NCBI GenBank assembly: GCA_000165345.1
Contig: CM000432.1
Location: forward strand, 416,001-480,000
Direction: 5' to 3'
Length of the DNA: 64,000 bases
The notes below the pieces were generated by a model. The model saw only the letters and a program-made list of their open reading frames with translations. It did no database searches and was not told where the DNA came from. Of the stretch, positions 1 through 64,000 are shown piece after piece. Within the stretch, counting starts at the first letter, position 1. Each line of letters opens with the position of its first letter. The translations under genes were made by a program, and so were the position numbers.

Positions 1-128
1 AAAGTAAATTAGAAAATACTCATTCAAGACATCTAGATTTGGGAGAAAACAATAATAATATTAAAAATTATGGTAATGGCGGATATGAAGATTTGGTACT
101 AGTGGAGGAGTGGTTATTTGAAAATTAG
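1..128 (+). CDS. Possible 3' end of a gene running off the left edge (partial CDS, open from position 3 to TAG at 126-128)
   Basis: Frame 3 is open for 41 codons (SKLENTHSRHLDLGENNNNIKNYGNGGYEDLVLVEEWLFEN*). No recognisable homology. An open stretch this long in roughly 75% AT DNA is only mildly unusual. Confidence 0.25.
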   Translation, partial: SKLENTHSRHLDLGENNNNIKNYGNGGYEDLVLVEEWLFEN

Positions 129-314
129 GTGTGGTATTATTAATTTATTTTTGTGAAATTAGAATTGCAAAAAACGATTTATTAATTTGCCACATTTAAT
201 ATAAAAAAAATGATAAAATGCAAAATTCAATTTAATGCTGAATAAAAAATAGGAATAAATATCAAAATAATATATGCAAGAGGATTTTCAATTATTTTTT
301 GGTAAATAAAAGGA

Positions 315-2177
315 ATGAATATTTTAATTAATGATAATATTCACGAAATTAGGAATATTTATGAACCTGAGAATGAAAATGAGTTCATTAATAAGAACTA
401 TAGCATTATTGGTATTAATAAAAGAAGAAAAACAGCATGTGAGAGGGAAGCCATTTTTAATAGATTAATATTAAATAACCCAAGTATAATTAGCGTTGAT
501 AAGGCATTACTGCCTGGAACTTGCGTATATTGCAATATTTGCCNAGTAAGGATTATATTAAATCCAGCATATTATTTGAATAATTGGAGAACGCATATGA
601 ATGGAAAACTGCATAAAGCATTATCAAAAGCAGTTGGTAGTCCACAGTTCTTGGACGAAGTAGACTTTTGTTTAGAAAAAGAGGAAGATTCGTACTTTGA
701 TTCTGTAAATGTATTGGGTTATGACAATAATAATATTCAGTACATAAATAGCGATCACAGCAATCAAAATNATAACATTAATATAACTAACTGTATGGAA
801 AATTATGATTTAATGATAAAGAATCCAAGAATATTATCATATATTAGTGATTCAGCTAAAAACAATAATGAAATTATTATTGACAGCATTGAGGATAATA
901 TTACACAATATGGAACAAATCAATTTGACAATAAAGTTATGGAGATATTAGAGGAAGAAAATGATAACAAAAGTAATTTAGAAAGTTTAAATATTAGAGA
1001 AATGAATGATGAAGATATATCCAGAAGTAATATTGATACTATGGGAAGTGAATTGGAAATAAAAAATCATATTCAACAAAATAACATTCAGATTGAAAAA
1101 CAAGAGTATGTAATACATCCATTAATATCAAATTTAGGAATGGAAAAAAATCAAATAGCTCAAGAATTTAGCTTTATTTTGGGAGATGAGTTATATAATA
1201 CTGGATTATATTCACACAATTCTGAAATGGTTGATAATAATACTAATACCAATAATAATAGCAATAGCAAAATATTATACGATGATGAAACTCTTCATGA
1301 TAAAGGGAAGTTATTAAATAGTAATTATTTACAAGTTTATCAAAATGACGCGAGTAAAAATAGTAATATTACCTATAGCGAGAGTGATTTGAACTTGGAT
1401 AAAAATAAGACAACAAATAATGTCGTTAAATATTTTAATACAAATATAATTAATAGCTTTGACAATTTAAATAAAGTGGAAAAATTACAAGATAATTTAT
1501 TAATAGAAGAAATTAATGAAAGTAAATTTCAAAACAATTTAGCCGTTAGTGAAAACAATCGTCAACTCAATAATAATTATTTATCATTAGGGATACCAGT
1601 AATTTCTCCAATAATAAGAACTAACTTTGAACAAATTGGAACATTCTATTGCCCAGGAATTAATAAAGTTAGATATTGGGCAATGTGTTTTATTGGTTCT
1701 GAAAGATCTACGGAACCTGAATTTGATCTAAGTAATTACAGTGATACAAGACGAGTATTCTATAAACAGTCAATAATTACAAAAGTAAGTCCAAATCACG
1801 AGCCAGAACATCAAGGAGTAGTTCATCATCCTAATTGTTTGGAAATTGTACCGAAACCTAATGAACCATGCGAAAGGTGTAGCTTATATATTAATAACAG
1901 ACAATTGGCACGCGTTATTAGTAAAAGAGCTACTCGATTACAAGAGATGTGGGATAGGGTAGTAGCTGGCGAAAGTATTATAAACGGAGGTAAGATCCCA
2001 CAGTCTATTATTTCCGCATATAATCATAGGATAGACCACTGGTCTAGATGTAATGATCCCTTAGAAGCTATCACACGAGCTCTTGCTGGTTGTAGACAAA
2101 GAGACTACACCAACTTCTTTTGGAAAATACGAGAAAATTTACTAAAAAATTCCAGATTAATTAGGAATCAATTATAA
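315..2177 (+). CDS. Hypothetical Asn/Ile-rich protein (620 aa) with a weak ApiAP2-like segment (PGINKVRYWAMCFIG...RRVFYKQ) near the C-terminus
   Basis: Long ATG-initiated ORF with coding-like composition that rises in GC toward the 3' end. It contains two N ambiguity codes (X). No confident family assignment. Confidence 0.7.
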   Translation: MNILINDNIHEIRNIYEPENENEFINKNYSIIGINKRRKTACEREAIFNRLILNNPSIISVDKALLPGTCVYCNICXVRIILNPAYYLNNWRTHMNGKLHKALSKAVGSPQFLDEVDFCLEKEEDSYFDSVNVLGYDNNNIQYINSDHSNQNXNINITNCMENYDLMIKNPRILSYISDSAKNNNEIIIDSIEDNITQYGTNQFDNKVMEILEEENDNKSNLESLNIREMNDEDISRSNIDTMGSELEIKNHIQQNNIQIEKQEYVIHPLISNLGMEKNQIAQEFSFILGDELYNTGLYSHNSEMVDNNTNTNNNSNSKILYDDETLHDKGKLLNSNYLQVYQNDASKNSNITYSESDLNLDKNKTTNNVVKYFNTNIINSFDNLNKVEKLQDNLLIEEINESKFQNNLAVSENNRQLNNNYLSLGIPVISPIIRTNFEQIGTFYCPGINKVRYWAMCFIGSERSTEPEFDLSNYSDTRRVFYKQSIITKVSPNHEPEHQGVVHHPNCLEIVPKPNEPCERCSLYINNRQLARVISKRATRLQEMWDRVVAGESIINGGKIPQSIISAYNHRIDHWSRCNDPLEAITRALAGCRQRDYTNFFWKIRENLLKNSRLIRNQL

Positions 2178-2213
2178 CAAAATAAAAATTTATTAGGTTT
2201 AATACGCACACAG

Positions 2214-2225
2214 TTTCCCGCCTAA
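2214..2225. promoter_or_regulatory. E2F-like box TTTCCCGCCTAA about 270 bp upstream of thioredoxin. A GGGGGG G-box lies at 2342..2347
   Basis: This is an exact TTTCCCGCC core, which is the reverse complement of the TTAGGCGGGA at 38663. Both are intergenic. Confidence 0.4.
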
Positions 2226-2494
2226 GGTTGTATTCATTGTTAACCCCTCAAATTAATAGAAATGTTAAAAATTGTAAATAATATATTTGGGGATAAATTA
2301 ATTAAATATAATTATGCGTAAATTTTGTATCAATTTTTTTTGGGGGGCACGCATATCCAATTTTTGAAGATTCTTATATTTCAAAATTATATAATTCCTT
2401 TTTTTAAAAAATTTTTGGGTGTCTATAGCAATTACTTGCTTTCTTTTTTTTTTTTTTTTAAAGAGTCATAAATATTTCTTAAAAATAAATAAAT

Positions 2495-3113
2495 ATGCCA
2501 GTTCACAAGGTGACTTCAGTAGATGGTAAGTTTTGATGAATTCGATTGAATAAAATTGTTGTGAGTAAACAAAGTGTGTTGGATAGAGGAGATTGAGCTG
2601 AACTGCATATTGGCATTTATTCATGAATGATATTAGAATATATATCTAAAATTGAAGTCATATTTTGCAGCAGGTTATATCTATCTAACTTTGTAACCCA
2701 ATTTTATTTGATTTTAATGTTTGAAGGGCTTGGAAGTCATTCATAAAAAAAAAAAAAAGAAAAAGTCCTAACTTTCCGTTTTAATTTCTTTTTGATATTT
2801 TTTTCCCACAATTTTTGAATTTTTAGAATACAAAGCTTACATCTCAAGACAAGGTCTTGTTGTTGTTGATTACTTTGCCACATGGTGTGGCCCATGTAAT
2901 ATGATTGCTCCAAAATTGGAGGAATTTAGTGAGCAAGTCAAAGATGTCTGTTTTATCAAGGTTGATGTCGATTCTCTCCCTAGTATCGCAGATGCGGAAT
3001 CGGTTAGAGCTATGCCTACATTCAAATTCTTTTTGAATGGTAAGGAAGTAAAGAGTGTGGTTGGCGCAAATTTCGAGATAATTCAACAAGCAGTTTTGGC
3101 TAATAAACCATAA
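2495..3113 (+). CDS. TRX: Thioredoxin. Two exons (2495..2525 and 2827..3113) separated by a 301-nt intron (2526..2826, GTAAGT...TTTTAG)
   Basis: The spliced product is [44 protein letters not shown]...MPTFKFFLNGKEV...ANKP. It carries the canonical WCGPC active site and aligns over its full length to cytosolic thioredoxins. Exon 1 ends in phase 1 (G) and exon 2 supplies AA to give GAA. The ORF track shows only the truncated 2901..3113 piece. Confidence 0.85.
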
Positions 3114-3489
3114 TTACTATTAATTGGTGCTAGCTAATCAAGATCTTTATCTTTCCCTTTTTTAAGTGGACTTTAAAATATTCTTTTTACACTGAATGAT
3201 CGAGTATTTTATTTGTTTTGTATTGCATAATTGTTTTTTTTTTAGATCTTTGTATTTTGTCACTGATTGCTTGTTTGATATATTATAGAATTAACAGTGA
3301 AGTTTGATTCTTTGATTCATCTAAACTATGAATTTAAAATTGCTTGTGAAAGAATGGGATAAAAATGAGCAAAAAAGGTTTAAATTAAAATGAAATCATT
3401 ATTATAATTTGAATAAGAATATTACAATTATTAATAAATATAAAGTTAATTTGAATGAATTTAAATTACTATATAGTTAAATCATTCAA

Positions 3490-3837
3490 CTATTTACATT
3501 CACAAATCAAGCTAATGTTTTCACCTCTCAAAAGTAGCTGTCCTACACTAGTTTCTCTTCTAACTTCTTTTTTTGTATATACTTCAGATGCTTGGTCAAG
3601 CACGATATTCATATATTCATCAAAACCCTATAGACGTATTAAAAGTTATTTAATAGAAATGAATAATAATAAATAATAAATAAATTGATAGCTTACCTGT
3701 ATTACTCCCTCTAAAACTAAATTCTTGTGATCATATAACCAAATTTGTACTCTTTGTTTAGATGTAAACAAGTGGAAAATCTGGTTGATTGGTTGCAACA
3801 TCATTTTTTGAGTCTTTCTCTTTGTTTGAGAATTCAT
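3490..3837 (-). CDS. SmE: Small nuclear ribonucleoprotein E (Sm-E). Two exons (3697..3837 and 3490..3627) with a 69-nt intron (3628..3696, GTAAGC...CTATAG)
   Basis: The spliced product is MNSQTKRKTQKMMLQPINQIFHLFTSKQRVQIWLYDHKNLVLEGVIQ|GFDEYMNIVLDQASEVYTKKEVRRETSVGQLLLRGENISLICECK. This matches the Sm fold of human SNRPE nearly residue for residue (VQPINLIF...RIQVWLYE...[21 protein letters not shown]...LGRIMLKGDNITLL). The ORF track shows only exon 1, as 3646..3837, with a spurious tail. Confidence 0.85.
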
Positions 3838-4335
3838 CTTTGTTAAAATTTCTCAATAGTTTACTTCTTTTACTCTTTGAAATTTAAATATTTAATAAAA
3901 TTATTTTATTTAATATTAATATAAATTTTTATATTTTTAAATATTCCAATTCGTTATCTTTTTAATTTTTTTTTAATTTATAAAATAATTAAATTATATA
4001 ATAAATGACTATTCCCCACAAAGCCCGCCCAAAACACGTCAACACTAAAAATAATAAAATGCAGTAATTGAAAAAATAATTAGATGAATTAACAGCAAAT
4101 AATTTTTAAATAAGAATAATTAAACAACCTTTTAAATGATTTGCCTTAGTTAATATGTTTTTTATATTCACATAGAGCTAAATGCATTAATTATATTTTA
4201 ATTAATAATTGACGATAGATATTTCTCATTACTTTTATATGGCTTTTGATTATTTTCAATTTTTAAGTCCTTATGTTTACTAAGTTCTTTGTTCTAAAAT
4301 AATCAGAATTTTTTATCTTTAAGTGAATTTTATAA

Positions 4336-4935
4336 TTAGTCATCATCTTTTGTACATCTCCTACACATCAGCATTACCATACATATCATCATTGTAACAA
4401 TTACTCCAAATGCAATAGTAGTGAAAGACAAAGCACTGGGAGTTGCTGCTCCTCCCATTGCTCCTGGAATACCTCCTTGTCCGGGTACCATTCCCACTCC
4501 TTGAGCAGCCATTCCACCAACTGCTGCAGGCGCTCCAGGAGTAGCACCTGCTACCGCTCCAGGAGTAGCGCCTGCTGCCGCTCCAGGAGTAGCACCTGGA
4601 ACAGCTCCTGGAGCAGCAGCTATTGCAGCTCCTGGAGAAGCTGCTGCCATTGGATTTGCTGCAGCTCCAGCAGGACTTGCACCCGCAAGAGGATTAGCAA
4701 TGCCAGGAGTAGTCATTGCAGGGTTAGCAACAAGTGGTGAACCTGTTGCACTTTGGATTCCCGTGGAAACTGCAGAACCTGCAAGACCAAGTAAAAAATT
4801 ACCTAAGCCTCCTTCTTTAAGCCTTTCTTTATATCTTACACATTCTGAATTTCTTGTAATTATTAATAAACATAACGTTATTAACAAAAAGACTGAATTA
4901 TAAGGTTTTTTTAAAGACCGATTTAAAAATGGCAT
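4336..4935 (-). CDS. Ala/Gly/Pro/Thr-rich type I membrane protein (199 aa). It has a signal peptide, a low-complexity ectodomain with GATPGA(A/V) repeats, a C-terminal TM segment and a short acidic tail (CRRCTKDDD)
   Basis: The N-terminal hydrophobic segment VFLLITLCLLII and the C-terminal segment TIAFGVIVTMMICMVMLM fit that topology. The repeat region is strongly GC-rich (gcagc/cctgg runs), unlike its surroundings. The opposite-strand ORFs at 4477..4740 and 4700..4903 are artefacts of the repeat. Confidence 0.7.
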   Translation of the reverse strand: MPFLNRSLKKPYNSVFLLITLCLLIITRNSECVRYKERLKEGGLGNFLLGLAGSAVSTGIQSATGSPLVANPAMTTPGIANPLAGASPAGAAANPMAAASPGAAIAAAPGAVPGATPGAAAGATPGAVAGATPGAPAAVGGMAAQGVGMVPGQGGIPGAMGGAATPSALSFTTIAFGVIVTMMICMVMLMCRRCTKDDD

Positions 4936-5503
4936 TATTTTCTGTATTAATTCAGTATTTTCAATTCTCCATTAATAATAATCGATTTCCAAGAGTTAAT
5001 ATTACTGTTTTTACCTTTTTTTTAATATATATTAAAATATATCTATCTATATAAATATAAATATTTATGTATTGTTTAGTTTATTATTTTCAGATTAAAT
5101 TTTTGTTGAAACGATTAAAAATGTCATTAAATTATTTATATGAAAAATAAAGTAAATTATTATTTAATTTTAGTGTGCATATTATCAGCTAATTTAATTA
5201 TTTACTTATTTTTTTTAATACAGGGTGCATATTTATTATTTCCAAATTTAAGAAATACTTTTTAGATAGATTTTTGCTTTTAGGTGTTTTGTAATATATA
5301 TTCATATTCAAACAATTAATTTCAATAATTGAAACTTTATAATATTTTAACCAAGAAATATTGTTAAAAAAATATTAACCACTTAAGCCTAAATCTTATA
5401 ATCACACAATATTAATAATTACATATAGAGTAAAATAGAAAAACCAACATACTGGCGCCAAATTTTAAAATTAGTAAAATTGATAAATTAAGTGTAAATC
5501 TAA

Positions 5504-6514
5504 TTAATTTTTTTTAATAATAGATGTTGATTCTAAAGAATTTCTAGTATGATTAATGTTTCTATTAAAACAAAATGTAGAGGATAATACAAAATAGTTT
5601 CCAATAATTAAAGCAATAATGAAGCCAAATATAAATAGTGCGGATTTGAAGGAAATTTGATCAAGGAATGTATTAATAATTTCGCCAATAATTTGAGCTG
5701 TAAAAATAGACTTTCTTGCAATAATTGTGGGATTCTGTGACATACATCTTTCCCATTCAGTACATTTAGATTCCATTGCTGGCACTCTTTGTTCTGGGTG
5801 GCATTTATTATCAACATAGTGTTTTGAACATATATTCATTTCATCCAATATGTTAGTGATTGAAATTTGAATTTTTGATTCAATATCATTTTTAATTACA
5901 AAGATTATTCCAAATATTATATATAATGTGATAAAAACTATTATTATGTTAAAAATTAGCCGAATAAATTCGTGTGTATTATCAATATTCATCCTTTTTA
6001 AAGAATTAATATATGAATTCTGATTCAGACCATGAGAAAGTTGATTAAATGAATTACAATTAAATTTTTCTGAATTGAAATCGTTATTTATAGCTTTGAT
6101 TTCTCTTTTTTTAAGTAAATTTAAACCTTTACAATAATAATTGTTATTACGTGGTGGTAGGGAATTTGATCTATTTGACAAGGTTTGGTTAATTTTATTG
6201 CAATTATTGCCAATATATTTATAATTAATTGTTAAATTTGGCTTTAGATTGTCGTTGTTTTCTTTATTCAATTTTTGATCAATTGGTTTAAAACTATTTA
6301 TAAAATCAGTTGTTTTTATATGCTCTGAATTCTTTTTGTTATCAAAATTTAGAAAGTTATTATCAACTAAGCCATTACTACTTTCATCAATTATCATTGC
6401 ATTGATCATATCTTCATCAAATTTCTCTTCCTTTAAAATTTTCGGACTTAATTTTAACATTAATTTCTGACTTAACTCCTCAATTTCTAACTCTTCTAAT
6501 ACTGTATTACTCAT
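5504..6514 (-). CDS. Two-TM protein with a four-cysteine lumenal motif (CSKHYVDNKCHPEQRVPAMESKCTEWERCMSQNP) between the helices. It is possibly Brr6/Brl1-like (nuclear envelope)
   Basis: The ORF-track start at 6553 is a TTG. The first ATG gives MSNTVLEELEIEEL... The TM helices are FIRLIFNIIIVFITLYIIFGIIFVI and ALFIFGFIIALIIGNYFVL. The Brr6-like assignment rests on recalled motif spacing only. Confidence 0.55.
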   Translation of the reverse strand: MSNTVLEELEIEELSQKLMLKLSPKILKEEKFDEDMINAMIIDESSNGLVDNNFLNFDNKKNSEHIKTTDFINSFKPIDQKLNKENNDNLKPNLTINYKYIGNNCNKINQTLSNRSNSLPPRNNNYYCKGLNLLKKREIKAINNDFNSEKFNCNSFNQLSHGLNQNSYINSLKRMNIDNTHEFIRLIFNIIIVFITLYIIFGIIFVIKNDIESKIQISITNILDEMNICSKHYVDNKCHPEQRVPAMESKCTEWERCMSQNPTIIARKSIFTAQIIGEIINTFLDQISFKSALFIFGFIIALIIGNYFVLSSTFCFNRNINHTRNSLESTSIIKKN

Positions 6515-6653
6515 ATCAACATTATAATCAATTAAAATAAATATAAACAGCAAATAATTAATATAATTAATGTATTTTTTTTTTAATGCTAAGTTACTTT
6601 GTTTTCTTAATTCTAATAATTGAAAATCATCTTTGATTATTAATATTAAAAGC

Positions 6654-6663
6654 TTGGCGCCAA
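6654..6663. promoter_or_regulatory. Palindromic E2F-like box TTGGCGCCAA about 140 bp upstream of the 5504..6514 gene. TGGCGCCAAA recurs at 5453..5462
   Basis: A GC-rich palindrome in otherwise AT-rich intergenic DNA. It has the same core as boxes at 52231, 58566 and 63153. Confidence 0.4.
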
Positions 6664-6711
6664 TTAAATTTCTATAAAATTTACTTGTATTAATACAAGT
6701 ATTTATTTTTA

Positions 6712-9700
6712 TTAATATTGCTGCTTTCTTTGCTTCATGATATTGTTTCTAAAATTTTCCTGGACATCCTTCAGACTAATTTTCTTTGAGTTCGAATCAA
6801 TAGTCTCTGAGTTTTGCAAATTTGCATTTAAAGCATTGGCTTTAATATCAGAATCTAAATGATTGTTTTGCTTTATATTAATCGCTAAATTTGGAATGAA
6901 TACTGTGGGTCTCTTGATCCCAGTTTTAATGTTATTATTCATTTCATTTTCATTGTTATTATTAGCATTTTCAAGTTTGATCAAATCATCTGAATTAATA
7001 ACAATATTATCTTCTTTCAATACATCATCAATAAATTCAGCCTCAACCAACTCATCTTGTAATGATTTAATACCTTCAATTTCTTTTGAATCAACATTAT
7101 TTCCAGACATATAATATATTGAATATCTTTTTCTTTGACCTCTCATTGTTGATGTACATAGTAATGGAGAATTATTTTGATCAGTTTCATCATCCTTTTC
7201 ATCATTATTTGATAAAATTCCTCCTTCATAATTAGATATAGATGCTCCTGTTTCTTCTAACTCCATTGGTTCATCAAGTTGTGTTATTAATGTATTTGCC
7301 TTTGCCTTCTTCCTATTATTCATCTTTAAGTGGTCGTTCAAATATAATGTATCATTCTCGATATCTTCAGTAAATTCATTCCTGCTCCTCTTGGCCTTAC
7401 GTTCTGAGGAGTTTTTCGATATAATTTCATTCTTGCTCTTTTCTTTTTCCTCCCTTTCGACTCTTTCTCTTTCTTCTCTTTCAATCCTTTCCTTTTCTTT
7501 CCTTTCAATTCTCTCTCTTTCGATCTTCTCTTTTTCTTCTCTTTCAATCCTCTCTCTTTCAATTCTTTCTCTTTCAATTCTCTCTCTTTCGATCCTCTCA
7601 TTTTCCTCTTTTTCAATTCTTTCTCTTTCTTCTCTTTCAATTCTTTCTCTTTCTTCTCTTTCAATCCTTTCCTTTTCTTTCCTTTCAATTCTCTCTCTTT
7701 CGATCTTCTCTTTTTCTTCTCTTTCAATCCTCTCTCTTTCAATTCTTTCTCTTTCAATTCTCTCTCTTTCGATCCTCTCATTTTCCTCTTTTTCAATTCT
7801 TTCTCTTTCTTCTCTTTCAATTCTCTCTCTTTCAATCCTCTCTCTTTCTTCTCTTTCAATCCTTTCCTTTTCTTCTCTTTCAATTCTCTCTCTTTCAATC
7901 CTCTCCTTTTCCTCTCTTTCAATTCTTTCTCTCTCTTCTCTTTCAATTCTCTCTCTTTCAATCCTCTCCTTTTCCTCTCTTTCAATTCTTTCTCTCTCTT
8001 CTCTTTCAATCCTTTCTCTTTCCTCCCTTTCGATTCTTTCTCTTTCTTCTCTCTTGATACATACATATCTTCTCAATGCTTTGCAAATCTGTATACATGC
8101 ATTTTTTCTCTTAATATGTCTATATAATGAAAAAAATTTAATTGAACATCTTATCATTACTAAATAGTTATTACATTTCTTCCTCAACCAATGTTTATAT
8201 AAAGAATTAATGCACTCAATTTTCCAATCCATAGAATTCTCTTGATCACATTTTTGAATAAATTGTTCAACTTTATCCAAAACATTAAATTTAAAAAATA
8301 CTCGAGTTAATCCAAGTTGGTAATCAATTTTATCCTTGTAGCCCATGTACTCCAATAATAAAGAAACAAAAAGTCTTTCATCTCTCAAGAGCAATTTTGC
8401 TTTGAATAATATGTTATTTTTATCATTTAAAGTTAAATCATTCATTGATTCTTGGTCACCAAGTTCAGTATTTATCTCAATAATTTGTTTAAAATAGTTA
8501 TAAATTTGACTGTAAGGAACTCTACAAGGATAACCATAAATCATAATATTAAGAATTTGTAAGATCCCACCAATTTGAAGCTGTTTATATACCTTTAAAC
8601 TATCAAATTTCAAAGAAATCTGCTGATTATTTGGTTTTATACATCTAATAAAATGGCTTTGAGTAGGATATAATTCATTTATTAACATATTCTGAACTTG
8701 TCTAACAAACATGCTTGAAACACTCTTATTCTTATTTGTATTCATTGGTGTTGGCACTTGATTTGTATTTTGATTAATTAAAGTTGTCAATGCATTCATT
8801 TGCAAATTATTTTTCTCAACAAAATTTGATATTCCATTTAATGACAAAATACTCTTTCTAACCAAACTTGTATCGGACATTGGACTATCATCGTTAAATA
8901 TTGCATTATTTTGATTAATATTTTCATCATCTTTGAATTGCACAGATCTTTCATCCTTATTCACTCTATTTAATAAATTATACTTAAATTTATTGATTTC
9001 TTGAATTGTATTTATTCTTGTATGTATTATTTTCTCAATATTTCCTGATAAAAAGTCTGTATTCTTTGAAATAAATTCATTACTTGTGTACTTAACGGGA
9101 CCTGCAAAATGATTTATTGTAAATGTCTTTTCAAGATTAAGTTTTTGAATTTGGATTACTCTTCCAATAGAATCAGACAAATCATTTAACTGAGGCAATA
9201 AATTATTTGTGTTCATTTCATCCTTATTATTGCATATTGATCCTCTATTTATACTCATTCTGATATTTGAATTACTTTGTAATTTATTTAGTGAATGAAC
9301 TTTATTACAAAATGCATGATCCCTATTTCCTTTCATTGGTATCTTTCCTGTTTCATCAAGAATTGATATAATATTATATGGAAGCAGGCTCAACATTGAA
9401 TTATTATACTGAAATTTCTCATAAAATGGATGTGGTGTGCAACTATTACCATCACTTCTTGATTCATTTCCATCTATTTCTGTGTTATTAAGATACTTTG
9501 GATTTACACCACTCATGACTGTACAAACGAATGACTGATGGAATAATAAATCCATTACATTTGCTGATGGAGTTGTCGAAATACTATTATTTATTCCCTC
9601 AGTTTTATATAATACTGTATCTCTATATAGTAATTGTTCCAAAAAGAAGCTATGCAGTCTTTCATTACAATAATTAATCAATAATTGTTCAAAACTATTC

Positions 9701-11415
9701 ACATGGTTTGGTTCCAAATCTTCAAATCCAAAAATATCCAAAATACCTATTGAATTATTTTGGTCTGATTTATTCATAGAATTTTCACTATTTTCGAATA
9801 TATTCTGTTTTAACGCTATATTTATTAACTCTACGATTAAATTAAAAATCCATTCATAGAGATATCTGGAGATACTATCTCTAGTATATATTGCCTCTGA
9901 ATACGATAGCCTTTTCTTAATTTTCACGATACTTTTTGTAGTTAATAATTCGATCAATTCTTCATTGCTCATTTTACTAAAATCTGAATCAGAATCAAAG
10001 TTGTAATTCCATATTTGTACGATTTGGTTTATTATTGATATTGACTCTTGAGTAAGCTCACATTCATCTTCATCTTTATTTTCAACAGGATTAAACTCAA
10101 TATTTCCTAACAATAAGATTGTGTATATCATATCGTATATCAAATCTCTATTATCCTCCGAAACCCCAATTGATTGAAAGCAATCATTAATTATTTTAAT
10201 ATTATATGGAACAGATTTCACAATTTCTCTCAAATTTTCACTTTTTAATGAGTTTTTACCGATACTTTGTCTAAAACTTTTTGAATCCACAGTCTTCAAA
10301 TAATTAAATTCTAGAGAAGAGTTATCACACGTTATTCCCCACCTAGTTTTCTGCGTTTCGTTTATTTCATTTAAAATATGATAGAAAATATGATAATTCC
10401 TTTCATTATTTGGAAGGTGTACTACTCTTGATTTTGCAAGCAAGTAAGTATTTATGGATGCATTAATTATTTTCCCGTTTTCATCAAATCCAAGTTTCAT
10501 ATACTTTCCAAATCGTGATGAATTATCGTTTCGAATTGTTCTTGAATTCCCAAATACTTCTAACAACGGATTTGAAGAAAGAAGACAGTTTTCAATAGTT
10601 GATAAATGAAGTCCCTCCACTTTATCAACAATATTATTAGTAGCATTTTTCATTCTTTGTCTATTGCTTACATAACTCAAATATTTCAATACATGCTTTG
10701 AAGTTTCAGTTTTTCCTGCTCCACTCTCTCCTGAAATTATTATTGATTGAGATCTATTATCCTTGAGCATTCTCCTATACGTCCATTCTGCTATTGCAAA
10801 TGGGTGAGGTTCCATATTCATTATATTCTTTCCTATGAATTCTTGTGCAGTTTCATCGTTATAAATATCATACTCCTTATATGGATTTACTGCAATCAAA
10901 ATTCCTCCTGCAAAACTGTACATTGGATACTTCGGAAAATCGTCACCACTTCTAATTCCACTCAATTTCATTTTTTCTTCACTATTGTTTTCTGTTACAT
11001 TATTACTACCTTTTAACATATCATAACAAACTTGAATATTTCTTATCACATTACCGATATTTAGATTTCTCAGCTGTGAATTATCCTTATAACCAAATCC
11101 ATCATCTGCCTTATATACAAATTCCTTATCTACATAAAAATTAATTTTAGCATCTTCTATTTCATCTCTAAATTCACCAATATATTCACATAAATATATT
11201 TTCTGTTTGGAATCGTAAGAAATTACGCATGCAAATAGAAATGCATCCAAATTAGATTCAACATTTTCAATTTCAGATTCAAATTTATTTAAACCTTCCA
11301 AGAAAGCCTTTGCTTTTTTTTCAGCCAATTTATTTGATAACTCTATTGTATGTGGATTTGCTCTGGAATATATCCAAACTTTATTCCCTTTACTTATTTC
11401 ATTGTAATTTTCCAT
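6712..11415 (-). CDS. Unconventional myosin heavy chain (1567 aa). Motor domain followed by an ER/K-rich single-alpha-helix or coiled-coil region and a tail
   Basis: P-loop GESGAGKTE, switch II LDIFGFE and the wider head architecture are present. An IQ-like segment (IQICKALRRYVCIKR) is followed by (IEREERER)n repeats. Confidence 0.9.
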   Translation of the reverse strand: MENYNEISKGNKVWIYSRANPHTIELSNKLAEKKAKAFLEGLNKFESEIENVESNLDAFLFACVISYDSKQKIYLCEYIGEFRDEIEDAKINFYVDKEFVYKADDGFGYKDNSQLRNLNIGNVIRNIQVCYDMLKGSNNVTENNSEEKMKLSGIRSGDDFPKYPMYSFAGGILIAVNPYKEYDIYNDETAQEFIGKNIMNMEPHPFAIAEWTYRRMLKDNRSQSIIISGESGAGKTETSKHVLKYLSYVSNRQRMKNATNNIVDKVEGLHLSTIENCLLSSNPLLEVFGNSRTIRNDNSSRFGKYMKLGFDENGKIINASINTYLLAKSRVVHLPNNERNYHIFYHILNEINETQKTRWGITCDNSSLEFNYLKTVDSKSFRQSIGKNSLKSENLREIVKSVPYNIKIINDCFQSIGVSEDNRDLIYDMIYTILLLGNIEFNPVENKDEDECELTQESISIINQIVQIWNYNFDSDSDFSKMSNEELIELLTTKSIVKIKKRLSYSEAIYTRDSISRYLYEWIFNLIVELINIALKQNIFENSENSMNKSDQNNSIGILDIFGFEDLEPNHVNSFEQLLINYCNERLHSFFLEQLLYRDTVLYKTEGINNSISTTPSANVMDLLFHQSFVCTVMSGVNPKYLNNTEIDGNESRSDGNSCTPHPFYEKFQYNNSMLSLLPYNIISILDETGKIPMKGNRDHAFCNKVHSLNKLQSNSNIRMSINRGSICNNKDEMNTNNLLPQLNDLSDSIGRVIQIQKLNLEKTFTINHFAGPVKYTSNEFISKNTDFLSGNIEKIIHTRINTIQEINKFKYNLLNRVNKDERSVQFKDDENINQNNAIFNDDSPMSDTSLVRKSILSLNGISNFVEKNNLQMNALTTLINQNTNQVPTPMNTNKNKSVSSMFVRQVQNMLINELYPTQSHFIRCIKPNNQQISLKFDSLKVYKQLQIGGILQILNIMIYGYPCRVPYSQIYNYFKQIIEINTELGDQESMNDLTLNDKNNILFKAKLLLRDERLFVSLLLEYMGYKDKIDYQLGLTRVFFKFNVLDKVEQFIQKCDQENSMDWKIECINSLYKHWLRKKCNNYLVMIRCSIKFFSLYRHIKRKNACIQICKALRRYVCIKREERERIEREERERIEREERERIEREEKERIERERIEREERERIEREEKERIERERIEREEKERIEREERERIERERIEREERERIEKEENERIERERIERERIERERIEREEKEKIERERIERKEKERIEREERERIEREERERIEKEENERIERERIERERIERERIEREEKEKIERERIERKEKERIEREERERVEREEKEKSKNEIISKNSSERKAKRSRNEFTEDIENDTLYLNDHLKMNNRKKAKANTLITQLDEPMELEETGASISNYEGGILSNNDEKDDETDQNNSPLLCTSTMRGQRKRYSIYYMSGNNVDSKEIEGIKSLQDELVEAEFIDDVLKEDNIVINSDDLIKLENANNNNENEMNNNIKTGIKRPTVFIPNLAINIKQNNHLDSDIKANALNANLQNSETIDSNSKKISLKDVQENFRNNIMKQRKQQY
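7380..8066. repeat. Coding TC-rich tandem repeat array encoding the ER/K heptad-like repeats of the myosin. It includes a perfect 180-bp tandem duplication (7462..7644 equals 7642..7824)
   Basis: Direct comparison of the sequence lines shows 7471-7650 and 7651-7830 identical except at the far ends. The protein carries a duplicated 60-aa block (RIEKEENERIERERIERERIERERIEREEKEKIERERIERKEKERIEREERER). Confidence 0.85.
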
Positions 11416-11938
11416 TATATAGTTATTAATTCTAGAATATCTCTACAATAATACTATATATTATATATATTATATATAATATATATGATTTGTTTAATAT
11501 TTTTTGTTAAGTTTTGCTACGTTCTTCTTTATGCCACATAAAAGTACTAATTTTTGCTTATTTTTGACTAAAAATGACTTGCAGAAAGAAATTTGGATTA
11601 CTTGTAAAATATTATACTTTTCTTTATAAAATATTTATTTCCTTTTATATTTTCCTTCTTTGGTAGTTTTTTTGTTAATTTTTTTATTTGCTTGTCAAAA
11701 AATTTATAATATAAACATGCTTTCACACGTAGGTAACTTGTGGGGTGGCGGGCTTTTCATCAGCCTATTTCTTATATAGATTTAATTCTATTTGTGCTTT
11801 ATTTAGCATTAATGTTAAAGATTATAAAAAATGTTCGACTAGAATAAAGATTAATTTTGTGTATTTATTCTTATTAAAAGTATAATAATTGTTAAACTAT
11901 AATATCTACTTTTCCTAGAATTTACAAATATTGAATAA

Positions 11939-14082
11939 TTATCTACGGTCGGTTTTACCCATACCACGTTTTCCTGAAAATAGATGCATCGGCATTTTAG
12001 TTGGAATACTTCTATCAGCTTCTCCTCTTCTAGCAAGCTTTCCAAGTTTAGACTGAGACTTTCTACGTAATTTCTCGGCTTTTTCTTGCTGTTTACCAGG
12101 TTTAAGTGAAGCATCAATACGATTGGGAGCAGGACTGTGGCCTCTAGGTAATCTTTTCCTCTTTAATAATTCTCTGTTTGCATTTTCATCATTAACCAAC
12201 ATTTCAATATCTTCATTACCCGTAATACTTCTTGATCTTTTACTTCTTAATAAAGAAATTTGATCAGAAACATCATTTACTGCCCTTCTTGTCAAAGACC
12301 TTCCTCTTTCTCTCTTATTCTCCTCTTTTCTTGCAAGACTTCTACCTCTTTCATAAAGCTTAGATACATCATAACCTAACCCATCAAGTTGATTTGTTAG
12401 TTTTGTTAATTCACCAGCAGATGCCTGTCTAGCTCTTCCTCTAGGTAATATAGGCGCATTTCTTGCCTTATTGTCCATATTTTCTCTCCTCTTAAGATTA
12501 ATCTTATTGTGTATGTTTTTAAGAGCTGTTTGCGTTTGCTCCCATAGCTTTTCATCAAACTCTTGCGATGGATCATTCATTAGTAATATCTCCTCCTCCT
12601 TTTCAAGTTCCTTCAATTTTTCTTCAATATCAGGATCGATAAAGTCAATAATATTTTTGCCATCCATAATTTCTGGAACCAAATCATATTTCCAATCATC
12701 ATCCTTAAGAATATACTTCCTATTCCAATCCATTTGATACACACCAGCACCACCCATTTCCTCTTCAAGCTCCTTTTCTAGTGGTCCGGATTTTGTTCTT
12801 GATTTAATTTCCTGAGATCTCTCTTGTATTACAGAATCAGGTATGCAAGGTGGCCTGTCTTTATTTAAAGGCGTTTCTGCAATATGGAGCCTTCTTGAAA
12901 TTGCATCAACTCTTTTAGTTTGTACTTTAATTTCTATTCTTTTTTGAAGAAGCTCATTACATGCTCTATTTTTTGCTTCTTCAACTCCAACTTTTTGCAT
13001 TGTTGACATAGTTAAGAAATCAACTACTTCAATCTTTCCTCCATTTTCATTAGATTCTCCTTCTAATCCTGTCTTAAGCTCTTCAATCATCTTCTTTTCT
13101 TCTGGTGATAGATCATCTACTGAACGAGAATCAATCTTGTTTAATATAATAAATACTGGTTTATTTCTAAATAAAGTTTTGATAGAATGGAAAAGTTTAG
13201 TTTGTTTCTCAATACTATAGCCACATTCTTCTGAAATATCGACAAAATATAAAATGCATGAATGAATATGTGCTAATGCTGTGATGGCTGTCATTTCTAT
13301 TGTATTCCTTTCATCTAATGGACGATCTAAAATACCAGGAGTATCAATTACTTGCCATCTAGCATAGTTGTAATCAAAGTGACCAACATATAAAGATTTT
13401 GTAGTAAATGCATATGGCTCAACTTCAACATTAGCATGAGAAACACAATTGATAAAACTACTCTTACCAACATTTGGATAACCACATACTATTAATGTTC
13501 TTGTTGTTGGATTAATACTTGGAAGACGTCCAATATGTTGCCTAACTTCTTCTAAGTACTCCAAAGGCGCCTGTAACTTCTTTAAACAAGTACACATTCT
13601 ACCTAATGCAGCTCTTTTTAACATTTTACATTTATATGGACTGTCTGCATATTTTAATAATCTCACATAATCTTTTGCCAAAGAATCAATAATATTCTTC
13701 GATCCAGAAATATGGCCTAATGCAAGCTTATAATGATCCCTATCATATAATACATTACATAGATCTGAATAAAATGGATGTATCTCATCTAATCTTGGAA
13801 ATTGCGTCAATATCATGCCTAATCTATCATGTATAGCTTGCTGGCAAAATTTTACTTTTCTCATATAAAATGATCTTATTCTACTAATTTGAAATTGCGG
13901 ATGTACTTGAGTCGGAGTCTTTCTTTGAGTCTTAGATAATACAATATCTATTAAGTCCTTGCTATTTGGTATAATAGTAATATCCTAATAATAAACAAAG
14001 ATATATTAATAAAGTTCATGCAGATTAATAATTTAGATTTTCAACTTACCTTAAATCTATGTCCTAAACTTGTTGAACTCAT
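11939..14082 (-). CDS. NOG1: Nucleolar GTP-binding protein 1 (NOG1/GTPBP4). Two exons (14050..14082 and 11939..13984) with a 65-nt intron (13985..14049, GTAAGT...TATTAG)
   Basis: Exon 1 encodes MSSTSLGHRFK and exon 2 encodes [46 protein letters not shown]... This reproduces the human GTPBP4 N-terminus ([48 protein letters not shown]). The G domain GYPNVGKSSFIN...DTPGILD, the conserved C-terminal GKLARRGEADR and the remainder all align. The ORF track begins at internal Met 13864. Confidence 0.9.
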
Positions 14083-14699
14083 TTTGATACTTTTTTCTCT
14101 TCTTCAATATTCTTTTTTATTAATATTAATTTTTAAAACCTGTTAATTTCCACTTAATGTAAATGCTTGATATTTCTTTTTTCCAAAAATTGAGATATAT
14201 TGTTATTCTATTTGTTTCTTAAAGTCTAGGTTATTGTCTTTTAATCAAAAAAAAGAATATTTTTAATCAATTCATTAACCTAGTCTTTTCCTGACAATTT
14301 TTGAAAATTGAAAGTTTATTTATTGGCTCCATATAATTTATTACTTATTAGACTATTAATTAACTATCTCTCTATTTTTGACACTTTTAATTATTTAAAT
14401 TATTATACAGTTAGCTTTGACTTTAAAATCATTATAATATATACATTTATATACACTTTTTTTAATTAAACTTGAATTAATACCAGTATACTATTTTTAT
14501 TATTAGCCGCTAAAACTTTAGGCGGCATCTTTGGTCAATATTTATTTTGCCACTAAAAATTTTGAATAAAAAAAATTACATGTAAAGTAATATTAATAAT
14601 AAATAATAAAATTATTAATATTATAACTTCCATTCCAATATATAATAAGTCAATTTTATTGCTCTATATTTATATATTGATAATACTAAGATAGAGGTG

Positions 14700-17600
14700 A
14701 TGAAAGATAATATTAAATTTTACCAGTTTATTATACCAAAAAAGGATTCTAATTTATTAAAGTTTTTAAATGATGTTGAAATAATATACAAAGATGATGA
14801 AGCAGTTTTGTGCATTAAAAACAATAAATTCTCATTAGGTTCAAATAACGATGGAGTCACTTTTAATTCAATTATTAATTATCTCCAGGAAGATTTACTA
14901 GGAATATTTAAATTCGATTCAAATAATGAGAAAGATCATTATTCTGAAGCTGGAATTCCATTAGGCTTATACTATATGCTATCTATATCATATTTATGGT
15001 CCAAAATTATTCATATTCCTGAAAAAAAAATGTTTCTTGGCTTAATTTTAAGAAATATTGAAATTTTGAATCAATTCTTGATAAATAACACTGAAAAATC
15101 TCACATAAATAATTTATTTAATATGATGATTTTTTGTATTACAAATATTGTAATACAAGAATTTGATATTCTTGAATCTTTGATTAATGAAGATAAAAAA
15201 AAACTTGAAAGTAAATATTATAATACTAAGAATATGAAAAACACTAAATCAAGAAAAAGAAAGAATTCAAAATTTAACTATGAAATTGATGAAGATGATG
15301 ATTCTTTTAGTGAATCTGAAACAGAGTTTGATAATAATGACTCTTTTGATAAGGATCAAGTAGAGAACACTGATTTTGAAATTAATTTCAACGTTGAAAA
15401 TATTCAAAGTAGTAAACTGCTCAAAGATTCGTCCATTCTTGAAATTTCATTTCTATTAGTAAAATATTTAATCAAACTTTCCAAAAATTATATAAATATT
15501 AATTTTTCCACAATTGGTCTCTCTGAATGGTCATTAATACTATCTCTTAGAATTATTAATCTTTTGAAAAAACTAGTCGCTGAATATGAAATTGAAGCCT
15601 TCAATAACAAAAGTAAAATCAATCTTGTTAAATGGGAAAATTTGTCTGAAAATCTATTAATAAATATATTAAAATCCATTATTATTACGAAAAAATGTAA
15701 AGAAACGGATGAAGATGAAAATTTAAATAGTTGTTTATTTGACATTATTACGAATTGTTTTATAAATGGCTCAATTGACTTAATATCCAATGTAAATAAT
15801 GGCAACAACCCAAATAATCGAAATAATATTATTGTTAAAGATTTTCCAAGTTTTATAACAACAATTACAATACAAATTAGTGAAGAATTATCTAATAGTC
15901 TGTTTGTATATATCCTTGAAAATCTTGGAATCTATTGGATTAAAATGGATAAAATTGAAGATATAGGTGAAGATGATAACATTATTGTATATATAAGTTC
16001 GTATGTAGAGTCTATTTCAGTTAATAATCCAAACACTATTTTGAACAACATTTCATTAATCAGAAGAATTCTCAAAGTAATGATTTCCTATAAACTTAGA
16101 TCATGCTTTATTTCAAGTATTGCAAATTCATTCATTGAAATGAAAAATAAAAATTCAATTGAATCATGTTATAATTTAAATACAAGCCAAAATATTGATG
16201 ATAATAATAATTCTATTGATTATACTTTAGAAAACAGATCACAAATTATTGAATATATTGATTTATTGCTTGAAAGAATTTATGACAAACACCACAACTG
16301 TCGAACGAGATCTATTCAGTCTATACAAAGGTTATTTGTTAATGATATTATTCCATATAGCTTTTTTATAACTATTCTTAAAGAAATAAAAATGAGAACT
16401 TTAGATGAATCTTCCCATACTAGATCTTCATCATTCAACTTATTAAGAACAATGATTAGAAAAGCTACGGAAAATTATTATCATCTACCATTGAATCATG
16501 AACAAATTTCCTGTCTATTAAATAACATCAATAATGAATTAAATCATTTTAATAAAAATACCATTGATGATTTAAATAATACAATTATTAAATCAAATAA
16601 AAATAATGAAGAAACTCAATCACAAGAATTAATTGATCAAAATTTCTCAAAGAAGAAAGAGTCTGAATATGAATTAATGAAAATATTATTATTGGATGCA
16701 AAAGAAGTTTCTTTAATTGTGGAAAATATTTTGGATCAAGTCTGTAATAATGGAATTTATTCAAAGATTAATTCTGATGTTTCATCATGCATTCTTTTTA
16801 TTTGTGAAGCCGTTTCTCTAAATATAAAAAAAGGTCAAACATTTCTTTCAAACGTATTAAAATGTATTTGGAGGGTTAATAATGTAAATATTTTAAACTC
16901 AGTTGTACATGGATTCTTCATTATAATGTTTAATAATGTCTCCAATTTTTCAAATCCTGATAATCAGGAAAATTATATTCAAAATGAATTAGAGAATGAA
17001 GATCAAAATTTAAAGCTCCAATTTAATGAAAAAATAGTAATAAATCAAATTGCAGTTAAAAATCTTCTTAAAGTGGTTGAATTATTTAGTGAAGATGATA
17101 TGATGAATTTTTCAAAGTTATTGGAGCATTTAACCTCAAAAAATACACAAATATCTAAAAAATATACTCAGAATTTTGATTTATCTTTGCTGAAAAACTA
17201 TACTATAAATGAAATTTCTTTAATCATAAATAATCTATCAAATTTAAGTATTGAAACAGAAAAGAACTTAAAATCATTACTTGAATTACTTTTGGTAATT
17301 ATGAAAGTTGAATCTTTGAATAGTAATCAAATGATTGAAATCGATAACAAGAAAGATTCAAATTTTGAAATTATTTATCAACTATTTTTGGATTCTGCAT
17401 CAAATAAGAACTATTCAATTTTTGATTATTCAATTGAATGCTTGAATTTAATTAAAATAAATAATCAAGATTATATAAATGAGATTTTATTAACTTATAT
17501 AGCAATTTTATCAAATTTTGACTACAGACTAATAAATAATTCTCTTTTCATTAATATTATTAATTCAGTATTTAATTTAATAGCAAATCCATCAAATATT

Positions 17601-19100
17601 AAATTTTTGTATATTAAAGAAAATAAATCAAAAGTTTTATATATCGACTTTTTTATTAATAAACTATTTGGCTATTTTCATAAAAGACTTATAAATTCAA
17701 AAGAATTAAGTATTGTTGAATTATCTCAAATAACCAACTTATTGAGTCATATTGTATTGAAATATGGAAATTTTGTTGAGAATTTATATAATAAATGGAA
17801 ATATTTACATTCAGTCAGTCAAAAAAACGCTTCAGAAAAAACTAAATTACTTAAAGAAAAGAATAATGAATGCGGAATAATTAATTTAGAAGAGGAGTAT
17901 TTTGAATATATTCAAATGATATTAGAAAATCAACTTCTTTCTAATGATAGCATTTTTTATTTTATTGTACCAATCATTAATTTACTATCAAGAGATCCAA
18001 GTTTAATCACAGATTTTAGTAGTATTAAAAATGGTGAGAGTGATCTTCAGTGGCAACTTGATTACTCCAGAAATTGTGCATTGATTTCATTATGTAAATT
18101 AACTTCATTAACAACCAAATTATTAAATATTAATGAAAAGACGACAATGAATGATATTTCTGGCCAGAACTTTAATATAAATTCAAAATTATCAAATTTA
18201 TTTGAAATGCCAAACATACAATTAATATTTTCTTTTCTTTATAACCCATCTTCATTTAATTTTATTAGTAAAGGTCAAATGGATGATATAATGCTAAATA
18301 TAATACTTTGTACAAATGACTTGTTAATAAGGTATCCAAATATTATTGATCCATGGATGGAAAAACAGTATTCTCTTTTGAACTTGGAAGATAATTCTAA
18401 TAATACAGAAATTAACAGTTTAAAATATAATATTATGTTGATTATTAATTACTTATTGAATATAGGCTTCATAAAGCCAAAAGATATATTATTGTTGAGT
18501 TATCTCAAATGCATTAACAAAAAATCAGAATTCAGTTCTGAGCTTTCCAGTCTTGCAAACTCATTCTTTCAAGAATTTTTCAAGGATTTGAATAATCAAC
18601 TTGCCGTAAATATTATTTCACTATTAATTAACCAGCTGGCACTGGAATATTCTAATAATTATACTGATAAGACGAAAACTCAAACAATTATTCACCAAAC
18701 TCACTACTTGCTTCATTTTATTAATAATAAAGATATTGTTTGTTCTGGGCTAATTCCTAAATTTTTTTCCAGAATTTCTCTACTTAATGATCCAAAAGCC
18801 ATTGAATTGTACGTTATTGCACTTGAGTCACTAAAACTAGGCTCAAAAACTAGGTGTATTAGCAGGATTATTGAAAATTTGAATTTGATTACCTTCCATA
18901 TTCAAGAATTTGATTTTTTAAAGCAATATTTTGCAAAAATTCTTCAAAATCATATAAATTCTAGTCAATGCGATACTAATTCTGAATTACTTTCATTATT
19001 GAATGAGGAAAATTTGGCAAATTCTAAAACTAATTCAAACCATATTAATGAGGGAACAAATCAACTAAGTTCTAATGCTGAAAATAAACCAAAAAACTGA
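14700..19100 (+). CDS. Large hypothetical protein of about 1466 aa, Leu/Ile/Asn-rich and probably all-helical with HEAT/ARM-like repeats
   Basis: Uninterrupted ORF. The track start at 14697 is a GTG and the first ATG is at 14700. There is no catalytic motif and I cannot assign a family. Confidence 0.7.
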   Translation: MKDNIKFYQFIIPKKDSNLLKFLNDVEIIYKDDEAVLCIKNNKFSLGSNNDGVTFNSIINYLQEDLLGIFKFDSNNEKDHYSEAGIPLGLYYMLSISYLWSKIIHIPEKKMFLGLILRNIEILNQFLINNTEKSHINNLFNMMIFCITNIVIQEFDILESLINEDKKKLESKYYNTKNMKNTKSRKRKNSKFNYEIDEDDDSFSESETEFDNNDSFDKDQVENTDFEINFNVENIQSSKLLKDSSILEISFLLVKYLIKLSKNYININFSTIGLSEWSLILSLRIINLLKKLVAEYEIEAFNNKSKINLVKWENLSENLLINILKSIIITKKCKETDEDENLNSCLFDIITNCFINGSIDLISNVNNGNNPNNRNNIIVKDFPSFITTITIQISEELSNSLFVYILENLGIYWIKMDKIEDIGEDDNIIVYISSYVESISVNNPNTILNNISLIRRILKVMISYKLRSCFISSIANSFIEMKNKNSIESCYNLNTSQNIDDNNNSIDYTLENRSQIIEYIDLLLERIYDKHHNCRTRSIQSIQRLFVNDIIPYSFFITILKEIKMRTLDESSHTRSSSFNLLRTMIRKATENYYHLPLNHEQISCLLNNINNELNHFNKNTIDDLNNTIIKSNKNNEETQSQELIDQNFSKKKESEYELMKILLLDAKEVSLIVENILDQVCNNGIYSKINSDVSSCILFICEAVSLNIKKGQTFLSNVLKCIWRVNNVNILNSVVHGFFIIMFNNVSNFSNPDNQENYIQNELENEDQNLKLQFNEKIVINQIAVKNLLKVVELFSEDDMMNFSKLLEHLTSKNTQISKKYTQNFDLSLLKNYTINEISLIINNLSNLSIETEKNLKSLLELLLVIMKVESLNSNQMIEIDNKKDSNFEIIYQLFLDSASNKNYSIFDYSIECLNLIKINNQDYINEILLTYIAILSNFDYRLINNSLFINIINSVFNLIANPSNIKFLYIKENKSKVLYIDFFINKLFGYFHKRLINSKELSIVELSQITNLLSHIVLKYGNFVENLYNKWKYLHSVSQKNASEKTKLLKEKNNECGIINLEEEYFEYIQMILENQLLSNDSIFYFIVPIINLLSRDPSLITDFSSIKNGESDLQWQLDYSRNCALISLCKLTSLTTKLLNINEKTTMNDISGQNFNINSKLSNLFEMPNIQLIFSFLYNPSSFNFISKGQMDDIMLNIILCTNDLLIRYPNIIDPWMEKQYSLLNLEDNSNNTEINSLKYNIMLIINYLLNIGFIKPKDILLLSYLKCINKKSEFSSELSSLANSFFQEFFKDLNNQLAVNIISLLINQLALEYSNNYTDKTKTQTIIHQTHYLLHFINNKDIVCSGLIPKFFSRISLLNDPKAIELYVIALESLKLGSKTRCISRIIENLNLITFHIQEFDFLKQYFAKILQNHINSSQCDTNSELLSLLNEENLANSKTNSNHINEGTNQLSSNAENKPKN

Positions 19101-19731
19101 ATATTAATTTTTAAATTTAATTATATATTAATATATTCTGTAAACGCAAAGTTAATTTATAAAAATATTTTATTATTTTCTAAAGAAAATACTTTTCAAA
19201 ATTCTACTGCATGCATTTTTGCATTACGTGTAATTTGAATTGAAATTAATAAATGTTTACTTAAAAAATATATATTTACATATATATATATATAGAATAA
19301 ACTGAAAAAAATATAATTTTTTTAAAATTTTGTTAATTTATCTAATTTGTTCTAATCAAGTGATTTGAATGTAATGCAAATATTCATTAACAACTGACTT
19401 AAACGAAGTAAAAACTAATTATATAAGAATAACAATGACTTATCGAGTCAGTTATTTTTAACTTATTAATAAGTTATTTGGAATGACAGAATTATAATTT
19501 GTATATTAAAAAAATTTTTTTTTCCCAAATAGCAATTTTAATATTACAATTTAAACTAATAATTTCTTGACCGCTCAAAGAGGGTTTTTGACTAGAAAAT
19601 AAGCAGCTTTAATAACCATTGAAACTCTTTTCAAAAAATAAGAGTATATTAGTTTATTATTAAACCCTAAATTGCAGAATTTATTAATTAAATAAATTTA
19701 GCATATATTTGAATCTCAATAATTTGGGAAA

Positions 19732-20985
19732 ATGAACAATGAGGTGACATACAAAGTCAATACACCTTTCATAAATAAAATAAATTGTGATTACGTAAGC
19801 AATAATAGAAAAATAAGTAATGATTCAGACCAAATTATTGATAATTATGAAGATTCAGAATTAATAACAGACTCTGAAAGCTCAGATTTATCTTTGCCTA
19901 TTAATAATATAGGTAGAATGATGAAATTATCTATACCTGGCTCAGCCAAAATTTCTAGAGAGTCAAAGATGTTAATGCAACAAATTTCTAAGGATTTTAT
20001 TGGTTGTATTTCATCTCAAGCAGGAGTTATTTGTACGAGTAATAAACGGCGTGTATTAAATGGTGAAGACATTATTAATGCTTTATCTTCTTTTGGTTTT
20101 GGCGATTATACAGATACACTGATCAATTATTTGAATATTTGGAGGGATGTAAAGCAATCTAGAAACATAAAGTCATATAGTAATATCTATAGATCCAATA
20201 GCTCACAATTAAATTTTAATGAAAATTACCAAATTCCTACGGAAAATTCCAAACAATTTTATGGTGTTGATCAGAAATTTGAAAATAATTACGTTAATAA
20301 ATCTCTAATTGATGATCAAAAGCCTATAAATAATGAATATAATAAATATTTCATTCAAAACAATAGCCCAACAAATAATCAACAAATTACTTATACAAAT
20401 TTACCAAAATGTATGAATAATGCTGTATATGAATATGTTAATTTGAACATAGATAAGAATATTAATTCACAAAAATATCCAGAAAATACTATAGAAGATA
20501 CAAATGCTCACTATAGTACAAATAAAAGCCATTTTAATACATTATTATTATCACCTACAAGAAGTATCAATTTTCTAAATGAATCTTCTCCAGATACTCC
20601 AAAATCATCATTTCCACCTAATCAATGTGGTAAAAGAAAAAGAATTGAACAGGAAGAATCTAAAATAGAAAATGTTGCTGATAATATCGAACAGAATATA
20701 GACTTTAATGCAAAATATAACATGAATTATAATATAAAAAATTCAACAGATGTTGAATTAATTGAAAATAATGCATTTCAAGGAAATAAAAAATCAACCA
20801 TTAATTTTTCGAGAAATTGTAATAGCTTGGAGTATTCATATAATCAATATAAACAAGATGATATATTTTTAAATAAAAACGAAACTGCATTCGATTGTTA
20901 TTTTTCATCAGATTTATATATTCAAGAAGAAAGCGAAAATGACTCGGAATATAATGCATACCCAAGCGGATTATTTATTTCTTGA
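19732..20985 (+). CDS. Histone-fold transcription factor of the NF-YB / NC2beta (Dr1) type with a long Asn-rich C-terminal extension
   Basis: LPINNIGRMMKLSIPGSAKISRESKMLMQQISKDFIGCISSQAGVICTSNKRRVLNGEDIINALSSFGFGDYTDTLINYL matches the histone-fold consensus (LP.A...R.MK..LP...KI..DAKE..Q.C..EFI.F..SEA...C....RKTI..EDV..AL..LGF..Y). It is closer to NC2beta at the GFG-Y segment. Confidence 0.75.
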   Translation: MNNEVTYKVNTPFINKINCDYVSNNRKISNDSDQIIDNYEDSELITDSESSDLSLPINNIGRMMKLSIPGSAKISRESKMLMQQISKDFIGCISSQAGVICTSNKRRVLNGEDIINALSSFGFGDYTDTLINYLNIWRDVKQSRNIKSYSNIYRSNSSQLNFNENYQIPTENSKQFYGVDQKFENNYVNKSLIDDQKPINNEYNKYFIQNNSPTNNQQITYTNLPKCMNNAVYEYVNLNIDKNINSQKYPENTIEDTNAHYSTNKSHFNTLLLSPTRSINFLNESSPDTPKSSFPPNQCGKRKRIEQEESKIENVADNIEQNIDFNAKYNMNYNIKNSTDVELIENNAFQGNKKSTINFSRNCNSLEYSYNQYKQDDIFLNKNETAFDCYFSSDLYIQEESENDSEYNAYPSGLFIS

Positions 20986-21010
20986 AAAATAAAGTTATTA
21001 AATCAACAAT

Positions 21011-23659
21011 TTATATTATATTGTTTTTCTTATTATAGTTCTCATAAAATTCTATTAACGAATGAGGTATTCGAGGCTTTACTTTATTTAAAGCAAAAGA
21101 TATATCTCTCCAAGTAAACTTGGCATGGTTACTAATTGAATCTTTGTTAGAATTTAAGCGGTTTGTAATAGTCCTTCTAATAACCTGCATCATAGTTTCC
21201 CTGCATAATAAAGCAAGTTCTGCACCGCTGTAACCGTTTGTTAAATTTACCAGTGAATCAATCATTTCATCATAACTATCAAAGATTTCCATATTAGTTA
21301 TATTATCACACAATTCAATAACTTCTAGGCTATCAATATTATGATTCGTAGCATTTAAACTGTCTAAATTTCCTTCAAAGCTAGTTCCATTATTATTATT
21401 ATCTTTATTACAATCATCAATTTGAATATAATTTTTTGATTTTAAATAAATATTCAAAATTTTCTTTCTTGCTTTTGAATCAGGGAGTCCAATATATATA
21501 ATTCGATCAAGTCTTCCAGGTCTAAGTAGTGCAGAATCTAATAAGTCGGGCCTATTAGTTGCGCCAATTACAATGACTTGTTTATTTGTTGTAATTCCAT
21601 CCATTTCATTTAACATTTGTGAAAGAACTCTAGTGCTGACATCAGAAGTATTTGACATACTTTCTCTATTTACTCCAATTGCATCAATTTCATCAAAAAA
21701 AATAATACAAGGAGAATTTTGTCTGGCTTTTCTAAAAATTTCACGTATAGACTTTTCAGATTCTCCTACCCATTTTGAAAAAAGTTCAGGACCTTTTACA
21801 CTAATGAAATTCATTTTACTCTCAGTAGCAACAGCTTTTGCCATTAATGTTTTTGAACATCCAGGTGGACCATATAGCAAGACTCCACTTGGAGGCTTTA
21901 TTTTCATATATTCAAAAAGTTCAGAGTGAATTAATGGCCATTCAACACATTCTTTAAGCTGTTCCTTAACTTCTTCATATCCTCCTATATCGTTCCAGTC
22001 AGTTTTGGGAATTTCTATAGCAAGTTCCCTAAGTGCAGAAGGTTTAATATTTTTAACACTATTATGAATATCATCAAATGAAAGAAGTGTAAATTGATCA
22101 TTGTCAACAAATTCTGTATTTGTGGTTCTTTCTAGAAACCTATTTATAGACTCGTTGATTAACATCTTTAAATCTGCGCCAACAAAGGCTTGAGTTTCAT
22201 CGACTAGAGAATCTATTTCAGAATCATTTAAATTATTTGGAATATCGATTAGCATAAGCTCAAGAATTTCCTTCCTTTCTAAACTATTTGGTACTTCCAC
22301 TGCTATTTCACGGTCAATTCTTCCAGCTCTTCTTAAAGCAGGATCGATTTCATTAGGTTTATTTGTCGTTGCAATCAATGTTACACGATTATTTTCATCA
22401 AATCCATCTAGTAAAGATAAGATTGCTGTTAGATATTTTTTGTTTTGATCATTTATTCCTGAAAAGCTATCCCTACTACCACAAATTAAATCAATCTCAT
22501 CAATAAATAGTATAGTATAAATGAATTCATCTTTCTTTGAGTTATCTTTTACCTTTTGGATACTATTAAAGAAATGGTTATCTTCATCATCTGTATTATT
22601 ACTAATATTACTCCCATCTATAACGATAAAATCAACGGATAATTCTAAGTCAGAATCTTGCTTAAATGTTGTAATTAATTCAATTTCTTCTGCAATAGAA
22701 CGAGCAATCAAAGTTTTTCCTGTCCCTGGTGGGCCATATAACAATATTCCTTTAGAAGGTTTTATTCCAAAAGATGAGTAAATTTTTGAAAATTTGAGGG
22801 GATTTATAATACATTTATTAATTTCGTGTTTCAAATGATTCATTCCTCCTATTTTATCCAGCCCATATTTCCTTTTACTTTGAGTTGGTTCATCGCTTAT
22901 AATGCTATCTTTTTTCTCATTACTTTTGCTTTTCTTCTTAATATTAAATAAATTGTTTTCAAAAACTAATTCAATTTTCGTTTGGTTACCTATCTTCACA
23001 ACTTTTGAATAGTCCTCAGAAAATTCCTGGTTCCTATTAAATTCATACACTTTAAAGTAGTAAACCATGGACGCAATTTGTATTGAAATTATATTACCTT
23101 GAAACACGCAAATTCCTCTAGATCTTGAAATGATGAGTTGTTGAATACCCTTATTATCATTGATAAATTCTGGAGTAGATTTTGATAAATACTTCATATT
23201 ATTCAAAGAGTTATTTAAATCAAGAATTCCAAAAAATTGTAGTATACAATGTTTATTAACCTCTATATTAATATTATTGTCCTTGGCAAAACTTCTCAAA
23301 GGAAATACTTCCAATTGGCCAGAATCTTCATCTATTATATTTAGGTTATTCATAACCAACTCTCCAATCAGTCCTTGGTTATCTCCAAATTTAATATTTG
23401 ATTCCAATGATCTGACTGTCACACACGTAGATTTTTCCAGATATCTTATTACACAAATAGTACCATTTGCTATTCCTATTTGATTTAATGTACTTTCAGA
23501 AACACGCAATTCCAAGATATTTGACCTTGAAATATCCTTGCTTATTGTAATATTTAGTAAATATGGCCATTTTAGTGGAATATTTATATTTGATTCACTT
23601 TTTATTAATTCATTTTTTTCTTCATTAAAAGAATTTTTTTGTTTCTGTTTATTTTTCAT
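21011..23659 (-). CDS. Type II AAA+ ATPase (882 aa) with an N-domain and two AAA cassettes, in the CDC48 / AFG2(SPATA5) / NVL family
   Basis: D1 has a Walker A GILLYGPPGTGKTLIARSIA and a divergent insert-bearing core. D2 has GVLLYGPPGCSKTLMAKAVA...IIFFDEIDAIG...GATNRPDLLDSALLRPGRLDRIIYIGLPD, which is the canonical motif set. D1 is too divergent for this to be Cdc48 itself. Its stop lies 25 bp from the convergent NF-YB-like gene. Confidence 0.85.
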   Translation of the reverse strand: MKNKQKQKNSFNEEKNELIKSESNINIPLKWPYLLNITISKDISRSNILELRVSESTLNQIGIANGTICVIRYLEKSTCVTVRSLESNIKFGDNQGLIGELVMNNLNIIDEDSGQLEVFPLRSFAKDNNINIEVNKHCILQFFGILDLNNSLNNMKYLSKSTPEFINDNKGIQQLIISRSRGICVFQGNIISIQIASMVYYFKVYEFNRNQEFSEDYSKVVKIGNQTKIELVFENNLFNIKKKSKSNEKKDSIISDEPTQSKRKYGLDKIGGMNHLKHEINKCIINPLKFSKIYSSFGIKPSKGILLYGPPGTGKTLIARSIAEEIELITTFKQDSDLELSVDFIVIDGSNISNNTDDEDNHFFNSIQKVKDNSKKDEFIYTILFIDEIDLICGSRDSFSGINDQNKKYLTAILSLLDGFDENNRVTLIATTNKPNEIDPALRRAGRIDREIAVEVPNSLERKEILELMLIDIPNNLNDSEIDSLVDETQAFVGADLKMLINESINRFLERTTNTEFVDNDQFTLLSFDDIHNSVKNIKPSALRELAIEIPKTDWNDIGGYEEVKEQLKECVEWPLIHSELFEYMKIKPPSGVLLYGPPGCSKTLMAKAVATESKMNFISVKGPELFSKWVGESEKSIREIFRKARQNSPCIIFFDEIDAIGVNRESMSNTSDVSTRVLSQMLNEMDGITTNKQVIVIGATNRPDLLDSALLRPGRLDRIIYIGLPDSKARKKILNIYLKSKNYIQIDDCNKDNNNNGTSFEGNLDSLNATNHNIDSLEVIELCDNITNMEIFDSYDEMIDSLVNLTNGYSGAELALLCRETMMQVIRRTITNRLNSNKDSISNHAKFTWRDISFALNKVKPRIPHSLIEFYENYNKKNNII

Positions 23660-24058
23660 TTCATTATTAAATAAATAAGTTACTGTTTAAAATAGTGATG
23701 AATATTTTTCTATTTAAATAATTATTTTTTTAAAAAAATAATTATTTAAATTTATTTACAAAAAATTACAAGTTTTATTAAATTGCCGGTATTGGTCTAA
23801 TTATACATTAAATTCATATGGACAATAATTTTACATACCCCAGAATTAATTAAATTTTTTTTGTGGCAAAATATTTTTTTGAGAATTTATAACCGGTTTT
23901 CATGCGTTTGAAAAAAATATAAAATAATTTGAAAAAATAGATCAAGTTGTTTTTTAAAATTAAAAAAAACAGCTTTATATAATAAAATTCTAGTGAATTT
24001 ATTACGAAAATATAATGACTTAAGATTAATCATGATCATTTTATCATTAAAGTACTGA

Positions 24059-27000
24059 ATGCAATTTCTTAATAAAGAAATTAAAAAGATATGTGGAATA
24101 AATATCATCAAAAAAATATTTGTTTTTGAAAATGAACGAAGACACTCTGAGAGAGATGGTTATAATAATGGGTTTGCTATCGAAAAATATCATGGAGCTA
24201 TTAAAGACTTTAACAATAAGAAAAGTCCTAATATTTTGAACCAATACAGAAACGAATTTGGGAAAACATTTAAAAGAAATATCGATAATATTTCTCAGGT
24301 CTCTTTTTACAAATTAAAAGAATTGAATAATTTTTGTTTTATTGTCAAAGAAGTTGATTTTGAAAATACCCAATTAACTAAGTATATCTGGAAAACTGTA
24401 GGGGCCAATTTGAATCAAAAAATTGATATAAATGAATTAATAAATATATTAATCAAAAAAAATGAAAATAAATACCTTGAAAAATTAAAATATTTAGAGT
24501 TGATCTTGCAGGTTGAAAGCAAATTCAAATTAATTATTGATAAAATATTTGGGAATTTAATTAAATATTTAAAGTTTGATAAAAATATTGGAGAAAAAAA
24601 AATGGATTTTTTTGATCTAATTATAATGGAATGCCCTTCCATTAGATATTTTGAAAAAATATTATTTAACAATATTAAATCCCCAAACTTTGAAAATTTT
24701 GCTGAATGCCTATATGACAGATTGATAAAAACCCTTAAACTTAATGATGATCATGAATTGAATACTATTATTCACCAAATTGCTAATATTGCATTAATTT
24801 CAGAACACTTATTCAAACTGTGGTCAAAAGAATTTGGAGAATTGCATTTTCATTCAAATTTGATGGAAAATTTTCAATCTAGTAGTGAAAAAGAAGTTAA
24901 TAGTGATAAGAAGGACTTGCTAGACCTTATTTTAATTTATGGATTTTTAATTGGGAATAAACTAGAAAACAAAGTGCTTAAAGATAAAGAAATTTTAGTT
25001 ATCTTAAATAAACTTAGTAAATTACTGAAAGAAGCAAATCATTTTCCCATTTATAATCAAATTAAATTGTTGATCGAATTAATTATATTACAATTATCTC
25101 AAGAATCAATTAATTCTCCTGAAATAAAGCTATGCACATTGAAAATTGTTAATGAAGTTATTGAAAATAGCTTTAATAATTTATTAGTCGCATTAATTAT
25201 TGGAAATATTTTTAAAAATTACGACTATAAAATTTCAAGTAAAGACAAAATATTACATGAAGAATTAATTTCTATTATTAATAAATACTTCTTGAAAGAA
25301 AAAACTATGAACAATAATCAACTTTTAAAAAGTGGCATTAACATATTAATAAATAATATAGATATTGAAAATTTAGAACTAATATTAAATAAATTCTTGA
25401 TTAATTCTAGTATGATAAAAAGTATCTTCGAATTAATTTTTATTAAGATACAAAGTCAAATATTAAGTTGTATAGATACTTTGAAAGAAGACCATTTTGA
25501 ACCAAAACAAATTAATTTTGGTTTATTGAATCAAGTGATTAATTTTTATAAAGATACAAATTTGAATAACAATTATTTAGAGAATTCTATTATGTTAAAC
25601 TTTATAAAAACTTTGAAAATGACGGAGGAAAAAAAAATTAATAATGAAGAAAACAAATCTGTTAAGTTTAACATCGAACAAAGTAAAGTCAACGTAATAA
25701 AATTAATTTCTATGATTAACACAAAATTTGATAAATATTATGAACACAAAGTTGAAGAACATAAACTAATTAAAATAATCAATTCTTATTGTTTAAGCAA
25801 AATTATTCAAAATATTTTGAAGGAAAATTTAACAAAAGACTCTTGTAATTGGGGATTAATTCATGAAGGAATAAAATTTTTAAATAATTATTTATTATTA
25901 GCATTCAATTTTAATTTATTGGAAAACATTGATGAAATTTATGAATTTTCCAAATTTACCATGAATGAAATAAAAAAATGTTTCATTAATGATAAATCAA
26001 ACCAAATAGAATTGAAATCTTCTATTCCACAATCAAATATATACTTTGAAGTATTGAGATTAATACATAATGCATCTTACATTTCAAATTATAAAACAAA
26101 AGAAAATACTGATATTGATTCTTTACAATTATTAAATCAAGGTATTATTCCTTTTAATTTAAATATTAAAGAAGATAATCAGGATTTTCTATTAACAAAA
26201 ATAAATGATTACTTTAATTCTGCTATTAATAAAAAAGATATAACCAAATCTAATAATAACAATAATATAAATTTAATCTTCATTCATGGGTTTCTTGGAA
26301 GTGCTTTTAAATCTTGGAATATTGATATATCTAAAGAAAGTAAAATTCCAATAATTATTGATGATAATTTTCAAAGTAATATTATTGCAGAGCACAGAAA
26401 AGAAGATAATTCAAATATTAAATTAATTCAAAAAAAAAATTCGAATATTATCTCAAAACTGGAAAAAAATAATTATTTAATTTGGCCAAGAATACTATTA
26501 TCTGAAAACAAAAATCTGAAAATGTTTGCAGTTGATTATTCACACGAAATATTTAATCAAAATCAATCAATTACTTTAAAAGAAATTTCTGAAGAAATTT
26601 ATTTAAAATTATTAAAAGCAAATATTTTAACAAAAGATATAAAAAATTATCAAGAAAAAAATAATATAATAATTTGTCATTCAATGGGTGGAATATTACT
26701 AAAACTAATAATATCAAACCATCCAGAGATTACTAAAAGTATTAAAGGGATAATATTTTTTGGGACTCCTCACTTTGGAACAAATCTACATTCGAATATA
26801 ATTAAAATTTTAAAAAAAAAAGTTTCATCTTATATTATAGAACTTTCTTCTCATTATAACATCAAACAATTAAAAAAATTGAATTCCAGATTTCAAAAAT
26901 TGATTTATTCAATTCCAAAACAAGAAAGGCCATTAATATATTCATTTTCAGAATGTCTACCATGCAAAATACCATTCTTGTTTAATATTAGTAAAGTAAT

Positions 27001-27136
27001 AGTTCCACATTTTAATTCAAATCCATTTATTGGTAACTTTTTTATATTAAAAACAGATCATAACTTTATAAATAAGCTAACAATTTACAGAAGTGATATA
27101 AGATATTTGCTTATTCAGAATTTAATTGATTTATAA
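24059..27136 (+). CDS. SERAC1-like protein. It has a long helical (ARM/HEAT-like) N-terminal region and a C-terminal PGAP1-like alpha/beta serine hydrolase domain
   Basis: C-terminal motifs are LIFIHGFLGSAFKSW (oxyanion/HG region), IIICHSMGGILLKLII (GXSXG nucleophile elbow, as in PGAP1 and SERAC1) and GIIFFGTPHFG. Confidence 0.7.
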   Translation: MQFLNKEIKKICGINIIKKIFVFENERRHSERDGYNNGFAIEKYHGAIKDFNNKKSPNILNQYRNEFGKTFKRNIDNISQVSFYKLKELNNFCFIVKEVDFENTQLTKYIWKTVGANLNQKIDINELINILIKKNENKYLEKLKYLELILQVESKFKLIIDKIFGNLIKYLKFDKNIGEKKMDFFDLIIMECPSIRYFEKILFNNIKSPNFENFAECLYDRLIKTLKLNDDHELNTIIHQIANIALISEHLFKLWSKEFGELHFHSNLMENFQSSSEKEVNSDKKDLLDLILIYGFLIGNKLENKVLKDKEILVILNKLSKLLKEANHFPIYNQIKLLIELIILQLSQESINSPEIKLCTLKIVNEVIENSFNNLLVALIIGNIFKNYDYKISSKDKILHEELISIINKYFLKEKTMNNNQLLKSGINILINNIDIENLELILNKFLINSSMIKSIFELIFIKIQSQILSCIDTLKEDHFEPKQINFGLLNQVINFYKDTNLNNNYLENSIMLNFIKTLKMTEEKKINNEENKSVKFNIEQSKVNVIKLISMINTKFDKYYEHKVEEHKLIKIINSYCLSKIIQNILKENLTKDSCNWGLIHEGIKFLNNYLLLAFNFNLLENIDEIYEFSKFTMNEIKKCFINDKSNQIELKSSIPQSNIYFEVLRLIHNASYISNYKTKENTDIDSLQLLNQGIIPFNLNIKEDNQDFLLTKINDYFNSAINKKDITKSNNNNNINLIFIHGFLGSAFKSWNIDISKESKIPIIIDDNFQSNIIAEHRKEDNSNIKLIQKKNSNIISKLEKNNYLIWPRILLSENKNLKMFAVDYSHEIFNQNQSITLKEISEEIYLKLLKANILTKDIKNYQEKNNIIICHSMGGILLKLIISNHPEITKSIKGIIFFGTPHFGTNLHSNIIKILKKKVSSYIIELSSHYNIKQLKKLNSRFQKLIYSIPKQERPLIYSFSECLPCKIPFLFNISKVIVPHFNSNPFIGNFFILKTDHNFINKLTIYRSDIRYLLIQNLIDL

Positions 27137-27463
27137 CGCATTAATTTTGTTGAAATCAAAATTCCAGTTCTTGAGACGATCAATATTGTTTTGTGAAATT
27201 GAGACAATAATGAATGAGGTAAGATATTTTAGGATAAATAGTATTAGCCAAATAATAATAATGTGATTAATGCACAAAGCTGAGTGTAATCTTGAGAATA
27301 GTAAAACACACATTAATAAAATAGTAAGTGGTAGTGATATAAAGCCTATTCTTCTCGAAACTATATATGGAAATGCATAAATACCTCTTAATTTCTTTGA
27401 AATAAAAATAGGATCTTGTTTTGAAGTCTTTGATTCAACTTTATTGAAATTATCGCTCTTCAT
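27131..27463 (-). CDS. Possible small two-TM membrane protein (110 aa). This call is uncertain
   Basis: An ATG ORF with two strong hydrophobic helices lies in the 490-bp gap between two larger genes. Its stop overlaps the stop of the 24059..27136 gene by 6 nt. No homology is recognised, so it could be spurious. Confidence 0.25.
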   Translation of the reverse strand: MKSDNFNKVESKTSKQDPIFISKKLRGIYAFPYIVSRRIGFISLPLTILLMCVLLFSRLHSALCINHIIIIWLILFILKYLTSFIIVSISQNNIDRLKNWNFDFNKINAL

Positions 27464-27624
27464 TTTCTTTATTTTAGCATCATCTTTATTTTGTATTGAA
27501 GAAACATCTGTTTCTAAACCTATAGTATTTCCTCTAAATAAGGAATATGTGCCTTGTCTAGTTAGGTTTCCAATGGAAGAAGAATTATTATTAAATTTGC
27601 TATTATTAAATGTGCTTTTACTGA

Positions 27625-29610
27625 TTAATTTTTCAAAAGAATTATTTTCTTCCAGGTTTTTTTATTAAAATCAATCATTAAATATTGAAATGCTTGATTT
27701 GAACCTCTTGAAAGTAAAATATCACCAATCAATGGATCTAAATAACTAAAATAGCAATTGGAATTAATCTTGGTAAATTTTACAAGAAATGAATGGTTAA
27801 ACCAATCAACGATAATTTCTACCAAATAAACTGATACAACCCATGTAATTACTGAAGAAAAAATAGAATCTGTATAAAGTCTTGCATTTGAGTACATTCT
27901 GATAAATAAAATGCAACCATCATACAAAAGTTGAAACCTTTCAATAGTGTCTGAACATGAAACTGTAAATAAAGAAATTGAATGATAAGTCTTAAAAACG
28001 GTTGATTTAATTTCTGCAAAGTTATTGGTTATTACAATCAGAAACATGGTGTACTCTGATGAATTTAGTGAAATATTTAATGCTAATCCTCTAATCATAT
28101 GAATAGTACAGTGAATTATTAAGTAAATTATTACCAAAAAATACTTTGAAAAAGAATCAATGAATAATTTTGTAAAACTTGGATGACTTTTTTCTTGTTT
28201 AAAACTTCCATCAACAAATCCAATATATGTAAAGAATTTAATAACTGATTCCAAATATGTATCAATTAAATCTCTTCCAAAAGATCTGAATAGTTTTTCA
28301 AATATTTCCAGCATATTAAAAATGAAATATAACTTTAATAATCCTTGCCCTCTGATATAATGGTAAAAAAATGAGATATCAAGCCTGCTGAAAATATAAA
28401 TAGATAACAATAAAACTAAGAATCTTGAGAAGTCAGTTAACTCAACAGCAGTGAATCTAAAATACTTTTTAAGGTTAATACTTAATAATGGCTTTAAATC
28501 TTGTTTATTCTTATTATAGATATGATGACTATTAATTTCATCATAGAATATGTCAGAAGCTGAAATAGATTGCAATTCTGATTCTTCTAAANATNATCTT
28601 TGGNCATTCATTCTATATGAGTGAATATGATTTTTAATTTGTGGGAAAAAATTGTTATTTTTACTAAGAAATCCATCATCCTTACTTTTCATGTTGAATC
28701 TAAATCTCAATTTATTATCGTACTCTGGAATATTTATCAAACTTTTGCTTTTAATTTGTTTATCTTCGAATAAATATCCAACACTAGAATTCTCGATTAA
28801 TTCATTATTGTTTTTATATCCCATATTATTTTGTTCTTTATTAGTATTTTGAATAAGATTCCAAGAATTTGAATCAATAGAATAATCGTTTTCAATATTA
28901 TCTTCTGAATTATTATAATTATCAGCTCTTTGAATTATTGAATCATTCTGGAAATAAGTTGATTTACCTGTAATTAGAAACATAAATATATTAGTAATAT
29001 TCAAAAATATTAATAAAAATAATTTTAGTAATGCTATCATTGAATTNATTGGTAGAAACGTTAAATCATATAGGATTGTATCGAAGCAAAGTAGCATTGA
29101 GAAGTTAAGGAGGTACTCTAATTTCTTTGGTACTTGATAAACTTCATTTAAAAAATTATTAGGAATTCGATCATTAAAACTATCTTCGTCAAATTCAAAG
29201 TAATCAACATTTTTTTTTTCAAGTACATTTTCACTTCTAATTTCAGACCAAATGAATTCCAAAGATGATATTATATTATTCTCCATTCTATTCCCATTTT
29301 GGTTATTGTAATCCTTTAAATCATCAATTTGTTCTTCATTACTACTACTTAAATTACTAACACTATTACTTTCTTCTTCTAAATGATTGACATAATTTTC
29401 TTGATTACTGGATAATTTAATAACTTCATTATTTGTTTTCTCACGGGAATGAGAATTTTCATTTAATAGCATTTCTTTGTATGTTGATACATTATTGTTA
29501 CTATTATGGCCGTTTGTGTACAAATTTAACTTTTCAGAATCCTCCATATTATTAAGGGTTTCATCCTTAACTAACATATTTTGAGTACTTTTGTTCTGTT
29601 TCTTAGACAT
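27625..29610 (-). CDS. Multi-pass membrane protein with an Asn/Ser-rich N-terminus, possibly TAPT1/Emp65 (DUF747) family
   Basis: A C-terminal block, NNFAEIKSTVFKTYHSISLFTVSCSDTIERFQLLYDGCILFIRMYS, resembles the conserved DUF747 core (VFKK...SD..ERF). There are multiple TM helices. The gene contains 4 N ambiguity codes (28593, 28596, 28605, 29047). Confidence 0.55.
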   Translation of the reverse strand: MSKKQNKSTQNMLVKDETLNNMEDSEKLNLYTNGHNSNNNVSTYKEMLLNENSHSREKTNNEVIKLSSNQENYVNHLEEESNSVSNLSSSNEEQIDDLKDYNNQNGNRMENNIISSLEFIWSEIRSENVLEKKNVDYFEFDEDSFNDRIPNNFLNEVYQVPKKLEYLLNFSMLLCFDTILYDLTFLPXNSMIALLKLFLLIFLNITNIFMFLITGKSTYFQNDSIIQRADNYNNSEDNIENDYSIDSNSWNLIQNTNKEQNNMGYKNNNELIENSSVGYLFEDKQIKSKSLINIPEYDNKLRFRFNMKSKDDGFLSKNNNFFPQIKNHIHSYRMNXQRXXLEESELQSISASDIFYDEINSHHIYNKNKQDLKPLLSINLKKYFRFTAVELTDFSRFLVLLLSIYIFSRLDISFFYHYIRGQGLLKLYFIFNMLEIFEKLFRSFGRDLIDTYLESVIKFFTYIGFVDGSFKQEKSHPSFTKLFIDSFSKYFLVIIYLIIHCTIHMIRGLALNISLNSSEYTMFLIVITNNFAEIKSTVFKTYHSISLFTVSCSDTIERFQLLYDGCILFIRMYSNARLYTDSIFSSVITWVVSVYLVEIIVDWFNHSFLVKFTKINSNCYFSYLDPLIGDILLSRGSNQAFQYLMIDFNKKTWKKIILLKN

Positions 29611-29900
29611 TATGCTGTAATGTTACAGTTGATTGCATTTGGGTTATTAATACATTATTTGTAATATTCATTTATTTTTTCAAAAGAAAATATTTTTGAA
29701 ATGGCGGTAATACTTTAAACTTGCTGGCAATTCTAAATAATGCATGCATAAAAATAAGAGGAAAATTTTTGAACTATTTAAACCAATAAGATCAATTATG
29801 GAAATAATAATACTATTAATGTATGCTATATAGTAAAAATCTCATTAAAAAAATTAACAATTTATACTATTAAATTATATTTAATGTAAATAAAAACTAT

Positions 29901-30629
29901 TCAGCCGTGCTGATAAAGCATCTTAGATCCGCTATTAGCAATCCAGACAGTAGAGATAGATGAAGAATCACCAACAATAGAAGTAACAAATTTCATAAAG
30001 CAAAAAGATTTAAAATTGAACGATACTCCAGATGTCCATGCAATTACGGTACCTGCGCCAAGCTCAATTTGTTCATTTGGTTGTAAAGTATACCGGATGA
30101 TACTTTCATCACCTCGGAGGTAGACAATATCAATATCTTCATCCTCATTATCTGAAGAGTTCACATCCCTTAAATTGCCAATATTTCTTGGTGCATGCTC
30201 AAATTTATTACAATTTCTATATGGAATACTTCTACTGCATATTCTGCTTCTAATAATATCGCCTGTAACTACATGCCCAACTCCCTCTCTTGAATATAAC
30301 GTACCAAATTTTTTCATTGGTACTGGAAAAAATTTCATTCCAGAAGAACAAGAATCCAAAACTATTAAAGATGGTTCAGTCAAAATTACATCTGTAAGCC
30401 ACCAAATTGAACGCTCTAATTTCAATTGTTTATTTGAAAATAAAATACGTGTTGGAGATTCATAGCTTAACTTTTCGTCCTTTTTTAAACGTAAGATAAG
30501 TTTACTACCATCAACAATTGACCTTGGAATCACGCTTATTATATTTTCTGCATTTATTTCAATTTCTTCCCTATTATTTGTATTATTAGTACTTGACCTG
30601 TCTACAATTTCCTGTTCTAAGTTTTGCAT
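29901..30629 (-). CDS. Hypothetical protein, possibly AIM24/DUF124-like
   Basis: The track start at 30641 is a TTG and the first ATG gives MQNLEQEIVDRSS... The segment LQPNEQIELGAGTVIAWTSGVSFNF resembles the AIM24 beta-rich consensus. The assignment is weak. Confidence 0.5.
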   Translation of the reverse strand: MQNLEQEIVDRSSTNNTNNREEIEINAENIISVIPRSIVDGSKLILRLKKDEKLSYESPTRILFSNKQLKLERSIWWLTDVILTEPSLIVLDSCSSGMKFFPVPMKKFGTLYSREGVGHVVTGDIIRSRICSRSIPYRNCNKFEHAPRNIGNLRDVNSSDNEDEDIDIVYLRGDESIIRYTLQPNEQIELGAGTVIAWTSGVSFNFKSFCFMKFVTSIVGDSSSISTVWIANSGSKMLYQHG

Positions 30630-30963
30630 TATATTCTCCAATTTTTAAAAGTTCAGATAACAATGGAAATATTATTAATATTTATATTTTATTAAGTTAC
30701 TACTTGTAAATTATATACTAGATATCAATCTGTTTTTAACAGTGATTTGTAATTTAGCTACTTACAAAATCTAGAATATAAACTCCAGCGTAGTTCGAAA
30801 ATTATGAATAGTAACGATTTACTTGATTCAAAATAAATTGTATAAATCCGTATGCGTAAATATATATTTCTTTTTTACTATAGCATTCGATTAAAAATTA
30901 AAAATATCACGAAGGTACCGCCCAATTCACCGCCAAATAGAGTATCTGAGAGGCCCCACACAT

Positions 30964-30986
30964 TTTTTTTTTTTTTTTTTTTTTTT
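30964..30986. repeat. T23 homopolymer in the divergent intergenic region, immediately after a GC-rich block with two GGCGG half-sites (30918..30937)
   Basis: The sequence is ggtaccgcccaattcaccgccaaatagagtatctgagaggccccacacaT(23). Confidence 0.6.
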
Positions 30987-31599
30987 ATTTAAAAAATAAT
31001 GAAATTGCCAAATTCAAAAAAAAATGTTATTTTGTACTAAATATGAATGTATAGATATATATGCATAACTATTAAATAGTAGAAATATTTTATTTTTATG
31101 ATTTATATAACTTTCTAGATTAGCTTTCTTGTTATATTAAACCTGAGTTATTTTTCAATTTTTTTTGCAAAAAAAATCAGTTTAACCTTGATTCTCCGAT
31201 TAATTGTTTATATTTTATTTCTACATTTTTTTTTTTTATTATTTAAATTATTTGATTTTGCATGCAGTAGGCGCTGCCACGTAATTATCTAGTATTATAT
31301 ATTTAAATAAAAATCCGCAAATGAAGCTTTGTAAAATAATCAGTTAATTATACGAATATTTTATAACAGAACACTTTACTGCAAGTTGTTTATTGTATTC
31401 ATTGATGGATTTATTATAATTATCTCTAATCATCTTCTTAAACTTTCAATTCTAACTTTTTTTTTAATAGTTAAGATTGTATTTAATAAAGCTTTATTAT
31501 CGTGTTAATTAATGGAATATTAATCTCATCTCAAAATTTTCGAGTTGTAGTATGATATGATTATAAAATTTTTTACAAAGTTTAGATTTTTCATTGAAA

Positions 31600-33033
31600 A
31601 TGATCAGTTTTTTACAAAGCCAATTGCAAGACGAAGATGAAATGAATATAAATTATAATCAAAATAACAGTGAAACTCAAGCTGAAGACATTAATGTTGA
31701 AGGAGATGGATTAGATTTAGGAAATATTACTGACTTAGGAGCAGATTTGAATGATTTAATGAATGATAATGAAGAAAATACATTTGGTGTTAGTTTATAC
31801 GAGGATCTTATTGATATTAATTCAATCGATGTTGAAAGAAACAATTCAAACCTTCAAAAGACCATTGAAAATGAAGTAACTTTAAAGTCAAAAATTGAGA
31901 CTAGCTTACTTGTTTACAAAGTAAATTGTGAAAGGTCTGATACAATAATTATTTATGAGGAAAAAAATGTTAAATTTGGCCTTTCAAATGATTTAATAGG
32001 AACTGGTACACTAATTTTAGAAAAAATTGAAGATTCTGATGTATTTGCATTATCATGGGAAGGAAAATTGCTCGAATGCTTTAGTAGCAACAAACAAAGC
32101 ATTCAAGATGTCTCTAAATACTCATTTTTATTGCAATACATTATTGATATTAATATAAAAATTATTCAAGATGATGAATTCTTTATTTTTATCAAGTCTG
32201 ATTTCCAACTTGAGAATGAAACCATTTTTCTTCAGTTTTCTTTTAATTCAGAGGAAAAGGCAAACTTCTGGTATAATAATTTAACTAAGTATAAACGATT
32301 AATTATTAAAAAAACAAATGTTGAAGAAAATGATAATAATACTAAACAAACTCAAGTAAAAAGATCTAGAGAATATTCAAATGATTGCCAAATTAATGAT
32401 CAGAAACATAAATCTCTTTCAATAAGTAACTCTCAACCCCCAAAGATTTCAATTCCTTTTTATAGAGATAATAAACATTCCAAAAAATCGTCAAATATTC
32501 CAAACACTCTTAGTTATTATCAATCTGAGAATCTTTTTCCTCTGGTTAAACATGAAGATAAAGTTCATATTGAAAATCAAATTAAAAATCTCATCTACAC
32601 AAATATTAGCATTACAAATGATCTTGATAATAATTCTACCGATGTATTATCATCTTTTGATATTGAATCTAACAAATCCATTATTAAGCAAAAGTGTTCA
32701 TTTATTAAATTTATTGTCAACTCTATTCAATCAAATATTGTGGAAAATAAAACTTCATCATTGTCAATTTCAACATTTCCAAAGTCTATCCAATCCTCAT
32801 CATCATGTGATAATACACTAAATTTTCAAGCAACTAAAGAAAATTATGCACAAAATTCCCAACCCCAAATTTTTACATGCCCGATATGCTATGAAAGTTT
32901 TGATTATAATGATATAATTACGCTTCAACCATGTGGACATCAATTATGTTTTTATTGTGAGCATAGATTGGTGGATTCTAAATGCCCTTGGGATAGATCT
33001 AAATATACTATTAAAACTCAAGAAAAGTGTTAA
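31600..33033 (+). CDS. RING-finger (C3HC4-type) protein with an N-terminal PH/GRAM-like domain. It is probably an E3 ubiquitin ligase
   Basis: The C-terminus is CPICYESFDYNDIITLQPCGHQLCFYCEHRLVDSKCPWDRS (C-x2-C...C-x-H-x2-C-x2-C...C-P-W). The N-terminal LILEKIEDSDVFALSWEGKLL...FFIFIKSDFQ...EEKANFWYNNL fits a PH-like fold. The track start at 31594 is a TTG and the ATG is at 31600. Confidence 0.75.
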   Translation: MISFLQSQLQDEDEMNINYNQNNSETQAEDINVEGDGLDLGNITDLGADLNDLMNDNEENTFGVSLYEDLIDINSIDVERNNSNLQKTIENEVTLKSKIETSLLVYKVNCERSDTIIIYEEKNVKFGLSNDLIGTGTLILEKIEDSDVFALSWEGKLLECFSSNKQSIQDVSKYSFLLQYIIDINIKIIQDDEFFIFIKSDFQLENETIFLQFSFNSEEKANFWYNNLTKYKRLIIKKTNVEENDNNTKQTQVKRSREYSNDCQINDQKHKSLSISNSQPPKISIPFYRDNKHSKKSSNIPNTLSYYQSENLFPLVKHEDKVHIENQIKNLIYTNISITNDLDNNSTDVLSSFDIESNKSIIKQKCSFIKFIVNSIQSNIVENKTSSLSISTFPKSIQSSSSCDNTLNFQATKENYAQNSQPQIFTCPICYESFDYNDIITLQPCGHQLCFYCEHRLVDSKCPWDRSKYTIKTQEKC

Positions 33034-33275
33034 TTAACAGGTTAAAATATCATTGACTGGACGAAAATAAATCCAATTATACTCCTAAAAATATAAACTT
33101 TATAAATTTAATAATTAAAAATTTGTTGTTACAAAAATTTTTGATTGAAATAGAATATAAAATTAATTTAGGAAATACTATAATAATCCACTAAATTTAT
33201 ATAAATTTTTTAAAAGTATTTTTCACTAAAAAATTTTTAAAAGATCAATTTTCATAAATATTTTTCTTATTATTT

Positions 33276-33983
33276 TCACTCTTTAATAACAATTGCTAAA
33301 TTGTTATCAGAATCGATATTATTCTTGGTATTTACATTAGTAGTAGTAGTAGTAGTAGCATCACCAGCTTTAACTTCTTTGTCTTTTATATCTCTTGAAT
33401 TAATTCTTGATAAAAGAGGTTTATTATCCAAATTACTTGAAATTTTATTTATAGAGTTCATATACTTTGAAGATCTAAATTTTTTACCAGATAACTCTTC
33501 AAAAATACTTGATGCTTCTATTTCATTCAAATATTCAGAAATCTTCCAAATACATATCACACTCAAAATGGTACTAATCATTAATACGAATGATAAAGTC
33601 AAGCCAACACTAAAATCTAATATCACAAAATCCTTTGTATTTTTATACATAATACTTTCAACAAATAACCCAATTGAAATCAAAAATGTAACTAAATTCT
33701 CCATCGCTAAAAGAGGAATTGTTGACCTTATTGCGAGTCCTGATGGACAAAGAATCCCAATCATTCCAACTATTGATGTGATTACATCAATAGATCCAAA
33801 TGCCAAACATACTGCAATAAATATTGGCGAAGAAACCTTTAACCAAGCAACGCTAAATAGTGATATTCCGTAAACCATCGGGAGAAAATATGATAAAAAA
33901 GCTCTGAACCTTGTGCTAAATATCTCGCAACTCATCTTTTTTTCAATAACTTCTGTGTCACTTTCTTTAGAAGCATTGTCCAT
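33276..33983 (-). CDS. Hypothetical four-TM membrane protein (235 aa) with a poly-Thr stretch near the C-terminus
   Basis: ATG ORF. Four hydrophobic helices lie in the N-terminal 150 aa and a TTTTTT run is encoded by (act)n at 33340-33360. Confidence 0.6.
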   Translation of the reverse strand: MDNASKESDTEVIEKKMSCEIFSTRFRAFLSYFLPMVYGISLFSVAWLKVSSPIFIAVCLAFGSIDVITSIVGMIGILCPSGLAIRSTIPLLAMENLVTFLISIGLFVESIMYKNTKDFVILDFSVGLTLSFVLMISTILSVICIWKISEYLNEIEASSIFEELSGKKFRSSKYMNSINKISSNLDNKPLLSRINSRDIKDKEVKAGDATTTTTTNVNTKNNIDSDNNLAIVIKE

Positions 33984-34306
33984 TTTATTTAGTATTCTTC
34001 TCGGATTCTTATAGTTTTCTTTATTTCGAATAAATAATTCCCACGGGTCTTTTAGTTTCTCTTAATACAGTTTAAATGCTTTAATTAATCCTTTTATTTT
34101 TTTTAAATCATATTCTGTATTTCAATTTAATGTATTGGTGCACCATTTAATAATATTTTTTTAACACCCCCAGGCACACTGTGTGTTAAAACACACCAAA
34201 AAATATAAATTTTAAAAAATTATCGAGTTCAATTTATTAATTTTTTTTAAATAAGAATGAGCTCGTTTAGTATTAGCAATATCACAGATTGCAATAACAA
34301 TATTGT

Positions 34307-34954
34307 TCAATCAATTATTACAATCTTCAATTCTCGACTATACTTATCTCCTAAACTAATATTTGCAAATAATGAATAAATATATGAATAAATTACTGAT
34401 TTAGTTTCGTTTGATAAATGTTCATCAATATCTATTAGCTTATCAAATTGATTGATTATTAAATATTTAATTTCTCCATATTTATATAATTCATGTATTC
34501 GGAGAATAATTTCAAACAACGAAATTTCTCCCCCCATAGAACCAACAGATAGTGATAACCTATCAGAATACTTTATTAGCACATTGTTTAAAAACTTATA
34601 TTTAGATAATTGCCCAGGCTCATTCCTAAGTGATTTATGAAAATCTCTATCTAATATCAATAATATATTTTTTTTTCGAGTATAGTCTGAATGAATTGAT
34701 TGCTCTTGCAACTCATTAATATTGGTTCCGTGTAATGAATTAATTTTCTCGGATAAATGCTCACAATACTTCAATAGCCAATCAGATTTATCTGTATCTG
34801 ATGTAAAATCATTAAATCTCAAAACTAATATGTTTTTATTATATTCAAGCATGAAAGCTTGAAATAAATTTTCATTAATTTCTTCATTTAGGAAAAAGGT
34901 ATTTAATGCTACATCGTCGAAATCTACTTGATCTTCAGCCAGCTCAGATAGCAT
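34307..34954 (-). CDS. Hypothetical protein (215 aa)
   Basis: ATG ORF with coding-like composition. No motif is recognised. Confidence 0.5.
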   Translation of the reverse strand: MLSELAEDQVDFDDVALNTFFLNEEINENLFQAFMLEYNKNILVLRFNDFTSDTDKSDWLLKYCEHLSEKINSLHGTNINELQEQSIHSDYTRKKNILLILDRDFHKSLRNEPGQLSKYKFLNNVLIKYSDRLSLSVGSMGGEISLFEIILRIHELYKYGEIKYLIINQFDKLIDIDEHLSNETKSVIYSYIYSLFANISLGDKYSRELKIVIID

Positions 34955-35154
34955 CTAATTGTCCAATATTGATTAGGTTCTTTTTTATTCTTTAATGATT
35001 ATAATTTAAAAAAAAAAAAAAAAAGTTGTTTTCCTTCGAATAATTTTGATTATTTGTCCCTCACTTCCACCCCCCAATTTCAGCTAACTAATAATACTGA
35101 AGAATTTGGCAAAACTTCGCTTATGAATAGCAATAAAATACTTAACAGTAGACT

Positions 35155-35892
35155 TTAAACTGAAAATGATGCTTTTTCCAATATATTTGATAGGAATTTT
35201 GCTAAAATTGCTGAGATTACACGTGTTGAAACTACGATCAATATATATTTTCCTTGTACTGTAGGTGTAATTAATTGCCATGCAACCCAAATTAATGTTA
35301 TATATGTAAAACTTCTCCAGTTCTGAAAAGGTTTAATTGGCCAATTAAAGATCCTATTATTATTTACTACTTCAATTTTCATGTGTAACTTACTTTCGCA
35401 GACCTCATAAAAAAATTCTTTACTATTAAAAATATTAATACTAGTGTAAATATAGTATTTACTGTTATCCCCACTAATAAAGTAGAATAATTTAAAATCT
35501 AAAATCATTGATTTAATACTTTTATATTTATGAATAACTTTTGTTACTTACCAATTTATATTTAAATATGTTATAAACTATTTTAACCATTGTAGGAACA
35601 ACTGTCATTTCAAACAATAAGCTAATTAGAAAAAACAAATAAAAATAAATTTCATGTTTTGTATAAATGGATTTTAACTGGTCGATAGTAATTGAATTAA
35701 TATTCCATATTTCACTAAATGACTTATTTTGAATTTTAAATGATAATAATTTATCCAATTGATGTGGTAAGCCTTTATGAACAATAAATTTAAACATTTA
35801 TTTATATTTGAAGTTGTTAATTTCTACTTACCTATTTTTGAACTCCCATCAGGCTGTTGGATTAATATTGGTTCAATCTCTTCAACAATCAT
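35155..35892 (-). CDS. Small multi-pass membrane protein (about 184 aa) encoded by four exons (35832..35892, 35552..35772, 35394..35498, 35155..35322)
   Basis: All three introns (59, 53 and 71 nt) start with GTAAGT and end with AAAG, TTTAG and TTTCAG respectively. The exon phases are consistent (1, 0, 0). The ORF-track fragments 35528..35797 and 35155..35508 are joined by this model, and the track reads exon 3 in the wrong frame. The product is MIVEEIEPILIQQPDGSSKIG LPHQLDKLLSFKIQNKSFSEIWNINS...TMVKIVYNIFKYKL ILNYSTLLVGITVNTIFTLVLIFLIVKNFFMRSAK NWRSFTYITLIWVAWQLITPTVQGKYILIVVSTRVISAILAKFLSNILEKASFSV. No family is recognised. Confidence 0.5.
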
Positions 35893-36592
35893 TTTATTTG
35901 TAAATTTTTTTTAGGAGATTATAATTTGTCTAAAATTAAATAACTCAATAAATTTACTTAATAGTCACTTTTCATACACGTAATTTCCACATTACATGTT
36001 GCATGCATATTTATACAGAAAATATTTTTTTTGGTACCGGTACATGTAAATTACTATAATTTAAAATTAGGATATTCAATTAGAAATATATCCAAACTTA
36101 ACTTATTATTAAATTATGAATTCAATTAATCTAATTTTTTTAATGAATATAATTCGGAAACTTCTTTATCCTACAAAGTGGAAATTTAAAAACTACTAAT
36201 TGTAGAATATTCATATAGAAATAATTAACCAGGTTTAAATATAAATATTTAGTTTGAAAATACTTTTTTTAGATATTAATAACAATAAATGTGTTGTTTA
36301 TATTGTTTATTTCTATTTTGCATGCAATTATTTTAAAAGGTCCTACGGAGACTTGACATCCACATTTGGCGCATCTTTATTTTATGTGGCTTTAATCAAA
36401 TTATTTATGCAACAATAGCCAAAAAAAGTAAAACAAAATTGATATCATAAAGAAAAAATATTCATGTAACACAACTTAATGAATACTTTATGTATTATTT
36501 CCATTACTTAGGTTAACAGAGTAACTTTTTTCTTGTAAATTATTTAAATATGTTCAATTAGAAGATCTATTAAGAAGAAAACACCTTCAGAA

Positions 36593-38548
36593 ATGAAATT
36601 TGAAAATGAAGAATATTATGAAAAAATAACTGACAAAGATCGAGAGCTTAGCAGCTACTCTGAAACTAGTAACAGTTATCTTTGCTCAAATAAAGAAGAA
36701 AATTATAAAGAAATTAGTACCAAAAGCTTTCACACAACTCCAAAAAGATTATTAAAATATAATAAAAATGAAAGTGATAATGAAAGTTTACAACAAAAAA
36801 TTAGATCTAAAAAAATTGCAAGAAATGAACTCAGTGAATTAAAAAGAATTGAAATAGAATTGGTAAAAGAAATGGACTCCGCGAGATCTACGAGTAGAAA
36901 TTCATCTGAAAATAGAAAAAAATACGAGAACTATTTGCTGAAACGAACCGATAAAATTTCTTTGTTAGAGCTAGAAATTTTGACAGAAACAATTAATATT
37001 GATTCTAATAATAATGACCAAAGTGCATTAGTACAGGATATACTTTCATTTATTGATCGTTTAAAAAATTTATTTGCAATATTGAATAATAAAAAAATCC
37101 AGTTTCCATTGGATTATTATCAAAAATGGGTTTTAGAATATAATCAAATAATAAATAATTTATATAATACAAATAAAGAATCTTCAACTAATTACGAACA
37201 TTACTTCAAATTAAATGTTGAGTCAGTTAAATTAATTCGATCATTTTTTTATTATTTCCAAAATTTATCTGAATTATTTGTTAAAGAAAAGAAAAATAAT
37301 AAAAAAATATTAAATAATAATATGGTATTAAAACAGGATAATATTAAATTATCACATTTAATTAAATCATTAAAAATCAATCATAATAAAGAAACTGAAA
37401 AGAAATCAAACGGTTTATCCATAGAGAAAACATTGGAAGTGTCAATTATTAATAAAAATACTACTGGAAAACAATTTTCTGATGCATTAGTTGGTACTGA
37501 TGAACCAATTTGTTTAATAAATAATAATGTAAATAATGATGATATAAACAATATTCTCATTGATCTTATTCCAAACAAAAATAAGCAAACTTTATCTAAA
37601 ATAGATTCAATAAATGAAATAAGCATGTTGAGAACTGGAAGATTCCAAGATGCTCAAAACTATAGGGAAGGAATAATGAAAATAACTCAAGAATATAGTG
37701 GGCTTTATGATCGTACTAGAAATGAATATATTGAGAGATTATTGGAAAGACAAAAAAACCATGATATGGAAATAAAATTAATGATATCAAGCCATAAAGA
37801 AGACATTGATAAGATGAACGACTATTTTATTGAAGAAAAAAGGAAGATAAGTGAACAACATGATAGACAACTAAACGAGTTGCTGCAGGAGAATAAAAGA
37901 AAAATTGATATTATGAAATCAGATCATTCTTTAGAATTAAGGTTAGTACAACAGAAATATAAGCAAATAATTAATGATAACAATAAAGAAAAAGATAACT
38001 CAATTCAAGCTTTCAAGATAAAATTTGAGCATATATTGATTGACATGGAGAGTAATAAAGATAGGGAATTGTTGAATATGCAAATAGAATATGAAGATAA
38101 AATCAATGAACTAAAAGAAAATTATAAAAATATTATAGATAATTTAGAACTTGAATTACAAAGAAAAGAATTGCAATTCCAAGAAGAAAAGAAAATGATA
38201 ATTAATGAATTTGTCACAGCTCATAAAAGAGAGGTTGAGATATTAAAAAGTCAATCAATTAAATCCTTTGATTTCGAAAGAGATATTGACAGCCAATTAA
38301 TTACTGATACTAATATTTCTATTAATGATAACAATAATGATGAAAACATTGAAAACAATAAAAAGGATAAGATCATCTTAGGTGATGATAAAAAATATAA
38401 CGAAATTATCAAGAGATTAGATAATATAACAAGTAGAAGTTCTTCAAAAGCTGAAAGTGGAAAAATTGGATTGTTTGAGAATAAGCATTCATCAACTACA
38501 AATTCAACCGCATCATCTTCGGCTATTCCATCAAACAATATATGTTAA
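36593..38548 (+). CDS. Hypothetical Lys/Glu/Asn-rich coiled-coil protein (651 aa)
   Basis: ATG ORF with a heptad-like charged low-complexity central region and no enzymatic motif. Confidence 0.65.
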   Translation: MKFENEEYYEKITDKDRELSSYSETSNSYLCSNKEENYKEISTKSFHTTPKRLLKYNKNESDNESLQQKIRSKKIARNELSELKRIEIELVKEMDSARSTSRNSSENRKKYENYLLKRTDKISLLELEILTETINIDSNNNDQSALVQDILSFIDRLKNLFAILNNKKIQFPLDYYQKWVLEYNQIINNLYNTNKESSTNYEHYFKLNVESVKLIRSFFYYFQNLSELFVKEKKNNKKILNNNMVLKQDNIKLSHLIKSLKINHNKETEKKSNGLSIEKTLEVSIINKNTTGKQFSDALVGTDEPICLINNNVNNDDINNILIDLIPNKNKQTLSKIDSINEISMLRTGRFQDAQNYREGIMKITQEYSGLYDRTRNEYIERLLERQKNHDMEIKLMISSHKEDIDKMNDYFIEEKRKISEQHDRQLNELLQENKRKIDIMKSDHSLELRLVQQKYKQIINDNNKEKDNSIQAFKIKFEHILIDMESNKDRELLNMQIEYEDKINELKENYKNIIDNLELELQRKELQFQEEKKMIINEFVTAHKREVEILKSQSIKSFDFERDIDSQLITDTNISINDNNNDENIENNKKDKIILGDDKKYNEIIKRLDNITSRSSSKAESGKIGLFENKHSSTTNSTASSSAIPSNNIC

Positions 38549-38662
38549 ATTATTTATTTTAATAACGGCTCTTGCTATTTTAACAATTATTCTCGTATTT
38601 TCCATTTTTTTGCTTATGCTTAATGAAAATTTATACATTAGAATCTTAAATTTAGCACACAT

Positions 38663-38683
38663 TAGGCGGGAGAATGCGGCGCC
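38663..38683. promoter_or_regulatory. E2F-like TTAGGCGGGAG followed by a GCGGCGCC box, in the promoter region of the Tctex-1 gene
   Basis: A GC-rich island, ATTAGGCGGGAGAATGCGGCGCCACTCACTCTCG, lies 160 bp upstream of ATG 38845. Confidence 0.4.
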
Positions 38684-38844
38684 ACTCACTCTCGTAGATT
38701 AATTATGTGGGCTTTAGTATATTTAAATAAATCAAGTTAAATTCAGGTTGTGCAAAAGAAATTATATATAAATATATATAATAAGAAACCAGGAAGATTA
38801 ATATTAATAAGAAGTCAATTTGATTGATTAGTACTCTAATTAAA

Positions 38845-39300
38845 ATGTCAAGTTCATCAAATTTAGGGAGTGACCCTTCAAATCCTACAAATAAATCAAC
38901 TGAAAACCCCGTAGGTGGTACGGCAGAACATGATTTTGACCCAAATTCTATGCCCAATGGACAGATCTCGTCAATTTCTTCATTTTCTTCAATAAAGGAT
39001 GGCGTTCAAGATTGTATTATTACATCTATCAACTCTGTTTTAGACCAATCCACTGAATATAATGCATCTGAAGTCACAACATGGGTAGATTCAATTACAA
39101 GTCAATGTTTAGAGAATTTACGCAAGCTGAGTGAAAAATTCAAGTATATTGTGAGTGTTATCGTTCTACAAAGGAGTCCCGCAGGTTTCCATCTTTTTAC
39201 TACATGTTACTGGGACCAGGCAAATGATGGAAGTGTTACCCATCGTTGGGATAACAAAAACTTGCATTGTGTCGTGGTCGTATATGGGGTTGCATATTAG
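38845..39300 (+). CDS. Tctex-1 family dynein light chain
   Basis: The C-terminal domain EVTTWVDSITSQCLENLRKLSEKFKYIVSVIVLQRSPAGFHLFTTCYWDQANDGSVTHRWDNKNLHCVVVVYGVAY matches the Tctex-1 signature (...C.WD...DG.....W.N....C.V.V.G.A.). The track start at 38824 is a TTG. The ATG at 38845 has an A-rich context. Confidence 0.75.
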   Translation: MSSSSNLGSDPSNPTNKSTENPVGGTAEHDFDPNSMPNGQISSISSFSSIKDGVQDCIITSINSVLDQSTEYNASEVTTWVDSITSQCLENLRKLSEKFKYIVSVIVLQRSPAGFHLFTTCYWDQANDGSVTHRWDNKNLHCVVVVYGVAY

Positions 39301-39562
39301 TTATTAGTGAAAAGTGTAAATAGAAGCTAATTATTATGCATGACTTACCAAGCATAATATAATTGGAATAATAGGGAATTAAATTAAGAAATTGATAATA
39401 AGGACCTCGATTTATTTTCTTATTTTTTGCATATCTTCCTTTAAATTTATAAATGCATTATAAATCAGTAACTAGAAAATATGAAAGAGGCAATGGGAAT
39501 ACAAGTTAAAAAAAACTAATATATATTATCAAAATAGTGCTGGAAGAAATTCTAGAAAATCA

Positions 39563-42055
39563 TCATTCGACATGAATTTCACTTTTCTTCTTCATAAGTT
39601 GTAGTGCCTTATCAATTATTCCTGATTTATTTAAATCAGATTTAAAGTTAAAATCCTTGAAATTTGATTTATTTTCACTTTTTTTCCTAATGTTGGGCGT
39701 TTCCTTTTTAACTTTGGATATTTGCTTGTTAAATGTCTTCCTGATCATTTTTTTGGAATTTTCTATCAAATTAGGTTTGTTTTTTTTCAACAAATTATTT
39801 TTATTGTTAATATTCATTCTTTCCTTATGGCTTATAACTCCATCTAGATACTTAATATGGCCAATGATTTTATTTGGTTGTTCATTAATTCCAAAAGAAG
39901 ATGCAACATGGCCAAGGTGTAGTTTCTTAATTGAAAAAATCTTTGAAAATTCACGGTCATAACTCATATATGATCTTACAAAAGCAATGTATGCTCTCCT
40001 GGCTTTATTTAATAACTCATTATGTGAGTCATTTGGATCTAATGTAATAATTTTATTAATAATAGAATAGAAAAAACCAGATATATCATCTATTTTTCCA
40101 GAATTATTATTGTTTGAAATTAAACCTTCCCAAATTGTAGTGTCACTTAATTTTATAATTCCATTTTTACCTGTGATATTATAATTTTTTAATATTTCCA
40201 AATAACCCTCCTCTGTTGGCCTAAGAAAAATTATTCCTGTTCCCTTATCTCCCATGCGAGCAGTTCTTCCCATTCTATGAACATATTCTTCTATTGATTG
40301 AGGTGGATCTAGCTGTATTACTGTGTCTATCTTTGGAAAGTTTAATCCTCTACTTGCTACGTCAGAAGTAATTATTACCCCACCTTTCTTGCTTTTTTCA
40401 AAAGAATTTAATTGGCCGAGACGATCATCTTTATTCATATGTCCATGTAGCATAAAAATAGGTGGCTGTGTAACCGATTCGTTATTTGAAACAATATCGC
40501 CATCATCAAGATATTTATTTTCATAATTTAAATCAGAAGACTCATCATACTCTACTTCATCATCGAAAATAGAATTTTTAAATATATATTTATCAAACAT
40601 GCTTTCAAATATTTCAACTAACTGTGAACTATTTGTAAACCATTTCTTATGGCCTTTATGAAAATTATTATTATCAGATCTTTTCTTGTCGATCCTTGAT
40701 TCAAATTCAGAGTCAGAGTCAGAAAGAATCATTTCGCCATTTAAATCTGTATCGGACTCGCTGTCATAGCCATTGTTCAATTTCTTTTTCTTATTACTTT
40801 TAAATTTATTTGGTATTCGATCGTTTTTTGTTTCGCTACGCAAATCTTTATTATCAATTTCCTTTTTAAAATTCTCTAGTAATTTGATTGAATTCTTAAC
40901 GTTAGGACCACCTTTTATCAATAACTTTGATGGCCATCTAATACTTTGTAATAATGCAAAGTAAAATTCTACAACCTGGGTGCTAGAAACAAACAATACA
41001 GTTCTTTTCCCACTTCCTGTACGTGATAATAACAATGAAATAAGAGCCGGAATTCTGAATTTATCTTGAACAATCACATACTCTTGACGAAGATTAATTG
41101 GAACTGAAAATAATCCTTTGCTTGGAATATTCTGGTTTCCCTCTAAAACATCTTGGAATATCTCTAATTCTCCATCATCTTTCTTATGGCCTATTTCTCG
41201 ATATTGATCCAACACCAACCATTCAGGATCATTTTTAAGAGAATATCTTGCTAAATCTTCTACAGGTTTTGACAAAGTTGCGGAAACAAGAATAATTTGT
41301 CTATTAACTTTATCTAATTTTTTCTCTTTATTAACTTTAACATTCAATAGCATTGACAACTCTTCATCATCATCTCCGTTATATATTCCGTGACTACTTA
41401 AGTTTGCATTTTGATTTATTACAAATTGATAAATCTTTTTATAAGATGCCCCAAAACCTTCTTCTAATAATCTATCAGCTTCATCTACTATTAAAGTTTT
41501 CAAGTTTGTAACCTTAAAACAATTTGTTGAATCAATATGATCTAGAATTCTGCCAGGAGTACCTCCTAAAATTGTGATTCCTTTTCTTAGCCTTGCCTTT
41601 TCACTTTTTCTCTTTTCGCCTCCGCATATGCATCCTGTTACACACCAAGACATTTTTTGAACAATTAATCTTGCAGTTTCAATTGTTTGTATACAAAGCT
41701 CTCTTGTTGGTGTCAAGATTAAAATAATTGTCCCATCGCTTCTCCGAAAAGTTGTCCTTCCAATATCGTTTAATAAACTTCTCTGTATTGCTGGTACTAA
41801 AAATGAAAGAGTCTTGCCTGTTCCTGTAGGAGCCCTAAATAGTATATCGCCTCCATTAAGTATCTTTGGAATAACTAACTCTTGAACCTTAGTCATTTTC
41901 TCGTATCCCAAAGAATTTAATTGAGAGACCAATTTCTCATTTAATCCTTTTACGTCAGAAAATTTACGTGTATAAATTGACTCTGGTTTTGTCTGCTCAT
42001 TTATCTCCTCCTCTTTCAATTCTTCATCCGGAAAATATAATACATTCTCATCCAT
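39563..42055 (-). CDS. DEAD-box ATP-dependent RNA helicase, DDX31/Dbp7-like (a 60S ribosome biogenesis factor)
   Basis: Motifs present are Q (KMTKVQELVIP), I (FRAPTGTGKTLSF), Ia (TPTRELCIQ), II (IVDEADRLLEEGF), III (LVSATL), V (ITSDVASRGLNFP) and VI (HRMGRTARMG). The GGEKRKSEKARLRKGITILGGTPGR segment is typical of the DDX31/Dbp7 subgroup. Confidence 0.9.
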   Translation of the reverse strand: MDENVLYFPDEELKEEEINEQTKPESIYTRKFSDVKGLNEKLVSQLNSLGYEKMTKVQELVIPKILNGGDILFRAPTGTGKTLSFLVPAIQRSLLNDIGRTTFRRSDGTIILILTPTRELCIQTIETARLIVQKMSWCVTGCICGGEKRKSEKARLRKGITILGGTPGRILDHIDSTNCFKVTNLKTLIVDEADRLLEEGFGASYKKIYQFVINQNANLSSHGIYNGDDDEELSMLLNVKVNKEKKLDKVNRQIILVSATLSKPVEDLARYSLKNDPEWLVLDQYREIGHKKDDGELEIFQDVLEGNQNIPSKGLFSVPINLRQEYVIVQDKFRIPALISLLLSRTGSGKRTVLFVSSTQVVEFYFALLQSIRWPSKLLIKGGPNVKNSIKLLENFKKEIDNKDLRSETKNDRIPNKFKSNKKKKLNNGYDSESDTDLNGEMILSDSDSEFESRIDKKRSDNNNFHKGHKKWFTNSSQLVEIFESMFDKYIFKNSIFDDEVEYDESSDLNYENKYLDDGDIVSNNESVTQPPIFMLHGHMNKDDRLGQLNSFEKSKKGGVIITSDVASRGLNFPKIDTVIQLDPPQSIEEYVHRMGRTARMGDKGTGIIFLRPTEEGYLEILKNYNITGKNGIIKLSDTTIWEGLISNNNNSGKIDDISGFFYSIINKIITLDPNDSHNELLNKARRAYIAFVRSYMSYDREFSKIFSIKKLHLGHVASSFGINEQPNKIIGHIKYLDGVISHKERMNINNKNNLLKKNKPNLIENSKKMIRKTFNKQISKVKKETPNIRKKSENKSNFKDFNFKSDLNKSGIIDKALQLMKKKSEIHVE

Positions 42056-42690
42056 ACTTAAATTAGTATAAATATATCTTTATCGACATATATAAAGTAA
42101 TAAATTATACAAAATGCATAATATATTTTATGCAATTTAATTTTTTTTTATTGTCAAATTTTACATATATCTGTTTAAATACCGCTAACTTTGGCGCAAT
42201 TTTTTTAAGCTATAAGTTGCGAATAGAATTATTAATCTGCTATGAATAATGTTTCCATTAATTTCATTTGAATGGCTCAAACTTTTTACTTTAAAAGTTT
42301 TTTTAACTCACAAATTTTATTTACTAATTTACTTAATAGATTATTTAATTCCCCTTTCTTTTTTTTTTTTACTTTTCATATTCTTTAAGACAATGTTTAA
42401 AGTTTTAGCGATAATAACACTGAGAAATTTTGAACAGCCATATACACAGTAATTCATAAGAAACATCAATTATGAGAAACATTTCTGAAATAAATTCTAT
42501 CTCAAGTGCTTGGCAGCACATGTATTAAATTTTGTGTACTTTAAATCAATTTGAAAAAAACTCGCTTTGAATAAATTGCTAATCATCGATTAATAATTAA
42601 AAAGACAATTGTATTAAAAAATTGAAATATTTCCTAAGTAGCATAACAAATCAATGAATATTTAGTAAATATTATTATTTCAGAATTTAT

Positions 42691-42720
42691 CCCATAAAGA
42701 TATAAATTATGGGCGGAAAA
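42691..42720. promoter_or_regulatory. 7-bp inverted repeat CCCATAA-N9-TTATGGG fused to an E2F-like GGGCGGAAAA box, 60 bp upstream of the EEP nuclease gene
   Basis: The sequence is cccataaagatataaattatgggcggaaaa. Confidence 0.35.
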
Positions 42721-42777
42721 TATTAGAGTTAAAATTTATTTCCTTTATGTGGAATTTAACTTGAATAGATTTTTAAA

Positions 42778-44847
42778 ATGAAAATAAAATTAAATGATAC
42801 AAACAACGGGATTATTATTTTTACAAAATGTGATTCTGAAGATTTAATTATCACGAAGTGTGTCATCCAATTAAATGAAGATTTTGAACATTTTTTCTCA
42901 CAAATTACTAAGGATAAAGTTAAAAATGATACTTGCTTTAATAAGATATCAATAACAATGAATAGGAATCCATCAGAAGATGTGTCTATATTTACTAAAA
43001 GACTTTCTCTGAACCTGAAGAAACATATTGGAAATTTTATTAAGTTGAGATTTAGCCAAAGCTTGAAAGTAGAAATTAGCGTAAAAATACAAGATAATAA
43101 TTTCAACGACATTGGAAACGTGAAATTAGAAGATATTATTAATAGTCAGAATCTGGATGTTGCTAAAGTTAGTGTGGTGGCAAATAATGAAAAATGCCAA
43201 CACTTTTATTTTTTAATTAAGAAAAATGTACCTTTGATTGAATCTGTAAACATAAAAAATGAAATCATATGGGGGTTCCCAATTGTACCAAACATAACAT
43301 TTATAAAAGGGGAGTCGAATAATTTTTCATATAAGTGGTATTTACAGTATAATATAAATGAAGCAAAAACAAAACATGATATATTGCCAAATCTTCCAGA
43401 AAATGTAATTGAAATTGATCAAAATTATATTTGTGATTTGAAAGCAGAATTTACAAATAAAGAGGAAATGTCTAAAATTCTCGAGAACATTGAAAACTAT
43501 TCAATAATATTTAGAATTATGCTAAATTCTGAAATATCTTCATTATTTGACACTATTTATAGATTTAATCATATTAATAAACCGCTGGAAGCATGTTGGA
43601 GAGAAGAAAGAATAAACCGTTTTAAAGGTGATTTGAAATTAAGTCCTGAATTGAATGTTAATAGATTAAAAATAGTGACTTTCAATATTCTATCGGAAAT
43701 ATGTGCTCAGACAGATAAGGCTCTAAATGAAATGTATACAAGTTGTCCACAATATGCATTACATTCCAATTATAGAAGAAGTTTATTAGCTAGGGAGCTT
43801 ATTGACTTGAATGCAGATATAATAGGTCTTCAAGAAGTTCAGTCTTGTTTATACGAGTCGTTTATTCATATATTAATGGAATTTAAAGGATATTCAGGTG
43901 TTTTTAATTCTGACTATGCCAGTGTTACAACATTTTACAAAAGAGAATTATTTAATTTATTAGAATCTGATACAATACTTTTCAAAAAAATGTTAATTAA
44001 TGATTATCCGGAAATTGTTAAAGAAATTAAAGTAAAATGGCCAAACTTTATTGAATACTTGCTAGATAAAATTTTAACAGTATTTCAAATTGTCGTATTA
44101 GAACATAAAATTACCAATGTAATTTATGTGTTCGCCAACACGCACTTCTACTATCATCCTTTTGGGGGTCATGTTAGAATTCTACAGGCAAAGTTACTCA
44201 TGGATTTAATTGAAAAGTACCTGAAGAGATTAAGATTGAGTTTTCCATCTAAAGAAGTTTTCACCTTTTTATTTGGTGACTTCAACACGCTTGCCATTTC
44301 AGATGCTAGAACACTTTTCACTGAAGGTATTATTAACTCAAATTCATCCGAATGGATTCACTCTACACTTCTTAATTATAATAAAAAAGAAAGATCAGAC
44401 AGCAATGATGAACAATGTGAAAATGTTAATGGCCATCTTAACGAAGATGAACTCAAAAATTTAGAGTTACATAGTTTGGGTTTTGATCTTCAGACCAATA
44501 ATAGGTGTATTGATTTGTTGGATATTCATCTAGACAAAAAATATAATAATATACAAATTCGTCATAAAGAAAAAGAAAGGATTGAAAATGCTGATTCCAA
44601 AGGGTTTAGTAGTAGTTTATATTATCCTTTCACAAATAAAGTCAACCGGTTTTCTGGCCAGTTAGATTATATTTATCTAGTAGAAGAAGAAGCTTTTTCC
44701 GACAAGTTTAACATTTTTTTGAACAACTTTTTGCCATATATAGATGAAGCAGCCTTATCTCCAATTAACACTCTTCCATCACCTCAATATCCATCGGATC
44801 ATATCTCAATAGGAATTGATATTTCAATAACTAAGAATGAAAATTAA
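42778..44847 (+). CDS. Endonuclease/exonuclease/phosphatase (EEP) family protein of the CCR4/nocturnin/PDE12 type, with a 280-aa N-terminal region of unknown function
   Basis: The C-terminal half carries LKIVTFNILSE, DIIGLQEVQ, ANTHFYYHP, LFGDFN and SDHISIGIDISI. These are the conserved Mg-binding and catalytic EEP motifs in the order seen in CCR4-type deadenylases. Confidence 0.75.
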   Translation: MKIKLNDTNNGIIIFTKCDSEDLIITKCVIQLNEDFEHFFSQITKDKVKNDTCFNKISITMNRNPSEDVSIFTKRLSLNLKKHIGNFIKLRFSQSLKVEISVKIQDNNFNDIGNVKLEDIINSQNLDVAKVSVVANNEKCQHFYFLIKKNVPLIESVNIKNEIIWGFPIVPNITFIKGESNNFSYKWYLQYNINEAKTKHDILPNLPENVIEIDQNYICDLKAEFTNKEEMSKILENIENYSIIFRIMLNSEISSLFDTIYRFNHINKPLEACWREERINRFKGDLKLSPELNVNRLKIVTFNILSEICAQTDKALNEMYTSCPQYALHSNYRRSLLARELIDLNADIIGLQEVQSCLYESFIHILMEFKGYSGVFNSDYASVTTFYKRELFNLLESDTILFKKMLINDYPEIVKEIKVKWPNFIEYLLDKILTVFQIVVLEHKITNVIYVFANTHFYYHPFGGHVRILQAKLLMDLIEKYLKRLRLSFPSKEVFTFLFGDFNTLAISDARTLFTEGIINSNSSEWIHSTLLNYNKKERSDSNDEQCENVNGHLNEDELKNLELHSLGFDLQTNNRCIDLLDIHLDKKYNNIQIRHKEKERIENADSKGFSSSLYYPFTNKVNRFSGQLDYIYLVEEEAFSDKFNIFLNNFLPYIDEAALSPINTLPSPQYPSDHISIGIDISITKNEN

Positions 44848-45068
44848 ACGAATTTTTATTATAATTTTTTACATATTTACAAGAAAAAAAATAAGAAAAT
44901 TTGGTGTGCACAAGCATTATTTTTTAATGGATTAAATTCTTTGGTGTGTGAAAGAAAAAAAAAATTCAATTATTAAATTTTTTTTAATATCTTAATATCA
45001 GAAAATTGAAAGTGGTAATATAAACAGTTTCCCTCTTTTTTTACTGATCTTAAATCTAGAAAAAAAAA

Positions 45069-47060
45069 ATGAGTTCCACTGAGTCAAATAGGCCAATAGT
45101 ATTGGAGAAAATTCAGCTCGAATCTAGAAAAGTTTTCTCAGTAAATAATAGGAGGGCAGTAATTGAAGAAAGAAGAAATGATAGAAAATTATTCAATAAT
45201 GAATTAATGAATGGAAATTCTTTTTTTGTAAAAAGACAAAAATTAATTAATGAATTACCACCGCATCCAAAAAAAGTGCTTTTGCCAATCATAGAAAATC
45301 AATTTGTGTTCTTAGGGGGGGTTGCATTGTCACTAATTCACAAGGCTTTGATGAGTAATTTTGGAAAGAGCATGATTGACTTTATTATTTTAAGATCTAT
45401 TTTCGGGAATGGATTGTTAATATTTTTGTTATTTGAAATTCATTATTTAAAAAGAAGAATTAATATGCTATCAACTACAAAAAGATATCTAAGAGATTTT
45501 GGTTCATTGGACTCTTCAACAAACAATGAAAGCAATATCTTTGCTAGTCTTTCTAAAAAGTCAAAGCTATCCCTAATTATATGGATGTTTATTTCTAGTA
45601 TTTTTACAATATCCCAACCATTGGTAGACAAATTTTTCCCAATTCAAATAATTTCTTTGTCCCAGCCTTTCACTCCACTAATTTCCCTGATAATACTTTT
45701 TATATTTACATATAAATCAAATAAAGAATATCACTTCACAAAGTCTTCAAAGGACAAAATGATTTATACTAAATTAGGTATTTGCTATAATGGTCGATCA
45801 GATACTTCAACTAATGTTACAAACTTCTCAGCACTTGAAAGCAGCAGAATAACTGAAAATATTAAGCTTGAATCCGAAAAATTATTTCAAAGGTCAAGAA
45901 TGATTGCTGATAATCAAATTTCTTATAAAAATTTACTGATTATTTTTTTGAGCTTCATTTCACTTCTTTCAGCCACTCCAATTAAAGGAATGCTAATATA
46001 CTTTGAGAAAACAACTATCAGCTTCTTTTTGTGTGGACTTATTCCAACACTAATACTTCCTTGTTTACATGAAGTTTTTTTCCACATAATTTGTAACCGA
46101 ATCTTAAGTGAGCTATTAGCAGATAAAATTGAATCAAATCCACAATCTAACATTGTATTCACCAGAATCAGTCCGATCGATGATTTAAATAGGAAATTAT
46201 GTAATATATATATTCATCTCTTCATGACTTTAGGACAAATCTTGATAGTACTACCTACTTGTATTGGTATTAAAGCAATATTTTATTTGAAGTTTTCACG
46301 ATTAATTTCAACTGATGGAAATGTTTCCAATTTAAGCTTGATTGGATCAATTTTTGAATCTCTTTTCGACATTGGCAAGATAGAAATTGTCACCATTATA
46401 TTTTCGGTCGTTTCAATGCTTGGAATTTACCAGAGGTGTAAAATTAACAATGCGGAAACCTTTGGGTTAGCAGGACTGATGTCAGTTCAAGGATTCCAAA
46501 CACTTTTAAGCACATCATTAAAAAATAGTTGGTCAACTTGGCTAAATAATCATCTTACTGGTTTAATTTTCTCAATTTCCTCAATTGCAATATTAAGATT
46601 TCAAGATATAATTGGAACTTTGAAAATTTTCTATTTATATGCTAGATGGACTTTATATTTTAATACTCAAGTTATTGCTGGGAAGGATGAAAGAGCTTAT
46701 GAATACGAAAATATTAAATCATATAAATCAAATATAAGAATTATTGGAGGAAGTATTGATATCAATTCCAATATTGCAAATCTTCATTTTTTAGACAGCA
46801 AACCTCGCCTTTCAAATCAAACTTTGATGGATGATGAAGTTTCATTAAAATCAGATAGTGAATCTGAGAATATAAAATCATTAATTGAAGACAACACACA
46901 AAAAACATCTAATGGGTATAATATAAAAACAATCTCATTGGAAAATAAGAATCATGATAGCAAAACTAAGCATGATAATAAATTTGACTTAAAATCCAAT
47001 TCAAATTATTTCATTGAAACACCAATTATGTCTGCAAAAGTTGTTGTTTTGCAAAACTAA
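45069..47060 (+). CDS. Hypothetical polytopic membrane protein (663 aa, about 9-11 predicted TM helices)
   Basis: ATG ORF with many hydrophobic helices (for example LLIFLLFEIHYL, LSLIIWMFISSIFTI, LISLIILFIFTY, LLIIFLSFISLLSA). No transporter signature is recognised. Confidence 0.6.
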   Translation: MSSTESNRPIVLEKIQLESRKVFSVNNRRAVIEERRNDRKLFNNELMNGNSFFVKRQKLINELPPHPKKVLLPIIENQFVFLGGVALSLIHKALMSNFGKSMIDFIILRSIFGNGLLIFLLFEIHYLKRRINMLSTTKRYLRDFGSLDSSTNNESNIFASLSKKSKLSLIIWMFISSIFTISQPLVDKFFPIQIISLSQPFTPLISLIILFIFTYKSNKEYHFTKSSKDKMIYTKLGICYNGRSDTSTNVTNFSALESSRITENIKLESEKLFQRSRMIADNQISYKNLLIIFLSFISLLSATPIKGMLIYFEKTTISFFLCGLIPTLILPCLHEVFFHIICNRILSELLADKIESNPQSNIVFTRISPIDDLNRKLCNIYIHLFMTLGQILIVLPTCIGIKAIFYLKFSRLISTDGNVSNLSLIGSIFESLFDIGKIEIVTIIFSVVSMLGIYQRCKINNAETFGLAGLMSVQGFQTLLSTSLKNSWSTWLNNHLTGLIFSISSIAILRFQDIIGTLKIFYLYARWTLYFNTQVIAGKDERAYEYENIKSYKSNIRIIGGSIDINSNIANLHFLDSKPRLSNQTLMDDEVSLKSDSESENIKSLIEDNTQKTSNGYNIKTISLENKNHDSKTKHDNKFDLKSNSNYFIETPIMSAKVVVLQN

Positions 47061-47173
47061 TAGATATTTGTTTAATACTAATAAATGCCTAGCAAATATT
47101 GTTAATATGAATCCACAAAAGTAATTTTATATATATTTATAACTTATTTTTTATTTTCTAAATTCGTTTATCC

Positions 47174-47842
47174 TTATCTATGCCCCATTGTAGGCATTAA
47201 AATTGGAGTAAATGAATGGTCTTCACTACAAGTTTCCGATAACGCCTCTTCAGATTCCTCAATAGGTAAATCCTTTATGTAATTAATGTCTTTTAAATCA
47301 TTTTGAATTACATTAATGCTTGCAATTAAATCATTAGAATCTATGAAATAATCTAGCAAGATTCTGATCGAATTTGTATTACTGAATCTTTCGCTTGCAT
47401 CATTTTCCGGATTTTCAATTTTAATAACTACTCTGATCGACTTGAAATATTGTGTTTTGTTTTTTATTGAAGAGGAACCCAGTAGACTTAACTTCATATC
47501 ATTACTAATTTTTGTTTTTTTTCCAAGTAAATAACAATTTAGATTGTGGACTTGAACAGGAATACCCTCGTGAACTATATACATCCTATGTAATCTTACC
47601 ATGATGTCTTCAGATGTGTTATTAAATCTTAAAACCAAGTGATATTGGCTTTCAAACTGGCTTATTCCATCAAAATTCACATCAATATAATATGGAAGTA
47701 AAACCTTTGTAATTTCTTCATTAATATTTAAATTTGAATAGTAATTATTTGTGGGAGAAATATGAATAATTTCTCCGCCAGTGTCAGTATAATTACATTC
47801 AAATACACCACATAGCTTTATTTCTTTATTTAATTGATTCAT
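47174..47842 (-). CDS. Hypothetical protein (222 aa)
   Basis: ATG ORF with coding-like composition, convergent with the upstream membrane-protein gene and 113 bp from it. No motif is recognised. Confidence 0.5.
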   Translation of the reverse strand: MNQLNKEIKLCGVFECNYTDTGGEIIHISPTNNYYSNLNINEEITKVLLPYYIDVNFDGISQFESQYHLVLRFNNTSEDIMVRLHRMYIVHEGIPVQVHNLNCYLLGKKTKISNDMKLSLLGSSSIKNKTQYFKSIRVVIKIENPENDASERFSNTNSIRILLDYFIDSNDLIASINVIQNDLKDINYIKDLPIEESEEALSETCSEDHSFTPILMPTMGHR

Positions 47843-48133
47843 TAAAACAATTCTTGACCAATTTAATAATTTAATAATGAAGCTAAATTTAATTTATATT
47901 TATTTACAGATGTAAATAAAATTCCAATATATATTTACTATTGGCAAATCTCATAAATATTTATTTTATCACTCGCAAATGTTTTAAATAAATAATTTTT
48001 TTTCTTTATATTGTAATTAAATCCTCAAAATTGCTTCTTTTTTCAGTGATTAAATTGATTATTATGTAAGCTTTTATAAAAAATTCTCGTTTTTTTCTTT
48101 TTGTTAATATTATTTTGGATGTGGGATTGTTTC

Positions 48134-48168
48134 CCTCCCCCCCTGGCTAAAATAAATGCATGCATGCA
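48134..48168. promoter_or_regulatory. C/G-box (CCCTCCCCCCC) followed by a TGCATGCATGCA tandem AP2-type palindrome, in the divergent promoter between the 47174..47842 gene and the ApiAP2 gene
   Basis: The sequence ttccctccccccctggctaaaataaatgcatgcatgcaat is read directly. Confidence 0.45.
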
Positions 48169-48579
48169 ATAAAAACTGTGGGAAAAATATAAATATATAT
48201 TAATTTTAAAAAACTAATTAGAGAAATTTTGAAAAAATTATATTTATATATCTCAATATGAAAATTTCTATAAATAATTATACAATATCATTATGTATCG
48301 TGGCGACGTGTAATTAATTTTGGTGGTTGGTACCCACAAAACTTTAAAAAAATCATAAGCTGACAATTTCGGCAGTCAGTTTAAAAAATTATTATTAATG
48401 GAATAAAAGTGGTGGAAATAAATGAAAAAGTAGTGGAGGAATAAATTGATGACTTAAATTTAACATTAATCTGGATTAATTAAGAGAGCTCAATTAAATG
48501 AAATTCAATTGTATGTGTAAAAAACTTATGTAAAATAAACAAATTAAATCGTTGAATATAGTTTCTGCCAAAACAAAAA

Positions 48580-51500
48580 ATGATAATAGAACAAAAAACA
48601 GGAGATGAAATTAAAAAATTAACCGGAAGAAATATTATTTGGTCTCCAAATGAACTGGGGATTCCATACTTAGGACTTTATGAGGAACATGGGAAAATAG
48701 GTAACGAAGATTACTTGAGATATGGTGTTAGATACATTGGAAATAAAGCAATAAATGGAAACAATGAAATAATAATAATAGGCGAAATTTATGGAGAATT
48801 ATTGAGTTTGGATAGCTTAGTTTTCAGGAGTAAGGAATTTGAGTATACTGAATTAAATAGTTCTTTAAATTGGATTTGGAGATATAATGGAGTTGTTATA
48901 GATACAAGAAATATTACTGGTATTCTTGGATTTATCCAAAAAACATGGAAAGAAAGTGATGAAAGTAATTGCCATCTGGAAGTTATTGATGGCAGGTTAT
49001 ATGTTACTTCAAATCCAAATGTATGTATTTATCCAGGAGATGAGTTAGTATTATCTGTAAATAACAATATGGATCTATTAATTCCTACTATTGGTGATGA
49101 AGTTATGAAATTGAGAAGTAGAAGTCGTAAGATTGAACAAAAATTGGAAAGATTTAGTTATAAAGAATCTCCAAAAAGTTGTGAAGCAACAGCTGTTTCA
49201 GTTTCATCTGCAAGCACAGTGGTCACTAAGAATAAGTCGTGTATAAATGATGAATACGATAATAATAACGTTTCTGTTCCTTATTCTTTAAATTGTACAA
49301 ACGAATATTACTGCAGTCTTTGTAGTAGAAGTCAAAATAATGCAGTTACAGGGTCTAATCATTTTTACTATGGTGAATTGAGATTTTCAACAAGAATTTT
49401 CAAAAATGCATTAGTTTTTGTTCTAGGTGAAAAGGAAAATATTCTCGGTTTAACAGAAAATCAAATTCATTACTTTGATCGTTGGAAAAGTACCAGCTGT
49501 GATAGAGAGCTTTATGCCCTCGCTTCTACACACAAAATTAGTTTTAAATCAAAAAGAGGTGTTTCAATTGAAACCATTCAAAATGAAAATGAAACTGATC
49601 AAACACATAATTTTCCAATAGAAACCTTACTTGTGAAAAACTATGTTTCAAAAAGTATCAATGAAATGATAATCAGTGAGTTTCAGCTTGTGAGAGATGA
49701 TAAAAGTCACAATTTTGGAGATTTAACAAGAAAGTGTTATATTTCCAAATCTGTTTTACTCTACTACTTTTTCGAAAAATGGATGAATGAAAAATTTGTT
49801 GGAGAATATAAATATTTGAGAATTCCAATACCCATGTTAATTGAACAGCATAGGCAATTATTATTACCCTATCCTGAAGGAATTCAATGGGATCTAGAAA
49901 CTTTATCCTGGAGATATAATATTCAAAAGAATATTGGAATATGCAAGCAGGAAATAGGAAATAATTTTTCACTGGAAGCAAGTATTAATGACCATATAGC
50001 TCAAGAACAAGAATATGTTGGAGTAAGAGTAACAAATGAAAATGACTCATTCGAACTTTTTAAGAATTATATCACCATTTGTTCCATAAAATACAAAAGT
50101 GCAAATCAATCAAAGTCTAAAGATATGAACTCTTCGTGCATTTACAACTCTAGCAGAGCAGACTGTAACATGGATTATCAGTCAAATTCAATTGGTAACA
50201 AGAAAAAGAGACAAAAGGAATTTGTAGAGGTAAAGAATAAAGAATACGAGCATGAATTGTTCGAAATGGAAGCTCAGAATATTTCAAGAAAAATTGGGAA
50301 TAGCTTCTCTGAAAGTCCTGATAATGACTTGGTTAGTATTCATGAAATTATTGATAAATGCAGTGAGATCAAAAGCATAGATCAAATTAACAGTAAGAAC
50401 AAACAATTACTTACAGTCGTTTCAGATGATATAGGGATAATTTCTCAGCAAGTTGAAATTATTCTAGTTCCTCCCTATTCTTCATTCATAAAGTTTTGTG
50501 TAAAAAGGTTAGGTTTCAGCATAACTTATAATAAAAGAAGAGCATGGTTTTCAGTCAGATCTAGAGGAGTTTTAGAAGCATTTAACCTGGCAATCAAATG
50601 GATAAAAAAACAGAAATCAATTAATGAGAAAAACCATGCTAATAACTATTTGGATTCAATAAATAACAAATGTAGCAATTTAGAAAATGTTTCATCTTCA
50701 AATAATCAATCAATAAATTCAAAATGTGGGATAAATGGGAAAAGATCGTCGTTGAAAATAGGGAATAATAATAATAATAATAATAAAACCCATTTCACAT
50801 TTACAAAAGCTGAAAATAATATCAATTTTTGTCAAGATAGTGATACCGATAGTGTTTTAAGTTTAAATGAACAAGCAAATCGTCTCAAGCCTTTACCTAA
50901 AAGAATTATTTGGGTTCCTAGCAGAAGAGTATTTATTGTTTCTTATAAACGTTTAGGAGCTATAAATCAGATGAACACTAAATCATTTAATCCTACGATT
51001 TATGGAGGAGTAAAGAAAGCATTAAAGCATGCCTGTATTTTTCAATCACAAACTGAACAATGCAAATTTAACGGCTTTGCTGATAATAGTGGAGTTACAG
51101 AAGCAAATTCATCATATTCAAGTGTGAAAAACAAAATAGATAGTATTGATGAGAAAAGTAGAATGGAATCATCGCTGAAGCCTCTCAATTATTGGGTAAA
51201 AAGTATAGACTCTAAAGTTTCTCCTGAAAAAGTTACAAGCGCTTATAGAGAAGCAGTGTCAACATATCTTACACAATCTACTACTTTTTCTCAAAATAAT
51301 ACAACTTTAGGAGGGCCGGAGAACTATTGTGAAATTGACCTAGAACAGAATGCTAACTTTTTATCTTTAACCCCAAATTTGGAAAGCTCGCAAAAAGAAT
51401 GTATTGACGGCTCATATACTGCTGAAAATGCCCAAAATACTAATGAAAATGTGGATTTTCTTGAAAGTCAAGTTCGAATGAAAATGGATGAAAGCTATAT

Positions 51501-52011
51501 CAATAACTTTAATACTGACTATGCTTTCTCTGGAGAGCCAAATGCATTACAAACAATGAATGAGAATTTGTCTCTAAATAAAGATTTTGAAGCTAACGAG
51601 GCTGAGTATTCTCAGAATATTGAGTTCAAGCCCTTTAAGATGTACTATGACCAAGTGTTTATAAATAAAGACTCCGCGTTAAATATGATGAATATAGATG
51701 AAGTGCTCAATCTTTACAGTTCCAATGGTAGTAATGTACAAAATGATTCAACAGATGGGCAAACTGTCATTCTTGACGAGGAAATATGTGGTACAGAGAA
51801 TCTAATTGGCCAAGAAAGCCTTTGCAATTCAAGCGTTGCAGACTATATGAATTCTTTTGAAGATTACAAAATCTCCGAGCCATTAATTTCAATTAGCGAC
51901 CCTTACACAAATATAATGCACTTAGATGACCCCCCTACTCTTCACGATCAATACATTAAAATGGTATCTCCATATGAATACATCGATTCGTTCACATTAA
52001 TAGAACCGTGA
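48580..52011 (+). CDS. ApiAP2-type putative transcription factor (1143 aa)
   Basis: Two AP2-like segments are present. One is GFSITYNKRRAWFSVRSRGVLEAFNLAIKWIKK. The other is RIIWVPSRRVFIVSYKRLGAINQMNTKSFNPTIYGGVKKALKHACIF. Both fit the ApiAP2 consensus (GVSWNKR..AW.A.W...G....KSF....YG...A...A). The remainder is low-complexity N/S-rich sequence. Confidence 0.6.
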   Translation: MIIEQKTGDEIKKLTGRNIIWSPNELGIPYLGLYEEHGKIGNEDYLRYGVRYIGNKAINGNNEIIIIGEIYGELLSLDSLVFRSKEFEYTELNSSLNWIWRYNGVVIDTRNITGILGFIQKTWKESDESNCHLEVIDGRLYVTSNPNVCIYPGDELVLSVNNNMDLLIPTIGDEVMKLRSRSRKIEQKLERFSYKESPKSCEATAVSVSSASTVVTKNKSCINDEYDNNNVSVPYSLNCTNEYYCSLCSRSQNNAVTGSNHFYYGELRFSTRIFKNALVFVLGEKENILGLTENQIHYFDRWKSTSCDRELYALASTHKISFKSKRGVSIETIQNENETDQTHNFPIETLLVKNYVSKSINEMIISEFQLVRDDKSHNFGDLTRKCYISKSVLLYYFFEKWMNEKFVGEYKYLRIPIPMLIEQHRQLLLPYPEGIQWDLETLSWRYNIQKNIGICKQEIGNNFSLEASINDHIAQEQEYVGVRVTNENDSFELFKNYITICSIKYKSANQSKSKDMNSSCIYNSSRADCNMDYQSNSIGNKKKRQKEFVEVKNKEYEHELFEMEAQNISRKIGNSFSESPDNDLVSIHEIIDKCSEIKSIDQINSKNKQLLTVVSDDIGIISQQVEIILVPPYSSFIKFCVKRLGFSITYNKRRAWFSVRSRGVLEAFNLAIKWIKKQKSINEKNHANNYLDSINNKCSNLENVSSSNNQSINSKCGINGKRSSLKIGNNNNNNNKTHFTFTKAENNINFCQDSDTDSVLSLNEQANRLKPLPKRIIWVPSRRVFIVSYKRLGAINQMNTKSFNPTIYGGVKKALKHACIFQSQTEQCKFNGFADNSGVTEANSSYSSVKNKIDSIDEKSRMESSLKPLNYWVKSIDSKVSPEKVTSAYREAVSTYLTQSTTFSQNNTTLGGPENYCEIDLEQNANFLSLTPNLESSQKECIDGSYTAENAQNTNENVDFLESQVRMKMDESYINNFNTDYAFSGEPNALQTMNENLSLNKDFEANEAEYSQNIEFKPFKMYYDQVFINKDSALNMMNIDEVLNLYSSNGSNVQNDSTDGQTVILDEEICGTENLIGQESLCNSSVADYMNSFEDYKISEPLISISDPYTNIMHLDDPPTLHDQYIKMVSPYEYIDSFTLIEP

Positions 52012-52425
52012 TTTTCTATGCATATGGTTGTAGAAATATAAATTATACAGTGAGTTAAAAATCAAACAAATGGATAATGCTTATGTTGAAAATTGAAAAA
52101 TAGAACTAAAATTTACTAATTTATTTGTAAATATATGTCTTTAGTATGAAAAGTTCGTTTAGCTGGAAATAAGAGAATAGAAAATTAAACGTTTAAAAAT
52201 TGCTCCACCAGCTTTGCCAAACACATACTCGGCGCCAATATAAAGACAGTGCATATATATATTTTTGACCTAAGGAGAGAATAAATTAGTTTCCATTTAG
52301 TTTTAATTCAAGTCGAATCCCTTTGAATTGTAAATACTGAAAAATCTCGGGAAATTCATACGTTTAACAGGTATCAGCATGCATCTTAAGGATAATCTGT
52401 AGTTGAACTTTAATTCAATTGAAGA

Positions 52426-54966
52426 ATGTCTGAAAATAGCGTTGATATTCGCTCTGTGCAAGCCACGAACTGCACAGAGTCTGACATGGGGCAAACCTTA
52501 ACAGAAAATATACTTAATTCAAAAGAAAATAGAGAGGCTTCACTCTCTTTTGACGACTTTTTTCTCTTTAAATCTTCCTCAGATAGTAAGATTGAGAAGA
52601 TTAATTATTCCGATTTGGTCGAACATGATTCCGCAGATTTGGACGATAATTCAATCGATTATATATCTAATCCAGATAAAACTCAAATGGAAGACTTAAA
52701 CTTTACTGGAAGTACTTCAAGTCGCTACTCTAATACTGAATTCAAATTAAAAAAGAGTGCTTCAAATAGTACTTTAGACGAGTTTAATAGAGGGATACTA
52801 AATGATGAACTCGAAACTGAATATGTCAAGTTGATCCCTAACTCAGAAATTGTTTTTGCTAAGTCATACGATAAGGAAATGAATATTGCAATTGGTTTGA
52901 TTGACGAGGTACTAAAAATGAGAGACGAATGGAATTACGAGCTACCTAAAATAGAACATGATCATTTAATAGCTCACAACTATGGGAATTTACAAGATGG
53001 AAACCCTATATTAGATATTGAATTATTGGTAGATACTTTACCAGAAAAGATAGATGCCAAATATGAAATGATTAATGGTGTTTATAGTATTAAATGGTAT
53101 TCAAATAGAAATTTACTTTATAACCCTATAACATTCAAAGCAATTAAGAAAGCAGGTACAGCTGACATAAACTTGAATTTTGACGTAAAATGTGATTTTA
53201 ATGAACAATCCGGAGAGTCACTATGCATGAAAAAAAGTTTCCCAATATATGAATCTGAAAGTAAGTCTGTGCACGAATTCATAAGATGTTTAAGAAGAAT
53301 AATGAGTCTGGTTCATAGTCCAATAGTAAAGAGTTTTACATATTATAGATTAAAATTCTTACTACAAAGCTATCAATTATATTCACTTTTTAACGGAAAA
53401 TTTGAAAATGAGTTGTCGAAAAAGAATATTAGGACTGGTTTCTATAATGTTTATAAAGTTGATACACATGTTCACCATTCAGCATGCATGAGCCAACAGC
53501 ATCTTCTTAAGTTCATTAGGAAATGCTATAATTCAGACAAGGACCGTGTAGTATTTTACAATCATGATAATGCTCCAAGTACATTAGGGCAGGTATTCAA
53601 TAATGTGTTTGGTTGTGACTATCAAAATAACTCTATAGATCACTTAAATATGGATGCAATTAGGAACTGTTTTCAAAGGTTTGATAGATTTAACGAGAAA
53701 TATAATCCATTCGGTTCCAATCTGATGAGAGATATATTCTTAAAATATAATAATCCAATTAAAGGAAAATATCTTGCTGAAATTACAAAGGAAGTAATTC
53801 AAGATTTGAAAACTACGCATTATCAATTTGTGGAATGGAGAATCAGTGTCTACGGTAAAGACAAGAGCGAATGGAAAACTTTAGCAGAGTGGCTATATAA
53901 TAATGGTTTATATTGTAAACATGTAAGATGGATCATTCAGATTCCAAGACTTTATAATATTTTTCACAAAGATGGGTGCGTTAAAACATTCAGTGAAATG
54001 CTCGAAAACATATTTTCCCCATTAATAGAAGCATTGATCAATCCAAAAGATAATCCCCTGATTTTTATTTTACTTACTAATATTGTTGGTTGGGATACAG
54101 TAGATGATGAAAGCCAAATAAGTAAGTATTCAATGGATAACCCGAACTTTTGTTATCCAGAATATTGGAGATCAGGAGATAACCCACCATACTCTTATTG
54201 GGGCTTCTATCTTTATAGTAATATTCGAGTGCTAAATCAACTTTTATACTCTAGAGGTTTAAATCCATTGATGTTCAGGCCTCATTGTGGAGAAGCTGGA
54301 AAAATCTCACACTTAGCTACAATGTATTTATTAGCTGATTCTATTAACCACGGAATATTACTAAAAAAAACTCCAGTATTGCAATATTTATACTACTTGA
54401 AACAAATTGGCATTGCAGTTTCTCCTGTTTCTAACAATGCGTTGTTTTTGGAGTTAATGAAAAATCCATTCCCAAAGTTTTTTAATGTTGGATTAAATGT
54501 CTCGCTATCAACTGATGATCCCCTTATTTTTCACTTCACAGATGAATCTCTTCTCGAAGAGTATTCTATTGCCTCTCATATTTGGAAATTGAACAATATT
54601 GACCTTTGCGAGATCGCAAGAAATTCGGTTCTTCAGTCTGGATTTTCACCAAAATATAAGGCAAGTTGGTTAGGTGTGAAAAACTACAGTCATTTAAATA
54701 AATCACTATATAATATTTTAAATGATTTGGAACCTTGTGAAATCAACGATATTTCGAGGTCTAATGTCCCAAACATTAGAATCCAGTTTAGAAAAGATAT
54801 GCTTAAAGGTGAAATGGACCTCATAAATAAGTATACAGTTTCAATTGATAGAATCGAAAATGCAATAAATATTGTAAAAAATTTAAGACTGAAAAATGTT
54901 TCTGATAATATAAGCAAAGAAGGAGTTAATCGTAACTCTAATACCTTAATGAATAATTTCCCCTAA
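52426..54966 (+). CDS. AMPD: AMP deaminase
   Basis: The motifs are KVDTHVHHSACMSQQHLLKFI, SNLMRDIFLKYNN, FRPHCGEAG and LSTDDPLIF. These are the zinc-ligand and catalytic motifs of eukaryotic AMP deaminases (Pfam A_deaminase). Confidence 0.9.
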   Translation: MSENSVDIRSVQATNCTESDMGQTLTENILNSKENREASLSFDDFFLFKSSSDSKIEKINYSDLVEHDSADLDDNSIDYISNPDKTQMEDLNFTGSTSSRYSNTEFKLKKSASNSTLDEFNRGILNDELETEYVKLIPNSEIVFAKSYDKEMNIAIGLIDEVLKMRDEWNYELPKIEHDHLIAHNYGNLQDGNPILDIELLVDTLPEKIDAKYEMINGVYSIKWYSNRNLLYNPITFKAIKKAGTADINLNFDVKCDFNEQSGESLCMKKSFPIYESESKSVHEFIRCLRRIMSLVHSPIVKSFTYYRLKFLLQSYQLYSLFNGKFENELSKKNIRTGFYNVYKVDTHVHHSACMSQQHLLKFIRKCYNSDKDRVVFYNHDNAPSTLGQVFNNVFGCDYQNNSIDHLNMDAIRNCFQRFDRFNEKYNPFGSNLMRDIFLKYNNPIKGKYLAEITKEVIQDLKTTHYQFVEWRISVYGKDKSEWKTLAEWLYNNGLYCKHVRWIIQIPRLYNIFHKDGCVKTFSEMLENIFSPLIEALINPKDNPLIFILLTNIVGWDTVDDESQISKYSMDNPNFCYPEYWRSGDNPPYSYWGFYLYSNIRVLNQLLYSRGLNPLMFRPHCGEAGKISHLATMYLLADSINHGILLKKTPVLQYLYYLKQIGIAVSPVSNNALFLELMKNPFPKFFNVGLNVSLSTDDPLIFHFTDESLLEEYSIASHIWKLNNIDLCEIARNSVLQSGFSPKYKASWLGVKNYSHLNKSLYNILNDLEPCEINDISRSNVPNIRIQFRKDMLKGEMDLINKYTVSIDRIENAINIVKNLRLKNVSDNISKEGVNRNSNTLMNNFP

Positions 54967-55816
54967 GTAATATTCAATTAATTTAGCGAAAAATTCAATA
55001 TCAACATTGGCTTGATTTCACTTTTATACTTGAATGCATTATTATACAAAGTGAAAATCTTTTTCTGTGTTTTAATCATTGTCAGATAAATTATCTTAAT
55101 GAATACCGTATAAAAGCTAGAGAAGATAAACCGGAATACCAAGTTCATAATTCAGTATGAGATAAACATCCGTCAATTTTTTAAAAATATTGAACCTTAC
55201 TCAAGTAAAATCAATACGCGATCATTTAAATCTTATATTAAAAACAATATATAATTTACATTTTTAAGAATTCAAACGTATTTAAAAACCAAGTAATTTT
55301 AAACTAAATTATTTTTTTATATTCATTTTGAGAAAACTCATGACAGAACCAGCACATTTCGGACATTTGCCTTTTCGTAAAGTAACTGTAAATTGGATAG
55401 ATTGTTTGATTGGGCATTACTATTTTTTTCAGCTTGGTAAAGGTTATAATGTATTTTTTTTTGGTATTCAACAAGACTGAATAAAAGTTTATTTTGTAAT
55501 TTTAATTTTTTTTTTTCCAAGCTGGCGGAAATTGCTATTAATTTTGTGGTTAGTAAAATGTACCAGCCATTTGGGGGTGGTGATTTCTTTAATATTTTTT
55601 TCAATGGTAGTTGGTGCTTGATTAGAATTTTGAATGATTAACTTTTCATCAATTTCCTGTTTTTTTTCTAATTTTTTTATTCATGTTTTTTTTTCTTTTT
55701 TGGAATTATACAGGGCTGGGGGCTGAATCTATTGCGCACAGAGATTTTATGAAATAGTAATTAAAAAAAAAAGACTATCTTCGAATGCGGATTGAATGAT
55801 TAAATTCAGTTGAAAA

Positions 55817-56691
55817 ATGCAGGGAAAAGATCCATACTATAAAGCTTTCAGGTAAGGAAATTGATTAATTTTTTAAAAATATTTTCATTTGCATGTTTTA
55901 TTATTTTTAGTGAGCTTGAAAATATTTCAGAAAATATAATTCAACAATGTAAAGATTTTAAAGAGAAGGCATGCAAAACTTCTAATTACAGTAAACATAA
56001 AGAAGTTGAATCCCTATACGAAAGAATTAATTTGGAAATTGAAAGTTTTGAAGAAATGTATAAATTGCTGGATAATATAATCAATAATGTTAAAAACAAT
56101 CCAGAAAAATTTATCGAAATAAATAGGGATGAAATAAATAGCAGAGAAAAAAAATTGAAAGATAAGTATGAAATTATGATAAATTGCAAGGAAGAAGCAA
56201 GGTTAACATATAGTCATGCAAAAGAAAAAGAAATTCAGAATCAACGAAGAATAAATAGAGACTTTTTATTGAATAGCCATGCAACAATAAATAACTACAA
56301 CTTAGAGCATGAATTTCATAATATTGAAATTTCAAACAAGGATGAGAATTTAGAATATATACATCAAAATACTAAAAAGCTTCATAGTGCAGCATTAATA
56401 ATATCTCAGGAATTGAATGAACAAAATAATTTAATTGAAGGAATGATATATCAGGTAGAAGAGGAAAGTAAGTTATTAATCCAATGATTTCCATGATTCA
56501 CATAAATTTTTCAGATATTAAGTTGAACTTTGTTTTTGATAAGATGATGAAGCAAATAGGAATATCAAGTAAGTTAAAAAATCAAGTATTAAATTATAAT
56601 CATTCCAATTGAAGCATGGAAGGAATTAAAATTGTTTACATATCTTTTATTTATTTCTGTAATTCTATTTTTGATAATTCTTATTATATAA
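55817..56691 (+). CDS. Syntaxin-6/Tlg1-like Qc-SNARE encoded by four exons (55817..55851, 55911..56467, 56515..56568, 56615..56691)
   Basis: Exon 1 encodes MQGKDPYYKAF, matching the syntaxin-6 N-terminal DPFFVV start. It is spliced (GTAAGG...TTTTAG) to the ORF-track body starting at SELENISEN... The SNARE motif ELNEQNNLIEGMIYQVEEEN|IKLNFVFDKMMKQIGIS aligns with the human STX6 segment [34 protein letters not shown]. The last exon gives the tail-anchor TWKELKLFTYLLFISVILFLIILII*. The introns are 59, 47 and 46 nt with GTAAGT donors, and the exon phases (2, 1, 1) are consistent. Confidence 0.7.
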
Positions 56692-56743
56692 TTAATGTAA
56701 TTAGAAATATAAAAAGATAAAATTTACGTGATTTAATTTAGTT

Positions 56744-58189
56744 TCAGAATTTCATATTTTCTATAATGTGATCTAATAGCTGGAAATTATTTCCTAAAAG
56801 AAAATAACCCCAGTTTTCAAAACAAAACATCATTAACTGATGTGAGAAAAACCGGTGTATTTTGCTTTTGAATAATACAGAGGTCTTCATCCAAACAAGT
56901 TTGTCTAAATTACCATTCGGGCTTTTATCAAATACATCACTCAATGTTTTGTGATTTAGAAAATTGTGATATTTTTCTTTAACTAAATTAATAAGTTTTT
57001 TTCTATTTTTTATGTTCCTATAGTAAATTTCATTTTTATTTTCATAAGATTTCTCGTTTCCAGAATCAATTACTGTTATCCATTCGATTAAATTATCTTT
57101 CTCACCACTTTTTGCCTTAATGATATTTGGAACGAAATTTGAATGATTTTTATTAGTTTTTGAATATAATTGGTAGTTTTGTTTAAAGTTTTTAAGCCTG
57201 TAAATGTTATTTGTTTGATACCTTCTCTCAAATTCATAGATATTGAATGATACCAATGATAAGTTTTCATTATCTATGCAGAAAGGCAGAAGAGATGCTG
57301 AAGTTGGTGGCACTAATAAATCTCCCTTTAATGACCCAATTGTGTGTCTGTGTTTAAACCAAGAGAGAGGATTAATCATATTCATATTATTCATCATATC
57401 TGCTATTAATGGCTTATTTTTATCCATCAATAACAGCTGCGAAATAGTTGGTAGCCACGAAATCCACTTCCATGGAAATAAGACTTTGAGAATTTCGAAT
57501 CCAAAAAAAGTACAATCATCACTTAGTACGCCTTTATGTGGAGTGCCAATTGAAATGAAATTCATTGGCTTGAGACCACCTATTAAACCAGTACTATTTT
57601 TAGATTGAATTTCTTTTTCTAAAGGGTAATTACTCATTAAAGGAAGAACTGCTCTATTATAAAGACCACCAAGACTATGACCAATGAAGGATATTTTTTC
57701 CAAAGAGGGCGTTCTTATGATTACTTGTTGAAGCTCTTTTGACATTCTTAAAGCACCGTTTTCAATACCATCAGATGTTATAAAAATGCTTCTGAAATAT
57801 CCCCAATTTGAGTGAATTTTGTAAATTAAAATGCATTCAGATTTTTGTATTTGATTATTTTCAGTCCATTGACTATTATCCAAAATATTATATTTATTTA
57901 AAATTCTTTCCGCAAGAACGTCCATATTTGCTGGAGTTCCTGCCCACCCGTGAGTCATTACTACAATGTGATTTGGGTCGCTACAATTTACCCTGATCTG
58001 ATTTTTTCCTTGCGTTACAATGCTGATCAAGGAAACCACAATGCAAATTATAATGCTCGATATAAGAAAAGTTATTTCCAAACTCATTCCTTCATTTGGA
58101 CTTTCCAAAAAACTGTCATTACTTCCAAGGCTACTTTTATATTTGTTCTCAGGTAAATTATTTAATTTTTGTTCTTTATATGATATCAT
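56744..58189 (-). CDS. DUF676-type putative serine esterase/lipase with an N-terminal TM anchor
   Basis: HIVVMTHGWAGTP (oxyanion-hole region) and ISFIGHSLGGLYNRAV (GHSLGG nucleophile elbow) are present. An N-terminal helix LEITFLISSIIICIVVSLISIV precedes the hydrolase domain. Confidence 0.75.
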   Translation of the reverse strand: MISYKEQKLNNLPENKYKSSLGSNDSFLESPNEGMSLEITFLISSIIICIVVSLISIVTQGKNQIRVNCSDPNHIVVMTHGWAGTPANMDVLAERILNKYNILDNSQWTENNQIQKSECILIYKIHSNWGYFRSIFITSDGIENGALRMSKELQQVIIRTPSLEKISFIGHSLGGLYNRAVLPLMSNYPLEKEIQSKNSTGLIGGLKPMNFISIGTPHKGVLSDDCTFFGFEILKVLFPWKWISWLPTISQLLLMDKNKPLIADMMNNMNMINPLSWFKHRHTIGSLKGDLLVPPTSASLLPFCIDNENLSLVSFNIYEFERRYQTNNIYRLKNFKQNYQLYSKTNKNHSNFVPNIIKAKSGEKDNLIEWITVIDSGNEKSYENKNEIYYRNIKNRKKLINLVKEKYHNFLNHKTLSDVFDKSPNGNLDKLVWMKTSVLFKSKIHRFFSHQLMMFCFENWGYFLLGNNFQLLDHIIENMKF

Positions 58190-58706
58190 TTTTTTTTTCT
58201 GAACAATTGTTAAACTAATTTTTTAAATTAATTTTGGTAATCTTTATAGCTTTATTATTTACTTTAAGTCAAAATAAATAATGAATCCATTAATTTAGGT
58301 TGCCTTTTAATAATATGAAGAATTTACAATGACAAAATCAAACAAACAAAATGAAAAATGGTTGCTTTAAAATTGTTCCTAACCACTCATTGTTTTCTTA
58401 ATTCGGTACAACAATTATAATGAATTTTTAAAGTTTAAGAACAACGAAATTATAGTGCAACTCTTTATATTAGTCATCATTACCTGTTGTCAATTAACAT
58501 GCATTACATTTTTTTAGCATTATTGAATATAGCTCGGTAAAAAATAACCTAAAATTTGCATGATATTGGCGCCTGGAAAAAGCAGTCTGGCAAGTCAAAT
58601 AAGTGGGTTAAAATAATGCAGTAAAAAAAAGTAAATCAATAGATTATATTTTCTATTAATATTAAGAACTAAATAAGCAAAATAATAATTAATTAAATTT
58701 AAATTA

Positions 58707-61055
58707 TTAAATATTCCATTCAAATTCTGTTAATAATGGAAGGTGATCAGACGGTCTTTGAGGATTTGGCAGAGACCAGTCAGGAAGTTGCAGAGCAGCA
58801 GCTTCACGAATAAGGGCCTCCTCATCTAAAAGTTCAAGAACTCCTCCAAGTCTTAGTCTTTCATCAGTATAGAATACATAATCTAGACATCCAAGATAGT
58901 TTGGGGTATAATTCGTGAAAACAGGTTCAAGAGATTCAGTAGATGACACGAGCATGTTTGGGTTGTGACCTTCAACCATAGCTTTTGCCATAGAATATGC
59001 ACTGCGTAAACGCATTGAGTGTCCAAGTTGTAGATCAGAAAGTAGTCCATAACGGTCCATGGCAAGGTCTTTGTGTGTTTTTTCACAGGTTCCAGTTGCT
59101 AAAAGACGATATAAGGCACTATCAGGCGTACTGTTGAAATCACCACAAATAATAAGGCCAGGTAATACAGGCTGTCTTCTGTAACAGTCATGCAGATATT
59201 CTTCTAATACTGACACTAGAGTTTGCGCCTGCCAAATTTTTACATCATTTGCTTCTGGATTTGCAACTATGTGTGTATTTGCAATAATAACTTGTAGTGG
59301 AGTAGAAGAATTCATCGATTTCTTAGGATCAGATTGTATTTGGTTATTCGATGATGGAATGAGTACTCCGGCTTGATTCTGAACATTGTTTACCATCAAG
59401 TTAGTACCACTCATTCCAACAATTCCTCTGTTATTTACTCCTGACGAATTTCCTGTTAGCTGATTATGAATGGAATGATTTGAATCTGAGCCAATTAAAT
59501 CATTTTGACGATATTCAAGAAGAATAACAACTGCAACATTATCTTTAAGCAGTCTTTTAATTGCTGCGGGATTATTCTTTACTTCAGCCGGGAGGGTTCT
59601 ATGCGTAGCTTCTTTGATAAGAGCGGAAAACTCCAATGAATAGTTTTCCTTAGCAATAAATTTATTGGTTTTATAGAACGTAGCACATCCATCCATAGTA
59701 TATTTCCCATCTTTCCTTCTTCCACTTCCGGATGTAAAGATCTCTGTAGTTTTTTGTTTATAAACACCTTCATAGCCATATTGTTGCAATACGGGCTTGA
59801 AAAAGTCGTCAAAGTGCTCAGTTTGAACTTCTTGGAGGCAGACAATATCAGGTTGATGACTCAGAATTTCAACAATAATTCTAGTTTTACGATACGACCA
59901 TGAAAGCATGTATGCATCGCAATGAGGAAATGCTTCTTGGCTGGCATAAATTTCTGCAAGAACATTCCAAGAAAAGACTTTAAATCTAGAATGACTTATG
60001 GCCGTTCCTGTGTTGTGATGAATCCCAACTCCATTCATTTGGTTATTAGGCATATTTAAAATACACCTCGGAGGAGCTTGAGGAAGATTAGGAACACAAC
60101 AGGCTGTAGTGATTTGCGAATAAGTTTCTGAAAAACTTCTAGCTTCGGATAGAGATTTTTCAAAAAGTTCTGAATTTGGATCTAATCCTGACTTAAATAC
60201 TAAAAAGACTTCCAATTTCAATTGGTGACCGACATCTTCCGAAACTGGTAAATAATTCCTCTGGTCACCGACCGGAATCCACTCTTCTTGATCTGTTGAT
60301 ATATGAACTAATCCTGTCTTTAAAAGGAGAGAAATATGGGCATCATCTCTGTCTCTCAAGGAGTTGTCTGGGTCATTAAATTGAAACGGCCTACAGGGAA
60401 CACCATAAGTATGGCTATTTGGATGCGGAGATATAGGACTCATCCCCCTAACTTCATAAAAGCGCCTTAACTGAGCAAATCCTTGCTTATAGCAGCCAAC
60501 TCCGCAGAAGCATCTTAATGTTGTGGCACATTGTAATGTTGCAACTTGGCTTGGATGAAATGTACAAACTGCACGAGATGGGCCTCTACTCCAGCGGTAA
60601 TGAATACTAGCCAAGCCACTGATTACAGGATTTTCTGGGTTTTCATCGTCATCATCCCAAAGCTTGCCCATTTTGTCTCTTAAAATCACAATAGGTTGTA
60701 ATTCACAACTTTCTACCGGAGTTATTGGGACTTTTTTTCTAGATGAAACATAAACCAAATCACACCTATAAAGTTCTACCCCATTTTTGTTATTAGAGTA
60801 ATTTTCAGAATTTTTATTTGCAGTGAATTCTTTTTCTAGAATCCTCCCTTCAAGATCCCCATCCCCCTTCATATCAGAAATTGACTCTTTATTTTTTCTG
60901 TGATTTGACCTGGAATTCTTCTCATCTGAAATATTATTAGTTTGCTGGGTTACTGTCCCAATTCGTTCTGAGGTTTCCCTCTCAAATTTAGTTCCATTAG
61001 ATTTTACTTCGAAACCTTTATTATTATCATCAATAATATTTGCTATCTTATTCAT
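58707..61055 (-). CDS. CCR4: CCR4-type deadenylase (CCR4-NOT catalytic subunit homologue) with an N-terminal Cys-rich extension
   Basis: The C-terminal EEP domain is FKVFSWNVLAEIYAS...DIVCLQEVQTEHFDDFF...GCATFYKTNKF...IIANTHIVANPE...LIICGDFNSTPDSALYRLL...DYVFYT...SDHLPLLTEFEW, which matches the CCR4/CNOT6 nuclease fold closely. GC content (about 45%) is markedly above that of neighbouring genes. Confidence 0.85.
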   Translation of the reverse strand: MNKIANIIDDNNKGFEVKSNGTKFERETSERIGTVTQQTNNISDEKNSRSNHRKNKESISDMKGDGDLEGRILEKEFTANKNSENYSNNKNGVELYRCDLVYVSSRKKVPITPVESCELQPIVILRDKMGKLWDDDDENPENPVISGLASIHYRWSRGPSRAVCTFHPSQVATLQCATTLRCFCGVGCYKQGFAQLRRFYEVRGMSPISPHPNSHTYGVPCRPFQFNDPDNSLRDRDDAHISLLLKTGLVHISTDQEEWIPVGDQRNYLPVSEDVGHQLKLEVFLVFKSGLDPNSELFEKSLSEARSFSETYSQITTACCVPNLPQAPPRCILNMPNNQMNGVGIHHNTGTAISHSRFKVFSWNVLAEIYASQEAFPHCDAYMLSWSYRKTRIIVEILSHQPDIVCLQEVQTEHFDDFFKPVLQQYGYEGVYKQKTTEIFTSGSGRRKDGKYTMDGCATFYKTNKFIAKENYSLEFSALIKEATHRTLPAEVKNNPAAIKRLLKDNVAVVILLEYRQNDLIGSDSNHSIHNQLTGNSSGVNNRGIVGMSGTNLMVNNVQNQAGVLIPSSNNQIQSDPKKSMNSSTPLQVIIANTHIVANPEANDVKIWQAQTLVSVLEEYLHDCYRRQPVLPGLIICGDFNSTPDSALYRLLATGTCEKTHKDLAMDRYGLLSDLQLGHSMRLRSAYSMAKAMVEGHNPNMLVSSTESLEPVFTNYTPNYLGCLDYVFYTDERLRLGGVLELLDEEALIREAAALQLPDWSLPNPQRPSDHLPLLTEFEWNI

Positions 61056-61766
61056 ACTTGTACAAATTCAATATTTTAATAATTTGTGATCACCCGACCT
61101 CTTGAAGTAATATTAAGTATATTCTCGAAGTTCACACCCTTTTTAATATACTTTCTATATTAAAGTCTTAATTAATTTAGTTCCGGGTAGTCACTAGCAT
61201 AATTTATTAATCATTAACCCCTTAATATCATTCGAATATTAAAAATTCGACATCTATCACCTACAGGTAATAAAACCTTGCCTCTATTATCTGTAACTAA
61301 TTGTTATTTTATATCGCAATTCTTGTGTACTTTTTGTTTACTTCAGCATTCCTTTTTCCTTGTATTTTCAAATAATTGTTTTTCATTTGGTCTAGACAAG
61401 ACGCGTACAATTTAAATATTGAAAGTTAAATGAGTACCACCTAGTACAATTAGTTTGAAGGGCTACAACATCAAATAAAGCAAAAAGAAATAATTTAAGA
61501 TGTAACTGCACTACAACATCGGTAAATTAAATTATTGTAAAACTTATACTATACACTGACTAAAAATAATGTTTAATTTTACTAAACTTTATATAATTAG
61601 TGTCAACTTCTACAAAATTGTATATTAGGAAGCAATAGCAAAACGATGTAGATATAATATTGGTATCTGATAATCTAATATGTCACTTATTGAGGTAAAG
61701 TTTAGTAATACTTGGAATCAATACTTGTTAATATTTAGTATAGATCTGAAGCGTATATTTCTACGT

Positions 61767-62834
61767 TTAGACGAGATTATTTAGGTATTCTTTTATAAGC
61801 TCACTGGAAAGTTTCAATTTGTATATAACTTTGCCATTCTTGTTCTCGCTATCATTTAAGAATTGCTTCGACAAGACGTCATGAGTGAACAATTCGATTA
61901 AAAGCTGTGAAAGAGAACTTTTCGTTGTAACAGTCATAGAGGATTTAAGACTTTTTAAAAGCTGGTCTTCAGCAGCATGTCCATATTCGAGTTGCAAGGT
62001 GGCAATAGTGTTTACAACTTGAATATGACTAGGTGTTAGACAATTTAATATCGAGTTCAGCTGCTCTAATTTGCATTGCTCGCGTGAATTATCAGAAAGT
62101 GCTCCCAACCATGGAGGAAGTTGGCTCTCATATAAGTGATCTAACTCTACATCATATTCTTCAAACGTGGATACTTTCAAATATAAAAAATTCATTTTGC
62201 AGCGCATTGAATTATTCCAAAGAAGAGGCCATCTGATATTGTCGACCGAAACAATTACACTCATAAATGGAAGCTGTGATAATTGCGATATTGCAGGCAA
62301 ATATTGTCTAATTGATATACTATCTATACTGTGTATTATTAAGAAAATGTTCTTGAAATATGTACTGGAATTGTTATACAACAATTGAATCTTTGCAATC
62401 ATTGAATCGATACTACAATCATTACTAATGAAATTATTGTAGGATTTAGTGCTATCTTTTAAAAAATCTTCTGTGTGATCCATTGCTTTTAATAGTTCAA
62501 ATAGGCAGGTTTTGAATTTAATATTTTTAAAATAGCCTCTGATAGTTAGAGCAACATAGTTCCCATTTATTTTCTTTTTCACAAATTCATCCAAGAAGTT
62601 TCTTTTCGAGCCGAATCCATATATTAATACACTAAATCCTGACAGAGACCAAGTTAGCAATTTTTCGTGCGCGGAATTCCAGCTCGATCTCTTTTCTCTC
62701 CTAATTTTATCAAGTTTTTTTTCAATCGCCGCATTTCTCTTTTTTAGAAGTTGCAGGTCAACTTCAGGAAGTTCTTCAGCTAGATTGTAGCTTGAGCTAC
62801 TTTGAATCAAATAATCGGAAAATGTTCCTTTCAT
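61767..62834 (-). CDS. Origin recognition complex subunit 2 (ORC2)-like protein
   Basis: LSGFSVLIYGFGSKRNFLDEFVKK matches the conserved ORC2 block (N.LLYGLGSKR.LL..F). Its length and position in the protein are consistent with the ORC2 C-terminal domain. The assignment is moderate. Confidence 0.5.
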   Translation of the reverse strand: MKGTFSDYLIQSSSSYNLAEELPEVDLQLLKKRNAAIEKKLDKIRREKRSSWNSAHEKLLTWSLSGFSVLIYGFGSKRNFLDEFVKKKINGNYVALTIRGYFKNIKFKTCLFELLKAMDHTEDFLKDSTKSYNNFISNDCSIDSMIAKIQLLYNNSSTYFKNIFLIIHSIDSISIRQYLPAISQLSQLPFMSVIVSVDNIRWPLLWNNSMRCKMNFLYLKVSTFEEYDVELDHLYESQLPPWLGALSDNSREQCKLEQLNSILNCLTPSHIQVVNTIATLQLEYGHAAEDQLLKSLKSSMTVTTKSSLSQLLIELFTHDVLSKQFLNDSENKNGKVIYKLKLSSELIKEYLNNLV

Positions 62835-63126
62835 TACGCATTTCTGAATAAGTCGATTTGCTTAAAAAAACTATTGCTATTAGGCTCTCAATTGAAATCT
62901 TGGTACTTGTTATTAAAGATTGCTTTAAAACTCAAATTTATTGAATTTTCTGATGATTATATGAGGGGAGCTAGGGTATACCTAATGAAAAAAACTTTAT
63001 TAGACCTGAAATTATAACAGATAATTTACTTGAATTTGCAAGTACATTTGTGTGTTATTTAGTAATTGTTTCGTTATTGAATGTGTAATACTTATATGCA
63101 ATTTATTATTAAATAAATTAATCGAA

Positions 63127-63162
63127 CCGCCAAAAAAAAACTTTATTAGCTAGCGCCAAAAT
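63127..63162. promoter_or_regulatory. Pair of E2F-like boxes (ACCGCCAAAA and AGCGCCAAAA, which are TTTTGGCGG and TTTTGGCGC on the other strand) in the divergent ORC2-like / NDK promoter
   Basis: Two boxes 26 bp apart lie roughly 300 bp from each flanking start codon. Confidence 0.45.
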
Positions 63163-63398
63163 TTTGTCTCATAAGAGGTACGATATTATTATGGCAAGGC
63201 TTATTAAACCATAAATAAATTTATAGTTGGCCTAAGTCTAAATATAGCTGGTAATAAGAAAATTCTATTGCATTAATTAGGCGAGCATATATAATTCACA
63301 TTTTTGTACAAAGTGGGAAAATTACGTATTTTACTTTTCTCTATTTTATTAATTATTTTGTTAAAAAAAAAACAAACCCTAGTGGTTTTCATAAATAA

Positions 63399-63920
<522 letters not shown>

Positions 63921-64000
63921 ATGCTATCGAAAGGAATTTAGAAAATAAATTTAAAACTAGGCTACTAGAATTAACTTTGTTTTCAGACATTCAATTTTCC

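Follow-up and report, generated by a model that had tools for sequence, protein, structure and literature searches.

The Sm fold consists of an N-terminal helix and, after it, a five-stranded antiparallel beta-sheet that is strongly bent. Its nucleotide-binding residues are an aromatic residue and an asparagine in loop 3, and an Arg/Lys-Gly pair in loop 5. Human SmE (SNRPE) is known from the PDB chains 3cw1_E and 4wzj_E and from many spliceosome structures. It has 92 residues, as has the protein of Cryptosporidium parvum that is discussed here, and the two share the Sm1 motif GFDEYMN.VLD, the Sm2 motif L.G.NI.L and the helix segment QK.M.QPIN.IF near the N-terminus; the predicted fold of the C. 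parvum protein agrees. They differ in details. In the variable loop that separates Sm1 from Sm2, C. parvum SmE carries two inserted residues, its Sm2 motif contains arginine (LRGEN) where the human one contains lysine (LKGDN), and its tail ends with a Cryptosporidium-specific ...ICECK instead of the human ...LQSVSN.

In C. parvum itself, the crystal structure of LSm5 (3pgg) has been solved. LSm5 is a member of the LSm2-8 and LSm1-7 rings and not of the Sm ring. It resembles C. parvum SmE in having the Sm fold and in coming from the same organism, but it is a separate protein: The identity amounts to 26% in the Foldseek alignment, and by sequence there is no match between the two at E <= 0.001. 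Sm/LSm phylogenies pair LSm5 with SmE as paralogues (PMC2650416).

The window, i.e., the whole stretch of 64,000 nucleotides that was analysed, contains on its minus strand what is almost certainly the C. parvum orthologue of SmE, a protein of 92 aa with the Sm fold, the gene of which has two exons and a single phase-0 intron of 69 nt (see the table). The closest described system is the public record of this very gene. An identical 92-aa protein is available as EAZ51247.1 (C. parvum Iowa II, 'small nuclear ribonucleoprotein, partial') and as QOY42277.1 (CPATCC_001902; C. parvum IOWA-ATCC annotation); both are 100% identical to the product described here, have one intron and differ in nothing, being the same gene. 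UniRef holds the identical protein under the name 'Small nuclear ribonucleoprotein E', and public assemblies annotate an SmE span of 348 nt, equal to that in the table. The original prediction had presented the gene as missing from the ORF track. It is indeed absent from the six-frame ORF list, but public annotation has the identical protein with the identical span. Gene, intron and identity are already known. Since the gene model is publicly annotated, the locus has to be considered ordinary, and the gene is an ordinary housekeeping gene. When the literature was searched for a description of SmE in Cryptosporidium, nothing specific turned up.

Annotated orthologues with 95-99% identity are found in C. 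tyzzeri, C. hominis and C. ubiquitum. On a 1.1-Mb chromosome, assembly GCA_048859185.1 has a 6.3-kb locus that shares 99.89% identity with positions 492..6837 of the window, and the exact C. parvum SmE protein is encoded in this assembly. Across the genus the genes follow in the same order: a Brr6-like protein, a low-complexity protein of 173-229 aa, SmE, and a convergent thioredoxin.

Table. Position (in the window), strand and size of the SmE gene, of its neighbours and of related open reading frames
Feature	Position	Strand	Size	Description
SmE gene	3490..3837	minus	348 nt	two exons, one intron
SmE exon 1	3697..3837	minus	141 nt	ATG at 3837..3835; residues 1-47, MNSQ...LEGVIQ; N-terminal helix, strands beta1-beta2, as far as the beginning of Sm1
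SmE intron	3628..3696	minus	69 nt	phase 0; GTAAGC...TATAG; GC 16%
SmE exon 2	3490..3627	minus	138 nt	includes TAG stop at 3492..3490; residues 48-92, GFDEYMN...LLLRGENISLICECK; remaining Sm1, variable loop L4, Sm2 motif
63-aa ORF	3646..3837	minus	63 aa	exon 1 plus intron read-through, ends at in-frame TAA
40-aa ORF	3490..3612	minus	40 aa	exon 2 from an internal Met onwards
Thioredoxin gene	2495..3113	plus		spliced
Thioredoxin exon 1	2495..2525	plus	31 nt
Thioredoxin intron	2526..2826	plus	301 nt	GTAAGT...TTTTTAG; GC 27%
Thioredoxin exon 2	2827..3113	plus
70-aa ORF	2901..3113		70 aa	thioredoxin fragment
199-aa ORF	4336..4935	minus	199 aa	directly upstream of SmE
661-aa ORF	27625..29610	minus	661 aa

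The exon and intron coordinates, the intron with its terminal sequences and the 92-aa product had all been predicted correctly, as was seen when the sequence was re-read by script. Exon 1 is open from its ATG to its last base and ends with ...GTAATACAG; exon 2 opens with GGTTTTGATGAATATATGAAT... and runs to the TAG stop. Joined, the exons yield 141 + 138 = 279 nt, i.e., 92 codons and the stop, and the complete product reads MNSQTKRKTQKMMLQPINQIFHLFTSKQRVQIWLYDHKNLVLEGVIQGFDEYMNIVLDQASEVYTKKEVRRETSVGQLLLRGENISLICECK. It comprises the Sm1 and Sm2 motifs that had been claimed for it, with the quoted segment LEGVIQGFDEYMNIVLDQASE in its interior. The intron contains TAA and TAG in frame, and an unspliced mRNA would therefore give rise to a truncated product of 63 aa. 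With a GC content of 16% in the intron versus 32% in the exons, the gene fits the published C. parvum averages (PMC4637869), which are 22% for introns and 32% for exons, introns being 99 nt long on average. The sequence TTTTAAT, 12-18 nt upstream of the 3' splice site, is a possible candidate for the branch site.

The assignment to the Sm proteins was checked against Pfam LSM (PF01423), as suggested with the original prediction. The 92-aa product passes with 59.3 bits (E 2.9e-16), the gathering cut-off being 23.4 bits; residues 25-89 cover profile positions 4-65 of 66. The translation of exon 2 alone scores E 1.9e-08. When the product was searched with phmmer against 177,635 PDB sequences, the nine best distinct sequences were SmE without exception (E 2.6e-24 to 7e-09, 88-39 bits). 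Chlamydomonas SmE ranks first (2.6e-24); among the rest are human SmE (1.2e-23) and those of C. elegans, S. pombe, S. cerevisiae, a thermophilic fungus and others. By its E value, the human match is far past chance. The alignment with human SNRPE, which had been claimed to extend over the whole length, runs from residue 7 to 88 of 92 against residues 8-87 of the human protein, with 47.6% identity; its single gap, of two residues, is located away from the exon junction, and there is none at the junction.

The residues that define SmE and the Sm fold are in place. The SmE-specific N-terminal segment QKxMxQPINxIF is conserved in the C. parvum product, and DEYMN (Y52, N54) and LRGEN (R81, G82) are present. 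Invariant in a 10-sequence alignment are G48, F49, D50, E51, Y52, M53, N54 and G82, and these positions can be aligned with human SmE.

A single Pfam domain is common to all Sm/LSm proteins, and LSm5, SmG, LSm8 and archaeal Sm proteins do appear among the PDB matches of the product. That the 92-aa protein is such a paralogue, e.g., LSm5 or SmG, and not SmE is nevertheless very unlikely. The first matches beyond SmE are LSm5 (1.1e-06, 32 bits) and then SmG (about 1e-04, 26 bits), far below the 62-88 bits that SmE matches reach over the full length; the N-terminal segment is that of SmE; and C. parvum has its own LSm5, only 26% identical, as the crystal structure attests. The predicted structure speaks the same language. 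An AlphaFold2 model built from ten homologues has a mean pLDDT of 77.8 and displays a short helix (H17-20) and then five strands, the helix falling short of its length in solved structures and confidence being low at the N-terminus. In Foldseek versus the PDB the model matches Sm proteins with a probability of 1.00 and a target-normalised TM score of 0.7-0.8, and the 27 top matches are all SmE chains. Because the top matches in sequence and structure are exclusively SmE and the LSm5 of 3pgg is distinct, the protein is SmE rather than LSm5; the candidates LSm5 and SmG were rejected on account of the score gaps and the separate LSm5 structure. In sequence and in the model, no other Sm/LSm paralogue appears as near to the product as SmE.

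For the splice junction, all GT..AG pairs were listed whose removal takes out 21 nt or more and leaves an open frame between the ATG (3837) and the TAG (3490). There are 20. Against human SmE the pair 3696|3628 ranks at the top with 90.1 bits and no gap at the junction, and its GTAAG at 3696 is the sole strong donor. The other 19 removals were rejected, since none outscores it.

The orthologous loci of C. hominis, C. ubiquitum, C. felis, C. xiaoi, C. ryanae, C. muris, of a Logan contig and of assembly GCA_039657295.1 (L001) were compared with the window. In all nine Cryptosporidium lineages a single phase-0 intron is found at the same codon boundary, IQ|GFDEYMN. Its length varies: 69 nt in C. 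parvum and C. hominis, 66 in C. ubiquitum, 51 in C. felis, 82 in C. xiaoi, 58 in C. ryanae, 146 in C. muris, 71 in L001 and 87 in the Logan contig. The boundaries are conserved as cag|GTAAG[C/T] and [T/C]AG|gg, the junction in C. parvum being cag|GTAAGC ... TATAG|gg. Four of the nine lengths (58, 71, 82 and 146) are not multiples of three, and exon 2 would therefore be out of frame in these lineages without splicing. In eight of the nine, an unspliced SmE mRNA would end up either truncated or frameshifted.

Base changes are distributed unevenly. Compared with L001, C. parvum shows an identity of 97.1% in the exons and of 76.7% in the intron, and all eight changed codons are synonymous. Between C. 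parvum and C. ubiquitum the figures are 90.0% and 67.1%; here synonymous changes affect 21 codons and non-synonymous ones 5, and third positions account for 23 of the 28 base changes. Such a pattern indicates that purifying selection acts on both exons in the joined frame. The intron is conserved genus-wide in its position and its GTAAG...YAG boundaries, with drifting sequence and length. It is, as far as can be read from the DNA, a U2-type GT-AG spliceosomal intron, the removal of which restores the conserved reading frame.

Of course, the locus could be spliced in a way that differs from the model, with another donor or acceptor, or not at all, as a decayed gene or as two independent small ORFs. 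The C. parvum intron is divisible by three, and the alternative in-frame donors at 3705 and 3717 leave recognisable Sm proteins (85.1 and 79.7 bits, respectively). Yet these donors (GTAATA and GTTTTA) remove conserved residues and score below 3696, stops lie in frame within the C. parvum intron, and a retained intron would shift the frame of exon 2 in four lineages. One codon boundary keeps its GTAAG donor and YAG acceptor in nine lineages, the great majority of exon substitutions are silent in the joined frame, and independent annotation pipelines arrived at the identical gene model. Any such departure from the two-exon model can practically be dismissed. The authors of the IOWA-ATCC annotation state 100% RNA-seq support for its introns, a statement on the whole set and not on this gene (PMC8744675). 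The 3697|3627 junction of the two-exon model may thus be called supported, namely by homology, by comparative data and by this set-wide statement.

A few observations on the compared loci may be added. The DNA of L001 (CM077710.1:172382-178731) is 89% identical to the window and its SmE is identical over 92 aa, with an intron of 71 nt versus the 69 nt of the C. parvum window. The public SmE models of C. ryanae (L007:1501-2187, P0010) and C. meleagridis (P0005) have aberrant 3' ends and comprise 107 and 135 aa, respectively. That of C. ryanae contains a spurious predicted second intron; a model with only the 58-nt intron leads to a normal SmE of 98 aa ending ...GENITLICESKD.

As to function, orthology and established knowledge of Sm proteins suggest the following course. 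C. parvum SmE would join SmF and SmG in the SmE-SmF-SmG sub-complex and would then take its place among the seven members of the Sm ring, a heptamer that would close on the U-rich Sm site of the U1, U2, U4 and U5 snRNAs. SmE itself would contact one nucleotide via DEYMN of loop 3 (Sm1) and RGEN of loop 5 (Sm2). In the 64-kb window, no Rfam family reached its gathering score, so that no linked snRNA was found, and ARAGORN found no tRNA genes in it. The other six Sm proteins appear to lie outside this stretch as well.

Cryptosporidium is very poor in introns; about 11% of its genes have any (PMC4637869). Despite this, the one intron of SmE has been kept across the genus. It may have been kept for a reason, e.g., autoregulation, or it may correspond to an ancient SmE intron position; we see little probability for either. 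Autoregulation would mean that low Sm levels cause inefficient splicing and, in consequence, formation of the truncated 63-aa product. The ancient position is a topic in Veretnik et al. 2009 (PMC2650416).

The absence of SmE from the ORF track has a trivial cause: Six-frame ORF lists cannot display spliced genes. The original description of the track, exon 1 fused to intron, was essentially right and corresponds to the 63-aa ORF, which by itself has no Pfam match. The 40-aa ORF of exon 2 falls below the default listing limit of 60 aa. The value of the case lies chiefly in quality control: Short spliced genes of Cryptosporidium are lost from a six-frame ORF list or garbled in it. The same artefact recurs in public metagenome-type collections in the form of prokaryote-style gene calls. 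P0012 (63 aa) consists of exon 1 with intron read-through and is identical to the 63-aa ORF of the window. P0007 (121 aa; Logan SRR31861040, L008:86-451) reads through an 87-nt intron that is open in frame; it belongs to a Cryptosporidium lineage with SmE exons 83% identical to those of C. parvum.

The thioredoxin gene next to SmE is spliced too. Its spliced product has 105 aa and matches Pfam Thioredoxin with 2.9e-27. The ORF list holds only the 70-aa fragment, and the protein is therefore mis-represented there as well.

On the other side of SmE, the 199-aa ORF encodes an Ala/Gly/Pro-rich sequence with hydrophobic N- and C-terminal segments. It has no Pfam match; it is syntenic across Cryptosporidium, with a length from 173 to 229 aa.

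Finally, six isolated N bases occur in the window, at 544, 771, 28592, 28595, 28604 and 29047. Three of them are clustered within 13 nt (28592-28604), inside the 661-aa ORF.

Follow-up and report, generated by a model that had tools for sequence, protein, structure and literature searches.

The Cryptosporidium-specific gene cgd4_1670 probably encodes a head-stalk-anchor membrane protein rather than a mucin antigen

Introduction

The mucin-type glycoproteins of Cryptosporidium (GP900, GP60/gp40-gp15, and Muc1 to Muc29) are proteins of the invasive stages. Some are type I transmembrane (TM) proteins, as GP900 is, and some vary in repeat number. A mucin has been defined as having a Ser/Thr(/Pro)-rich domain with 20 to 55% S+T+P, and Muc25 has 72 predicted O-glycosylation sites (PMC12407990). 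Here we describe a Cryptosporidium parvum gene, cgd4_1670, that a first-pass annotation of its DNA had read as encoding a protein of this sort. Its product does resemble the mucin-type glycoproteins in being of the secretory-pathway type with a low-complexity, proline-containing ectodomain. However, mucins bear long Ser/Thr tracts, whereas the cgd4_1670 product has 25 Ser and Thr residues in total (12.5%, and 9% in its linker), which is not the dense Ser/Thr acceptor region of a mucin. It also differs in having a linker whose composition changes within the genus and in being under purifying selection. Sequence searches and an exhaustive profile search found no homology to Cryptosporidium mucins.

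Other described proteins share parts of this layout. In syndecan- and glycophorin-type proteins, a signal peptide is followed by an ectodomain that lacks structure and is poorly conserved. Their TM helix, which carries packing motifs of small residues, is highly conserved, their short cytoplasmic tail is conserved as well, and most of their function resides in the anchor and tail. The cgd4_1670 product likewise combines a variable ectodomain with a conserved TM helix and a short tail. However, it is not homologous to them, it has no Ser-Gly glycosaminoglycan sites, its tail is 8 residues long, and it has a conserved membrane-distal head. Elastin- and abductin-like domains are disordered, uncharged, and rich in Gly, Ala, Pro, Val, and Met, with short repeated motifs. 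The cgd4_1670 stalk is similar in being uncharged, in its short repeated motifs (GATPGAAA and GMVPGQGGIPGAMGG), and in its predicted disorder, but its period is 8 residues rather than a VPGXG pentapeptide, it has no cross-linking Lys, and it is a membrane-tethered stretch of just ~90 to 115 residues. Plasmodium EXP1 and ETRAMPs, and Toxoplasma GRA5 and GRA6, are short, genus-restricted proteins with a signal peptide, one TM helix, and Gly-rich (hydrophobic) regions. The cgd4_1670 product is also short and genus restricted, with a signal-like segment, one TM helix, and a Gly-rich helix. However, in those proteins the TM helix is central and the C-terminal domains are charged, whereas the TM helix of the cgd4_1670 product lies at the extreme C terminus, and no homology to them was detectable in an exhaustive profile search.

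Results

Gene identity and locus

The gene and its upstream region lie near one end of the window, which is the whole 64-kb stretch of DNA that was analyzed:

4336 to 4935, minus strand: complete single-exon coding sequence of cgd4_1670 (199 codons plus a stop codon)
4936 to 5503, minus strand: upstream intergenic region, a putative promoter, with TGGCGCCA at 5453 to 5460 and GTGCATAT at 5175 to 5182 and 5225 to 5232

The product of this open reading frame (ORF) is an exact match to EAK87908.1/Q5CR90/CPATCC_001901 of C. parvum Iowa II. We took the gene identifier from published RT-PCR primers that map to its neighbors (cgd4_1650, cgd4_1680, cgd4_1690, and cgd4_1700), and it is also backed by the C. 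meleagridis tag cmbei_4001670. Identifiers guessed from chromosome position (cgd4_600 to 930 or cgd4_3580 to 3980) were rejected because the window contains no match to their primers. The annotation of cgd4_1670 is "hypothetical protein," and a literature search found it mentioned in no full-text paper. It is an annotated but unstudied C. parvum gene, in keeping with the first-pass annotation, which had recognized no named antigen here. That annotation had also pointed to Cryptosporidium, correctly. Its setting is a housekeeping neighborhood that is not subtelomeric and has no cluster of genes for secreted proteins.

Upstream region and expression

C. parvum, C. hominis, and C. meleagridis share 92% identity over the upstream intergenic region. 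There were two occurrences of TGGCGCCA in the window, compared with 0.06 expected. Enrichment of GTGCATAT in the window was not significant, with the observed count reached by 9 of 100 shuffles. The classes of both motifs have been described (PMC3734150).

In the supplements of one bulk RNA-seq study (Tandel 2019), cgd4_1670 had low to moderate log2 CPM values of 4.80 in asexual stages, 2.96 in in vitro females, and 5.66 in in vivo females. That is, the mRNA was present in asexual stages, down in unfertilized females, and up in the in vivo "female" samples. The sheet "SporoVSinvivo-Female" of that study includes cgd4_1670 along with actin, myosin light chain, an articulin, cgd3_1770, and a CP15/60-like protein. 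Our interpretation of these co-listed genes is that cgd4_1670 is made at zoite assembly. The gene is absent from the Mauzy 2012 RT-PCR time course, a 3,302-gene atlas, and the DG8 interactome supplement lists neither cgd4_1670 nor cgd4_1310.

The GC-rich patch

A GC-rich repeat region in an AT-rich locus was what had first drawn attention to this gene, and that description holds. The GC content is 57% in a locus with 20 to 30% GC; across 4401 to 4700 it is 0.565 to 0.595, versus 0.13 to 0.30 in the flanks. Two features account for the patch and its repeats:

4438 to 4716, minus strand: uncharged Ala/Gly/Pro-rich stalk (aa 74 to 166), corresponding to the GC-rich patch and predicted to be disordered
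4524 to 4641, minus strand: tandem array of GATPGA(A/V)A-type units with a 24-nt period and 4.9 copies (TRF scores 124 and 139)

For aa 60 to 167, GC1, GC2, and GC3 are 0.78, 0.79, and 0.15. The GC excess is confined to codon positions 1 and 2 and is therefore the product of Ala, Gly, and Pro codons. GC3 of the GC-rich part is 0.148, at or under that of neighboring genes (0.19 to 0.28), and we ruled out a foreign origin of the patch for that reason.

The array covers 118 nt (~39 aa) with 80% matches and a protein period of 8 aa. The ~120 aa of repeats in the first-pass annotation is an overestimate. The low-complexity linker has 93 residues (aa 74 to 166), or 108 if counted from aa 60, the tandem part of it is only ~39 aa, and the ATPGA motif occurs just three times in the product. 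Only one other tandem array in the window, a myosin ER/K array, also scores at least 100. That the cgd4_1670 array is one of two such arrays, within an ORF kept in synteny across the genus, confirms that it is not a chance occurrence. A comparison of repeat number, which had been proposed as a check for polymorphism, yielded one extra 8-aa unit in the C. hominis TU502 orthologue (207 aa), the sole length variant found.

Protein architecture

The remaining features of the protein are as follows:

4846 to 4935, minus strand: predicted signal peptide, aa 1 to 30 (n-region MPFLNRSLKKPYNS, h-region VFLLITLCLLIIT, c-region RNS)
4717 to 4845, minus strand: conserved N-terminal head, aa 31 to 73 (ECVRYKERLKEGGLGNFLLGLAGSAVSTGIQSATGSPLVANPA), with 19 of the 33 genus-wide invariant columns
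4750 to 4809, minus strand: hydrophobic Gly/Ala/Ser-rich helix within the head, aa 43 to 62 (AlphaFold2 helix at 44 to 64, low confidence)
4363 to 4431, minus strand: TM helix, aa 169 to 191 (LSFTTIAFGVIVTMMICMVMLMC)
4339 to 4362, minus strand: predicted cytosolic tail RRCTKDDD, aa 192 to 199, with CRRC, K196, and D197 invariant across the genus

The signal peptide and its cleavage were called by heuristics (charge, hydropathy, and the -3/-1 rule). The n-region has a charge of +3, the h-region is 13 residues long, the Kyte-Doolittle value for window 15 to 33 is 1.84, and candidate cleavage sites compatible with the rule occur at 27/28 (between IIT and RNS) and 32/33 (between SEC and VRY). AlphaFold2 places a helix over this segment, every orthologue retains a hydrophobic N-terminal stretch, and the C. 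canis orthologue carries the source name "signal peptide-containing protein." The TM helix has a Kyte-Doolittle maximum of 2.48. Three cysteines are close to the membrane, C185, C191, and the one in the tail, and the positive charges at this end of the TM helix are in keeping with a cytosolic tail. The sequence therefore has the marks of a type I single-pass protein: an N-terminal signal-like segment, one C-terminal TM helix, and RR following it.

AlphaFold2 gave a low-confidence model (mean pLDDT 42) with helices at 3 to 29, 32 to 41, 44 to 64, and 169 to 198 and nothing structured at 65 to 168. The stalk has a pLDDT of ~30 and no predicted secondary structure. It is 72% A+G+P and 9% Ser+Thr, with zero charged residues and a GRAVY score of +0.59. 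These results support the first-pass annotation on the overall architecture: a predicted signal peptide (on heuristic grounds), a low-complexity ectodomain, a single TM helix, and a short charged tail.

The head helix (aa 43 to 62) is glycine-zipper-like and not amphipathic, with an Eisenberg mean hydrophobicity of 0.57 and a hydrophobic moment of 0.18. Separately, we observed that it is hydrophobic enough (Kyte-Doolittle ~1.16 by hand) that it might itself be membrane embedded, which would alter the topology.

A Pfam-A hmmscan at E values up to 1 assigned no family. It gave only a sub-threshold EphA2_TM match on the TM helix and no match to the glycine-zipper families (Gly-zipper_Omp/OmpA/YMGG and Rick_17kDa_Anti). 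A sequence search of the PDB brought up nothing beyond low-complexity noise (GldM at E = 0.008, for example).

Distribution, conservation, and selection

Orthologues were found in C. hominis, C. meleagridis, C. tyzzeri, C. canis, C. ryanae, C. xiaoi, C. bovis, C. andersoni, and one Logan species. In the five whose neighboring genes were read (C. hominis, C. meleagridis, C. bovis, C. andersoni, and the Logan species), a Brr6-like gene adjoins and a thioredoxin gene is on the other side, with an LSm gene in between in C. hominis, C. meleagridis, and C. andersoni. When 1.84 billion representative proteins were searched exhaustively with a profile, there were three matches, all from Cryptosporidium. 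By these searches, the family is a single-copy orphan restricted to the genus.

Conservation is concentrated at the two ends of the predicted mature protein. Aside from the start Met, all 33 genus-wide invariant columns fall within aa 34 to 72 or aa 170 to 197, and the ICMVML of the TM helix is unchanged all the way from C. parvum to C. andersoni. The overall dN/dS was 0.18 to 0.29, with values of 0.05 to 0.08 for the head, 0.13 to 0.26 for the anchor, and 0.22 to 0.46 for the stalk, all based on few substitutions (13 to 21 nonsynonymous differences per pair). The stalk differs between species in both sequence and length (72 to 116 aa including C. andersoni). Outside C. andersoni, stalks are 88 to 116 aa long, 59 to 80% A+G+P, and 4 to 16% Ser+Thr, with no Ser/Thr runs. 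Nine of these 10 sequences have no charged residues in the stalk, and the Logan species has one. An uncharged, Ala/Gly/Pro-rich linker with predicted disorder is the form seen in the intestinal species. Thr positions in the linker are not conserved, and C. meleagridis (4% Ser+Thr), C. xiaoi (5% Ser+Thr), and C. bovis have almost none. The linker of the syntenic C. andersoni orthologue is not of the Ala/Gly/Pro type, with 72 aa, 19% A+G+P, and 9 charged residues. Judged from these alignments, selection acts on the 43-aa head and on the near-invariant TM helix and Cys-rich tail.

Variation within C. parvum is slight. In a collection of 15 billion proteins, the exact C. parvum sequence is present in 37 blocks, and its 90% cluster has three members, namely, the C. 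parvum sequence, its K196R variant, and the C. tyzzeri sequence. Public data have no C. parvum-type sequences other than the first two, which differ by K196R.

Discussion

We favor, as reasonably probable, the view that cgd4_1670 encodes a genus-specific, single-pass type I head-stalk-anchor membrane protein of zoite-forming stages. As predicted from its sequence, the protein would enter the secretory pathway. Its head and stalk would face the lumen or the exterior, and its tail would face the cytosol. Function would lie in the head and the anchor. The head may self-associate, or it may engage a partner or an apposed membrane by binding or insertion. Sorting or organization of the anchor would depend on the invariant TM helix and putatively palmitoylated cysteines. 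Between them, the stalk would be a flexible spacer whose exact sequence matters little; it changes by slippage of the 24-nt unit. The protein would be produced when invasive zoites are assembled.

The first-pass annotation implied something else, a mucin-like, O-glycosylated antigen of the zoite surface in which the repeats are the functional part, bearing glycans, provoking immunity, varying between isolates, and mediating attachment. We consider this unlikely. In its favor, the protein has a predicted signal peptide, a low-complexity ectodomain, and a membrane anchor, the transcript is found in zoite-making stages, and C. hominis TU502 has one more repeat unit. In addition, there are eight [ST]P dipeptides, three ATPGA units among them, and the S+T+P content of the protein is 21.5%, at the lower edge of the range given for mucins (PMC12407990). 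However, that figure is due to proline. The linkers are 59 to 80% Ala/Gly/Pro and just 4 to 16% Ser+Thr, without Ser/Thr tracts, and their Thr sites are not conserved. Although potential O-glycosylation sites exist, the linker is not rich in them. It had also been foreseen that orthologues that lack the repeat domain and localize within the cell would speak against a mucin-like protein, and half of this is seen, in the unrelated linker of C. andersoni.

The antigenic and polymorphic character that had been suggested finds no support either. A gp60-like protein has high intraspecific polymorphism and a raised dN/dS, whereas no region of cgd4_1670 reaches a dN/dS of 1 (the highest value is 0.46, in the stalk), diversifying selection was not seen, and the 90% cluster is narrow. 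The locus is also neither subtelomeric nor in a cluster of secreted-protein genes. Finally, the numbered mucin genes are tabulated in a supplementary file of Xu et al. 2019, and cgd4_1670 does not occur in that file. The sole chromosome 4 entry seen in that table is Muc12 (cgd4_1300), between Muc11 (cgd3_720) and Muc13 (cgd5_340). Sparse O-GalNAc on a few T-P sites may occur, and so may surface exposure. Nevertheless, cgd4_1670 is probably not a mucin antigen, and its repeats of Ala, Gly, and Pro resemble an uncharged, variable spacer more than they do a variable antigen displayed at the surface under a sugar coat.

A second alternative concerns the head. The protein could be a small hairpin or multipass protein, or an oligomeric glycine-zipper pore, with aa 43 to 62 embedded in the same or an apposed membrane in the manner of a fusion peptide rather than forming a soluble head. 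The helix is strongly conserved, its Eisenberg value equals that of the signal peptide h-region, its moment is low, and small residues repeat at i and i+4. Its composition is like that of viral fusion peptides and of the Plasmodium EXP1 TM helix, a resemblance that we take to be a lead only. However, its hand-calculated Kyte-Doolittle value is under the usual TM thresholds, no 19-residue window there exceeds 1.4, and the segment includes Asn, Gln, and several Ser, Thr, and Gly residues. If it spanned the membrane, the RR-containing tail would be luminal, contrary to the positive-inside rule, and the Pfam glycine-zipper families gave no match. We think that this arrangement is improbable.

A more speculative idea, to which we assign a slim chance, is that cgd4_1670 encodes a Cryptosporidium-specific membrane-bridging tether. 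Its palmitoylated anchor would sit in a zoite or secretory-organelle membrane, its elastin-like stalk would be extensible or cohesive, and its distal, fusion-peptide-like Gly/Ala/Ser helix would insert or oligomerize at an apposed membrane (host apical, parasitophorous vacuole, or another organelle). If so, it would add a new component to zoite secretion or to the unusual interface between host and parasite.

Several Cryptosporidium surface glycoproteins are GPI anchored, and small residues (GGAATPS) do precede the C-terminal hydrophobic stretch, which might then be a cleaved GPI attachment signal. This is very doubtful. Such a signal ends the protein and is not conserved, whereas here an 8-residue charged tail comes after the hydrophobic stretch, and TM helix and tail alike show almost no variation in the genus, which is unexpected for a segment that is discarded. 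The notion that the ORF is spurious, held open by GC-rich, stop-poor DNA in which other frames are also open (4477 to 4740 and 4700 to 4903, both on the plus strand), is effectively refuted by the frame, termini, and synteny kept from C. parvum to C. andersoni, by a dN/dS well below 1, and by detection of the mRNA.

The head-stalk-anchor reading has some practical consequences. Because the GC island is not of foreign origin and cgd4_1670 probably does not encode a mucin antigen, sequence grounds give the gene no priority as a vaccine candidate or typing marker. In the predicted mature protein, 151 residues pass without a Lys or Arg and trypsin would yield a single 152-residue fragment, so trypsin-based proteomes are expected to miss the protein. 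We infer that this blind spot extends to spatial proteomics, and the fragment is probably why the protein has escaped proteomic maps. With its absence from the RT-PCR atlas, this means that cgd4_1670 slipped through the main functional screens. Even so, the invariant TM helix and tail, together with the conserved hydrophobic head, represent an unusually strong constraint for so small a protein. Should it prove to lie on the zoite surface or at the interface with the host, it would offer a compact target specific to Cryptosporidium.

Identity and anatomy of cgd4_1670

The product of the open reading frame at 4336-4935 was identical to EAK87908.1 of C. parvum Iowa II (UniProt Q5CR90, CPATCC_001901), which is named "hypothetical protein" in databases. 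Its classical identifier came from the positions in the window of RT-PCR primers published by Mauzy et al. 2012 (PMC3305300, Table S2). Primers for cgd4_1650 (thioredoxin) mapped to 2958-3060 and those for cgd4_1680 (Brr6-like) to 5766, and those for cgd4_1690 (myosin) and cgd4_1700 (NOG1) were also placed, with the series continuing in order up to cgd4_1830. With the LSm gene taken as cgd4_1660 within this series, the target is cgd4_1670. The C. meleagridis tag, cmbei_4001670, agrees with this, as does Tandel et al. 2019, in which a row reading "cgd4_1670 Uncharacterized protein" stands after cgd4_1640 and before cgd4_1690. A full-text literature search found no main-text mention of cgd4_1670, which is an already annotated but uncharacterized gene.

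4336-4935, minus strand: cgd4_1670 ORF, 199 aa, translation MPFLNRSLKKPYNSVFLLITLCLLIITRNSECVRYKERLKEGGLGNFLLGLAGSAVSTGIQSATGSPLVANPAMTTPGIANPLAGASPAGAAANPMAAASPGAAIAAAPGAVPGATPGAAAGATPGAVAGATPGAPAAVGGMAAQGVGMVPGQGGIPGAMGGAATPSALSFTTIAFGVIVTMMICMVMLMCRRCTKDDD
4524-4641: tandem array in cgd4_1670, 24-nt unit, 4.9 copies, 80% matches (Tandem Repeats Finder)
2901-3113, plus strand: thioredoxin (cgd4_1650) ORF fragment, 70 aa
3646-3837, minus strand: LSm (cgd4_1660) ORF fragment, 63 aa
7440-8048, minus strand: ER/K-type repeat, ~200 aa, near-perfect (EREERERI / EKERIERERI)n, within the myosin gene (cgd4_1690, 6712-11415)

Two segments of the protein were hydrophobic (Kyte-Doolittle; aa 15-33, 1.84, and aa 168-192, up to 2.48), the second being followed directly by RRCTKDDD. 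The first-pass annotation had described a signal peptide, ~120 aa of low-complexity repeats rich in potential O-glycosylation sites, a single transmembrane helix, and a short charged tail. This anatomy essentially stood, but three parts of it were overstated. The low-complexity part spans 93-108 aa, true tandem repeats cover only ~39 aa, and there are eight [ST]P dipeptides, with Ser and Thr making up 12.5% of the protein and 9% of the Ala/Gly/Pro-rich linker (aa 74-166) and forming no tracts.

GC content was 0.565-0.595 at 4401-4700 and 0.13-0.30 in the surroundings. For aa 60-167, GC1 was 0.78, GC2 was 0.79, and GC3 was 0.148 (adjoining genes, GC3 of 0.19-0.28), and the codons used in the GC-rich part were GCT/GCA for Ala, GGA/GGT for Gly, and CCT/CCA for Pro. 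Therefore, the GC excess reflects amino acid composition in an AT-biased genome. A foreign origin of the patch is ruled out by its GC3.

Only two tandem arrays in the window scored at least 100, the one in cgd4_1670 and the ER/K array of the myosin, over which plus-strand skew was -1.0 (GC) and -0.7 (AT). By composition, the ER/K repeat, which comes after an IQ-like stretch, resembles an ER/K single-alpha-helix lever extension. Public gene models of thioredoxin (105 aa) and LSm (92 aa) have longer spans than the window ORFs, which suggests introns in both genes, an uncommon feature in C. parvum. Other features of the window were as follows.

42778-44847, plus strand: Exo_endo_phos (endonuclease/exonuclease/phosphatase) family gene
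52426-54966, plus strand: full-length AMP deaminase (E = 1e-201)
58707-61055, minus strand: second Exo_endo_phos family gene (the two are divergent and lie on opposite strands, 14 kb apart)

A family found across Cryptosporidium

Orthologues were found by word-indexed searching in a Logan assembly and in C. hominis (199 aa; 207 aa in TU502), C. meleagridis, C. canis, C. ryanae, C. xiaoi, and C. bovis; that of C. tyzzeri came from a cluster look-up. When 1.84 billion representative proteins were searched exhaustively with an HMMER profile, only three representatives were hit, those of C. canis and C. ryanae and a 173-aa protein (E = 9e-20), which is C. andersoni cand_028550 (5001-5522 of locus L010/L011). 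In C. hominis, C. meleagridis, C. bovis, C. andersoni, and the Logan species, the orthologue has the Brr6-like gene as its immediate neighbor and thioredoxin on the opposite side; for C. hominis, C. meleagridis, and C. andersoni, an LSm gene is called on the thioredoxin side, between the two. From these searches and the shared synteny, we take the family to be present throughout the genus as a single copy and, within the reach of HMMER, confined to Cryptosporidium.

The protein of C. andersoni, a gastric species, retains the conserved N-terminal head (aa 31-73 in C. parvum) and the ICMVML.CRRCTKDDD anchor. It lacks the otherwise conserved Cys32 and the A/G/P stalk. Its linker is instead 72 aa, rich in Asn, Thr, and Met (A+G+P, 19%; Ser+Thr, 19%), with nine charged residues. 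This makes the A/G/P repeats an innovation of intestinal lineages.

The reading of cgd4_1670 as a mucin or polymorphic antigen is not supported

Cryptosporidium mucins are defined by 20-55% Ser, Thr, and Pro and extensive O-glycosylation; C. parvum has 29 mucin genes, one of which, Muc25, carries 72 predicted O-sites (PMC12407990). The Ser, Thr, and Pro content of cgd4_1670 was 21.5%, reached through proline alone. Few or no ATPG threonines were present in C. meleagridis, C. xiaoi, or C. bovis, and C. andersoni had an unrelated linker. cgd4_1670 is missing from the supplementary file in which Xu et al. 2019 number the mucin genes, where the entries around chromosome 4 run Muc11 (cgd3_720), Muc12 (cgd4_1300), and Muc13 (cgd5_340).

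Parasite surface proteins of this architecture are, according to the first-pass annotation, often polymorphic. Here, variation was minimal. In a 15-billion-protein collection, the 90%-identity cluster had three members (C. parvum, a K196R variant, and C. tyzzeri). In a contig collection, 37 blocks listed the exact C. parvum sequence, and 23 contigs were read. The sole length variant, from C. hominis TU502, carried an additional GATPGAAA unit and was found in two assemblies. The flanks are housekeeping genes (thioredoxin, LSm, Brr6-like, myosin, and NOG1). Together, the sparse Ser/Thr, unconserved Thr, absence from that mucin list, minimal polymorphism, and housekeeping flanks leave the mucin-like antigen reading unsupported, and we consider a true mucin-like antigen unlikely. 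Sparse O-GalNAc on the few T-P sites is possible.

Constraint lies in the head and the anchor

We counted invariant columns in an eight-species alignment. Aside from the start Met there were 33, all within two blocks.

aa 34-72: R34, G45, L48, G50, A52, A55, G59, Q61, T64-P67, N71, P72
aa 170-197: SF..I.F...V.M.ICMVML.CRRC.KD.

Nei-Gojobori dN/dS among C. parvum, C. hominis, and C. meleagridis, from small counts, was 0.05-0.08 for the head, 0.13-0.26 for the anchor, 0.22-0.46 for the linker, and 0.18-0.29 for the whole protein. Outside C. andersoni the linker was 88-116 aa (A+G+P, 59-80%; Ser+Thr, 4-16%); nine of these ten linkers were free of charged residues, and that of the Logan species had one. 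AlphaFold2, run on an 11-sequence alignment and with low confidence (mean pLDDT, 42), predicted helices at aa 3-29, 32-41, 44-64, and 169-198 and no structure at aa 65-168. Helix aa 43-62 was uniformly hydrophobic (Eisenberg mean, 0.57; moment, 0.18) and is therefore not amphipathic.

With such a helix and the small residues of the first block, a membrane-embedded glycine-zipper hairpin or pore could be imagined; we regard it as improbable. GPI anchoring of a protein whose second hydrophobic segment runs directly into the conserved charged tail is very improbable, and the chance that an ORF with this constraint is spurious is negligible.

The arrangement we favor is type I topology, in which the RRCTKDDD tail would be in the cytosol and the head and stalk on the luminal or extracellular side. 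Given a linker without charges, this is consistent with the positive-inside rule. Function would be carried by the conserved head and the invariant transmembrane helix and tail. The head may self-associate by small-residue helix packing or may bind or insert at a partner or apposed membrane, and the stalk may be a flexible uncharged spacer evolving by replication slippage. Membrane-proximal cysteines are classic S-palmitoylation candidates, and C185, C191, and C194 are candidate sites here.

Expression and upstream motifs

cgd4_1670 is among the differentially expressed genes of Tandel et al. 2019 (PMC6877471). Mean log2 CPM was 4.80 in sorted asexual stages, 2.96 in in vitro females, and 5.66 in in vivo females (log fold change, -1.84 for female versus asexual and +2.70 for in vivo versus in vitro). 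The sheet "SporoVSinvivo-Female" has it beside actin, myosin regulatory light chain, articulin, cgd3_1770, and a CP15/60-like protein. The same study reports that fertilization and sporulation are limited to in vivo conditions, and with this expression pattern we infer that the gene is on at zoite assembly, in meronts and post-fertilization sporogony. Directly before it in that sheet (supplement 8), and thus in the same expression class, is cgd4_1310, a "Glycine zipper-containing protein" encoded outside the window, which neighbors the chromosome-4 mucin gene listed as Muc12 (cgd4_1300) by Xu et al. 2019. It may be functionally linked to the Gly-rich head of cgd4_1670.

5453-5460 and 6655-6662: palindrome TGGCGCCA
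5175-5182 and 5225-5232: GTGCATAT, two copies 50 nt apart, 240-300 nt upstream of the cgd4_1670 start codon

TGGCGCCA is an E2F-like motif, reported to be the most overrepresented C. parvum upstream motif (PMC3734150), and the window holds two copies versus 0.06 expected. One is ~100 nt upstream of the Brr6-like gene. The other is 45 nt past the stop codon of that gene and ~520 nt upstream of cgd4_1670, and it is also kept in C. hominis and C. meleagridis. The GTGCATAT copies contain AP2-like TGCAT / HTGCACH motifs (PMC3734150), and their TGCAC core is kept in the same two species. Enrichment of GTGCATAT across the window was not significant (four observed versus 1.57 expected).

A blind spot in surveys and the class of the protein

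Past the predicted cleavage site, Lys and Arg occur only in ECVRYKERLK and RRCTK. From the sequence, trypsin would yield one 152-residue fragment from the mature protein, all others being at most 4 residues, so standard shotgun proteomics is expected to miss it. Sporozoite surface proteomics, the check proposed in the first-pass annotation, would thus wrongly score the protein as absent unless digestion was with CNBr or with proteases other than trypsin. The gene is also not in the 3,302-gene RT-PCR atlas of Mauzy et al. 2012. cgd4_1670 is best classed with the single-pass type I membrane proteins that have a disordered ectodomain, a broad group of which it would be a new, genus-specific member, and not with the mucins. 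A more exciting, though improbable, reading is that it may be a membrane tether.

Follow-up and report, generated by a model that had tools for sequence, protein, structure and literature searches.

A probably recent in-frame 180-bp tandem duplication in the predicted single alpha-helix of a Cryptosporidium parvum class-26 myosin

Introduction

When a gene carries the same stretch of coding DNA twice, without a single difference between the copies, it may be asked whether the second copy is real, when it arose, and what it adds to the encoded protein. These questions are raised by a locus in the window (the whole 64-kb stretch of DNA analysed here), where a preliminary description made from the sequence alone had reported two identical 60-aa blocks inside the ER/K helical domain of a putative myosin. 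A very recent duplication, or else concerted evolution, was proposed there, at a locus of the kind that varies in length between isolates, and an assembly artefact was named as a possibility. The helical domain itself is already catalogued in the reference genome: Simm, Hatje, Waack & Kollmar 2017 (PLoS One 12:e0174639; PMC5378345) ran the program Waggawagga on 7919 myosins, and named the single alpha-helix (SAH) domains of cryptosporidian class-26 myosins as the longest among them, with ~200 aa and ~300 Å.

Results

The repeat lies in a class-26 myosin gene

The repeat is part of a complete, single-exon coding sequence on the minus strand (6712..11415), encoding 1567 aa followed by a stop codon. 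When compared to the protein collection, this open reading frame was an exact match to EAK87907.1 (XP_625764.1, Q5CR88) from Cryptosporidium parvum Iowa II, encoded on a contig of 1,104,417 bp that is presumably chromosome 4. The sole Pfam domain found above threshold in the full-length protein was Myosin_head (PF00063; E 2.5e-132, 442.9 bits), with the best-scoring stretch of the motor domain spanning aa 163-611 (9583..10929, minus strand). The elements expected of a motor domain from the myosin superfamily are all visible in the translation, namely the P-loop (GESGAGKT), switch I (NSSRFGK) and switch II (DIFGFE), and the gene had thus been correctly recognized as encoding a myosin. The neck was located to aa ~1084-1120 (8056..8166, minus strand), where the translation displays two degenerate IQ-like stretches, MIRCSIKFFSLYRHIKRK and ACIQICKALRRYVCIK, and where the long helix described below begins; no IQ domain scored above the Pfam thresholds in this region.

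The class assignment rests on identity with a published entry, as EAK87907.1 is named CpMyo26 in the Kollmar nomenclature, and both the SAH string listed for CpMyo26_fl and its coordinates (1123..1329) agree with the protein investigated here (PMC5378345). The apicomplexan-specific myosin classes comprise XXIII-XXVII in the Odronitz/Kollmar scheme, and class-26 myosins were later reported also from chromerids. The domain content gives no support for placing the protein in the metazoan class VI, as neither the lever (PF21521) nor the cargo-binding domain (PF16521) reached the Pfam threshold in the full protein; the neck gave a sub-threshold match to PF21521 (MYO6_lever; E 0.055, 14.1 bits, cut-off 27.3). 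The best matches of the whole protein outside Cryptosporidium include 'myosin K' from Cardiosporidium (E 2e-105) and several Plasmodium proteins of the same name, followed by metazoan myosin VI. Proteins bearing the MyoK name, from the apicomplexan 'class VI-like' group (MyoK/MyoJ in the Foth nomenclature), are among the nearest relatives outside Cryptosporidium, with only about 30-34% identity in the motor. An equivalence between class 26 and the MyoK or 'VI-like' group is, from these matches, only a lead.

Two perfect duplications are nested in one array

The ER/K array covers 206 residues (aa 1121-1326; 7438..8055, minus strand), as delimited by a unit map, the composition, Tandem Repeats Finder (TRF) and AlphaFold2. 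The plus strand is pyrimidine-rich at 7440..8055, and the coding strand consists to 90% of purines over 612 nt. To obtain the unit map, the array was cut at every Ile or Val codon and each distinct DNA unit was given one letter. The window array thereby resolves into 30 units of either 15 bp (IERER) or 24 bp (IEREERER, IEREEKER and variants), in the order A B CDE CDE FGE [H IJKLMJN H][H IJKLMJN H] O. TRF reported the region 7440..8048 with a period of 180, 3.3 copies and 85% matches, along with nested periods of 63, 24 and 15; the array is the only strong tandem repeat within the 64-kb window. Two other open reading frames at this position, one on the plus strand (7391..8167) and one in an alternative minus-strand frame (7338..8066), were rejected as genes and regarded as by-products of the repeat.

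Direct comparison of 7462..7644 with 7642..7824 gave identity at 183/183 bases, and the protein does carry two identical 60-aa blocks as first described. Copy 1 (7642..7821; aa 1199-1258) and copy 2 (7462..7641; aa 1259-1318) are both in frame on the minus strand, and according to the comparison and the unit map each consists of the same nine units (H-I-J-K-L-M-J-N-H), with an identical 24-bp H unit at both borders. With the sequence offset by 180, identity extends over at most 183 consecutive nt (7462..7644), corresponding to 363 nt in total or 2 x 180 + 3, and the two copies thus overlap at their junction by 3 bp only. Since the background identity at this offset is 0.77 over the whole array, the chance of 183 straight matches is ~1e-21. 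The remainder of the array had been taken to be only imperfectly repetitive, which does not hold: identity at offset and the unit map reveal a second perfect tandem duplication at 7871..8010 (minus strand; aa 1136-1177), with a period of 63 bp and 2.2 copies, representing the units C-D-E C-D-E.

The duplication is reproduced by independent assemblies

An artefact would mean that the Sanger assembly of 2004 had over-expanded a single block, or that later assemblies had been scaffolded on it. Repeats are error-prone in assembly, and several observations show that this array is no exception. The array is the exact place at which two deposited gene models break off or shift frame, and the C. parvum short-read contigs from Logan, reached via the downstream Brr6-like gene, all end inside it (at window position 7640 or 7495) and therefore say nothing about copy number. 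Furthermore, one C. parvum assembly carries only a single copy of the block, as described in the next section.

The locus was fetched from three other C. parvum assemblies by means of the neighbouring Nog1 gene. In two of these, GCA_031892065.1 and GCA_035232765.1, the array is the same as in the window, with zero differences in 7380..8070. Each encodes a gene of 4704 nt with one mismatch to the window, at base 9772, which alters one residue and explains why an exact look-up of the window protein did not find them, and differs from the window at a few further positions in the 14 kb compared; with such scattered SNPs, these sequences are not copies of that from 2004. GCA_035232765.1 is the telomere-to-telomere assembly CpBGF, constructed de novo with Flye/NECAT from Nanopore reads of 2019 together with MiSeq data (PMC12179316), and its possession of both copies supplies the long-read check that had been recommended. 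Some 15 years lie between the Sanger and the Nanopore assembly, and the two agree on every base of the array. As the Nanopore-based CpBGF and a third assembly carry the identical array, the probability of an artefact is close to nil, and the duplication is real. The two-copy array of the reference can hence be trusted, and neither annotators nor variant callers need to suspect a collapse or an expansion.

The three two-copy genomes may all be lines of one IOWA isolate, in which case they tell little about the spread of the allele. A homologue search with the neck, array and tail was dominated by unrelated Glu/Arg-rich proteins and returned no further Cryptosporidium alleles, and the C. parvum-specific units I-J-K had 0 matches when metagenomes were scanned for them.

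The array differs in length between assemblies of one species and between species

The third additional assembly, GCA_048859185.1, encodes a protein of 1528 aa from a gene identical to that of the window over its first 3482 nt and last 954 nt. When the two were compared outside the array (roughly 14 kb), only 2 SNPs and one microsatellite difference ((AT)8 vs (AT)19) were found. Within the array, on the other hand, the unit order is A B CDE FGE H P F E H H [H IJKLMJN H] O, i.e. the 180-bp block and CDE are each present once, leaving neither the 180-bp nor the 63-bp duplication, and 126 bp of other units are found in addition, for a net difference of -117 bp. This single-copy array could itself be mis-assembled. 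The four C. parvum arrays are accordingly 612, 612, 612 and 495 nt long, and those of three C. hominis assemblies 393, 306 and 306 nt, representing three different arrays in genes that are otherwise identical. Part of the variation in C. hominis could be due to mis-assembly, as the assemblies may include short-read ones. The published ChMyo26 entry represents a fourth C. hominis version, with 134 aa (PMC5378345). The anticipated length variation between isolates is thus found among genomes of both species, with flanks that are identical within each species.

The tandem units, in-frame changes, differing lengths and conserved flanks seen in the four C. parvum and three C. hominis assemblies are those of a coding minisatellite (VNTR). 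Changes involving blocks of several units amount to 63, 87, 126 and 180 bp, and every observed length difference between versions is a multiple of 3. In C. parvum and C. hominis together, 7 different DNA units encode the peptide IEREERER and 6 encode IERER. That the same peptides are encoded in several ways and that lengths change in threes argues that selection on the array acts at the level of the peptide and not of the DNA.

The block and its duplication are probably young

Among more distant relatives, the diagnostic units IEKEENER, IEREEKEK and IERKEKER were found in none of C. hominis, C. tyzzeri, C. meleagridis, the chipmunk genotype and C. canis, and the 180-bp block as a whole is missing from C. 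hominis, C. tyzzeri and C. meleagridis. No orthologue with two diverged blocks, which would have pointed to an old event, was encountered in this comparison. Judged by the lack of its diagnostic units in the orthologues, the block is young and arose within the C. parvum lineage, with the duplication being younger still. A charged helical tract is kept at the position of the array in every Cryptosporidium species examined. Among the close relatives its length ranges from about 100 aa (C. hominis, C. tyzzeri) to 206 aa (the window), and in C. andersoni and C. serpentis the tract is short and non-repetitive.

Identical copies could also stem from an old duplication kept uniform by gene conversion (concerted evolution), with secondary loss explaining the single-copy genome. 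The array as a whole is homogenised, with 24-bp H units that recur and are common to C. parvum and C. hominis; a copy may be lost as easily as gained in such arrays, and with no block in the outgroups there is no means of polarising the change. Against this stand the diagnostic units, found in no orthologue and marking the block itself as young, as well as the complete lack of differences over 180 bp, the junction overlap of merely 3 bp, and the two-copy and single-copy genomes being only 2 SNPs apart in ~14 kb outside the array. A recent event is the simpler explanation because the block is confined to C. parvum and a single-copy genome exists, and we regard an old, homogenised duplication as unlikely. 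The duplication is thus probably recent, in line with the initial proposal, and the locus probably polymorphic.

The array is predicted to form a single alpha-helix

The 206 residues of the array comprise 46% Glu, 31% Arg, 8% Lys and 14% Ile, corresponding to 85% Glu, Arg and Lys and 14% Ile/Val. In comparison, an average myosin SAH domain is 76% charged and 9.6% hydrophobic (PMC5378345), and the hydrophobic share of the array is thus higher than this published mean. Residues spaced i,i+4 carry opposite charges in 135 of 202 pairs and like charges in only 5, while the i,i+3 spacing is unfavourable, with 33 opposite against 110 like pairs; the salt-bridge network is therefore carried by the i,i+4 pairs only. 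A high content of Glu, Lys and Arg with few hydrophobic residues and a dense network of opposite charges, as characteristic of SAH domains, are thus both present.

AlphaFold2, run on aa 1040-1567 with an alignment of 11 sequences, returned one unbroken helix of 214 residues (aa 1104-1317; pLDDT 80-98 in the core) that starts in the IQ-like neck, although a monomer model of this kind cannot tell a SAH from a coiled coil. The predicted helix is followed by about 230 low-confidence residues containing short motifs that are invariant across the genus. With a rise of 0.15 nm per residue, the array would extend over ~31 nm and each 60-aa block over ~9 nm. The PDB, searched with the array sequence, yielded a WD40-like protein as the sole match, and this was one of low complexity.

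Certain features of the array would suit a coiled-coil dimerisation region, or a low-complexity insert irrelevant to function, better than a SAH lever or spacer. Ile occurs every 5 or 8 residues, the only spacings seen between hydrophobic residues; hydrophobic residues reach 14%, and i,i+3 pairs are mostly like-charged. The roughly two-fold range in length among close genomes suggests that length is weakly constrained, and in C. andersoni and C. serpentis the tract is short and without repeats. A heptad seam, as expected of a coiled coil, was on the other hand sought and not found in the array, with a Fourier power of 4.6 at a period of 3.5 residues vs 479 at 2.6. The Ile residues are instead spread evenly round the helical wheel (mean resultant 0.08-0.09), and the charged content is 85%. 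The published supplement furthermore lists CpMyo26_fl with a SAH score of 0.50 at a threshold of 0.25, over 207 aa (1123..1329), while known coiled coils score <0.25 (PMC5378345); the Waggawagga prediction suggested for the tail had in this way already been available since 2017. The published string corresponds exactly to the window array, including both 60-aa blocks. Together with the genus-wide retention of a charged helical tract in the species examined and the synonymous variation, which places the peptide under selection, these data make a coiled coil or an irrelevant insert very improbable. The pattern of charges and Ile residues fits a charged single alpha-helix, and the charge pairing, the AlphaFold2 helix and the published score agree with the original reading of the repeat as an ER/K SAH.

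Discussion

Taken together, we consider there to be a high probability that a recent, in-frame 180-bp tandem duplication has occurred in a coding minisatellite encoding the ER/K SAH of a class-26 myosin. The array turns over rapidly between near-identical genomes, whole units or groups of units being gained and lost, possibly through replication slippage or through unequal recombination of identical units with one another; identical 24-bp H units mark both ends of the duplicated block. Each change observed maintains the reading frame and the Glu/Arg/Lys/Ile pattern, and the product would in all versions be one long charged helix, with salt bridges at i,i+4 lending it stability. Such a helix would directly follow the IQ-like neck and part the motor from a mostly disordered tail, and is likely monomeric, acting as a lever extension or as a spacer between motor and tail. 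In the IOWA lineage, the duplication would have added ~9 nm to give a helix of ~31 nm, a change in length that may be functionally tolerated.

In this interpretation, 60 of the roughly 206 residues in a SAH of record length would be owed to a very recent duplication. That recent duplications account for the record length, and that near-identical genomes differ in this gene solely within the array, are both points that have apparently gone unreported. The array is a trap for assembly and annotation and, because all variation in the gene between such genomes is concentrated there, is at the same time a candidate length marker. Searches of the literature by protein accession found nothing, and a limited literature search found no paper using the CpMyo26 array as a VNTR marker. 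The range of about 100-206 residues also provides context for arguments on SAH length and lever function. A more far-reaching idea is that SAH length constitutes a fast-mutating, selectable 'tuning knob', with the minisatellite giving rise to an allelic series from ~15 nm (C. hominis, C. tyzzeri) to ~31 nm (IOWA), which would alter how far the class-26 motor reaches or the size of its working stroke, and that the 9-nm extension in IOWA would affect parasite biology measurably. We find this idea improbable; were it true, nature would have set up in these parasites an in vivo experiment on how SAH length bears on motor function. The practical value of the findings is otherwise modest, and knowledge of the system is left unchanged.

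The closest known counterpart is the published CpMyo26 entry, which represents the same protein with the same residues. As far as the entries and text concerning these myosins in that study go, there is no mention of the 180-bp and 63-bp duplications as the source of the record length, or of variation between C. parvum genomes, although its ChMyo26 entry of 134 aa already reveals a difference between species (PMC5378345). In myosin VI (medial tail) and myosin X, a charged E/R/K helix likewise comes right after the light-chain-binding neck, and is thought to act as a lever extension or semi-rigid spacer (PMC5378345). In contrast to these, the window array is three to five times longer, consists of short, exact DNA repeats that encode Ile among their residues, and belongs to a motor of an alveolate-specific class that is known here from sequence and prediction. 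As a variable locus, the array resembles the VNTRs used for Cryptosporidium subtyping (for example the serine repeat of gp60 and the MLVA markers), which are also in-frame repeats with near-invariant flanks and a copy number that varies between isolates; the window array differs from gp60 and MLVA loci in its heterogeneous 15- and 24-bp units and in changing by blocks of several units.

A second duplication in the myosin array, and assemblies and gene models that break in the array

The array encoding the ER/K single alpha-helix of the myosin contains, in addition to the 180-bp block, a second perfect tandem duplication with a period of 63 bp (7871..8010, minus strand; 2.2 copies, units CDE-CDE). 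As was the case for the 180-bp block, the 63-bp repeat is found as a single copy in the near-identical C. parvum genome GCA_048859185.1.

The array locus cannot be crossed by short-read assemblies. All of the 3'-side Logan short-read contigs, from the C. parvum runs DRR845829, DRR729246, DRR729241 and DRR729260, terminate inside the array at either position 7640 or 7495, the former being a single base away from the junction of the two copies (7641/7642). Two deposited gene models, from C. hominis (KAL3128737.1) and C. meleagridis (POM82354.1), have their breakpoint exactly in the repeat: one ends after ...IERERKRKN (1177 aa), and the other shifts into a KEKELKERK frame and is fused to the upstream Nog1, giving 2181 aa. 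Three C. hominis assemblies carry three different arrays (393, 306 and 306 nt), located approximately 3360–3750 nt into each gene, while the 4.4-kb myosin gene is identical across all three outside the array. The published ChMyo26 sequence represents a fourth C. hominis version, and part of these versions may be assembly errors.

Differences between C. parvum genomes outside the array

At position 9772 the window has a T, as opposed to the G found in both GCA_031892065.1 and the CpBGF genome (GCA_035232765.1). The difference alters one residue of the myosin motor domain, and because of it an exact-protein look-up of the window myosin returned no contig. The T probably reflects either an error in the 2004 sequencing or a SNP confined to this line. 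At approximately 19277..19295, an (AT)n microsatellite reads (AT)8 in the window versus (AT)19 in GCA_048859185.1, and this length difference suggests that the latter represents a different isolate and not a re-assembly.

The gene model of the neighboring Nog1 (nucleolar GTP-binding protein 1; 11939..13864 and upstream, minus strand) also differs between annotations, with a longest ORF of 641 aa in the window compared to 692 aa in other annotations; the 2004 model EAK87950.1 comprises 681 aa and is marked as partial. In GCA_048859185.1 the Nog1 span is 2144 nt, 65 nt more than the 2079 nt needed for 692 codons and a stop, and this surplus implies a short 5' intron.

Tail and neck of the myosin

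The tail following the helix (6715..7464, minus strand; aa 1318–1567) is predicted to be disordered (pLDDT < 50), and no Pfam domain was found in it. Short motifs in the tail (SPLLCTS.MR...Y, SLQDELVEAEF and R-P-T-F, along with a C-terminal helix) are nonetheless invariant throughout the genus, C. parvum through C. andersoni, and are candidate linear binding motifs.

The neck (8065..8232, minus strand; aa 1062–1117) gave no IQ match in Pfam. Its sub-threshold match to MYO6_lever (PF21521; E 0.055, 14.1 bits versus a cut-off of 27.3) hints faintly at a class VI-like neck.

Follow-up and report, generated by a model that had tools for sequence, protein, structure and literature searches.

The closest described counterparts of the gene treated here are orthologous proteins of other Cryptosporidium species, which are annotated as hypothetical and carry neither a name nor a tested function. 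Two of them, C. xiaoi RS030_1141 and C. ryanae FG386_002388, have the same synteny and intron positions as the model proposed below and, like it, a length of 184 amino acids. C. ubiquitum cubi_01337, C. canis OIY81_1269 and C. serpentis ACR3K2_21470 are orthologs with the same synteny and the same three intron positions; the public models for C. canis (173 aa) and C. ubiquitum (165 aa) are spliced at the wrong sites, and each became 184 aa long when derived anew from the DNA. Beyond the genus, Got1/Sft2, TRAP-gamma and the synaptogyrin/synaptophysin-type tetraspans offer a likeness of shape only and not of membership, with zero sequence or profile similarity to the product of this gene.

For C. 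parvum and C. hominis, the public records contain three mutually inconsistent models of the locus, which is cgd4_1810 on chromosome 4 of C. parvum Iowa II, and none of them unites the conserved N- and C-terminal halves of the protein. The unspliced 117-aa model (Iowa II EAK87899 / XP_625775, C. hominis and CPCDC) reads exon 4 in the same frame as the 184-aa model. The 133-aa model (CPATCC_0020920 in IOWA-ATCC and cpbgf_4001810 in BGF) consists of exons 1-3 and runs on into a retained intron 3, and the 344-aa model (CPHLJ_4g1800, CPCDC_4g1800 and CHM_4g1800) splices exons 1-3 over exon 4 to the open reading frame of the neighbouring gene, cgd4_1800. A 75-aa model is on record for C. tyzzeri, and a 137-aa equivalent of the 133-aa model for C. 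meleagridis. The 133- and 344-aa models have exons 1-3 and introns 1-2 in common with the 184-aa model, and in none of the C. parvum and C. hominis models compared is exon 4 attached to exon 3. A collection of 15 billion proteins, Logan assemblies included, contains no exact copy of the 184-aa C. parvum protein.

A four-exon gene model for cgd4_1810

The DNA analysed, referred to here as the window, is a 64-kb stretch of 64,000 nucleotides with a G+C content of 27%; it belongs to chromosome 4 of C. parvum Iowa II, four reading frames at and around the gene being exact matches to proteins of that strain. On the basis of gene structure and its conservation, we propose that positions 35155-35892 of the minus strand very probably hold a single spliced gene that represents cgd4_1810 correctly and encodes a 184-aa integral membrane protein (Table 1). 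When the four exons are joined, 555 nt translate into 184 amino acids with zero internal stops; GT donors and AG acceptors are present at all three junctions, each intron has the form GTAAGT...AG, and the reading frame continues uninterrupted across them. The three phase-consistent introns of 59, 53 and 71 nt and the product of about 184 aa put forward in the initial annotation were recovered at the positions given in Table 1 and have cross-species support. Its account of the open reading frame list was likewise accurate: on that strand the list holds two fragments, an 89-aa frame that covers exon 2 with some read-through and the 117-aa frame, and the latter misreads exon 3, being out of frame there and reaching exon 4 through intron 3. 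To describe the gene as hidden in a seemingly intergenic interval overstates the matter: every assembly has an annotation of the locus, albeit an incorrect or inconsistent one in the case of C. parvum and C. hominis, and public records already contain the 184-aa model for both C. xiaoi and C. ryanae.

Table 1. Features at and around cgd4_1810, in window coordinates
Feature	Position	Strand	Description
235-aa ORF	33276..33983		exact match to C. parvum Iowa II protein
cgd4_1800, 215 aa	34307..34954		exact match to C. parvum Iowa II protein
TAG abutting cgd4_1800 ATG	34955..34957	(-)	acceptor in 344-aa fusion models; candidate alternative 3' splice site
cgd4_1810, 117-aa ORF	35155..35508		exact match to C. 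parvum Iowa II protein
Exon 4, 168 nt	35155..35322	(-)	165 nt + TAA at 35157-35155; residues 130-184
Intron 3, 71 nt	35323..35393	(-)	GTAAGT...TCAG, phase 0
Exon 3, 105 nt	35394..35498	(-)	residues 95-129; TM2 + basic loop KNFFMRSAK
Intron 2, 53 nt	35499..35551	(-)	GTAAGT...TTAG, phase 0
Exon 2, 221 nt	35552..35772	(-)	residues 21-94; remaining N-terminal soluble region + TM1
Intron 1, 59 nt	35773..35831	(-)	GTAAGT...AAAG, phase 1
Exon 1, 61 nt	35832..35892	(-)	ATG at 35892-35890; encodes MIVEEIEPILIQQPDGSSKI + first base of G21
TGCATGCA palindrome	36000..36007	.	108 nt upstream of start codon; candidate promoter element
TGCATGCA second copy	36319-36326		nearer divergent gene cgd4_1820
cgd4_1820, 651 aa	36593..38548		exact match to C. 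parvum Iowa II protein; divergent to cgd4_1810

The start codon lies in an A-rich context (aaaATG), and conservation in the protein is highest in exon 1 (dN 0.02-0.07); reading through intron 1 meets a stop codon after two codons. Exon 4, which encodes TM3, the WQLITPTVQGKY turn and TM4, contains zero methionines and is therefore unable to start translation by itself.

Taken by itself, the sequence of the window is suggestive of the four-exon model. The hexamer GTAAGT is not enriched, with 16 occurrences against 20.4 expected, although three of the 16 falling on one strand within 445 nt is seen in 1.9% of random placements; under loose limits, 248 three-intron GT..AG combinations leave an open frame. 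The window alone is insufficient in this respect, and it is the comparison between species that settles the model. A scan of positions 34900-36650 against Rfam returned zero matches, so that no non-coding RNA explains the gap between the annotated frames.

Conservation of exons, introns and junctions in the genus

We compared seven species, namely C. parvum, C. hominis, C. xiaoi, C. ryanae, C. canis, C. ubiquitum and C. serpentis, the last a gastric and the other six intestinal species, with C. muris and C. andersoni left out. Gene order is maintained in all six species other than C. parvum, running from a DEAD helicase through Tctex-1 and the 651-aa gene to the cgd4_1810 ortholog and the 215-aa gene. 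Together with synteny, similarity over the full length of the protein identifies these genes as orthologs (E-values of 1e-68 to 1e-70, coverage of 93-100%), amino-acid identity being 60-70% for the five intestinal-species matches; the C. serpentis ortholog, ACR3K2_21470, was matched in the profile search with E = 8.5e-64. The orthologous reading frame and its junctions are present in six further species, as the initial annotation would require. In each of the seven species, the best-scoring gene model has the identical three junctions, of the GT..AG type and in the same phases. The six intestinal species have exons of 61/221/105/168 nt and C. serpentis has exons of 49/221/105/165 nt, and the introns range overall from 49 to 109 nt (intron 1, 56-109 nt; intron 2, 49-88 nt; intron 3, 52-83 nt), the positions of the GT and AG of intron 3 being constant in all seven.

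The pattern of substitution differs between these exons and introns. Among the six intestinal species, variable sites at codon positions 1, 2 and 3 number 79, 31 and 144, and the pattern is similar in the individual exons (33/7/54 in exon 2 and 20/12/44 in exon 4); dN/dS is approximately 0.06-0.22 for the whole gene in the pairs tested and approximately 0.06-0.19 for exon 4. Identity in the introns is approximately 0.5-0.69, as against approximately 0.54-0.92 in the exons; that of intron 1 is 0.48-0.67 to other species and 0.93 to C. hominis. In most species, reading through the introns leads into stop codons. C. parvum and C. hominis are separated by one synonymous change in 555 exonic nucleotides, compared with six SNPs and a 3-nt indel in 183 intronic nucleotides (Fisher p = 0.0012), and the sole exonic difference, CTA/CTG in exon 3, is synonymous in the four-exon frame. 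Conserved intron positions and phases, combined with codon-type constraint in the seven species, indicate that every exon is under purifying selection and that the introns drift in both length and sequence.

These data bear directly on the long-standing GenBank/RefSeq model (EAK87899 / XP_625775), in which the unspliced 117-aa frame at 35155-35508 would be correct and the upstream pieces non-coding. The frame is indeed open in C. parvum and C. hominis. However, its N-terminal 62 residues consist of out-of-frame exon 3 and the run-through of intron 3, and it is to this spurious part that the three amino-acid differences separating the C. parvum and C. hominis versions of the frame are confined. 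In five of the seven species, the equivalent frame of exon 4 extends no further than 0-27 nt ahead of the acceptor and includes no ATG there, which implies that exon 4 can be translated only once it is spliced to exon 3; moreover, exons 1 and 2 are conserved coding sequence throughout the genus. The 117-aa model, to which we assign a negligible probability, is effectively refuted by the comparative data, and the open frame behind it arose by chance in the C. parvum/C. hominis lineage.

Intron 3 and the 133-aa model

The four-exon model agrees with the public 133-aa IOWA-ATCC model up to the end of exon 3. Introns 1 and 2 are both removed in that model, and the introns of the IOWA-ATCC annotation are described as 100% RNA-seq supported (PMC8744675); introns 1 and 2 are therefore supported indirectly, through their use there. 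The point of divergence is intron 3. If it were retained, the main product would be a 133-aa protein made of exons 1-3 and a short tail ending in VSYT*, and exon 4 would be untranslated. This possibility derives its weight from the manually curated, RNA-seq-guided annotation in which the model originated (PMC8744675), from the equivalent 137-aa model in C. meleagridis and from the fact that retention of intron 3 yields exactly the stop of that model, four codons into the intron.

The behaviour of exon 4 is difficult to reconcile with an untranslated status. It carries the coding-type constraint described above, and C. parvum and C. hominis show 100% identity in it while the 71 nt of intron 3 differ by three SNPs. 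The donor, acceptor and phase of intron 3 are conserved in seven species, whereas the tail produced by read-through varies between species in length and sequence. A two-helix truncation would, in addition, drop the most conserved membrane segment of the protein (WQLxTPxxQGRY...STRxISAI). We consequently regard the 133-aa protein as a very improbable main product and, judging from these comparisons, the junction of intron 3 as very probably real. That the curated IOWA-ATCC model keeps the intron may mean that retention is common or that the junction was rare in the curators' libraries. The four-exon model should replace the cgd4_1810 models of both C. parvum and C. hominis. As the 184-aa form is already annotated in sister species, this amounts to an annotation fix for these two species and not to new biology.

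The 344-aa models and the boundary with cgd4_1800

A further alternative, which we consider unlikely, is that exons 1-3 are spliced directly to cgd4_1800 with exon 4 skipped, giving a 344-aa protein, whether as the chief product or as an isoform made beside the 184-aa protein. Three public models have precisely this structure (CPHLJ_4g1800, CPCDC_4g1800 and CHM_4g1800). They are all named by a single scheme and are perhaps not independent of one another, and the IOWA-ATCC annotators have warned that reads overlapping adjacent genes on the same strand lead to false exon fusions (PMC8744675). The architecture of the boundary is compatible with such splicing. Exon 3 ends in phase 0, and a TAG stands directly before the cgd4_1800 ATG in all six intestinal species, where it forms the sole fully conserved block, besides the stop codon of the upstream gene, in a poorly conserved spacer of 200 nt between the cgd4_1810 stop codon and the cgd4_1800 ATG. 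As a start context, TAG is atypical: it occurs in one of the 27 long open reading frames of the window, 22 of which have A or G at position -3. The two genes are also similar in timing, both being silent in oocysts and on at 24-48 h.

Against the fusion stands exon 4, which is strongly constrained and can be expressed only through the junction between exons 3 and 4, so that the fusion cannot be the sole product. The ATG and first methionine of cgd4_1800 are conserved as a start, and each of the six intestinal species also has a G-rich patch (35056-35076 in the window) some 100 nt ahead of it, which suggests that cgd4_1800 has a promoter of its own. In C. serpentis, the TAG-ATG arrangement is absent and the spacer, of approximately 740 nt, offers no AG before the ATG. 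The product of cgd4_1800 has been modelled as a soluble fold resembling RecA/Rad51, an odd addition to a two-helix membrane hairpin. Expression between the sexes separates the two genes as well: cgd4_1800 is female-enriched, with a log fold change of 3.31, in an alphabetical table of differentially expressed genes from which cgd4_1810 is absent (Tandel et al. 2019).

Two other explanations of the conserved TAG-ATG were considered and rejected. An upstream open reading frame with termination and reinitiation would have to be built from an in-frame stretch of five codons before the TAG that contains no ATG, and an upstream coding exon of cgd4_1800 inside the spacer is at odds with the lack of conservation of the spacer. 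What the arrangement may point to, with a probability that we consider low, is a gene with two outputs, in which exons 1-3 would have two alternative splicing partners: exon 4, with the 184-aa tetraspan as product, and the acceptor in front of cgd4_1800, with a product of 344 aa. If true, the longer protein would tether a female-enriched domain resembling RecA/Rad51 paralogs to a membrane, and the locus would represent a genus-conserved switch between alternative last exons; a re-annotation of the organism listed no more than three genes as putatively alternatively spliced (PMC8744675). The question also bears on how often neighbours on the same strand of a compact genome are truly fused by splicing.

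Architecture of the 184-aa protein

Hydropathy analysis of the 184-aa product (Kyte-Doolittle, 19-residue window, threshold of at least 1.6) identified three strong segments, at residues 62-80, 102-120 and 156-174, and a weaker fourth at 133-150, consistent with the at least three transmembrane helices noted in the initial annotation. Four helices are predicted, at approximately 62-84, 97-119, 133-150 and 155-174. An AlphaFold2 model of the C. xiaoi ortholog likewise consists of four long helices, with low confidence (pLDDT 56.7, pTM 0.38). The N-terminal region of about 61 residues is predicted to be acidic and to lack a cleavable signal peptide. Its first 21 residues are near-invariant across the genus (M-I/V-I/V-EEIEPILI-x-QPDG-x-SK-I/L-G) and are likely to serve as a binding interface. 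Between TM2 and TM3, the loop VKNFFMRSAKNWR contains four K/R and zero acidic residues; from this basic character and the positive-inside rule, we infer that the N terminus, the loop and the C terminus are cytosolic. A set of invariant polar residues is located in or next to the membrane: E75, N108, N122, Q145, T148-P149-T150, Q152-G153 and S161-T162-R163.

A family restricted to Cryptosporidium

To build profiles, the C. xiaoi ortholog was used as the lead sequence and the exons from the window were added as extra rows. A profile HMM run against 1.84 billion cluster representatives found no relative outside Cryptosporidium and returned the C. serpentis ortholog, the 117-aa C. hominis fragment and one repeat artefact, P0027, a low-complexity repeat protein matched over 28 residues and rejected as a relative. 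A second, word-indexed profile search of a database of 5.8 billion clusters yielded Cryptosporidium entries and unspliced Logan fragments only; the fragments, which correspond to exon-2 open reading frames, were rejected as transcripts. As far as sequence searches reach, the family is restricted to the genus Cryptosporidium, and a relative at the level of fold could exist outside it.

Searches for a named family gave the same picture. Nothing exceeded the Pfam cut-offs in five orthologs: HeH, Tmpp129 and Arv1 were dismissed as sub-threshold noise, each appearing in one of the five, and the HeH/LEM domain (PF12949) reached 13.2 bits against a cut-off of 28.9 (E = 0.075). A profile search of PDB sequences produced nothing credible, its best match (E = 0.22) being GLUT1, which was rejected as a match between hydrophobic segments. 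Fold matches were generic helix bundles, no better than soluble designed bundles, the query model having a pLDDT of 56.7. Paralogy with the neighbouring 235-aa membrane protein was considered and discarded, there being none, and a literature search for the gene identifiers found no mention in paper texts. The statement in the initial annotation that the protein could not be placed in a known family is in keeping with the Pfam, profile HMM, PDB profile and fold searches, all of which ended without a placement.

Expression, upstream sequence and a possible role

Published expression values for cgd4_1810 are available from Matos et al. 2019 (Table S3, PMC6536522), where they were counted on the old 117-aa model. 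On that model, FPKM was 0-1.8 in 18 oocyst and sporozoite samples and 0 in four samples at 2 h post-infection (PMC6536522). At 24 h, the four MDBK samples gave 0, 87.5, 0 and 0 and the four IPEC-J2 samples 0, 2.8, 0 and 19.2, and at 48 h the five MDBK samples gave 30.3, 37.0, 40.3, 40.5 and 10.6, with an extracellular/intracellular log2 ratio of -5.9 (PMC6536522). The locus is transcribed, and its expression is stage-regulated and not constitutive. The initial annotation had suggested a conserved housekeeping component such as a small ER or Golgi subunit. Neither part of this suggestion fares well: constitutive expression is not what the FPKM values on the 117-aa model show, and the searches found neither the homologs outside the genus nor the curated family profile by which a pan-eukaryotic subunit would be recognized.

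Upstream of the gene is the palindrome TGCATGCA, a candidate promoter element that may represent an ApiAP2-type motif. The window contains seven copies of it against 0.62 expected, all of them intergenic, and copies also precede the orthologous gene in four other species (C. hominis, C. xiaoi, C. ryanae and C. ubiquitum).

As to function, we offer a tentative proposal, itself rather doubtful and drawn from sequence features: the protein might belong to an endomembrane or plasma-membrane complex, as a small tetraspan subunit or as an adaptor. Under this proposal, the polar intramembrane residues would pack against a partner, the invariant N-terminal peptide would recruit a cytosolic factor, and the protein would be active late in intracellular development rather than in the invasive sporozoite.

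Implications

A membrane protein that is restricted to the genus and expressed late in intracellular development belongs to a pool of parasite-specific candidates, among which the present data do not single it out. C. parvum and C. hominis serve as the reference species for a major childhood diarrhoeal disease. For these species, adoption of the 184-aa form of cgd4_1810 would mend ortholog tables, expression counts, which have been based on the 117-aa model, databases used in proteomic searches, and the design of tagging and knockout constructs.

Gene models and conserved junctions

The splice sites used in the public models of the C. canis and C. ubiquitum loci are non-conserved, and application of the three junctions common to seven Cryptosporidium species yields a 184-aa product in both. 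The public 344-aa models, in which exons 1–3 of cgd4_1810 are fused to the downstream gene cgd4_1800, employ as acceptor the TAG that adjoins the cgd4_1800 start codon. This triplet lies immediately 5' of the start codon in six intestinal species, an atypical start context, and within the 200-nt spacer upstream of cgd4_1800, TAG|ATG is the sole fully conserved block besides the stop codon of the upstream gene.

A second GTAAGT...TAG intron in the window, similar in style to those of cgd4_1810, connects a 641-aa ORF (11939..13864) to a small upstream exon encoding MSSTSLGHRFK, with the reading frame kept. With the N terminus extended by this exon (DITIIPNSKDLIDIVLSKTQRKTPT...), the product looks like the nucleolar GTP-binding protein NOG1.

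Sequence features of the adjacent spacers

Coordinates of the features discussed (L001-L005, orthologous loci)
Feature	Sequence	Position	Strand	Remark
GTAAGT...TAG intron, 65 nt	window	13985..14049	-	exon 1 at 14050..14082
TAG adjoining cgd4_1800 start codon	window	34955..34957	-	also at orthologous positions in L001-L005
G-rich patch TGGGGGGTGGAAGTGAGGGAC	window	35056..35076	-	about 100-120 nt upstream of cgd4_1800 ATG
cgd4_1820 start, with YAG two bases 5' of the ATG	window	36593	+	also in orthologs
TGCATGCA palindrome	window	36000..36007, 36319..36326; also 19208, 29741, 31259, 48157, 48161
C. canis public model OIY81_1269, 173 aa	L004	4001..4754
C. ubiquitum public model cubi_01337, 165 aa	L005	4001..4772

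The G-rich patch, whose surrounding spacer has a G+C content of about 21%, is a candidate G-box-like promoter element; C. hominis, C. xiaoi, C. ryanae, C. canis and C. ubiquitum all carry similar G runs at the corresponding point. C. parvum, C. hominis, C. canis and C. ubiquitum all have tcagaaATG or ttagaaATG at the start of the divergent gene cgd4_1820, on the opposite side of cgd4_1810; the YAG could be the acceptor of a 5'-UTR intron or could have arisen by chance.

The TGCATGCA palindrome, which we take to resemble an ApiAP2-type promoter motif, occurs seven times in the window against 0.62 copies expected, each time in intergenic DNA. Two of the copies are located in the spacer between the divergent cgd4_1810 and cgd4_1820, and the palindrome is also present upstream of the cgd4_1810 ortholog in four other species.
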